DNA of 32,000 nucleotides. Origin: an uncultured archaeon. GTDB taxonomy: Archaea > Asgardarchaeota > Thorarchaeia > Thorarchaeales > Thorarchaeaceae. This document shows positions 1-32,000 of the stretch, in pieces. The notes below the pieces were generated by a model, which did no database searches, was not told the origin of the DNA, and saw nothing but the letters and a program-made list of their open reading frames with translations. The DNA is taken from assembly GCA_964648855.1 (NCBI GenBank), contig CAZYLT010000012.1:30001-62000 (forward strand), in the 5' to 3' direction. Both the position numbers and the translations under genes were made by a program. How positions within the stretch are numbered: position 1 is the stretch's first letter; each line of letters begins with the position of its first letter.

Positions 1-478
1 TAATGCTGAAGTCATTAAAGTGGACACATCTGAAGAAATGCAGGAAGCAATTCTTGACAAAATAAAGACAAACACGGTTGATGCATTCATCTCTGCGGCT
101 GCAGTGTTGGACTATATACCATCGAGGAAGGAAGACCGGAAACGCCCATCTGGAAAACCCTATACTATTGAGTTAGTACCCACCGCTAAAATAATAGAGG
201 AGGCTCGTAAACTGGAAAGCGACCTTTTCATTGTGGGATTCAAGGTAGAGTCAGGAGTTTCAGATAAGGAACTGGTGGCCAGAGGAAAAGAAAAAATCGA
301 GGCAGGCATTTGTGATATGGTGGTTGCCAACGATGCAGCCCGAGAAGGAGTCGCCTTTGGGACGGATACAAATCAGGTTATCATAATTGGTAAAGAGGAC
401 ATTCAGACGAAGATACCCTTATCATCAAAACGCGAAATAGCAGGCGCTATTGTAGATGCAATGCTTGAACTGCTTTAA
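1..478 (+). CDS. coaBC: Bifunctional phosphopantothenoylcysteine decarboxylase/synthetase, C-terminal CoaB (DFP) domain; 5' end lies outside the window
   Basis: Motifs FISAAAVLDY, K..SG, FIVGFKVES, CDMVVAND, FGTDTNQV and SKREIA match the CoaB/DFP domain. The frame is open from position 2. Confidence 0.9.
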   Translation, partial: NAEVIKVDTSEEMQEAILDKIKTNTVDAFISAAAVLDYIPSRKEDRKRPSGKPYTIELVPTAKIIEEARKLESDLFIVGFKVESGVSDKELVARGKEKIEAGICDMVVANDAAREGVAFGTDTNQVIIIGKEDIQTKIPLSSKREIAGAIVDAMLELL

Positions 479-512
479 ATCCCTTAACCAGTAATGAGGG
501 TCAACGCGCGGT

Positions 513-878
513 CTAAAGTACATCCAATAGTTTGTCTGACATTCTCTTCATGTCAACAAAGATTAAGCCAAGCTGTGCGTCTGCCTTTGCAAGAACCAAT
601 AGAAGGGCACTTTCCCCGACAGAGGTCATTAGTGTGTAGCCTTTGTCACCCTTCACATAAATCTCCAAGAGGTTACCCCTATCTAGCTCATTAGTCGCCT
701 TCTCTCCTAAAGATAGCATTGCGGCACTTATTGCAGCCACTCTCTCCTGCTCACTCTCAGGAAGTGCGGAAGATATCATCAGTCCATCCAGCGACACCAG
801 CGCAGCTCCTTCAACTCCTGGCACTGTTTCAAAATCTTTAATAGCGGCATTTATTTTATCAACACGGCTTGACATCAT
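513..878 (-). CDS. Roadblock/LC7 (MglB-like) protein
   Basis: 121 aa with the roadblock pattern PGVEGAALVSLDGLMISS..ERVAAISAAML.LGEKA..EL..G.L.EIYVKG..G...LGLIFVDMKR. GAGGT SD lies upstream. Confidence 0.93.
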   Translation of the reverse strand: MMSSRVDKINAAIKDFETVPGVEGAALVSLDGLMISSALPESEQERVAAISAAMLSLGEKATNELDRGNLLEIYVKGDKGYTLMTSVGESALLLVLAKADAQLGLIFVDMKRMSDKLLDVL

Positions 879-979
879 ATTACCTCAGTTTTGCCTTATA
901 ACAAGCATTCCGTCTAGTTATCTATTGAATGTTGTTATGCTATTGCACGAATTCTCCCCCAAAATTGCGCATTCTACAT

Positions 980-3900
980 TCATACCCCAAAGAATTCCTT
1001 TGGGTCGAACTTCTCATCTTCTTCCTTTTGCCTACGCTCTTGCTCCTCTTCTTCCTTGTTCAGGCGGTCTTTCTCGTCCCGAGTCAGTTTTCTCCACCCA
1101 TCCGAGCTCTGATCCTTTTTGTATTTCAGAATGGGTTCCCCTTTTCTTCGCTTTCGATACACCCAGATAGCAATCCCTGCCACGATAATTCCAGCAAATG
1201 CAAATATTATGGGCCATGGCAAAGGCCGAATAAACATGAAGTCGAGCATAGTTGCGTCAAGCGTATCCATACCATCTAGCGCGGCATGAATCTGAAAGTC
1301 GTACATACCTGTTCTAGAGGAAGTCCAGTTCTCGCTAAGAATGATTGAGTAATATCCACCACCGGATTCGGTCATTGCTACTGCTGATGAGTTTATCCAG
1401 GATTGCACTTCAGCACCCTCTACTGGGTGTCCTGTTCTGTCAACAAGCTCAATTTCAATAGTCACTCGGTCTCCAGACCAAATTATTTCTTGATTCTTAC
1501 TTATGCTCCCAATCACAATAGATGGTTGCCAATTCCAATTGACTGCGTTTTCGATAATTTGACTTCTTGATGGTCCCTGCTCATCTACAGTAGTTATTGC
1601 GATTTTGCCCAAACCATGCAGTCCAGCCAATATAACCGGATGCATGTCAGCAGTTGCTAATATGGATAAATTGTGAGAATGTTCAGTGAAGACACCTGTG
1701 TACTGGATATCGGTGCCAATCTCATTTGGAATACTTACGAGGGGATGTCCTGCATCATCTATTTCTATCTCTGAGCCACTATTGTCGCTCCCATATGAAG
1801 CAAGACCAGGCAACCAAGGATATTCACCATTGAATCCTAGAACCACGAGTGTTCCACCTCTGCTGACGTAGTCTTTCAGAAGATTAACTCTACTTGAGAA
1901 GAAGCTATCAATGATGTCAAGAACATTGGGCTCGATAATTATGGAGGAGAACAAACCAAAGACGTTCAAAGAATCAGAAAGGTTTGATTCGGTGTAGAAA
2001 CTGTATTCAGTACTAAGAGAATCCAAGACGCTTGGGAGATACGTTGTTGCTCCGATTGCCGCAACAGAGGAAACCCCTTGGCCAGGGACATGGTTGTTGA
2101 ATGTGCTATTTGGGTCGACCGATGGCACCCTGTCAACAAGGTTAGGATTGATTAAGAGAGTTGACGGATCGCCAAAGAGAATTTGCTGATTTGCATAATC
2201 CCTAGGAGTGTAGGACTGAGTGTTAGTATAGTCGTAGGAAACAGCCTTTAAAGCATAGTTGAGAGCAGCTCCTGTCGAATTACCGCTTGCAAGAGCCTGT
2301 GTGAAATATATGGTAAGAAGACCAGCAGGCTGGAAATATACAGTTCGAGGGGCGGCTATCACTGCGACTGCACCACGTTCCATAAGAACTCGTGGGAATT
2401 TTGTCCCACCCAGAAGGCAGGCAGTGGTTGTAATAATGGGAGAGCCCAAATAACCCACAGAAGCCAGCAAATCATCAGTAGTTCGTGTGATATGATGAGC
2501 ATTCTCTGGGCTATGGACAACGGGATTGACTAGATTATCATCAACAGTAGTTTCGGAGAGGCTGACTTCGAACCCATATGGTGCATCCTCGTCGCGAAGT
2601 GAGAATACACCTACACCATTAGGTCGCTGTGGAGGGTCGTTGGGGTATTGACTCAGTGTCCCGTGAGTACTGAAAGACCATAGAGAAACCTGTGAGTTGA
2701 GAGAGGTGAACACCTCGTTTACTCCAATGTGGGAATCGATGCTGAATCCTGCAGATGACAATTCGCTTTCGATATCGTCATACTGACGTATCTCTACTAT
2801 GTTACCAAAATTATCGAGATAATTCTCTCCATCAGTGTAGGCATACATTGAAAGCAGAGATGTGTCTGCTGATTGTGCAGTTCTGAAAATGAACGAGTGA
2901 AGTGTAGCCTTATTGACCATAAAAGCAGCTGTTTGAGGAGTCCCAGCGGGAATACGCCCAGGCATGAAGTGGCTCTGAAGTGACCTGTCAAAACTCGGTT
3001 TTATCGCGTCAGTACCAGACAGAATTATGACATTTTGTTTGTCTGATTCATTATATGCACCACGTTGCGTGAGAAAGGCTTCAAAGGAATCAGCTGACTT
3101 GTACATTGAATAGATGTTCGGTATCCGCTCATCATACCAGCCGTTTTCGATACGTTCTTCGAATCCTCTCGTCACGAAGATGTCTATATTGGGGCCTATC
3201 AAGTAGGGTGCCCAAGTTTCTTCTGCACGGGTAGTCATAGAATTGTCATCTCCACCCAAAGAGAATACAGGTGCCCCATGAAATGCTCCAGATAAAGAAG
3301 CTGCAGGAAATACTTCTCTCTTATTGGCAAGTGGAAGTGTCAAAATGACATCATGGCATCTTGATAGGCTAGAGATCATGTCAGACACAGCTGGATAGGT
3401 ATTGAGATTCGTCAACATGGCGATATCAGTGATATCAGTTGACAACGTCCCGGACTGCAGACCGGCAGGATCAACAAGAATAGCATTGGTTACGCCTAAG
3501 CGATTTAGGGCCCATTGCGTAACGGTGGGGAGTGAATCCGAGTTTGCATATAACAAAGGTGCATTCAAGAGTGAAGCAAGCGTTGCGCCGTTTGATGCAG
3601 ATTCAAGATATCCTTCAATTCCCGTAGGTAGAATGCTGATAGCCCAATTGACATCAAGAGCATTGGTTTCATCAATAGGGTCCATCCAAGCACAGATGAG
3701 TTTCCAATCTCCTTGCATGGGGAAGGGCATTTGGAGACTCTTCCCTCCAGCGCCTGATAGCAGACTCTCAGATGGTTCCCATTGTACCATTCGACCGGTT
3801 GGGTCAATAAGTGCCATGTTTACAGTAGTACCAGCATTATTCCAGTCTGCAGTTATATTGAGCCAGTTTGTATTCGCCGGGACCGATATTGTTTGTTGGA

Positions 3901-4840
3901 AGCTGGGATAATAGGTGATGGTCATGTCGATAGGCAGGGGGTCTATCAATGTACCACCGGGCTCAATTCTCACTTCCCATGTGCCGTCCATGGTTTTGGG
4001 AATCCAGAAATGGGTGGGCACCAAATTATCTACATAGGCGCTATTTCGTTTGAAGAACGCCTGTTTGTAAACAGAATAATCAACAATTCTTCCTGCTGGA
4101 TCTCTGATTTGATGAAGTAGAGGGTCACTCGTAGTCCAATTAAAGACGCCGTATATCCAGCCAGCATCTTCTGGAGGATCAAAGTTGACTACAATAGGTG
4201 AGTCAATAGGAAGTGTTGTCTCGGGACTCTCAGTTTCTAATTGAACGTTCTCGAATACGTAAGATGAAGAGTCAGTTTGAATAGTCGGAGAGTCGAACCT
4301 GTCCTTCGCCAAAGCAATAACGGCAATGTCGGATTCGTCCCAGTCGTTAGCTGCGAGCTTGGCAGCTATCTCGTGGGATGTCTGCCCTGAAACTTGTGGA
4401 TACACACGAGCGCCCATCTGTTGTTGGAGCTCGAAAATTCTTGCTGGAGACGTATCTCCGATAGATATCGCCTGAGATATGCCTCCATCCGGTTGCAAAT
4501 ATTCTATCCAGTCATCTAGAAGATTATCTTGTTGAGCAGCGCCATCAGAATATAGTAAGGGGGACACATATTTTGTTCCAGAATCGTAGAAAATAGACAT
4601 AGGAACTGCTGCCATGTAAGCAAATTCATCCAAATAGGATTCGGAATCAGCAGCAACAAAAATGGCTCTCCGCATCGGGATTGAACTGCCATTTGCTGCA
4701 AGACTAGCACTAGTAGCGGAATTACGTGTTACATATTCATCTGATTGATTTGTATTGAACTGAACAAGGATAGGTAGAAAGGCAGGAGCAATAATAAGCA
4801 TAGAAATTAATGGAACGATGATTTTCTTATTGATGAACAT
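980..4840 (-). CDS. Large single-pass surface protein with cell-wall-binding-2-like segments, beta-sandwich/PPC-like domains, a C25 (gingipain-like, clan CD) cysteine peptidase domain, a C-terminal TM helix and a charged cytoplasmic tail
   Basis: N-terminal signal/anchor (KKIIVPLISMLIIAPAFLPIL). ASNGATLASLLNAPLLY resembles CW_binding_2. WSFSTHG, ITTTACLLG and ILFGDPS match the C25 pattern. TM WPIIFAFAGIIVAGIAIWVY is followed by RKRRK. Confidence 0.65.
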   Translation of the reverse strand: MFINKKIIVPLISMLIIAPAFLPILVQFNTNQSDEYVTRNSATSASLAANGSSIPMRRAIFVAADSESYLDEFAYMAAVPMSIFYDSGTKYVSPLLYSDGAAQQDNLLDDWIEYLQPDGGISQAISIGDTSPARIFELQQQMGARVYPQVSGQTSHEIAAKLAANDWDESDIAVIALAKDRFDSPTIQTDSSSYVFENVQLETESPETTLPIDSPIVVNFDPPEDAGWIYGVFNWTTSDPLLHQIRDPAGRIVDYSVYKQAFFKRNSAYVDNLVPTHFWIPKTMDGTWEVRIEPGGTLIDPLPIDMTITYYPSFQQTISVPANTNWLNITADWNNAGTTVNMALIDPTGRMVQWEPSESLLSGAGGKSLQMPFPMQGDWKLICAWMDPIDETNALDVNWAISILPTGIEGYLESASNGATLASLLNAPLLYANSDSLPTVTQWALNRLGVTNAILVDPAGLQSGTLSTDITDIAMLTNLNTYPAVSDMISSLSRCHDVILTLPLANKREVFPAASLSGAFHGAPVFSLGGDDNSMTTRAEETWAPYLIGPNIDIFVTRGFEERIENGWYDERIPNIYSMYKSADSFEAFLTQRGAYNESDKQNVIILSGTDAIKPSFDRSLQSHFMPGRIPAGTPQTAAFMVNKATLHSFIFRTAQSADTSLLSMYAYTDGENYLDNFGNIVEIRQYDDIESELSSAGFSIDSHIGVNEVFTSLNSQVSLWSFSTHGTLSQYPNDPPQRPNGVGVFSLRDEDAPYGFEVSLSETTVDDNLVNPVVHSPENAHHITRTTDDLLASVGYLGSPIITTTACLLGGTKFPRVLMERGAVAVIAAPRTVYFQPAGLLTIYFTQALASGNSTGAALNYALKAVSYDYTNTQSYTPRDYANQQILFGDPSTLLINPNLVDRVPSVDPNSTFNNHVPGQGVSSVAAIGATTYLPSVLDSLSTEYSFYTESNLSDSLNVFGLFSSIIIEPNVLDIIDSFFSSRVNLLKDYVSRGGTLVVLGFNGEYPWLPGLASYGSDNSGSEIEIDDAGHPLVSIPNEIGTDIQYTGVFTEHSHNLSILATADMHPVILAGLHGLGKIAITTVDEQGPSRSQIIENAVNWNWQPSIVIGSISKNQEIIWSGDRVTIEIELVDRTGHPVEGAEVQSWINSSAVAMTESGGGYYSIILSENWTSSRTGMYDFQIHAALDGMDTLDATMLDFMFIRPLPWPIIFAFAGIIVAGIAIWVYRKRRKGEPILKYKKDQSSDGWRKLTRDEKDRLNKEEEEQERRQKEEDEKFDPKEFFGV

Positions 4841-4954
4841 CCGCCAGCCTAGCTCCTGTGTAAAGAAAGCCCGTATGGTAAATAGGGTTTTCTAGTGGGA
4901 CATCAATGTTAGAATAGACATTGGTATAAACATGGAGCATTTTGGTAATGACGA

Positions 4955-5809
4955 CTACAAATCGAGGAGATCCTCGTCAAAGTCATCATCATCGTCATCT
5001 TCAATGTCTTCAGGAAGAGTATCCCGTACCGCATCGCAGCGTTTCCTAAGACGTCGTCGAGTAGACTTGGGTATATCCCACATTTTTGCTTCTGCTCGCT
5101 CTACAACTTCTAGAGATATGTCGTAGATTTCTGCTTCAAGATAGCATTCCGCAGCCTCTGTGAAATATTCCGCGGCTTTCTTCTGATTGTTGTTTATCTC
5201 CGCTATATCACCGAGAAGGGACAAGGCATCAGCAATTCCGCCTTTGTCATCAAGCTCCTTATAGATTTTGAGAGCCTTTTTGAATGTCTTTTCTGCCTTA
5301 GTCCAGTCTTCCTTATCGGCATATGCATTACCCATGTCCATTATCACACTTGCTTGACCCTGTTCATTATCGGCACTCCTGTAGGCCTTTTGGGCTTGCT
5401 TGAAGAAGTCCATTGCAGTATCAAATTCGCCTTTACCAAGTTTAGCCAAAGCAAGAGCGTATGTACCATCTGCTACACCTTCTTCGTTTGATGCCTTCTC
5501 AAACATTTCTATAGAAGACTGGAGCATTTCGTCTGCCTCAATCCAATTCTCCAGATTGATATGTGCAACTCCAAGATTGTAATATGTATCAGCAATCCCC
5601 GTTTCTTCTTTCAGCTCCTGATAGAGCTCTAGGGATTTCTCAAATGAGTCGAGAGCCTCGTCAAATTCAGCAACAGACATGAAGATGTTTCCGGCTGCAT
5701 TGTATATCTTAGCAGCTATCTCACTCTCACCAACATCCAAAGCCTCTGCTGCCTGTTCTAAAAGTTCTGCTGGATCTAAATCGTCCATTGTATCTTCTTC
5801 ATCATTCAT
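4955..5809 (-). CDS. Tetratricopeptide-repeat protein (~40-aa TPR-like repeats) with acidic termini
   Basis: Repeated A..Y.N.G....A...F.KSL..Y.EL....G.A pattern. ATG at 5809 follows AGGGTG; GTG at 5818 is the alternative start. Confidence 0.85.
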   Translation of the reverse strand: MNDEEDTMDDLDPAELLEQAAEALDVGESEIAAKIYNAAGNIFMSVAEFDEALDSFEKSLELYQELKEETGIADTYYNLGVAHINLENWIEADEMLQSSIEMFEKASNEEGVADGTYALALAKLGKGEFDTAMDFFKQAQKAYRSADNEQGQASVIMDMGNAYADKEDWTKAEKTFKKALKIYKELDDKGGIADALSLLGDIAEINNNQKKAAEYFTEAAECYLEAEIYDISLEVVERAEAKMWDIPKSTRRRLRKRCDAVRDTLPEDIEDDDDDDFDEDLLDL

Positions 5810-5876
5810 GGAATGCACCCTTCTTCAGTCAGATTGGAGAAAGCGTAAGCTGCTTTTGATTCTTTCTGATTGTGAT

Positions 5877-6593
5877 TCAGCGACGCATCATCAATACAGG
5901 GTTCTCTAGTAGAGGCTTTACATTCTCATTTGCATGAAATTGTTCGTCTCCGACCTGTAGAGTTAGCAATTTTCGGAGTTCAAATCGACGTAGGTGGCCT
6001 ATGGCACGTTCTCTCTCAATATTCAAATCCCTTACGATTTTGTCCAGTCCCTTCTTATCACCGCTATACTCCGCGATTTTGCTAAAGACTGAGCTCCATT
6101 GCATCATGGAGAGATAAAGAAGCGTTCGCAACATACTATCTACATTCTTGCCCGTCTTCGCTGACACAGGAATCACTGGAAGACCTGCCAAAAAACTCAT
6201 ACTTTCCCGTAACTGATCGACAGGTCGTGCATCATCCAAATCCTGTTTGTTTGCTGCCACAACACATGGCACTCCTGGCAAGAAAAAGGCTATTTCACGG
6301 AAAAAAAGCTTCGCCCGTGCATCAGATTCTGGATTCACCGAATCAACAACAAAGATGATACCGTCTGCACCCGAGCTCAGAATCTTCCGCATTGTCCTAA
6401 ATCTGAGCAGACCTGGGGTCCCGAACAAGAAAACACTCATTCCATCGACGTTTGCGACACCATGGTCCATAGCAATTGTCGTACCACGTCGTTCTACATT
6501 AATGCAAGCACCGTCAGTAATGTGATGAATCATCAAACTCTTTCCAGACTCGTAGGGCCCTGTTACTACTATCTTCATCGGATTATCTCTCAT
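5877..6593 (-). CDS. Small P-loop GTPase of MglA/conservon (ATP_bind_1-like) type with a C-terminal helical/wHTH-like extension
   Basis: G1 GPYESGKS, G2 GTTIAMDHG, G3 FGTPG, G4 NKQD, G5 SAK, then ~75 extra residues. Confidence 0.88.
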   Translation of the reverse strand: MRDNPMKIVVTGPYESGKSLMIHHITDGACINVERRGTTIAMDHGVANVDGMSVFLFGTPGLLRFRTMRKILSSGADGIIFVVDSVNPESDARAKLFFREIAFFLPGVPCVVAANKQDLDDARPVDQLRESMSFLAGLPVIPVSAKTGKNVDSMLRTLLYLSMMQWSSVFSKIAEYSGDKKGLDKIVRDLNIERERAIGHLRRFELRKLLTLQVGDEQFHANENVKPLLENPVLMMRR

Positions 6594-6800
6594 CCTTTAA
6601 TGTTCGACCATGGAAGAACACTCGAAAAATAGAGCACTCGAGGTTCTTCGCTTGTATGTATAGCACTGATTGCATAATGATGTGATAAATTGTTTGCCTA
6701 TCTACAGTGAATTCCATTCTAATTCCAATTTCACCCAATGTCGAAAACAGTCTAGCGATTCGTCGAATGACGTATTTTACCGATTAATTAATAACATGAA

Positions 6801-6998
6801 ATGAGAATACCATTGCGTCGGAGTGATTCCATAGTGTCCCAAACAAAAAAAGTTACTACTAACGAGTTTTGGTTATTCCATGATGCAGAAGAAGCAGAGG
6901 TAACCGAGCTGCGAAAGTTCATCCCCCCCGAACTGGATCTTGAGCCTGTCAAAGGAATTGACAAGCTATTTACTAAGCTCAATCATCTAATGGAATGA
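6801..6998 (+). CDS. Possible small hypothetical protein (65 aa)
   Basis: Longest ORF in a ~500-nt gap, with protein-like composition but no recognisable motif or SD. Confidence 0.3.
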   Translation: MRIPLRRSDSIVSQTKKVTTNEFWLFHDAEEAEVTELRKFIPPELDLEPVKGIDKLFTKLNHLME

Positions 6999-7053
6999 AA
7001 AACTACAGCTGGCAAGAAAACTAGGCTATATTTCTCTATTATAGAATGAGACT

Positions 7054-7070
7054 GGCCGTTTGCTACGGCC
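7054..7070 (-). terminator. GC-rich hairpin just downstream of the selD SECIS candidate (3' end or stability element)
   Basis: Minus strand GGCCGT-AGCAA-ACGGCC forms a perfect 6-bp stem. Confidence 0.4.
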
Positions 7071-7116
7071 CTCCTCCGCTATCACTCCATTCTGGTTTTT
7101 GATAGCATCACGGGAA
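7069..7116 (-). promoter_or_regulatory. Candidate eukaryote-like (form 2) SECIS element of selD, overlapping the stop codon
   Basis: mRNA reads UUCCC-G-UGAU-GCUAUCA-AAAA-CCA-GAA-UGG-AG-UGAUAGC-GGAG-GAGG. This gives a UGAN/NGAN tandem G.A core, a 7-bp helix, an unpaired A run and a 3-bp apical minihelix. Confidence 0.7.
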
Positions 7117-8151
7117 CACAGTCTCAATAAACTGTACGTCCTCAGCTAGTCTTGATGAGGGCGTGTCCATGGATTTGCAAACATGTCCAACAGACCAACA
7201 AGGGAGTCCCGAGTCCTGCAGCAAGGAAGAAAACTCCTCTACTTTTTCGGAATCGAGAAAGACTAGCATTCCACCAGCAGTTTCTGCTCCGAATCCGGTA
7301 GACACCTTATGACCAAAGTATTCGGCCAAGGGCAGGATACCTCGAATCACCGGGAGTGACTCGAATACGATATCTACTCCACTCAGAGTCGCAACATTCT
7401 CGGCGTGACCGAGAAGACCGAAACCCGTAATATCGGTAGCCGCATGAGCACCAACTTGTTGCATTGCCTTCGCAACCTCAAGATTACTTTGAGTCATTAT
7501 ACGAGTGGCAACATTCTGCATTTCTTCAAGCTCTTGCTCAGTGAACCTTTCCAAGAGTGCATCACGCTTCTCGTCTTTGAGGTCTCGATACGACCTCATT
7601 GCGGGTTGAATGCCTAGGGGCTTTGTTAGAAGAACAGAATCCCCGGGTCGTGCACCAGAGGAGTATATCACATCATCGGGATGCGCTACACCAGTACAAA
7701 TACCACCAAATACGGGGCAAGGATTAGTGATTGTCTGACCACCAGTTACGTCTGAGCCGAGGTCTTTCATGAAGTGACTCATGCCCTTCAGTACACCCGC
7801 AGCGATATCATCAGACATCTCTGCTGGATACGCTAGGAATGCTTGAAGGGATAGTATCCGTTGAACGCCCATTGCGAAGACATCGTTGGTAGCATTGCAT
7901 GCGACGATTTCCCCTTGAGTAAAAGGATCGTCGGTTATTGGAGTAAACACATCCACATTCTCAACGATAGCAATGTCATCACTTGCCACCTTGACAACGG
8001 CATCGTCACCAAGTAAGTCTCTACACGACGTGTCAAACGGAAGAAGACCGGCCTTCTGCAGCAGTGCCGTTAAATCCTTCTTCTTGATCTTACAGCTTCA
8101 TCCATGTGTTGTAACCATTGCAGTCAATCGCACTTCTGGCACTTGATACAT
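7108..8151 (-). CDS. selD: Selenide, water dikinase (selenophosphate synthetase); selenoprotein with Sec at codon 18 (UGA at 8098-8100); 347 aa
   Basis: GGAGG SD precedes ATG 8151. MYQVPEVRLTAMVTTHG-UGA-SCKIKKKDL...GDDAVVKV continues without another stop into the 7108..7989 ORF, which has DVFTPI.DDP, NATNDVFAMG, GGQT, LTKPLG, TDITGFGLLGH and ETAGG. RLT.....G-U/C-x-C-K is the SelD active-site motif. Confidence 0.95.
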
Positions 8152-8300
8152 CAACCTCCATTCTTCTTTGGGAATAGTCCCTGTTAGAAGGGACTGTAAA
8201 CCCACTAATAGAATTTTGTTATTCAGAGTAGCTGACACTTCACAACCCTTATAGCCCGCATAACGTAGATAACAATGATTGCAACCCGGAGAGGTCATTA

Positions 8301-9746
8301 TTGCAGATTAATAAGATTGATAATTATGTCTATGAGATTCCTAAGGACACCAAACCTTGGATGCGAGTACCGGTTCGAATCTATGCGTCACCTAAGTTAC
8401 TTGAAAAAATAAAGCAGGACAAAACCTTGACTCAAGCCGTGAATACAGCCAGTCTTCCCGGGATATACAAGAAGAGCATCGTTTTACCAGATGGGCATCA
8501 AGGGTATGGATTTCCCATAGGTGGCGTAGCTGCAGTTGATTATGAGGATGGTGTTATTTCACCTGGAGGAGTAGGCTATGATATCAACTGTGGAGTAAGA
8601 GTAATGAGAACATCACTTGATGAGAGTGATGTAAGACCCAAACTCCAACAGCTGATTGATACCCTCTTTAATGAGGTTCCTACAGGAATCGGAAGAAAGG
8701 GAAATATCAGATTGGATAATAATCGTGAACTGGACGAGGTATTAACAGGCGGTGCGAAATGGGCTGTTGAGAATGGATATGGATGGGATGATGACCTTGA
8801 ACATCAAGAAGCAAATGGGACGATTGAACTTGCAGATCCCAGCAAAGTTTCAAATCAAGCGAAAAAGCGAGGGCTATCTCAAGTTGGCACCTTAGGGTCA
8901 GGAAACCACTTCCTAGAGATACAGGCAGTTGATAAGATTTTCAATAAAGAAGCTGCCGAAGCAATGGGGATCACAAGAGAGGGGCAAGTAACTATTATGA
9001 TTCATAGCGGTTCCCGTGGCTTTGGTCACCAGGTATGTAGTGACTACATCAAAATAATGAACAAGGCCATGAAGAGGTACAATATTGACGTGCCTGATAA
9101 GCAGCTTTGCAGTGCCCCTATCACCTCAAACGAAGGGCAGGATTATCTAAAGGCAATGAGTGCTGCAGCAAACTACGCCTTTGCAAATAGACAATCCATG
9201 CTACACTGGGCAAGGGAATCTTTTGCCCGTGTTATTGGCGAAAGCTCGCGTGACTTGGATATGAATCTAATCTATGACATTGCTCACAATATGGGCAAAG
9301 TAGAGCATCATGATATCGACGGAAAACGGACAAAAGTTGTTGTACACAGAAAGGGAGCAACTCGCGCGTTTCCGCCAGGGCATCCAGAAACACCCGATGC
9401 CTACAAGAAGATTGGCCAACCGGTTATTATTCCAGGCACGATGGGAACTGCCTCGTACATCTTAGTAGGTGACGAGAGAGGTATGGAGCTTACCTTTGGA
9501 TCAACTGCTCATGGAGCCGGTAGGGTAATGAGTCGTACTCAAGCGAAGAAGGATTTCTACGGCAGAGATGTGCAGACCAACCTGAAGGAACGGGGAATCA
9601 TTGTGAAGGCTACCAAGGGCGTTGTTATCGCAGAGGAGGCCCCAGGAGCTTACAAGGATGTTGACGAGGTTGTACGAGTTTCGGACGCAGTGGGAATCGC
9701 TACAAATGCGGTTAGATTGAGACCACTTGGAGTGATCAAAGGCTAA
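8301..9746 (+). CDS. rtcB: tRNA-splicing ligase RtcB
   Basis: Motifs LPDGHQGYGFPIGGV, GYDINCGVR, GTLGSGNHFLE, HSGSRG, HRKGAT, PGTMG, HGAGR, EEAPGAYK. TTG start follows GGAGAGGT. Confidence 0.98.
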   Translation: MQINKIDNYVYEIPKDTKPWMRVPVRIYASPKLLEKIKQDKTLTQAVNTASLPGIYKKSIVLPDGHQGYGFPIGGVAAVDYEDGVISPGGVGYDINCGVRVMRTSLDESDVRPKLQQLIDTLFNEVPTGIGRKGNIRLDNNRELDEVLTGGAKWAVENGYGWDDDLEHQEANGTIELADPSKVSNQAKKRGLSQVGTLGSGNHFLEIQAVDKIFNKEAAEAMGITREGQVTIMIHSGSRGFGHQVCSDYIKIMNKAMKRYNIDVPDKQLCSAPITSNEGQDYLKAMSAAANYAFANRQSMLHWARESFARVIGESSRDLDMNLIYDIAHNMGKVEHHDIDGKRTKVVVHRKGATRAFPPGHPETPDAYKKIGQPVIIPGTMGTASYILVGDERGMELTFGSTAHGAGRVMSRTQAKKDFYGRDVQTNLKERGIIVKATKGVVIAEEAPGAYKDVDEVVRVSDAVGIATNAVRLRPLGVIKG

Positions 9747-10675
9747 GTCGGCTCTTCGTGTTTGCGTGCGATGTCCACCAAAACAAGAGAAACGCCAATT
9801 AAGATGACCCCAAATCCGAGAAAAGTAAAGGCTGTTGGTATCTCGCCCAGAAAAACAATAGCAAGCAATGTAGCACCGACTGGCTCAGCGATGACCGCTG
9901 ATGATACGAAATATGCAGGAACAAGCGTGAGGAGATAATTATTCACCGAATGACCGAGCGCAGTGGGAAATATCGCCAATGCGATGAAGATTAAAATTTC
10001 TGTCGGCTCGAATATTAGGACGTTGATCTGAAGAATCACGCATACAATGAAAGTGACCACAGCAGCCGTCAAATACACAATCGTAGTATAGGCGGTTATG
10101 GGAATCCCTTTTGCAAAGCGTCTACCGCCAATAAAGTAGATTGCGAGAAAAAGGGCGCCCAACAATGCAAGGATGTCACCGAGCAACGCCCCAGCACCAA
10201 CTGCTAATAGATCATTCCAAGCCAGTAGAATTGCTCCCCCTACGGCAATTACAACTCCAGCCCACGATTTCCTCCTAAGGGATTCACCTAAGACTATAGT
10301 CGAAAAAATTGCAGTGAATATTGGGGAGGTATTGACCAAGACGACGCTTGCTGCAACAGTTGTAAGAAATAGCGATGTAAACCAAGTGGAGAAGTGCAAC
10401 GAGAGAACTACTCCTATCAGCATAAACCAAGGCCAGTTCTGCATGGCTTCCGAGGCTTTCGCCTTTTGCGTATCACCTCGCAAGAATCCAACCAGGGCCA
10501 TCACGATGGAACCATATAATGTGCGCCAGAATACTATTGCTAGAGGATGAGATGTGCTATACCGAATCAATATACTTGCAGAGGATACCATGGTAACTGA
10601 GAGAATCAGAAGAAGAATTACTTTGAGCTCTTGGCCTTCTTCAACAATTTTCAGACCCTTTTGCAAATGCCTCAT
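9743..10675 (-). CDS. EamA/DMT-family transporter
   Basis: About 10 TM helices in two repeats (LHFSTWFTSL..TTVAASVVLVNTSPIF; AEPVGATLLA..FLGE). Start moved to ATG 10675, just after the upstream stop. Confidence 0.92.
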   Translation of the reverse strand: MRHLQKGLKIVEEGQELKVILLLILSVTMVSSASILIRYSTSHPLAIVFWRTLYGSIVMALVGFLRGDTQKAKASEAMQNWPWFMLIGVVLSLHFSTWFTSLFLTTVAASVVLVNTSPIFTAIFSTIVLGESLRRKSWAGVVIAVGGAILLAWNDLLAVGAGALLGDILALLGALFLAIYFIGGRRFAKGIPITAYTTIVYLTAAVVTFIVCVILQINVLIFEPTEILIFIALAIFPTALGHSVNNYLLTLVPAYFVSSAVIAEPVGATLLAIVFLGEIPTAFTFLGFGVILIGVSLVLVDIARKHEEPT

Positions 10676-10679
10676 ACCC

Positions 10680-11165
10680 CTACTTGGTTGTTCCACAGAA
10701 CACGCATCTATATTCACTAGCTTGAGCTTCAGCAACTTGTGAGTCACATTGATCGCATTCATGGACAGTCAATTCTTTAATACGAATCTGTGCAAGGATG
10801 TCTTCGACTTCATCAAGAGTGTTATATTCGAATAGTACCTTCCCAGTTGCCCCAAACGCCATTCTCGATAGCCTTTCTGATTCACGGTGTCTGAACATTA
10901 ACACTGGTTTTCCAAGTTCTATGGCTAGCATTAATTCCATGCCAACTCCCAATGAAGGATTGGAAACCTCTGCAATTAACAGGTCTGACTTCCTAACCTG
11001 ATTCACATCTCGTTCATAGATATATTTTGCATCACTAGCAGCCATGAAATGTGGGGCAAAGACATCAATATCTCTCTCTTCAAGAAGTTTTATCACGCTT
11101 TTGTAGAAGTCGTCTTTCCGAAGATTTTCGTGGATTATTGGGCCAGACAGGTATACTTGCACCAT
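10680..11165 (-). CDS. Nucleoside 2-deoxyribosyltransferase / DNPH1(Rcl)-like deoxynucleotide N-glycosidase with a C-terminal Zn ribbon
   Basis: VYLSGPI, IYERD....KSDLLIAEVSNPSLGVGMEL..A..LGKPV and LSRM..GA; tail CDQC-x12-CVFC. Confidence 0.85.
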   Translation of the reverse strand: MVQVYLSGPIIHENLRKDDFYKSVIKLLEERDIDVFAPHFMAASDAKYIYERDVNQVRKSDLLIAEVSNPSLGVGMELMLAIELGKPVLMFRHRESERLSRMAFGATGKVLFEYNTLDEVEDILAQIRIKELTVHECDQCDSQVAEAQASEYRCVFCGTTK

Positions 11166-11190
11166 GTTGATCACAGATAGGAAAAGCACG

Positions 11191-11580
11191 CTACTTAATG
11201 TGTTTGTCCTCTTTGTTCTGCTCTATTATTTCTCTTGTGGAGGGGATAGTATCATCATCAGGGACTTCTTCCATCTTACCAGACCTCCCTAATGTTAATT
11301 GCATTTTACCTTGCCATTCCTTTGCCCATCCGTCTGTAATTTTGATAATCTTGCCAGATGCTAAATCCTCAGCCTCTCGAAAGCCCCAGAGAGTCAAAAT
11401 GGTTGTCCCCGTTTCGTCACCCAAGAGAACCTCAGTCAATTGCGTCTTTCTTCCAGTACGAGTGCGTATTATTCGAGGTATGCCTACTTTCATTACTCTG
11501 ACAGTGAGCTCAGGTACATCTTCTCCAATTTCAACGTCGCTAATTTTCAACTGTGGGAACCTCTCAATTCTATTCAACAT
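11191..11580 (-). CDS. Single OB-fold ssDNA-binding protein (crenarchaeal SSB / RPA / hSSB1-like)
   Basis: KISDV......LTVRV.....R.I.TRTG......LLGDETGT..LTLWG....G.IIKI.DGWAKEWQGKMQL.LGR.G. Confidence 0.88.
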   Translation of the reverse strand: MLNRIERFPQLKISDVEIGEDVPELTVRVMKVGIPRIIRTRTGRKTQLTEVLLGDETGTTILTLWGFREAEDLASGKIIKITDGWAKEWQGKMQLTLGRSGKMEEVPDDDTIPSTREIIEQNKEDKHIK

Positions 11581-11638
11581 TCATGTATAAATCAGTCTTA
11601 CTAAGTGACAGTAAGGAGTGATTAGTTGGCTGACATAT

Positions 11639-13558
11639 CTACTGAGTGGATTCGAATTCGAACTTGGTGAACATTTTGTCAAGTTCTTCCAATTGCTTAT
11701 CAATATCTGCGTCCTCATCCTCTTCCTCCGGAGATGATGCCTTACGTTCCAGCTCTTCCTCTTCCGACCCTAAGATACCATAGATCTCCCTGATTGCCTC
11801 ATCCACATCACTCTCGGGTTCGGCTTCCTCGTCAGGTGGAAGTACCTCATCGCTTGAAAATGCTTCGAGAGCTGTATCCAGGTCCTCCCTTGAAGCCCGT
11901 TCTATCTCCTCACTTACAATATCGTCAGCATCTAGAGCTTCTGACAGCAATTCTCTAGCCATCCGAGTCCCGTCAATCATGGCTTCTTCTTCGTCAGGAC
12001 CTCGTGGAAGTTCTTCAGCTCTCTCAAATTCTTTCTCAGCCAGAATTGAAGCATCAGATTCAGCGGGAATTTTCTCTCTCTCTTCCTGGTCTAAAGAAAC
12101 CATATCTGCATCCAAATCGTCTTCTGAAATAGGCTCCTCTGATTCGACGACTTCTACTGGAATCTGTTCGGGTAGGCTTTCTTCGCTTGCAGCAGGTTCT
12201 ATTTCCCATCCCATTTCTTCTGCAGCAATCACGTCAGACTCAGCTGTGTCAACCGGGATTTGCCTTGGCATAGCTTCCTCAGTTGATATCGGTTCTATCT
12301 CCCATTCTTCTTCTACTTCTTTTTCTTCTCTTGCAGATTCTAAGGCAATCTCATCAGGCTCGGCGGTTTCTATTCCTACCTCCTTCGCCCTATCTTCTTC
12401 CGAAGTTGTCTCAACAGTCCATTCCTCATCCATCAGTGGCCTAGGAGCCTCAGGAGGTTTTTCCTCAGCCACTCCCTCTGACTCGGCTATGTCTTCGTCT
12501 TCGATTACCTCCACTACTTCCTCGACTATGATGTAATCATCTGTGGCATCAACAATACGACCGTCTTCATCTACGTAGACTTCTTCAACGACTTCGACCT
12601 CTTCGTATTCTTCCTCCTCTTCAGATAGTCTTCCTTCATCGATTGCGTCTGCTGCACTCTCAGTGGCTTCATCCGTGAATCTTAGCAATTCCTGAGGAGG
12701 TAGATCAGGAAGAGCTACACCCACATACTGAGCTGCAGCATTCATTAGAATCCTAAGCATCTCATCGCGTCTGCTTTTATCAATTGCCACCATTGGATAG
12801 GTTGGGACACCGAGAATCTTCTGTACCACCTCAGGCTTCATTGCATTAGGCTTGTCCTGCTTGTTTGCCAGCGCAAAGACGGGTACTTTGGGAGCATCTC
12901 GTTTGATGAGCTTGAGAATGTCCTTGCTGATAATGACATTCCGAAGTGTCGAGTCACATACCAAGAAAATCACATCAGCACCGTGGAAGTAAAAGCGCCA
13001 GAGGTTTCGGAAACGCTCTTGGCCTGCAAAGTCCCACAAAACAAGGGAATAGTTCCCGAATCTAATATTCTCAACAGTTTCAAGATTAAGAGCAATTGTG
13101 GGCACATACTGAAGAGGCGGTGTATCGCCCAATAGCAAATGGAGTGTGGTTGTCTTTCCAGTACCGCCTTCTCCCACTAGAGCAATTTTGAGCCGGGTAG
13201 TTATGGAGTCCTCAATCAATGTTTCATAGTGATTTGTCACATATTCAAGCCCATCACGTTGAATACGGCTTTTCAGTATCTTCGCAGCAGCCGCTAAATG
13301 GTCCACCAGCGTATGTTCCTGTTCCCCCAAGTCACTCACAAATACCAAAACAAGATCCTTTACAACATCCGCTCCAACGAATTTGTCGTCATCGATACTG
13401 AGGGGCAGATTGGCCAAAGAAACATCATCACTACGAAGATCTTCTCTTGTTTCTATGAACTCATCTAGGCTGTCAGCTGTTACCTCCACTGGCCAGTATT
13501 GACTAGAGGTTAATACCTCCTTACTAGAAATTCTCATGAGGAAGGTGTTATGAATCAT
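11639..13558 (-). CDS. Longin-like N-terminal domain, Arf-like small GTPase and ~340-aa highly acidic low-complexity tail
   Basis: G1 GEGGTGKT, G2 YVPTIALN, G3 WDFAGQERFRNLWRFYF, G4 NKQD. The N-terminal ~120 aa has a beta-beta-helix-beta-beta-beta-helix-helix pattern (longin call is inference). The tail is E/D-rich. Confidence 0.85.
   Translation of the reverse strand: MIHNTFLMRISSKEVLTSSQYWPVEVTADSLDEFIETREDLRSDDVSLANLPLSIDDDKFVGADVVKDLVLVFVSDLGEQEHTLVDHLAAAAKILKSRIQRDGLEYVTNHYETLIEDSITTRLKIALVGEGGTGKTTTLHLLLGDTPPLQYVPTIALNLETVENIRFGNYSLVLWDFAGQERFRNLWRFYFHGADVIFLVCDSTLRNVIISKDILKLIKRDAPKVPVFALANKQDKPNAMKPEVVQKILGVPTYPMVAIDKSRRDEMLRILMNAAAQYVGVALPDLPPQELLRFTDEATESAADAIDEGRLSEEEEEYEEVEVVEEVYVDEDGRIVDATDDYIIVEEVVEVIEDEDIAESEGVAEEKPPEAPRPLMDEEWTVETTSEEDRAKEVGIETAEPDEIALESAREEKEVEEEWEIEPISTEEAMPRQIPVDTAESDVIAAEEMGWEIEPAASEESLPEQIPVEVVESEEPISEDDLDADMVSLDQEEREKIPAESDASILAEKEFERAEELPRGPDEEEAMIDGTRMARELLSEALDADDIVSEEIERASREDLDTALEAFSSDEVLPPDEEAEPESDVDEAIREIYGILGSEEEELERKASSPEEEDEDADIDKQLEELDKMFTKFEFESTQ
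12115..12310 (-). repeat. Degenerate tandem duplication with a 96-nt (32-aa) period inside the acidic tail
   Basis: WEIEPISTEEAMPRQIPVDTAESD versus WEIEPAASEESLPEQIPVEVVESE. The Trp codons start at 12304 and 12208. Confidence 0.85.
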
Positions 13559-13666
13559 TCATCGTCACCAGAGAGGCTTCTTTCCTTTCGCTGCTTTCTT
13601 CTATCTTCACTAATAATATAACTTCCCAGATATGGTCTATTGTATTATTGCCTTGGTACGCATCTA

Positions 13667-14020
13667 TTTTGTTCTTCTTGCGATGAATTCTGGGATTTCA
13701 CACATCTCTCCTGAGAAATCACTAATCTTCTCTCACAAGACAAAAGCCCGAAGGAGGTCCAGCACAAAGTTGGAAACGGAACGGGTTGCCTAAGCAGCCC
13801 CTTCCGCATCCGTGGACACCATCAGCATAAGTGTACGAAAAATTGTGCGAATTTGTGAGGAAAAAACCTCACGTTTACGGGGACCTCGCCAGCAGAATCT
13901 GCTGGTATTTCAGAGGCTTCTCCGTCGGTATGTACTGACGGAAATGGGACCGCGTTAACAAGCGTTTCATATCAAGCCTCTGAATGGGGGATATTGTACA
14001 CCTATACTTCAGGCAAGTAG
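13667..14020 (+). ncRNA. Unidentified large structured RNA; boundaries uncertain, may extend to ~14240
   Basis: At least 9 compatible helices, including a perfect 11-bp stem closing a three-way junction, two long-range helices and a 10/11-bp pseudoknot pairing. G.U wobbles favour the + strand. No credible ORF. Confidence 0.65.
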
Positions 14021-14247
14021 AAACTAATGATGTGAATATATGAATATTCCTCGTTTCACAGAAAGCGTTATTCTGATACAAAATAGATAAGGCGTGTGCA
14101 AAAGTTTCAAAGGAATTCAATATTCCGATGTGTCAATGCCTAGTCCATAGAGTGAATGAAATGGCGCCAACTAAGCATACTAGCACATTTAGAGAGAAGT
14201 CTATTCTCAGAGCTAATGCCGGCTTGAAGAATTGAGATAACTCTGCT

Positions 14248-15387
14248 TCATCTCGGAAAGTTATCGCGCAACAGTCTTAGATGCTGATGAACCAATTCCA
14301 TCATTCTTTCATCATCTGGGTTCTTTTCCAGCTCGGTGACCAAGGTGTTGAGGAAGTACTCAGGGAAGAAAAGCCTGACTCGGATGTCATTGAGCAGAAA
14401 CAACCATTTGTCATACTCACCAGATGGGCCCTTTCGACGTTTTTCTGAGATGATTCGATACTTCTTCAGCATCTGTATCGCTTGTTTGAGCTCTTTCGGC
14501 GGTATGCCCAAAGTTGCCTCAAGTTCGGAAATATTCACCGGTCCTCGTCGCAAAATACTCAGAACGTCATAAGCGTCTGGATCAGCTAATATCTCCGCAA
14601 TAGCAACTGTGTCTTCAGGGGTCTTTTTCCACTCAGTTAGAAATTCCAAGACCTCTGCCTTGTACTCCGCAGCTAACTCTGGGTCAAGAATAGAGCTAGA
14701 GGATTCCATAGATGTCAACGGGGGTGCCCTAAACACCTCTAGGTCCTTAATCATGAAAACACATGATCTACCGATCTCATCTACCCATTCTGTTTTGACG
14801 AGACCAAGCTCTTCGAAGGGGGCTATAATAGAATCAACACTCACGCTAGGAAGGCCTGTGACCATCTTGAGCCATTCTTCCAGATCCTCTTTTGTTATGC
14901 CACCTTTCCATAGTTTGGGGAAGACTGCCCGGGAAACTTCGTCAGAAAATAGACGAGCCAATCGTGATTCATCTGTCATCCCAGCGAGTCTGATGATTCG
15001 GCGATAGGTGTTATCAAGTTCTTCCTGAAGTTCAGCATCCGTCATCGATACGACAGAATTCGTTATGGGAGACACCACAGAGGTAATAGCAGCCTCGTAG
15101 GTCTTTGGGTCTTCTGAGGGTGTCAAAAGCAGGGAGATACAATACTGCTCTTCTTCACGCACTATCCCAGTGTAGTATGATGCAACACTGTATTCTTCTC
15201 CGCCAATTCTCACACTCAACGTTGAGAATCCTGCAGAAGCATCACCCATGGCGTGTGAGGTGAAAATTCGCATGATTTCTGTATTGAGATCTTCCTTGTA
15301 GTAATCAGCAAAATCTGCGGGCACTTTTGCTTTCAGAACTGCCCCTACTTTTGAATCCCAATCTATTAGTAACATCGCTACAGGCAT
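14248..15387 (-). CDS. uDENN/longin-like N-terminal domain with C-terminal winged-helix domain(s)
   Basis: MPVAMLLIDWDSKVGAVLKAKVP resembles the F/W-D...GP.L...P start of uDENN/NPR2-type longins. ILADPDAYDVLSILRRGPVNISELEATLGIP..ELKQAIQMLKKYRII is an ArsR-like wHTH. Confidence 0.65.
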   Translation of the reverse strand: MPVAMLLIDWDSKVGAVLKAKVPADFADYYKEDLNTEIMRIFTSHAMGDASAGFSTLSVRIGGEEYSVASYYTGIVREEEQYCISLLLTPSEDPKTYEAAITSVVSPITNSVVSMTDAELQEELDNTYRRIIRLAGMTDESRLARLFSDEVSRAVFPKLWKGGITKEDLEEWLKMVTGLPSVSVDSIIAPFEELGLVKTEWVDEIGRSCVFMIKDLEVFRAPPLTSMESSSSILDPELAAEYKAEVLEFLTEWKKTPEDTVAIAEILADPDAYDVLSILRRGPVNISELEATLGIPPKELKQAIQMLKKYRIISEKRRKGPSGEYDKWLFLLNDIRVRLFFPEYFLNTLVTELEKNPDDERMMELVHQHLRLLRDNFPR

Positions 15388-15509
15388 ATTTCACCTATCT
15401 CCGGTCCCATCGAGGTAGGCCAGCGAAGACGCTGTGCTTTGTAGGCAAACGTGGTGAGTTCCTAAAAAAGCTTGTCACTAGACCTTCCGCGATATAGGAA
15501 CTTCTTCAC

Positions 15510-16151
15510 TCAGACCGACAAAATAGAGCTTATTTCATCGAGTATTACCGCCACTACTTCCTGTAATGGCATTGTAGCATCGACTACTCGATATCGACCT
15601 GTATCCTCTCGAGCCATCTCAAGATAGGCGTTTCTCACTTTTACTAAACGTTCAAGCTTCTCAAATTGCAGATTGATTTCACGGCCGCTGCCAGAAATCC
15701 TTCTCAACCCCTCTTCTGCAGGTATATCTAGGACAAATATCATCTCAGGCTCTGGAGCGTCAATTTCTGTTCGATTCCGCTCCAAGATGACACGCCAGTC
15801 AATTCCGGTGCTAACCGACTGATAGGCACCAGTTGCAAAGAAATATCGATCTAGGAGAATAATTACGCCATTATTAAGTGCAGGAAGAATGCGATTCTTC
15901 ACATTCCACTCTCGATCTCGAATGAATAATTCGAGTTCTTCTTCCGGTGATAATTCTCCCTTCGGAGAACGTCTTCGAATTTCAAGTCCAAATGGGTTTT
16001 CGTCTGTCGGCTCTCGAAGCTTAATCACTTCATGACCTGATTTCCTGAGAACCGAGATTGCTCTATCACAAACAGTGGTTTTGCCAGCCCCATCGATACC
16101 TTCCATGACAAAGAGGTGGCCTGGATAATCAAACGAATCAATAGGACTCAT
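15510..16151 (-). CDS. tmk: Thymidylate kinase
   Basis: Motifs MEGIDGAGKTT, REPT, LF..DR, LLDRY..AT.AYQ, PEP..FVLD. Confidence 0.96.
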   Translation of the reverse strand: MSPIDSFDYPGHLFVMEGIDGAGKTTVCDRAISVLRKSGHEVIKLREPTDENPFGLEIRRRSPKGELSPEEELELFIRDREWNVKNRILPALNNGVIILLDRYFFATGAYQSVSTGIDWRVILERNRTEIDAPEPEMIFVLDIPAEEGLRRISGSGREINLQFEKLERLVKVRNAYLEMAREDTGRYRVVDATMPLQEVVAVILDEISSILSV

Positions 16152-16239
16152 GCAACATTGTCTCCTAACATAATCAAATCCCAGCGGTTTATTCTGTGTA
16201 TTAGATGCTTCGGTCCAAGTTTAGCTAATAGATGGGGAC

Positions 16240-16254
16240 GCGAATGTTTATATT
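16240..16254 (+). promoter_or_regulatory. Candidate BRE/TATA promoter for the DUF4430-ECF cluster
   Basis: GCGAATG-TTTATATT about 45 nt upstream of ATG 16299; GGTGA SD before the start. Confidence 0.5.
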
Positions 16255-16298
16255 CCGAATGTTATGTTGTAGGCTAGGTTAGCCTACGCGGTGATAAA

Positions 16299-16793
16299 AT
16301 GAGCCGGTTGAATGCTGCTATAATTCTCATGCTAATTCTTCTGCTTTGCATTGGGAATGCATCTGGAACTAGAGTTTCATCAACCAAATTCGCACCGCAA
16401 ACAACAGAACTTCACGTGACAATAGACTTTGGCAATGGAACAACCCTAGAATTCGCGTCAGTCAATGGAACTACGGTTCTCAATGCAACCAGCTCAGTCG
16501 TTTCTGTAGAAACTGATTGGTATGGAGATAGCGTTTTTGTGACGTCAATCGGTGGAGTATCCAATAACCCGGATGCAGGGCTATGGTGGCAATACTGGGT
16601 GAATGATGAGCTAGGGCCCGTGGCAGCCAATAAGTACATTCCACAGCTAGGAGATGAAATTGCTTGGAGAAGAGTACCTCCTCAAAATACCGATGATAGT
16701 GGAATAGGAATCGATATCTCTACGGTAGCCGCGCTCTTGCTATTGCCAGTTGTTGGTATTGGAGTTCTCTTGTTTTTGAGAAATAAAAAATAG
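16299..16793 (+). CDS. DUF4430 (transcobalamin C-terminal-like) membrane-anchored protein, putative cobalamin-binding
   Basis: Signal peptide, V.IDFGNGT, TVLNA, FVTSIGGV.N.....WWQYWVN.....AA.KY....GD.I.W, C-terminal TM followed by RNKK. Confidence 0.85.
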   Translation: MSRLNAAIILMLILLLCIGNASGTRVSSTKFAPQTTELHVTIDFGNGTTLEFASVNGTTVLNATSSVVSVETDWYGDSVFVTSIGGVSNNPDAGLWWQYWVNDELGPVAANKYIPQLGDEIAWRRVPPQNTDDSGIGIDISTVAALLLLPVVGIGVLLFLRNKK

Positions 16794-16807
16794 AGTGATC
16801 GCCAATA

Positions 16808-17557
16808 ATGAAGTACTCAGGACTATTCATAGTAATGCTGCTTTCTGTTTCCATGACAGCTCCTCTGTCGACAAGTGGATATAGTAGCATTGCTGAGCCA
16901 GACCTCTTTTCGCGTCCACAATTCCTTTGGGACATTGTTGAATCCCCTGATGCTCCTTTTGCGTGGGGGTGGACGGAACGGAAGGCATGGATTGCAGACG
17001 AACAGAGCAAGATGTTCTTTGAAGTAACTGAAATTCAAGATGATGTAACAGGTGTGTTCTCGGTCGGGAATCTCTCCTTGCTGGCAAATAACACAGATAT
17101 TGCAAGAGAATTGGTCTTGGGAGTATGGGGACTGACACCCTTCTTTCCTGGCTTAGTTGTACCTATTGGAGAAACTGAGCTAGCTCAACTCAATGAAACA
17201 GCTCATAAATCAGCAGAACGGGTTCAAGGCAATTACCTAAACGGAACAATGGAGAGCGAGTATAGTAACATAACCATTGGTGCTACACTCTATGAGTGTA
17301 TTGTCTTTGATTATGAGCAAGACCCGACAGCCTTTGGAGAGCCACAGAGAACAGAGCTCGCCTATGATCTCAGAACCGGCCTGTTGGTAAGAGGAAACAC
17401 GAGCTACTCTTTTGGAGAACCTTATTCATTGGTTGTAGAACTAGAATCAATTGGAAGAATACTTCAGCCTCCGGCCTATGCACTCGGTACACTTGGTGCA
17501 ATAGTCATACTTGGAGCAGCATATATTGTATACAAAAGAAAAGAAGAGGTAATGTGA
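16808..17557 (+). CDS. Secreted, C-terminally membrane-anchored hypothetical protein
   Basis: Signal peptide, beta-rich body (YDLRTGLLV), several N-x-S/T sequons, TM followed by KRKEEVM. Confidence 0.75.
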   Translation: MKYSGLFIVMLLSVSMTAPLSTSGYSSIAEPDLFSRPQFLWDIVESPDAPFAWGWTERKAWIADEQSKMFFEVTEIQDDVTGVFSVGNLSLLANNTDIARELVLGVWGLTPFFPGLVVPIGETELAQLNETAHKSAERVQGNYLNGTMESEYSNITIGATLYECIVFDYEQDPTAFGEPQRTELAYDLRTGLLVRGNTSYSFGEPYSLVVELESIGRILQPPAYALGTLGAIVILGAAYIVYKRKEEVM

Positions 17558-17564
17558 CCAATTC

Positions 17565-18155
17565 ATGAGCAACCACGAAGTTGTTGAGAGAATATCGAGG
17601 AGCAAGCGCGTTGCTATTACAGCAAACATGGCAGCCCTCGCACTCATAGGAAACTACGCGTTGGTCTTCCTTCCAAATATGGAGCTAGGTACATCAATCA
17701 TATTCATCACAGCATACGTGTTTGATCTTGGCATGGCAATTGCCTGCGTTATGATTACGTCATTGATCTTTGGAATGGCAAATCCGTGGGGAGGATTCAT
17801 TCCACAAATCTGGTTGGCGCAAGTTCTCGGATGGATATTTGTGGCTGGGATTGGCTCGTTGTTGTCGAAGGGGGAGGAAGTCGATCTCGATGACTTTTAC
17901 TTCCCACTAAAAATGGGACTCGTTGGAGCTTTCGTGACCATCTTTTTCGACCTCTCTACGAATTTGGGATATTCATTGGCTTTCGGAATCCCCTTTGTTG
18001 TAGCAATCATAACAGGATTCTCATGGAGTCTTATTCACATAGCATCCAATATTCTGATTTTTAGTCAGGTGGTCCCCACCTTGGAAACAGTATTGAAGAA
18101 TCATTTCAGATATGAGATATGGTCTGTAAATCAACAGCCATACTCCGAAGAGTAA
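17565..18155 (+). CDS. ECF transporter S component, probably cobalamin-type (CbrT-like)
   Basis: About 6 TMs; RVAITA.MAAL..IG......PN.E, QVLGW, FFDL.TN, LIHI.SN; co-located with DUF4430. Confidence 0.75.
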   Translation: MSNHEVVERISRSKRVAITANMAALALIGNYALVFLPNMELGTSIIFITAYVFDLGMAIACVMITSLIFGMANPWGGFIPQIWLAQVLGWIFVAGIGSLLSKGEEVDLDDFYFPLKMGLVGAFVTIFFDLSTNLGYSLAFGIPFVVAIITGFSWSLIHIASNILIFSQVVPTLETVLKNHFRYEIWSVNQQPYSEE

Positions 18156-18196
18156 AAAGAGGATTGGACGTCAAGATGAAGGGAGCGTCATGAGTA

Positions 18197-18835
18197 ATGT
18201 CTTGGAAACAGGAATTCGTTGATCTGGCAGAACCTGCAGATGGTCGTGTGGCACCATCATTTGAACCTCATCATGCGGTAGTTGGATTCATTCTTATCGG
18301 TAGAGAGCAGCCTTTGGGGCGATACGAACTATGCAAGCGGATGTCCTTAGGTGAAGGGACAGTAAGGACGCTCCTAAAGCGTCTGACAGAATCGAATCTC
18401 ATCACTGCGGTGGGCAGGCAAGGTCAGAAACTTACGGAAGAAGGCCAAGAGTTGTATCACCAAATTACAGAGGACATTCCTATTGGACTCTCTCTTCCTC
18501 TTCACGATCTTGTTGTCTTTGAGCATTCATTTGCAAACAGGGTTTCTGGTAAGGGAAAAGACGTCACAAACGGGATACGACAACGAGATGAAGCGATAAT
18601 TAAAGGGGGCTCTGGAAGAGCTGGTGCTACAACTCTAGTCATGAGAGAAGGAGTTCTTGTGATTCCACCTGACGACTTCAAGATACTCCTTGAATATGAA
18701 GATGAGGCGCTTCTGATTGCAGAAAGTTTGAGAGTGGAAAAGGGGGATGCTGTGGTGATTGGAACTGCAGTCTCTGAGAGTTTGGCACGTGAGGTATCCA
18801 TGGCGGCAGTAATGACGCTGTTTGAGGGGGAGTAG
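18197..18835 (+). CDS. Archaeal wHTH protein of DUF4443/DUF2111 type
   Basis: APSF...H, PLGR.EL...MSLGEGTVRTLLKRL, G..LT..G, GI.QRDEAI..G..GATTL, GD.VVIG.A. Confidence 0.75.
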   Translation: MSWKQEFVDLAEPADGRVAPSFEPHHAVVGFILIGREQPLGRYELCKRMSLGEGTVRTLLKRLTESNLITAVGRQGQKLTEEGQELYHQITEDIPIGLSLPLHDLVVFEHSFANRVSGKGKDVTNGIRQRDEAIIKGGSGRAGATTLVMREGVLVIPPDDFKILLEYEDEALLIAESLRVEKGDAVVIGTAVSESLAREVSMAAVMTLFEGE

Positions 18836-18837
18836 AG

Positions 18838-19653
18838 GTGCAAACTGACCTCTATGGTAACATACCCCTAATTGTAATCGATACTCATGAAACCAAAGGG
18901 AAGAGAAAGAATGCAGTTAAGCATCTCATGTCGATGCTAGATAAAGAAGAAATCAAGTACGCTATTCAGACAATTCCTATTGGTGATGTGTTAGGAATGA
19001 ATGGGATAGCAATTGAGAGGAAAACTGTAAGTGACTTGGTAAATACACTAAAAGGAAGTGCAACAGGCGTACCGCGATTCCAAAAGCAAATGGACGCTCT
19101 TCTGGAATACGAAAAACCCTTTCTTCTTGTTGAGGACATATTAGCCATCAGGCGGGATCCATCAAAAGGATGCATCTACATTCCATTCAAGAGCAACAAA
19201 ACAAAGGGAAAGCCATTCTATGTTACCATGGAGAGGGTGAGCTTCATCCACCCCAGTTCACTACTTGGTCTGATTGATAGTGTCAAGGACAGGGGAATCA
19301 AGATTCTTAAGGGATTCAATGCACTCCACTCCGCCGGATTGCTCTATGGGGTGCTGACCGAAGGAGAGGTTCTGGACTCTGACAAGACCCAAAGACTGCC
19401 AGTTGTTCGAACAAGAAAGGGGCTAGATACGATAGATGATGAGCAGGAGTTCTTCATGGCGGGATTTCCTAGCGTCAACGTCGTTCGGGCAAAGAGTCTT
19501 CTAGAACACTTTGGCAGTCCAGCAGAGGCAATCAATAGGATTGATGAGTGGACTGACGTTCACGGAGTTGGAAAAAAGACACTCAATTCAGCTAAAGAGC
19601 TTCTCTTTGCCAAGTATAGGTCAGACTCTGATGAGAGGGAAGAATCAGAGTAG
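18838..19653 (+). CDS. xpf: Short XPF/ERCC4 structure-specific endonuclease (nuclease plus HhH2, no helicase)
   Basis: VIDTHE, IGD....IAIERKT.SDL, and HhH motifs FPSVNV.RA..LL.HFGS and VHGVGKK. Confidence 0.85.
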   Translation: MQTDLYGNIPLIVIDTHETKGKRKNAVKHLMSMLDKEEIKYAIQTIPIGDVLGMNGIAIERKTVSDLVNTLKGSATGVPRFQKQMDALLEYEKPFLLVEDILAIRRDPSKGCIYIPFKSNKTKGKPFYVTMERVSFIHPSSLLGLIDSVKDRGIKILKGFNALHSAGLLYGVLTEGEVLDSDKTQRLPVVRTRKGLDTIDDEQEFFMAGFPSVNVVRAKSLLEHFGSPAEAINRIDEWTDVHGVGKKTLNSAKELLFAKYRSDSDEREESE

Positions 19654-19683
19654 CACAAATAAACATAGAAGTATTATATGGCC

Positions 19684-19698
19684 ATAAAACTTTATAAG
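19684..19698 (+). promoter_or_regulatory. Candidate BRE/TATA promoter of ino1
   Basis: ATAAAAC-TTTATAAG about 50 nt upstream of ATG 19748. Confidence 0.55.
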
Positions 19699-19747
19699 AG
19701 AGGCACTATCTTCGAAGCTGGAAGAGAACAGGAAGCATGATTTTGAT

Positions 19748-20836
19748 ATGGGTGACGTTAGAATAGCAATTGCTGGACTCGGAAACTGCGCATCTGCCCT
19801 GATACAGGGTGCACACTATTATAGAAATGCCAACGCAGAAGATAATGTCCCAGGCCTCATGCATGTAGACTTTGGCGGATATTATCCAAAGGACCTGAAA
19901 TTCGTAGCTGCATTCGAGGCAAACAAACACAAGATAGGCAAAGATATTGCGGACGCAATGTGGGTGAAACCGAATTGCTGTGCGAAATTTGCACCGGATG
20001 TACCCAAGACGGGTACCAAAGTACTGCCCGGACCAGTATCTGATGGAGTAGCCCCGCACATGCGGGAGTCCTTTTTTGCTTATGATGAAAATGAAATAGA
20101 ACCGGTTGATGTTGCAGAGGAGCTGAGAAAAGCAAAAGCGGACTTGCTTGTTTCATATCTTCCTGTGGGCAGTGCAGACAGTTCCAGAATGTACGCGAAA
20201 GCGGCTCTTGAAGCAGAGATCGGCTTCATCAATGCAATCCCCGAATTCATTGTGTCAGACCCTAACTCCCCAATTGCTCAGGGATTTGAGAAAAAGGGAC
20301 TCCCGTGTGCTGGTGACGACATAAAGAGCCAACTAGGAGCAACGATACTTCACAGGGTTCTTGCCCAGCTATTTGACAAGCGAGGTCTTGAGCTTCAGAA
20401 TACCTACCAACTCAATATTGGTGGTAACACAGATTTCGAGAATATGCAAGTTGAAGAGCGCCTCTCATCGAAGAGAATCAGCAAAACTGAGGCAGTCACA
20501 AGCTGCGTTAAGTATGAGTTACCAACTAAGATAGGACCCAGTGACTACGTACCATTCCTAGATGATAACAAGGTATGCTACATAAGCATGCGCTCTAAGG
20601 CATTTGGAGACTTGCCGCTGGATTTGGATCTAAAACTATCAGTTCAAGATTCACCAAATAGTGGTGGAGTTATTATCGACGTTGCGCGGGCTGTCAAGAT
20701 TGCACTCGATAGGGGAATAAGTGGAGAACTCTCAAGCATTAGTTCCTATTGCTTCAAACATCCAAGGTATCAGATTGATGACTTCGAAGCACGTAACAGA
20801 GTAGACGAATTCATCGAGGGAAAACGAGAAAGATAA
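19748..20836 (+). CDS. ino1: myo-inositol-1-phosphate synthase
   Basis: Motifs GLGNCASALIQG, SYLPVGS, GDDIKSQLGAT, YQLNIGGNTDF, SKRISKT, DSPNSGG. Confidence 0.97.
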   Translation: MGDVRIAIAGLGNCASALIQGAHYYRNANAEDNVPGLMHVDFGGYYPKDLKFVAAFEANKHKIGKDIADAMWVKPNCCAKFAPDVPKTGTKVLPGPVSDGVAPHMRESFFAYDENEIEPVDVAEELRKAKADLLVSYLPVGSADSSRMYAKAALEAEIGFINAIPEFIVSDPNSPIAQGFEKKGLPCAGDDIKSQLGATILHRVLAQLFDKRGLELQNTYQLNIGGNTDFENMQVEERLSSKRISKTEAVTSCVKYELPTKIGPSDYVPFLDDNKVCYISMRSKAFGDLPLDLDLKLSVQDSPNSGGVIIDVARAVKIALDRGISGELSSISSYCFKHPRYQIDDFEARNRVDEFIEGKRER

Positions 20837-20850
20837 TAAAAAGAAACCGT

Positions 20851-20871
20851 GTTGCCTGAAGCTCAGGCAAC
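20851..20871. terminator. Perfect inverted repeat between the convergent ino1 and M42 genes (putative bidirectional terminator or processing hairpin)
   Basis: GTTGCCTGA-AGC-TCAGGCAAC (9-bp stem), with an A tract upstream on the + strand that is a U tract for the minus transcript. Confidence 0.65.
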
Positions 20872-20881
20872 CTCTCCTATT

Positions 20882-22015
20882 TCATATTTCACTGAAGCTC
20901 TTAGTTGTTTTTTCATCCAGCCTCTTGATAAGCTCGACGAGGAGGTCAACGGCATTTTCCACGTCGCCCAAATCCAGAATCCCATTATGGGAGTGAATGT
21001 ACCGCGTTGGTATCCCCAAGAATAACGAGGGGACACCCATCCCAGTCAGATGAATGGCGCCAGCATCAGTACCCCCAGATTTCAGAAATGCTGATTGATG
21101 TCGAATTTCTTCTTCTTCTGCAACATTTAGGACAAAACGTCGTAGTCGAGGGTTGGGAATCATTGAGCCATCCCCGGCAGAGATGGCGACACCTTTCCCC
21201 ATTTTCTGCACGAGGCCCTCACTGTCAGGAGAGTCACCAGAAATATCTACATCTAGAGCGAAACCCAAGTCGGGCTCAATCATCTTTGCAGTTGTCTGTG
21301 CCCCACGAAGACCTACTTCCTCCTGTACCGTTGAACAGGCGTAGATGGTATTGGGATGATCAATTCCCTCTTCCGACAGCCTGCGGAGGACCTCTAGCGC
21401 AATGAATACGCCAATACGGTCATCGAATGCCTTAGCCATCCCTAGAGTGACTTCTCGTGTCTTTTTGGGTCCGTTGTCTTCATCTTTTTCAATCCATTTG
21501 CGTTTCATAGTCCTAAAAGTACTGACCGGCACTGCTGCATCACCGACACGTATCCCCAGTTTTTCCACTTCTTCCTTCGAACTGCAGCCAATGTCAATCC
21601 ACATATCTTCTTTCTTTACCACTTTATTTCGTTGCTCTTCTTTGAGAACATGAGGAGGAGGTGCACCAATGACTCCAATGATTTTCTCCTCTCCCTTGAA
21701 TGGACGTAGTAAGACCTGTTGGGTAAGCAGAGTCTGGTCCCACCATCCACCAAGCTGATGGAATTTAAGATATCCTTCCTTAGTTATTTCACTAATCACG
21801 AAGCCGATTTCATCAACATGTCCAGCAAGCATTATCTTTGGACCGGATTTTCCCTTTTTGAAGGCAAGAGACCCCAAACGGTCAAACATAACTTCGTCGG
21901 CGTACTTTTCACCATGCTTACGAACAAGTCGCTGGACTTCTTCCTCGTGTCCGCTGGGACCAAATCCATTACATAATTCTTCCAAGAGCCCAATATCCAG
22001 TTTTGATTTTGCCAT
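20882..22015 (-). CDS. M42 family (TET) aminopeptidase
   Basis: Motifs GPSGHE, AGHVDEIG, KAFDDRIG, TVQEEVGLRGA, ALDV, GGTDAG, PTRYIHS. Confidence 0.96.
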   Translation of the reverse strand: MAKSKLDIGLLEELCNGFGPSGHEEEVQRLVRKHGEKYADEVMFDRLGSLAFKKGKSGPKIMLAGHVDEIGFVISEITKEGYLKFHQLGGWWDQTLLTQQVLLRPFKGEEKIIGVIGAPPPHVLKEEQRNKVVKKEDMWIDIGCSSKEEVEKLGIRVGDAAVPVSTFRTMKRKWIEKDEDNGPKKTREVTLGMAKAFDDRIGVFIALEVLRRLSEEGIDHPNTIYACSTVQEEVGLRGAQTTAKMIEPDLGFALDVDISGDSPDSEGLVQKMGKGVAISAGDGSMIPNPRLRRFVLNVAEEEEIRHQSAFLKSGGTDAGAIHLTGMGVPSLFLGIPTRYIHSHNGILDLGDVENAVDLLVELIKRLDEKTTKSFSEI

Positions 22016-22094
22016 TATATTCACTTCTGAGGCGGTTTTCTGGTTAGAATGAAACCAGCAAGGGGTATATTGCTTTTTGGACAGGACAATGACA

Positions 22095-22628
22095 CTAGTT
22101 CAGAGTGCACTCGGCTAGAATCTCAAATGCGTTTTCTACATTTTGGCCTGTGAGTGCACTTGTTTCTAAGTAAGCGGTAAGGTTGTTATCCTCAACAAAT
22201 TGCATCCCCATATCGGTAGAGATCACACGTGATTCAGCCAAATCTACTTTGTTTGCAAGAAGTACGATTGGAATCCTATGACCCAGTGCATCCTCGGTTT
22301 CTTCAATCCATCTGGGCAGCTCCCGGAATGTGCTCTTTCGGGTCACATCGTAAACCAATAGGGCACCCTTGGAGCCTTTGTAGTAACTACCACGAATAAA
22401 ATCAAACCGCTTCTGACCTGCCAAGTCCCAAACCAAAAGCTTCACAGTCACTGTAGTTCCATTGTTCTTTGGCACATCCACAGTCTTAACCGCAAATTGT
22501 GATCCTATGGTTACGATATATTGTTTAGTAAACTTCTGTGTAAGAAAACGATTGACGAGTGCGGTCTTACCGCTACCACCTGCACCAATCATGCATACCT
22601 TCCGCATGAAGTCAAATGATTGACTAAT
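22095..22628 (-). CDS. Rab-like small GTPase; probable AUU start at 22628 or 22631, first ATG at 22607
   Basis: G1 GAGGSGKT, YIVTIGSQF, VWDLAGQKRF, YYKGSKG, VYDVT, NKVD, ETSAL. The upstream in-frame SQSFDF matches the Rab N-terminal (Y/F)D(Y/F)xxK motif. Confidence 0.92.
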   Translation of the reverse strand: MSQSFDFMRKVCMIGAGGSGKTALVNRFLTQKFTKQYIVTIGSQFAVKTVDVPKNNGTTVTVKLLVWDLAGQKRFDFIRGSYYKGSKGALLVYDVTRKSTFRELPRWIEETEDALGHRIPIVLLANKVDLAESRVISTDMGMQFVEDNNLTAYLETSALTGQNVENAFEILAECTLN

Positions 22629-22898
22629 AATTCAATCCTCCGTCATCTGTTTTCAGACTCGCTGTCTTTGCAGCAACTCATGATTAGCAGACATGCCATG
22701 CTGATTTGCCTGCCCCACCTGTTTCAAGAATCGATTGGAAGCATTTTCCATCAATCAGATTTCACATTGAGAGTCGCTGTTGTATCTTATGTTATCTTCT
22801 GGGATGTATATTTAGCCTTTATCGGGCTGAATACCTTGATGGAATCGGACAGCTTTGCTCATGTGGCGCTTTCGGTAACGAGCGAAGGGGTATACACG

Positions 22899-22913
22899 AA
22901 GATATTATATCTT
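22899..22913. promoter_or_regulatory. Palindrome overlapping the likely TATA box of the RHH gene
   Basis: AAGATAT-T-ATATCTT, containing TTATAT and preceded by CGAAG, about 40 nt before GTG 22951. Confidence 0.45.
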
Positions 22914-22950
22914 TAGTCAGAAAGGGAACTTAACGCCGGGAGGCCTTCAT

Positions 22951-23154
22951 GTGGAATTGATTACAGTCAAGATGAGCGACATCTATGTCAATGGTTTAGA
23001 CAGGTTGGTTGAAGCAGGTATGTATCCATCGAGAAGCGAAGCTATACGTGTCGCCATCCGAGATCTTCTGATGAAGGAATTATGGAATAACGAGGGGATG
23101 CCTGTGAAGCTATCTCCCAACCCTGAAGCGTCAAGTGAACCCTCAGATGCTTGA
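22951..23154 (+). CDS. Ribbon-helix-helix transcription factor, CdrS/aCcr1-like
   Basis: MELITVKM....V.GLDRLVEAGMYPSRSEAIRVAIRDLLMKELW; GGAGG SD. Confidence 0.9.
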   Translation: MELITVKMSDIYVNGLDRLVEAGMYPSRSEAIRVAIRDLLMKELWNNEGMPVKLSPNPEASSEPSDA

Positions 23155-23233
23155 TTGCATCGCATGCTAAACATGCGAAAGACAATTAAGAATACATAGA
23201 GTCTGCATTATAGTCACGCTGGAGGTAGAATAA

Positions 23234-23752
23234 TTGAATTGGAGAATCTTGTTGAAGAGCATAAAATTCGCTTTTCGCGCCAAGAAGCGAGTCTTCTTCT
23301 TTATTGTAGTCTATGCCATACTATTTGTTTGGGTTGCTAAGGGGTTGACAGTTCCCATTCTTGGAATCCCGAGCATTATAATGGCATTCATAGTAGCAAC
23401 GGCATATGCCATTCTAATAGCACAATTCCGTCGTCGGGATATTGCCATCCTGAAATGTGTTTCATGGAGTAATGCTGAGGTTCTGCTATTGCTAGTCGGT
23501 GAGGTAGTCCTTGTATCAGTGTCCGCATTCTTAATCGTCTTCCAAGTGAGTGTGGAAATACTCGGTCTAGCAGCCTATTTCGGAGCAGTAGGCTCATCAT
23601 TCCTAGAACAAATCAAGGAACTAGTTTCTGTCGAGGCAGGTGCCATGGGAGTCACTCTCTTTTACATAGTGATATTGCAGATTCCAGGACTCGTTCTAGC
23701 TCAGCTGAGAGCAATGAGAATTCCGCCAATGCAGGCTTTGAGGGAGGAATAA
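23234..23752 (+). CDS. Small FtsX/MacB-family ABC permease lacking the large extracytoplasmic domain
   Basis: RRRDIAILK.V.WS..EV....VGE and the terminal RAMRIPPMQALREE; about 4 TMs. Confidence 0.8.
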   Translation: MNWRILLKSIKFAFRAKKRVFFFIVVYAILFVWVAKGLTVPILGIPSIIMAFIVATAYAILIAQFRRRDIAILKCVSWSNAEVLLLLVGEVVLVSVSAFLIVFQVSVEILGLAAYFGAVGSSFLEQIKELVSVEAGAMGVTLFYIVILQIPGLVLAQLRAMRIPPMQALREE

Positions 23753-23757
23753 ATAGA

Positions 23758-24441
23758 ATGACAAATCCAATAATTAGGCTTGAGAATGTCAATAAGGAGT
23801 ATGGCAGCGGAAAAAATACTGTCGCTGCCCTTAAGGATGTGAACCTTGAGATTCAAGCCGGGGACTTTGTAGCAGTTGTAGGAGTTTCAGGATGTGGCAA
23901 GAGTACGCTGTTGCATGTTATGGCGGGCCTTGAGCAGCCTACCGGTGGGAGAATCCTTCTAGATGGTGTCGATGTAACTCTGATCAGTGAGCGTGACCTT
24001 CCGAAAGTACGAGCACAAAAAATCGGGTTCGTGTTTCAGTCATTCCTTCTTATTGAAGACTTGACTTCATATGAGAATGTTGAAGCGGTGCTGTGGCCGA
24101 TTGAAGAGCTCTCGAAGCAGAAACAAGAGTCCATGACACTGCAGGTTCTTCGAGAGGTAGACATGCTGGAAAGAAGGGACCATAGGCCACTGCAGCTAAG
24201 TGGGGGAGAGCAGCAGAGGGTTGCAATTGCGCGAGCTCTGGTAAATAGCCCTCCAATCCTATTCTGCGATGAACCAACTGGGAATCTCGACTCAAAGACT
24301 GGCGAGAATATCATGAAGATAATTGCCAGACTGAACAAGGAGAAAGGGATGACGGTAGTATTGGTCACCCATGATGAGAGTCTGACGAAATTCGCGAAAA
24401 AGACTCTGAGGATGAAGGATGGGGTTATCCGCCAAGGGTAG
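23758..24441 (+). CDS. ABC ATPase of LolD/FtsE/MacB type
   Basis: Motifs [45 protein letters not shown]. Confidence 0.96.
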
Positions 24442-24539
24442 ACTCAATCCACGCTGGAAAGCAATCAAATATACACAGTATATGAGTCATAAAGCTTTAG
24501 ACCATCTGCTTACTAATCAGTGACGAGGAGGTTTCTAGG

Positions 24540-25370
24540 ATGCAGACTTCTGATTGTCAAGAGAAGATCGACACCGCAGAGGAAAAAGCCAGAGAAGGTT
24601 GTAATGATGAGGCAACCGACCTCTTCAATACAGCAGCTGAATGTTGGCTTCGCTGGGAATTCTTCTCAAGAGCTGCTCAAGCCTTTGAAAGAGCATATGA
24701 ACACGCGATGCTATGCCATCAGTATACCAGAGCCTCCCATTTGATGGTTCAGGCGTCCAATGCATGGATGGCACAGGGCGAACATGACAAATTTGAAATT
24801 GATAACCAAATTGCATCCGAAGCTTATGTCTATGCCGCTGAAAAAAGCAAGAAGCCAATACGTTTGATTGATGGTGCATTTTGCGCAATATTGGGTGGAG
24901 ACCTCGATTTTGCAAGACATCTGTTGCATGCAGCCGCGGCGGGAGCTCGTGGTTCGTCAAAAGAGCTCATTAATCTCGCGTTGATGCTGACTGAATACCA
25001 TTTTGGCGACGCGGATATGTACATTCGGGCAGCATTAGCACGTGTCTTGGATAAACAGCAAATGGATCGCGTCAAAGAAGTCTTCTTCTTTGCATTTGTA
25101 GGGTTTGTCAGGTCATCTCTGGAATCCGAGGCTGCATTATCCTTGTCGAGTCTATCAGAGAGTACGGACATGTCACTCGATAGGATTCAGACCCTAGTTG
25201 AAAGAGGAATAAGAAAGGGATACATACCGGCATACATCGACTATGATTCACTGGAACTTGTCGTAGACCCTGATAGAATTGATATTTCTGACCTCACTAG
25301 AAGAAAAGGACCAATTCTAAGCAGAGACATCGATGACCCAGGTGCATGGGATATCGATTTAGAGGATTAG
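24540..25370 (+). CDS. Alpha-solenoid (TPR/SNAP-like) protein with a C-terminal PCI-type winged helix
   Basis: A..LFN.AAECW....F.RAAQAFERA helical repeats; LSLSSLSESTDMSLDRIQTLVERGIRKGYIPAYIDYDSLELV fits the PCI wHTH pattern. Confidence 0.65.
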   Translation: MQTSDCQEKIDTAEEKAREGCNDEATDLFNTAAECWLRWEFFSRAAQAFERAYEHAMLCHQYTRASHLMVQASNAWMAQGEHDKFEIDNQIASEAYVYAAEKSKKPIRLIDGAFCAILGGDLDFARHLLHAAAAGARGSSKELINLALMLTEYHFGDADMYIRAALARVLDKQQMDRVKEVFFFAFVGFVRSSLESEAALSLSSLSESTDMSLDRIQTLVERGIRKGYIPAYIDYDSLELVVDPDRIDISDLTRRKGPILSRDIDDPGAWDIDLED

Positions 25371-25557
25371 AAAAAGAAGACCATCTTCTAGGTTTCCCGT
25401 CTATAAGCAACAGATAGATTAAACTACTAGGATAGTACAACATCTCTTCACAAAAGCCTTGGTCGAGGATTGGTGTTAATGTTCCCACTGGAAAACGTTT
25501 TTAGTGCGATTGCAATCACTGACACCTTGTACAAGCGGCTTAAACTAGGTGGCATTC

Positions 25558-25773
25558 ATGGCTGATGAGCTCAAGTGGCTTCAGGACCCTATAACCAAAG
25601 AAACTATCTACTTTAAGTTACCAGTTAAGCAATTGAAGGATGTCAAGCGGTTTCCTGCCCCCATTGTAATCAAGCATAAAGACCACTATCTCATTTGTTA
25701 CGTTGACAGTCATTACCAACTGGCAGATACAGAAGTTGCTATAGCGGCTGTTGATGCCCATTCAAAGGAATGA
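25558..25773 (+). CDS. Small hypothetical protein (71 aa, beta-rich)
   Basis: AGGTGG SD before ATG 25558 and an upstream TTTTTAG box; sequence RFP.PIVI.H.DH.LI.YVD. Confidence 0.7.
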   Translation: MADELKWLQDPITKETIYFKLPVKQLKDVKRFPAPIVIKHKDHYLICYVDSHYQLADTEVAIAAVDAHSKE

Positions 25774-25810
25774 TCTAGTTCTAAACCCTGCTGGTCGTAA
25801 TTGTTTGAGT

Positions 25811-26353
25811 TTATTCTACCTCTAGTTCATTATCAAGAGCCCATTCTAATACTTGTGCAGCCTGTGCACTAGCCATCTCCCAACTTTGAAGATTATTAAC
25901 CAGATTTCGAATCCCCTTTACCCAATCATTCAACAGGTTTTGAATTCTGTTGTATAGACTGGGTTCTTCTGTTTCTTTCATTATTGGGATTAGTTTCCCA
26001 ACAAGGCTTTGAGAGAGGACTAGTATTGTTTCGACACGAGCCACCCATTCTTCTCGAGGTAAGCCAGAAAGTGTCTGTGCTACAGCCAGATGATAATCAT
26101 ATTGAGCAGTGTAGTACCGTAGACGCCAGCTAAGCAACTCAACGAGTATGGTTCTATATGCGTTGCTAGGCGAGGTTTTAACCAGTAAAGTAAGAAACCG
26201 TTCAGTCATTTCATCAGCGGTTTGGCTTGCATCATAGTAGAGAGCCATGGCCTTCTGAAATTCTTCGCTTAATAGAGAATCCTCAGCATCTTGAGCCGCT
26301 TGCTTGAATCTCTTAAGCAGCGACTTTGTCGAGTCCGATTCACTCTCTACCAT
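25811..26353 (-). CDS. Helical-bundle hypothetical protein
   Basis: GGTGA SD before ATG 26353; amphipathic helices throughout. Confidence 0.75.
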   Translation of the reverse strand: MVESESDSTKSLLKRFKQAAQDAEDSLLSEEFQKAMALYYDASQTADEMTERFLTLLVKTSPSNAYRTILVELLSWRLRYYTAQYDYHLAVAQTLSGLPREEWVARVETILVLSQSLVGKLIPIMKETEEPSLYNRIQNLLNDWVKGIRNLVNNLQSWEMASAQAAQVLEWALDNELEVE

Positions 26354-26369
26354 CACAATTTCACCAACA

Positions 26370-26798
26370 TCATGACCCAATGGTCATTTCTTCTAGAGAT
26401 TCTACTTCAGTGTTTAAGATACCCTCTTGTTCGTCAAACCAGTCAATGAGGCTAGACAACTCATTGGAACTACTTAGCAAGAAATATCCTTCCCAAACGC
26501 AATACTCCTCAAGTGGACAAAATCCTGTTGAATGCACAATATTCAGCCCCTCATCCTTTATGTGGTCGTACAGAACCTTCGCTGACTTCGCAAAGAGATC
26601 CAATCTTAAAGAAACCCTGAGAAGAGTGGGAGTTCCCTCTCCGAGAGGTATGGCGCGAATGAAGTTGCTCTTTGAACTTATGAGGAGCATCCGAGTTCCT
26701 TTCTCAATGTTTAGTTCCTCCATGTGACCTGAGATAGATATGGAGTCTTGGTCTATTGGGGAGATAGTACCTCTTGTTAGGCGCCTTATGCCTGCCAT
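26370..26798 (-). CDS. Hypothetical protein, possible AbrB-like N-terminus and ACT-like C-terminus
   Basis: I.I...MEELNIEKG...L (AbrB-like); LYD.IK.EGLNIVHSTGFC.....CVWEGYF (ACT-like with two Cys). Confidence 0.5.
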   Translation of the reverse strand: MAGIRRLTRGTISPIDQDSISISGHMEELNIEKGTRMLLISSKSNFIRAIPLGEGTPTLLRVSLRLDLFAKSAKVLYDHIKDEGLNIVHSTGFCPLEEYCVWEGYFLLSSSNELSSLIDWFDEQEGILNTEVESLEEMTIGS

Positions 26799-27067
26799 CC
26801 TCTGACCTCACTCAAGAATCTCTTTCCACGTTCGATGACAGTATACCTGCCACCATTTTTCATAATCAGGCCTAATGTAGCTAGTAAGGGAATCTTCACA
26901 TCTAGACACGATTGGGAAATAGTGCTCAGACATTTGATTTCGTCATCAGAGCTGCAACCTTCGTTTATAAGGGCAAGAGTCTGAATGCCAAGTTCTCCTA
27001 ACAAATACTTGGTCTGACTAGCATCAATTCTACGTTCGATTATGTCATGTGGAGTATTCATTGTCAA
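26786..27067 (-). CDS. Small winged-helix protein
   Basis: LGELGIQTL.LI..G......I..LS.I...CL.VKIP.L..LGLI......Y.V.ERGK.FL; the start may be ATG 27061. Confidence 0.65.
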   Translation of the reverse strand: MTMNTPHDIIERRIDASQTKYLLGELGIQTLALINEGCSSDDEIKCLSTISQSCLDVKIPLLATLGLIMKNGGRYTVIERGKRFLSEVRGWQA

Positions 27068-27100
27068 TTACAGATTCGTAATTACTTGGTAAAAACTAAG

Positions 27101-28111
27101 CTAGGATGTACCACCAAGTTTGGAGTAGTCGATTTCAGGAATGGGAGGAGGTTCAGTCATCTTGTACTTGTCTGTTGCATCAGTCCATGCAATGAAATCC
27201 TCAGCGGGAGGGGCCGTTTTGTAGAGCTCCGCTCGTTGGGCTTCAAGACACCGGTTTTCCTGCCCTCTAGCCTTAGCGGCTGTGAGAACTCGGTTTTCAG
27301 TTTCCTCAGCGGCTCTTATCACTGGTGCCAACCATTTTTCCCATTCTAGTGATCTCTGGAGATGATGATCAATTACCATCACGGCGGTGGAGGTTGATAA
27401 TGTAGTTGCGGAGAATAGTGCATTTCTTCTATCTTCTTTGGAGAATTTGCTAATGTAGATTGGAGGTCCTCCCACGAGAAGCAAATCAGGTTCTAGTGAG
27501 AGAAAAAGGGATAGTGTACTTCGAGAAACTGGGCCTTGTACATCCGGAGCAAAGAGAACCTTTTGACCATCGTGTTCTATGACAGTGGAGATGACGAAAC
27601 CAAGAAATGTTCCATCAGGCCCATGGGGGATTGCATTCGTGAATCTTATGGTCGTGTCACCAAATTGAAGTGTCTTGCCATCAGCCCACATAATGCTCTC
27701 AGCTATATCTCGTACATCCTTTTCAAAATAGTAGCCCCTCCTTCTCTGAGATGGGTTGATATTCTCTCGATTATCTTTGGCGATGATTCGTTTGTCGTAA
27801 AAAGTAGCTTGAAAATTCTCCGGACTGCTAAAATTGTACCTATAGTTTTCTAAAGAGGGGCGAACATGATCATAATGATAATGGGATACAGTAAGAAGGT
27901 CAGCCTTCTCCGAATATTCCAAAATTTCCATCAGAGCATGATAGAGTGCAATATACTCTTGAGGATGGGGCTCCAATGACATTCTCATTGCGAGAGCAGC
28001 GGACGGATCCATTAGTATGGAAACATCAGGAGTTTCAACAAAGGTACTAAATGACCGCACACCCATACTTTCTGCAGCTATAGGTTTAATCTCAACTGAA
28101 CCAATTTTCAC
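27101..28111 (-). CDS. UPF0282-family metallo-beta-lactamase-fold hydrolase
   Basis: Motifs PIAAESMGVRS..TFVET, SHYHYDH, INPSQRRR, PHG, DVQGP, GGPP.Y, DHHL.R. Confidence 0.9.
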   Translation of the reverse strand: MKIGSVEIKPIAAESMGVRSFSTFVETPDVSILMDPSAALAMRMSLEPHPQEYIALYHALMEILEYSEKADLLTVSHYHYDHVRPSLENYRYNFSSPENFQATFYDKRIIAKDNRENINPSQRRRGYYFEKDVRDIAESIMWADGKTLQFGDTTIRFTNAIPHGPDGTFLGFVISTVIEHDGQKVLFAPDVQGPVSRSTLSLFLSLEPDLLLVGGPPIYISKFSKEDRRNALFSATTLSTSTAVMVIDHHLQRSLEWEKWLAPVIRAAEETENRVLTAAKARGQENRCLEAQRAELYKTAPPAEDFIAWTDATDKYKMTEPPPIPEIDYSKLGGTS

Positions 28112-28605
28112 ACAATATCATCTCTATAGTAATTCAGGTCATAGCCATCTCCAGTGAAGACTAGCTCTGCTTCGTGGTATTCTATCGCCTTGTCTTCATA
28201 TACCGCAAATCGCTGGAACATTTCAAGGTCCGAGGGCAGAAACTCGGCTGATTGCTCTTGTACTGCCTCCCTCGTAAATATCGCCAAATCCCCTTCTCTA
28301 TTTGTATCCTTGAAGTCAAGAACTTTAGCACTTCCGAGAAACATCAAGAAGTGCCCGCTCAATCGGCCCGAGGCATCAATAAGCCGCTCAGAAACAATAG
28401 CATGCAGTTGGTAATCCCTGATGGAGTGTGAAGAGGTTTCTTCTATGATTTCTCTTTCTGCGGCAGAGGGTATATGCTCCCCCATTGCGATTTTGCCACC
28501 AACGAGCGCCCACAAGTTCTCATAAGGAACTTTCTTCCTCCTAATGAATAGAAATCCTTCAGGATGCTGCAGAATTGTTATGGCAATAGGAGTTATTTGT
28601 GTCAA
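28108..28605 (-). CDS. Nudix hydrolase
   Basis: RRKKVPY..LW.LVGGKI..GE....AAEREIIEET (Nudix box), REG.L and PSD; overlaps the next gene through GTGA. Confidence 0.9.
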   Translation of the reverse strand: MTQITPIAITILQHPEGFLFIRRKKVPYENLWALVGGKIAMGEHIPSAAEREIIEETSSHSIRDYQLHAIVSERLIDASGRLSGHFLMFLGSAKVLDFKDTNREGDLAIFTREAVQEQSAEFLPSDLEMFQRFAVYEDKAIEYHEAELVFTGDGYDLNYYRDDIV

Positions 28606-28768
28606 TGATAGCAATCTCCGTAGGTGAAATCAGGTTTATAGCTATGCACCTTTGTATGGGATGCCCTCATATTAAGATGAATGGATTTGGATGTGGGACC
28701 ATTTAATCAGCCTCATCTCTCCATGAAATTGGTCAATTGTATACAAAAGAAATCGGGAATGTTGAAAC

Positions 28769-30238
28769 ATGGCATTAGGGATTGCACCTGGAATCAGGGA
28801 GAGTATTCTTGAGCTCATAGTGCCAACCAGAAAAGAAATCAAACTCCAAGAAAGAATTATTGAGCTATTACACCGCGCACTGAGAGACCAGGCTGAAACC
28901 CTTGCAGTCAATTATGCCTTCATAGAGCCACAAGGATCGACAGGTAAGAAACAGACTCAACTGAGAAACGATGCAGATATTGATCTATTTGTTGGATTAG
29001 ATACTGCAGACTATGAGGAAACACTCTCCCTTAATCCTGAAGATAGAGATAGAAAGCTTGGCAAAACTCTGGATCGCCTTGTGGATACTTGGTTTCGACC
29101 AGTTCTTGAACTGGTTTCTGCAGAGCATATCCAGAAAGCGTATTCTCAACATCCCTATCTAACGGGGAAGATTGAGGGCGTAGATGTTGATATCGTATTC
29201 TGTTTTGACTTGAGCAAACAAGAAATCATGGAAAATGGTCCGATTACTGCCGTTGATAGAACCCCACATCATACGAATTACGTAGCTCAGAAGCTTGATG
29301 ATGAATTGCGTCAGGATGTAAGAATATTCAAATCCTTTGTGAAAGCCGGTTATGGATACGGGGACAGATGCGCGATAGGACGGATGGGTATAACAGGGTT
29401 CACAATTGAAGTCTTGTCCATATATTCGGGAGGTTTCGTTCCAGCCCTAGGGAGATTTCTGAATCTCAAAGATATGCCTCTAGACCCCGAGGGTAGAGCA
29501 TTTGAAGAATTAATGAAGATAGAAGGGCTTCGTGACGACTATTTGATTATAATAGATCCAACAGATACGAATAGAAATGCAGCATCCAGTTTCGATCCGA
29601 GAACTGTGAAATGGACCAACTTGAGAATAAAGGAACTGATGGGCGATCTTGAAATAGAGAACAGCGCTGCTATTATGAATCAAGTGATAGAGAAGCCAAT
29701 ACCTGTCTCCCCGCTGCCACAAAGAATCAAGAAGCATGCTTATGTTTCTGAATTCAAGTCTGATGAAAATCACCATTATACAATTCTACGGGACAAACTC
29801 TACAGTTTGGGAAATAAAATAGAATATTTGCTTGAGAAAGAGAGAACTGGAGAGAGGAGGTTTGGAAAAGCACTCTTTGAAGTCTATTTTGAAGAACCGA
29901 TTTACTCGATAGGCTTTCTTGTAGAATCTCCAAATGTATCCAAGAAATATGAGCGAAGGGGCCCACCAGTTCATCTTTCAGATGCGGTTCATAAGTTCAA
30001 GGAAAAACATGATAGAATCATTGAGAAGGAGGGCTACATCTGGACCACAGAGAAGAGAAAATGGACAAAAGCTTCTGACCTGATTGATTCTAGTATCTCC
30101 GAATATATGCCGAATGGGCTTCATCAATTGCATGAAACAGGAGATGTTTCCAGAAAGACACTCAATGTACTCCATAAGTACATCCTACAAATCGAAACTG
30201 ATTTCACTCTTAACAATGTGGAAGAAGACAGCGAATAA
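28769..30238 (+). CDS. cca: Archaeal class I CCA-adding tRNA nucleotidyltransferase
   Basis: Motifs QGSTGKKQTQLR.DADIDLFV, AYSQHPY, DVDIV.C, TAVDRTPHHT, G.TGF..E.L, IIDPTD.NRNAA and R.GPP. Confidence 0.92.
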   Translation: MALGIAPGIRESILELIVPTRKEIKLQERIIELLHRALRDQAETLAVNYAFIEPQGSTGKKQTQLRNDADIDLFVGLDTADYEETLSLNPEDRDRKLGKTLDRLVDTWFRPVLELVSAEHIQKAYSQHPYLTGKIEGVDVDIVFCFDLSKQEIMENGPITAVDRTPHHTNYVAQKLDDELRQDVRIFKSFVKAGYGYGDRCAIGRMGITGFTIEVLSIYSGGFVPALGRFLNLKDMPLDPEGRAFEELMKIEGLRDDYLIIIDPTDTNRNAASSFDPRTVKWTNLRIKELMGDLEIENSAAIMNQVIEKPIPVSPLPQRIKKHAYVSEFKSDENHHYTILRDKLYSLGNKIEYLLEKERTGERRFGKALFEVYFEEPIYSIGFLVESPNVSKKYERRGPPVHLSDAVHKFKEKHDRIIEKEGYIWTTEKRKWTKASDLIDSSISEYMPNGLHQLHETGDVSRKTLNVLHKYILQIETDFTLNNVEEDSE

Positions 30239-31332
30239 TGCAAAGGAGAAGATTCATGGTGCCAATCAAAGACATAGCAATCATCACACATCCAATGTCA
30301 GGAAACCATATTCCACCTTTTCCTCGACCCCACCTTGAATCATTTGAGGCGCCAATACGCACCCAGATGATGGTTGAGTATCTCAGAAAAGCAGGATATC
30401 TAGGAAAACTCACTAACAAACGAGCACCAAAGGCATCATTCGAAGACATATTGTCGGTGCATTCCCCATATCTATTGGATTCAGTTAGAGTCCTATCGAA
30501 CCTAGGAAGCGGAGTTCTTGGTGAATCGGCTTATGCCAGCCCAGGACTTCTGGATAGTGCCTTATTAGCTGTAGGAGGGGCTGAATATGCAGCAGAATTG
30601 GTTGTCAAAGGACACTTCACACACACTCTCTCCATAATGCGTCCTCCAGGGCATCACGCTTCCAAATCGACCCCATCAGGACTCTGTTACTTCAATAATA
30701 TTGCAATAGCAGTGAGAAAGGTGCAAGAATCAGAATCCGTGAAAAAAGTAAGTATAATTGACACTGACGACCACTTCGGAAATGGAACCTCAGAAATCTT
30801 CTATGCAGACCCTAGTGTGCAGTACATTGGACTACATGAATATGACTATGAGATGTTCGGAGTGGGGCACTATGACGAAATTGGCTATGGAGAGGGACTA
30901 GGTACGAATGTGAATATACCTCTCCTTGAAGGCGCGTCTGATGCTAGTTATTCATCCGCGTTTGAACGCATCGTGATTCCAGCGGTAGAAGCATTTTCAC
31001 CAGACCTGATTGCGATTTCCTTAGGTTTGGATACACATTATGCAGACCCAGTTGGCAACATGAATCTTGATACGTCTAGCTACTATAAGATTGGAATGCA
31101 TATTGATGACCTCACCAAAAGGGCAGATGCATTGGGGAGTTTCAGTGTGCTTGAAGGGGGATATAACCCCATGCTATTGGGCCCGTCTGTTCGGCTCACA
31201 ATAGATGGCCTTACGGGCATCGAGATGGAGAAGATGGATGACCAAATTGACCGGCTACAAGATGAAGAGATAGAGTCTAGCAATGAAGAGATAATATCGA
31301 CTGTTCTCAGTACGATGAAGAAATACTGGTAG
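30238..31332 (+). CDS. Zn-dependent histone deacetylase-family (RPD3/HDA1/AcuC) protein
   Basis: Motifs RPPGHHA, GLCYFNNIAIA, DTDDHFGNGT, NVNIPL, GLDTH.ADP, LEGGY. Confidence 0.95.
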   Translation: MQRRRFMVPIKDIAIITHPMSGNHIPPFPRPHLESFEAPIRTQMMVEYLRKAGYLGKLTNKRAPKASFEDILSVHSPYLLDSVRVLSNLGSGVLGESAYASPGLLDSALLAVGGAEYAAELVVKGHFTHTLSIMRPPGHHASKSTPSGLCYFNNIAIAVRKVQESESVKKVSIIDTDDHFGNGTSEIFYADPSVQYIGLHEYDYEMFGVGHYDEIGYGEGLGTNVNIPLLEGASDASYSSAFERIVIPAVEAFSPDLIAISLGLDTHYADPVGNMNLDTSSYYKIGMHIDDLTKRADALGSFSVLEGGYNPMLLGPSVRLTIDGLTGIEMEKMDDQIDRLQDEEIESSNEEIISTVLSTMKKYW

Positions 31333-31431
31333 GATATGCCATTTGTTGAGTGAATCCAAGACGTTATGAACAGGTTTTTAGGCGCAGCCGTTGAGCCTCG
31401 AAAAGAAGTAAAGTTTTGGTGGAGAACCATT

Positions 31432-31713
31432 ATGGCTAAGAAAAGAAAATCCGGTGGCCGTACAAAAGGCAAATCCGGAAGGTCAAAGTCAGTACAGTGT
31501 TCTAAGTGTGGGAGAATGGTCCCAGTTGATAAGACCAAGAAACAAACCAAGAGAGTTTCTCTGGTGGATTATCAACTTGCTAGAGACCTCCGCAAACAAG
31601 GCGCATATGTACCAACCAAGAAAATCACTCGGTACTATTGCATTAGCTGTGCAGTCCACACCGGCAAGGTTCAGATACGAGAAGAATCAGAACGCAAATC
31701 TCATCTGAGATAG
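31432..31713 (+). CDS. rps26e: Small ribosomal subunit protein eS26
   Basis: MAKKRKSGGRTKG..GR...VQCSKCGR.VP.DK...YYCISCAVH...V.IR; start corrected to ATG 31432, after GGAG. Confidence 0.97.
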   Translation: MAKKRKSGGRTKGKSGRSKSVQCSKCGRMVPVDKTKKQTKRVSLVDYQLARDLRKQGAYVPTKKITRYYCISCAVHTGKVQIREESERKSHLR

Positions 31714-31801
31714 CACTTGCACATATTATCTCACAATGACCTCCCTAGCAACAAGATTAATGCAAATACTCTGAAGTTTGCAGCATTAGATGGTATGCCA
31801 A

Positions 31802-32000
31802 ATGGCTAGTTCCACCTTGAGTTTCAGGTTCATCCATGTTTTTTCGGGTATACCAGCCAAACCAGATTTCCATCTCAAAGACCTACCAGGATCCGGTAAC
31901 CGTATTGATATACTGTGTAGAGGATTAGCAGCTTGCTTTGGCTGGGCTCCCGAGTTGATTAGGAGGGAAAATATTCAGTACTATGCCGTATTGTCGGATG
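31802..32000 (+). CDS. trmY: tRNA (pseudouridine54-N1)-methyltransferase-like SPOUT protein; runs off the window end
   Basis: My translation MASSTLSFRFIHVFSGIPAKPDFHLKDLPGSGNRIDILCRGLAACF...IRRENIQYYAVL matches the TrmY/DUF358 N-terminal motif DF.L.DLPG..GR.D.LCR. It is absent from the ORF track. Confidence 0.75.
   Translation, partial: MASSTLSFRFIHVFSGIPAKPDFHLKDLPGSGNRIDILCRGLAACFGWAPELIRRENIQYYAVLSD

Follow-up and report, generated by a model that had tools for sequence, protein, structure and literature searches.

A probable selenocysteine signal of thorarchaeial selD that incorporates the stop codon of its own gene

Background

How one gene can carry UGA both as a selenocysteine (Sec) codon and as its stop codon is the question raised by selD of an uncultured archaeon of the Thorarchaeaceae. 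The gene, which encodes selenophosphate synthetase (SelD), is found on the minus strand at 7108-8151 of the window, the 32,000-nucleotide stretch of DNA analysed here. It begins with ATG at 8151 and has 347 codons, its translation contains the Pfam domains AIRS and AIRS_C, and its sole in-frame UGA is codon 18 (8100-8098), at the catalytic position within the motif THG-U-SCK. The stop codon is a second UGA (7110-7108). A sequence-only reading of the region placed this stop codon in the core of a eukaryote-like SECIS at 7069-7116, and it is considered here whether this hairpin is a selenocysteine signal, how far it extends and what its overlap with the coding sequence may mean.

Eukaryotic type II SECIS are kink-turn elements that are bound by SBP2 and located in 3' UTRs. 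Eukaryote-like SECIS with an AUGA...GA core were described in Lokiarchaeota by Mariotti et al. (2016, MBE; PMC4989117) and termed lokiSECIS, with the text of that paper giving those of SPS/selD a main stem that is shorter and an additional stem at the apex, placing lokiSECIS next to or overlapping the stop codon, and noting that the AUGA of VhuU.1 doubles as the stop. The same text invokes a minimal distance: a UGA in the immediate vicinity of a SECIS is beyond its action, which explains why UGA stops there escape recoding. Huang, Xiao and Zhang (2024, ISME J; PMC11227280) have since surveyed more than 400 Asgard genomes, and their text describes the selD elements as mainly type II eSECIS-like, those of Thorarchaeia having a GUGA_GA core, a [U/A][A/G]AA bulge and a GAG_CUC lower stem, within a subtype pattern of [A/G]UGA_GA and lower stem G[A/U]G_C[U/A]C. 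SECISearch3 is reported there to give no significant results, and the authors' own search starts 30 nt upstream of the stop because of such overlaps with the coding sequence.

The selD gene and its surroundings

Whilst tRNA-Sec is present in the genome on another contig (C6), none of the neighbours of selD is a gene of the Sec machinery. The neighbours are a divergent RtcB tRNA ligase (8301-9746, plus strand), an EamA transporter (9743-10762), a Ras/Arf-like small GTPase (5877-6593) and a TPR protein (4955-5818), the last three on the minus strand. Opposite the start of selD an Rfam search gives a match to the Hrs13 sRNA (8078-8167, plus strand), with 22.7 bits against a gathering score of 52 and an E-value of 0.0076, which is almost certainly due to chance.

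Architecture of the element

The full element at the 3' end of selD is 78 nt long, extends over 7125-7048 on the minus strand, and has three arms. The sequence-only reading had therefore recognised the central arm, but had missed the 3' half of one further hairpin (P3) and the stem that closes the whole. Read along the minus strand, on which all parts lie, the end of selD is GUG UUC CCG UGA UGCUAUCA AAAA CCA GAA UGG AG UGAUAGCG GA GGAG, which confirms the hairpin with the stop UGA as part of its core as it had been described.

The closing stem, P1, has GAGACUG as its 5' strand (7119-7125), made up of selD codons -5 and -4 and the first base of codon -3, and CAGUCUC as its 3' strand (7048-7054); the pairing is 100% in an alignment of 24 orthologs and is found de novo by RNAalifold. 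After UGU comes the 5' strand of a 3-bp C-helix, UCC (7113-7115), which lies within the Phe and Pro codons and pairs with GGA at 7074-7072 (98.6% paired). The three-nucleotide bulge C-G-U follows (7110-7112), its U being the first base of the stop codon as read directly from the sequence. The G and A of the stop codon (7108-7109) are opposite GA at 7076-7075 and occupy invariant alignment columns, and by analogy with the kink-turn consensus they would contribute the 5' side of tandem sheared G.A/A.G pairs. The selD coding sequence thus extends 18 nt into the element, with P1 beginning 15 nt before the stop.

Helix II has 8 bp between UGCUAUCA (7100-7107) and UGAUAGCG (7077-7084), identified by both folding and covariation, and all eight pairs change on both sides among the orthologs; its first pair is U.G, at the N.N position of the quartet. 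Above it are four unpaired adenosines (7096-7099), the counterpart of the SECIS AAR motif, of which AAA is conserved in the ortholog alignment, and then an apical ministem CCA/UGG with a GAA loop (7087-7095), the type II form, in which CC/GG is conserved and the third pair covaries. An AG separates the ministem from the 3' strand of helix II. The kink-turn 3' GA and the C-helix 3' strand GGA together form GAGGA (7072-7076), which is nearly invariant in the 59 orthologs of the family, one of them having an AA variant in this segment. Two unpaired bases then lead to P3 (7055-7069), a hairpin of GCCGU-AGCAA-ACGGC with a 5-bp stem, four pairs of which covary, and an N-GNRA loop. It is because P3 directly abuts the closing stem P1, with no linker between the two, that the element is described as a three-way junction.

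At the sequence level the central arm has the features of a simple kink-turn, namely UCC/GGA, C-R-U, GA/GA and C-G at -1b.-1n, and its kink-turn geometry is a prediction from these. It shares with simple L7Ae-bound kink-turns (Kt-7, and box C/D RUGAUGA...CUGA) a C-helix ending in C-G, the 3-nt bulge, tandem G.A/A.G and a variable 3b.3n, again at the level of sequence, but differs from them in its location at an mRNA 3' end, its link to a selenoprotein and its place inside a three-way junction.

Folding and pattern searches

Local folding of the single sequence gives the hairpin with a UUCC/GGAG stem beneath it, at -19.7 kcal/mol and z = -2.05 (z = -2.7 in a second run), values that exceed chance expectation only modestly. 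In the 3.1-Mb genome the loose pattern RUGA-stem-A-rich-loop-GA has 65 matches, mostly within ordinary ORFs, and with such frequency the pattern alone proves nothing. When an upstream in-frame TGA is also demanded there are still 37 rows genome-wide; the rows inspected other than selD were, with one exception, inside ordinary ORFs or after an hdrC/hdrB-type junction, so the loose pattern does not discriminate. The exception, on contig C6, is the SECIS of a VhuU-like gene that is discussed below. A modest z of only about -2 and a pattern this common are what would be expected if the hairpin at selD had arisen by chance. It is therefore the comparative evidence that is decisive, and the covariation set out below, which involves five helices and extends over 59 orthologs of the family and 29 more distant matches, refutes a chance origin, which is given next to no weight.

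Rfam has no match at gathering score anywhere in the window, and the Rfam SECIS families, at E-values up to 10, have none within 6700-8300, so that by these models it is not a eukaryotic SECIS; the sole weak Rfam matches, Hrs13 on the opposite strand and FopS, are irrelevant.

Other candidates for a SECIS in the transcript were also considered. One of them, at 6938-6986 on the minus strand and 125 nt past the selD stop, has the form AUGA-8 bp-GA with an internal ministem; it is dismissed as chance, being absent from every ortholog including that of the same genus. A pattern scan of 7140-6600 (minus strand) for the methanogen type of SECIS, in which a GAA_A bulge with GC clamps lies between a lower and a G+C-rich upper stem, had as its sole match an AU-only stem 385 nt downstream with no G-C pair. 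The sequence-only reading had allowed for a better SECIS elsewhere in the transcript, and none was found by these searches. Its claim that the element is of the eukaryote-like form 2 and not of the methanogen GAA/A type is borne out, and no credible GAA_A was found downstream.

Conservation within the Thorarchaeaceae

Orthologs were collected by protein search of relatives and then of the phylum, giving for the family 59 distinct sequences, including that of the window, with 63-90% protein identity. Every one of them has a single in-frame TGA at the same place within the gene, and for all 59 the stop codon is TGA with its register unchanged, compared with TGA as 36% of the stops of long ORFs in the window's genome. 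That UAA or UAG might be used freely at this position had been named as the refuting outcome for the overlap; neither occurs in any of the 59. In 35 orthologs the base before the stop is A, in 23 it is G and in one it is C, and an A or G there makes the stop the RUGA of a SECIS core.

In the closest ortholog, from the same genus and with a 90% identical SelD, there is already a compensated change in helix II, from C-G to U-A. Between genera the helix sequences of the hairpin after the stop vary whilst the pairing is kept, with helix II ranging from 7 to 9 bp, which agrees with the earlier claim that it is shorter than the eukaryotic one. In a plain MAFFT alignment of 24 orthologs, scored over 26 pairs, 83% of cells are paired and 17 of the 26 pairs change on both sides; none of 500 shuffles reached these values, and with partners slid by 1-3 columns as a control 34-47% of cells were paired. 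An alignment fitted to the model gives 88% of cells paired and 19 pairs that change on both sides. RNAalifold, when given no input structure, recovers P1, the C-helix, helix II and P3.

The constraint is apparent also within the coding sequence. The codons that supply the 5' strand of P1 change between GAG and GAA and between ACC, ACU and GCC, both synonymously and non-synonymously, and in 58 of the 59 orthologs the 3' strand compensates for these changes. Phe is encoded by UUC in 58 orthologs, whilst the one with UUU has a compensating change that gives a UC/GA variant of the C-helix. As the 5' third of the element is inside the coding sequence, it is RNA structure that dictates the last six codons (I-E-T-x-F-P) and the stop. 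The P3 loop is N-G-N-R-A in all 59 orthologs.

In five of the family orthologs (G277, G195, G141, G274 and G162) the protein match contains, beside the Sec TGA, one more stop codon, TAA or TAG, which is probably at the N-terminal edge of the match; the 3' ends of these five are normal, with a TGA stop and the SECIS.

Association with Sec-type selD

A covariance model was built from the elements of the family orthologs. In the window's genome it has one match, of 91.5 bits, with the next match at an E-value of about 1, and across the family it has one match per genome in 64 of 81 genomes. All matches that can be compared with a selD protein hit are at the 3' end of selD, and family genera without a Sec-type selD have no match to the model, so that the element is strictly linked to Sec-type selD. 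Three matches are in genomes without a selD protein hit, one at a contig edge and two at selD remnants. One of the remnants (G005:C9:7428-7511, minus strand) has an RNA that scores 68 bits to the family model and is preceded by the last five selD codons only, with no selD homology upstream; at the other (G154:C381:14032-14115) about 26 terminal selD codons are left. From their sequences these look like relics in which selD has been lost and its 3' element left behind.

An element of this shape might instead have a general role at the 3' end of the mRNA that is unrelated to Sec, either as a stabilising or terminator hairpin, or as a kink-turn bound by L7Ae that regulates translation or termination. 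Kink-turns bound by L7Ae do regulate translation in archaea (Huang, Ashraf and Lilley, RNA 2019, as cited in PMC11881835), and there are T-runs 55-85 nt downstream of the element. Against this, a terminator scan at the selD 3' end found none, the element is present as a single copy per genome and is confined to Sec-type selD and remnants of it, and its RUGA_GA core, AAA bulge and position are common to elements behind other selenoprotein genes. A role unrelated to Sec is thus very improbable.

Other Asgard families

In six other Asgard families the arrangement at the 3' end differs. Across 31 selD loci the stop is mostly TAA or TAG and sometimes TGA, and an AUGA core is found 9-28 nt past it, whereas the coding sequence of the window's selD runs 18 nt into its element. 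The model built on the Thorarchaeaceae nevertheless finds 29 full-length matches directly after selD, from 27 of these 31 loci. In the 29 matches 86% of cells are paired, 25 of the 26 pairs change on both sides, P1 is 95% paired and all five helices covary; P3 usually has an (N)GNRA loop. Judged from this pairing, the three-armed architecture is common to all selD SECIS elements sampled, whereas overlap with the coding sequence is a peculiarity of the window's family.

One genome of these other families (G044:C5:26607-28945) has a tandem duplicated Sec-type selD in which both copies have a three-armed SECIS of their own behind them, and tandem duplicates are also seen in several other genomes of the same family. 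This agrees with the multiple selD copies that the text of PMC11227280 reports.

Other selenoprotein genes of the genome

The sequence-only reading had suggested that other selenoprotein genes of the genome be checked for the same motif, and in two such genes the stop UGA is likewise part of a SECIS core. Each is a VhuU-like gene encoding 50 residues (G000:C6:98540-98388, minus strand, and G000:C23:2589-2741, plus strand), the peptide of which corresponds to the C-terminus of a NiFe hydrogenase large subunit by a PDB sequence search (E = 1.5e-5 to FrhA), whilst Pfam has no match on these 50-aa peptides. They encode a split-off C-terminus in which Sec is in the motif DC-U-LSC, at the position of a nickel-ligand cysteine. 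Both genes end in GGA-UGA, with the stop UGA forming the core of a type I AUGA SECIS that consists of AUGA, a 9-bp stem, a 12-nt loop GUAAAGUUGUGA and GA, which is the arrangement that the text of PMC4989117 gives for VhuU.1 of Mariotti et al. Each SECIS has a further hairpin behind it and is closed by CCAGC/GCUGG, and this points to a three-armed layout similar to that of the selD element. The FlpD (FrhD/VhuD) matches in the genome have no in-frame TGA within the domain.

Comparison with known SECIS elements

The element of the window corresponds in every respect to the Asgard type II eSECIS-like model as given in the text of PMC11227280, including the position at the 3' end of selD. The core 5'-GA...[G/A]A-3' is represented by GA at 7109-7108 and GA at 7076-7075. 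The upper stem of the model has 7-15 bp with at most two mismatches and is 8 bp here; the ministem of 2-8 bp, bulge of 4-12 nt and loop of 2-6 nt are here 3 bp, 6 nt (AAAA and AG) and 3 nt (GAA). Relative to the 3' end of a selenoprotein gene, the model allows a position from 30 nt upstream to 600 nt downstream, and this element overlaps the last 18 nt of selD. The features of the Thorarchaeia selD subtype are likewise present, as GUGA_GA, AAAA and the outer P1 pairs GAG...CUC. With lokiSECIS it has in common the AUGA...GA type of core, the overlap with the stop, and the shorter main stem and additional apical stem of the selD members.

The likeness to the eukaryotic type II SECIS lies in the RUGA/GA quartet, the unpaired adenosines above helix II, the ministem and the action from the 3' side at a distance. 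Where the eukaryotic form has a large internal loop, this element has a C-helix of 3 bp and a bulge of 3 nt; it differs further in the extra junction hairpin, the overlap with the coding sequence and the shorter helix II.

Both the kind of element and the overlap of stop and AUGA have already been published (PMC11227280; PMC4989117). The text of PMC11227280, its figures and element table aside, does not state that the core UGA of thorarchaeial selD is always the stop, and the texts of both papers, their figures aside, mention neither a GNRA hairpin nor a three-way junction; the three-armed architecture is the only part that is absent from both texts.

Function and the meaning of the overlap

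The most probable reading, to which a probability of roughly 0.85 is given, is that 7125-7048 on the minus strand is the SECIS of selD, of the Asgard eSECIS-like type II, with a GUGA_GA core set in a kink-turn and a three-way junction, and that it directs Sec at codon 18. In this case the element would most likely cause the UGA of codon 18, 990 nt upstream, to be read as Sec. A canonical kink-turn, composed of UCC/GGA, C-R-U and tandem G.A, would present helix II, the AAA bulge and the ministem to a putative factor, and the element would by this means recruit the Sec-decoding machinery to codon 18.

There are points that speak against a Sec signal. We know of no SBP2 homologue in Asgard archaea, and the window's genome has no protein of SBP2 size with an L7Ae fold, its only two PF01248 proteins, which have that fold, being about 120 aa. 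The absence of matches to the Rfam SECIS families noted above also counts on this side. No Asgard SECIS has a demonstrated function, and the sole lokiarchaeal element to have been tested, in Methanococcus maripaludis, was non-functional there (PMC11881835).

If the element is the SECIS of selD, then its own UGA has to escape recoding. By the time a ribosome arrived at the terminal UGA it would already have unwound P1, the C-helix and the kink-turn, and so the codon would be read as a stop and not as Sec. The sequence-only reading had proposed that embedding the stop in the SECIS prevents its recoding, and this idea is the minimal-distance argument already published in the text of PMC4989117. 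Its observation that the UGA of the kink-turn is the selD stop (7110-7108) stands for all 59 orthologs.

A more elaborate proposal, raised in the same reading, is that the overlap is itself a selected feedback device, in which terminating ribosomes melt the SECIS or displace the protein bound to it, so that the output of SelD controls the recoding of codon 18. Such a device would be in keeping with SelD being both a selenoprotein and a member of the Sec machinery, with the universal overlap in the family (59/59), and with P1 starting 15 nt before the stop, which obliges every ribosome to unfold the element. However, the UGA is invariant because its G and A provide the sheared pairs of the kink-turn, thus no feedback role is needed to explain its conservation. 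In the six other Asgard families the whole SECIS is located past the stop, in the 3' UTR, and the stop may be TAA, TAG or TGA; since these families express selD without the overlap, expression of the gene does not depend on it. The same kind of overlap is also found in the VhuU-like hydrogenase genes, whose products play no part in the Sec pathway (see also the text of PMC4989117). Moreover, a ribosome would be on the element for only about the last 9-10 of 347 codons, which would make its occupancy brief. On balance a feedback device is unlikely.

A SECIS constrained by its own fold remains the preferred account of the overlap, and from it a wider proposal can be made, on which the odds appear even. 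It may be that the selD SECIS of all Sec-using Asgard archaea folds into a three-way junction. The kink-turn would hold P3, with its N-GNRA loop and stacked on the closing stem, in place to make a tertiary contact or to contribute to a platform for a SECIS-binding factor. The Thorarchaeaceae would then have drawn the 5' third of this structure into the reading frame, with the RNA dictating the last six codons and the stop.

Conclusions

No new kind of element is present here, and it is the pan-Asgard three-way junction with its GNRA hairpin that is the aspect worth the attention of specialists. The 59 orthologs in which the core UGA is the stop and the 29 distant matches without the overlap, with a covarying three-armed fold in all, form a data set on this architecture, and the fold at 7125-7048 defines a complete element for binding or structural work. 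For the Thorarchaeaceae, the invariant UGA stop of selD follows from a constraint on the RNA and does not in itself speak for a special termination mechanism. Asgard SECIS have been proposed as a link between archaeal and eukaryotic selenocysteine decoding, and selD has been put forward as the probable origin of the eukaryotic type II SECIS.

Follow-up and report, generated by a model that had tools for sequence, protein, structure and literature searches.

We have identified a new family of structured RNA, matching no known family, through a member that lies in a 690-nt gap between two genes on the minus strand of the window (the whole 32,000-nt stretch of thorarchaeal DNA that was analyzed). 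The family is restricted, as far as searched, to a single family of the Thorarchaeota, and its members are modeled with a conserved fold in which a long helix, P1, encloses two further helices, P2 and P3, and is followed by a 3' hairpin, P4. Our best explanation, to which we assign a probability of about 0.55, is that the RNA is the product of a stand-alone, single-copy gene for a structured noncoding RNA that acts as a ribonucleoprotein (RNP) scaffold or binding platform; the main rival explanation is that it is the leader of the Arf-like GTPase gene that follows it. Asgard archaea have, to our knowledge, very few known noncoding RNAs other than rRNA, tRNA, SRP RNA, and RNase P RNA. The RNA described here is wedged between two genes for eukaryote-like regulators, a longin-wHTH protein and a longin-Arf GTPase, and its model, coordinates, and strand provide a handle on a new RNP or regulatory RNA in the archaea most closely related to eukaryotes.

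The gap is bounded by the GTPase gene (11639 to 13558, minus strand), whose 639-aa product has an Arf/Roc-type GTPase domain, and by the wHTH gene (14248 to 15387, minus strand), whose 379-aa product has weak winged-helix matches. The N-terminal 250 residues of the latter protein are without a Pfam family match. The RNA lies 200 nt past the wHTH stop codon in this genome and ~70 to 300 nt past it in most other genera, with 1,050 nt in G032; the GTPase gene lies 70 to 180 nt downstream of the RNA on the same strand and is its downstream neighbor in nearly all of the genomes examined. A preliminary description of the gap had proposed a large, pseudoknotted RNA transcribed opposite to both genes; its observation has been partly confirmed and its interpretation partly supported. 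All of the sequences that it quoted are present where it placed them, and the region is indeed structured, since its folding is much better than that of dinucleotide shuffles on both strands (for 13740 to 14010, z = −7.2 on the plus strand and −5.4 on the minus strand); for the minus-strand RNA bounded at 13766 to 14014, the folding z score was −6.6. A search of the 690-nt gap for tRNA genes found none. The earlier statement that the gap has no credible open reading frame also holds: an 81-aa minus-strand frame within it is without a Pfam match, and comparison with relatives showed that indels of 1 to 4 nt interrupt the most conserved blocks of the RNA.

Collecting the syntenic gap from relatives, a comparison that the preliminary description had suggested, revealed a conserved element with covariation. 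In the congener G001, the syntenic stretch is 87% identical over 13763 to 14017. A model built from these two congeners only (R1) gave just weak partial matches of 75 to 90 nt in other genera; all of these matches directly followed the gene orthologous to that for the 379-aa protein, and it was this synteny that led to the family. The region downstream of the wHTH orthologue in 30 genomes contained a conserved element of 185 to 250 nt with several fixed blocks. A sequence-only model (R2) was made from 20 of these sequences (alignment A3), and a structural core model (R3) was made from alignment A6, built without this genus. R2 detected one copy per genome in 78 of the 86 genomes of the family, covering 15 of its 16 genera; with filters off, a divergent copy was recovered from the sole genome of the 16th genus (G014), bringing the count to 79 genomes. 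The R3 search reproduced this distribution, and its match at 13803 to 14012 on the minus strand was the only one in the source genome. The stretch is single-copy in the 3.1-Mb assembly. Wherever a genome carries a copy, the RNA is flanked by the wHTH gene on one side and by the Arf-like GTPase gene on the other. Two genomes, G077 and G087, each gave two RNA model matches, on different contigs; both genomes have ~7% contamination, and the doubled copies could represent duplication, strain mixture, or contamination.

In other families, neither R2 nor R3 had a convincing match in 125 genomes of 26 families of the phylum, and no copy was found with filters off beside the wHTH homologues of these families. 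Among all 16 genera of the RNA-bearing family, identity of the wHTH protein is 83 to 91%; homologues in other families, where several paralogues are often present, are just 24 to 37% identical to it, so that synteny cannot be followed there. A pattern scan of contigs, with 16 specified bases, which are too few, returned mostly chance bacterial matches.

The modeled architecture, read 5' to 3' on the minus strand, begins with the predicted transcription start zone and a short 5' lead (14009 to 14016), the start zone being placed there by the archaeal TATA-to-start spacing, ~23 to 26 nt downstream of a TATA-like box. Conservation with the congener ends at ~14017, and the R3 alignment starts at 14012. 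P1 is a 13-bp helix in the minimum-energy fold, in which the 5' strand, AGUAUAGGUGUAC (13996 to 14008), pairs with the 3' strand, GUACACUUAUGCU (13824 to 13836), and the pairing has covariation support. The preliminary description had noted most of this pairing, as 13827 to 13837 with 13995 to 14005, and had read it as a pseudoknot. The pairing is kept in relatives, as the main closing helix; the pseudoknot vanishes because both of the outer helices that it crossed, which are unconserved, are dropped. One of these helices (13754 to 13760 with 13881 to 13887) and the other (13762 to 13767 with 13843 to 13848) have 5' arms that are rewritten in the congener while their 3' partners are identical, indicating that they are chance pairings that reach beyond the conserved RNA. 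Similarly, a proposed 5' domain (13667 to 13683 with 13732 to 13745) is not kept, its second arm being unconserved in the congener. A block at 13662 to 13691 is near-identical in the two congeners.

Within P1, the junction J1/2 (13985 to 13995) is modeled as an unpaired C-rich word, AUCCCCCA in this genome and UCCCCCGUCA in the family consensus; seed alignment A6 shows no variation in its CCCCGUC, and the tail of the word differs in this genus. The 5' strand of P2 (13974 to 13984) pairs with its 3' strand (13909 to 13919) in the minimum-energy fold, with covariation and one U-A to C-G exchange relative to the congener; this helix had been noted before and is kept in relatives. The apical region or loop of P2 holds the first invariant GGUCCC (13946 to 13951), which is unpaired in the folds and kept in nearly all aligned sequences. 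The outer pairs that had been proposed for 13944 to 13970 are not kept; they would bury this GGUCCC and require G·U pairs on the plus strand. Two previously noted hairpins, one inserted in P2 (13921 to 13942, with a G-C to U-A exchange) and the other at 13889 to 13905, are present in the congener but are confined to this genus. A second invariant GGUCCC, conserved in the family, occupies J2/3 (13880 to 13885). P3 (13855 to 13872), another hairpin of the preliminary description that is kept in relatives, is variable in sequence but fixed in place, with a hairpin there in every genus examined. It is followed by J3/1 (13837 to 13854), which contains a conserved word, UUCGCACA here, and then a U-rich tract and is unpaired in the folds; the family word, CUUGCGCAU, is near-invariant across genera. 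J1/2, the P2 loop, J2/3, and J3/1 with its U tract thus present four near-invariant unpaired words, of which those of J1/2 and J3/1 are partly altered in this genus.

P4 (13772 to 13811) begins in the near-invariant sequence ACGGAUGCGG. It forms in 52 of the 57 homologues that were folded and corresponds to the helix noted earlier at 13777 to 13806, which relatives keep. The 3' tail (13737 to 13771) consists of CCAAC, a small C(UUCG)G hairpin, and CUUUUGUCUU, a putative terminator. The same layout of P1, P2, and P3 followed by P4 is the minimum-energy fold in three divergent members, the window copy and members from two other genera (z = −6.6, −3.6, and −4.9). A further pairing, of CCCCGUC with an ACGG that precedes P4, was considered and rejected; inspection by eye showed no compensating change where either side varies. 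The RNA is ~275 nt long here and 185 to 250 nt long in other genera and does not extend to the upper limit of 550 nt suggested previously.

Covariation support for the RNA family is strong, as judged from two alignments. Alignment to the structural core model leans toward the structure, whereas alignment by the sequence-only model does not; the latter, structure-blind alignment covered 28 proposed pairs, with controls in which partners were slid by 1 to 3 columns and with 500 shuffles. In the structure-blind alignment, standard pairs occupied 84.7% of cells, compared to at most 54.7% when partners were slid, and 155 cells were changed on both sides, compared to 28 to 49 in the slid controls. 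None of the 500 shuffles reached the observed values, the one exception being the number of additional pair types, for which 12 of 500 did so. In the model-based alignment, 88.8% of cells were paired (30 to 54% with slid partners), there were 230 cells with changes on both sides, and 19 of the 20 modeled pairs were changed on both sides, including seven of the eight in P2; here, too, 500 shuffles failed to match these figures. All 12 modeled P1 pairs were changed on both sides in both alignments. The source genome and its congener differ by two compensatory exchanges.

The preliminary description had assigned the RNA to the plus strand because its imperfect pairs were mostly G·U there. That argument fails when relatives are included: in the structure-blind alignment, the gene strand has 197 G·U cells and 68 A·C cells. 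For example, the P2 pair 66/187 is G·U in 33 sequences, G-C in 21, and A-U in 11 and is never unpaired, and in the hairpin at 13889 to 13905, the congener carries a G·U on the minus strand that would be an A·C on the plus strand. Helix energies likewise favor the gene strand: P1 has its more stable form there in 41 representatives and on the opposite strand in 6 (means, −22.4 and −17.8 kcal/mol), and for P4, among 51 representatives, the division is 48 to 2 (means, −23.7 and −17.7 kcal/mol). Whole-molecule energy was an uninformative test of strand, with a mean difference of −0.3 kcal/mol and a division of 19 to 21 representatives; in the source genome alone, 13740 to 14010 folds at −110.7 kcal/mol on the plus strand and at −101.1 kcal/mol on the minus strand. 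The helix energies and the G·U and A·C counts do discriminate, and the RNA is therefore read from the minus strand of the window, from ~14014 to ~13740, like both of its neighbor genes. Together with a BRE/TATA-like box and a U tract that point to the same strand, this result overturns the antisense assignment; because the RNA is on the strand of the genes, a leader or untranslated region (UTR) role is not dismissible by strand. The correction decides the design of any expression or probing experiment.

Sequence signals around the RNA suggest where its transcript would start and end. The BRE/TATA-like box, GAAACGAGGAAUAUUCAUAUA (14037 to 14057, minus strand; family consensus aaaCYAGRAAGnTTCWTATG), is a putative promoter that is present in 53 of 54 representatives, 39 to 86 nt upstream of CCCCGUC; a relaxed form of its pattern occurs just twice in the 3.1-Mb genome. 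From its position, the predicted start is ~14014, where conservation with the congener begins. At the other end, most members have CCAAC after P4 and then a U- or pyrimidine-rich run. The U tract here (13746 to 13737) follows the small C(UUCG)G hairpin, and the congener has eight U residues in a row at that place; a run of at least four T residues lies within 110 nt of the start of P4 in 21 of 52 representatives, and most of the others are pyrimidine rich. T runs at ~14080 to 14107, upstream of the box, are possible terminators of the wHTH transcript. The GTPase gene is itself preceded by a genus-conserved TATA-like box, 60 to 90 nt before the start codon, and by a GGTGA ribosome-binding site, and these separate signals argue for two transcription units. 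The start, the end, and the independent transcription of the RNA are thus predicted from conserved sequence signals.

Several other features of the gap were observed. A block at ~13575 to 13650, near-identical in the two congeners, includes a TATA-like sequence, GTTATATTATTAG (minus strand), that is probably the GTPase gene promoter. At 14058 to 14075 (minus strand), and at the same place in loci L042 to L097, many genera have a semipalindromic word, TTTCGGAAAC, TTTTGAAAAC, or TTTCGAAGAC, which may be a transcription factor site upstream of the box, possibly for the neighboring wHTH protein. On the plus strand, 14020 to 14075 contains a C/D-box-like AUGAUGU…CUGA with a weak Rfam match (E value, 2.5); it overlaps the promoter-like box and was treated as a chance occurrence.

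Comparison with known classes of RNA agrees with the earlier view that this is a structured noncoding RNA of no recognized family. Rfam 15 yielded no family for the whole window at gathering thresholds, only noise with E values above 2 for the gap at E values of up to 10, and nothing relevant for 18 homologous loci; this covariance model check, which the preliminary description had named as one that could remove the novelty of the RNA, did not do so. No account of this RNA came up in a search of the literature. A structured archaeal RNA of 300 nt would usually be suspected to be SRP or RNase P RNA, and the preliminary description was right to set both aside, since the genome has each of them elsewhere, with scores exceeding the Rfam cutoffs: RNase P RNA (RF00373) at C6:41563-41894 (155 bits) and SRP RNA (RF01857) at C2:49700-50010 (107.8 bits). 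The RNA locus was without a match to either, even at E values of up to 10. A C/D box small RNA (sRNA) was rejected; the only matches were weak ones on the plus strand at 14020 to 14057 (E value, 2.5), the AUGAUG word is absent from the congener, and CUGA occurs in J3/1 of many members but a conserved C box in none. The ACA of an H/ACA sRNA is likewise not conserved, the tail after P4 being CCAAC followed by A, U, C, or G or else CCUAC or CCAAA. For a group I intron, there was no Rfam intron match, and the element is intergenic, is preceded by a promoter-like box of its own, and keeps the same place in 79 genomes.

We postulate that the BRE/TATA-like box would drive the RNA gene and that the U tract would end its transcript; P1, enclosing P2 and P3, and then P4 would form a scaffold that holds the four near-invariant words unpaired. 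The helices may expose these words, in the junctions and the loop, for binding by a dedicated partner, either a protein or possibly a G-rich RNA, and the RNA would then act in trans as an RNP component or binding platform. Such conservation implies that the RNA has a specific partner and that its function is strongly selected for. Two observations fit a stand-alone gene less well: clean runs of four or more T residues are limited to 21 of the 52 representatives, and two of the otherwise invariant words are altered in this genus. The main rival, which we consider possible but distinctly less probable, is that the RNA serves the Arf-like GTPase gene as a cis-acting leader of the riboswitch or attenuator type; in this case, the P1 junction would be the sensor, P4 and the U tract would be the terminator, and read-through would express the gene. 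The position of the RNA, on the strand of the GTPase gene and immediately upstream of it across genera, speaks for a leader, as do the invariant junction nucleotides, which resemble those of aptamers, and the hairpin with a U-rich tail that follows the junction. Moreover, three genera allow pairing of the P1 3' strand with the P4 5' strand (−14 to −18 kcal/mol; z < −1.6), as expected of an antiterminator; however, this alternative pairing is not general, since it has a mean z score of −0.66, reaches significance in 9 of 42 sequences, and is absent here and in four other genera. In addition, the start codon is separated from the RNA by the genus-conserved TATA-like boxes and the GGTGA site, and terminator stems are usually much less conserved in sequence than P4.

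An origin from the 3' UTR of the wHTH gene, by which the RNA would be derived or processed from the upstream transcript and have no promoter of its own, is improbable. The shared strand and the short distance from the wHTH stop codon in this genome and in most other genera are consistent with it, but the conserved BRE/TATA-like box precedes the RNA at a fixed distance, the T runs upstream of that box could already end the wHTH transcript, and the distance grows to 1,050 nt in G032. We give even less credence to the RNA being a U3-like chaperone that acts in trans on pre-rRNA, with J1/2 pairing to UUGGCGGGGGA near position 886 of 16S rRNA, beside the central pseudoknot, and J3/1 pairing to a block ~148 nt upstream of 16S. 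Consensus J1/2 forms a 10-bp duplex at 16S position 886 (−20.6 kcal/mol; matched by 0 of 100 shuffles), and consensus J3/1 forms 10 pairs with the leader (−14.4 kcal/mol; P of ~0.01), in a leader block that is conserved across genera. However, when the J1/2 and J3/1 words of the source genome were compared to its own pre-16S rRNA, they were not significant (P = 0.55 and 0.57); in the comparison of 16S rRNAs and leaders for the J3/1 word across G033, G024, G020, and G019, the last of these keeps the word but has a different leader, without a match. Other G-rich 16S sites score as well in several genomes, C/D boxes are absent, and the hypothesis was conceived after inspection of the sequences. 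Exact genome-wide complements of the invariant words occurred at chance frequency only. The least likely reading is that of the preliminary description, a plus-strand, pseudoknotted RNA antisense to both genes. The slightly better plus-strand fold in the source genome alone and some pairs that are G·U on that strand speak for it, but in relatives, both P1 and P4 have markedly lower stability on the plus strand, where A·C would replace the 197 G·U cells, no conserved promoter-like box lies upstream on that strand, and the outer helices are unconserved. It can be envisioned that an RNP of the Asgard lineage, without a described counterpart, is built around this RNA, for example, as a U3-like chaperone, or that the RNA is a nucleotide-sensing leader that controls the longin-Arf GTPase; we regard this more far-reaching proposal as doubtful.

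The stand-alone RNA that we favor is reminiscent of OLE, raiA, ROOL, and GOLLD, orphan structured noncoding RNAs that were found by comparative genomics. Like these RNAs, it combines a covarying multihelix fold with invariant junction words, occurs as one copy per genome in a narrow range of hosts, and is without an assigned function at discovery; unlike them, it is archaeal, ~185 to 275 nt long, and preceded by a BRE/TATA-like box, and it has no sequence or model similarity to them, none of 20 members having a match in Rfam 15. In its similar size, single copy, and apparent possession of its own promoter, it resembles archaeal SRP and RNase P RNAs. Terminating riboswitches, which are rare in archaea, likewise have a P1-closed multiway junction with invariant nucleotides, a hairpin with a U tract, and a conserved gene downstream on the same strand; however, the thorarchaeal RNA is without a general antiterminator, promoter-like boxes precede the gene, and no ligand class is suggested. 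The repetition of a short unpaired word in loops and junctions (GGUCCC twice, and UCCCCC) recalls the C-rich-motif regulatory sRNAs RsaE and RoxS and protein sponge RNAs such as CsrB, but the thorarchaeal RNA is much larger and more rigid, and its words are not complementary to the local GGTGA site. Any likeness to U3 snoRNA would be in action only, through consensus words that complement 16S rRNA beside the central pseudoknot and a leader block; unlike U3, this RNA has neither C/D nor B/C boxes, and neither this genus nor G019 retains the complementarity.

The rRNA genes themselves yielded further observations. The 16S rRNA gene of the source genome is on a different contig (C19) from the RNA locus, and a 23S rRNA gene was not found in the assembly; the rRNA genes may be unlinked, or the 23S gene may be unassembled. 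The 5' leader of 16S rRNA, 150 to 200 nt upstream of the gene (L098, ~1300 to 1360, on C19 of the source genome; L239 to L256), contains a cross-genus block, …GGUCUAAGAUAUGCUCAACAGUGUGCAGGU…, that is probably part of the processing stem. In three genomes, G009, G031, and G020 (L251, L255, and L256, respectively), the 16S matches span 2.28 to 2.41 kb, compared to ~1.5 kb, so that their small-subunit rRNA genes must contain large insertions, which would be introns or expansion segments.
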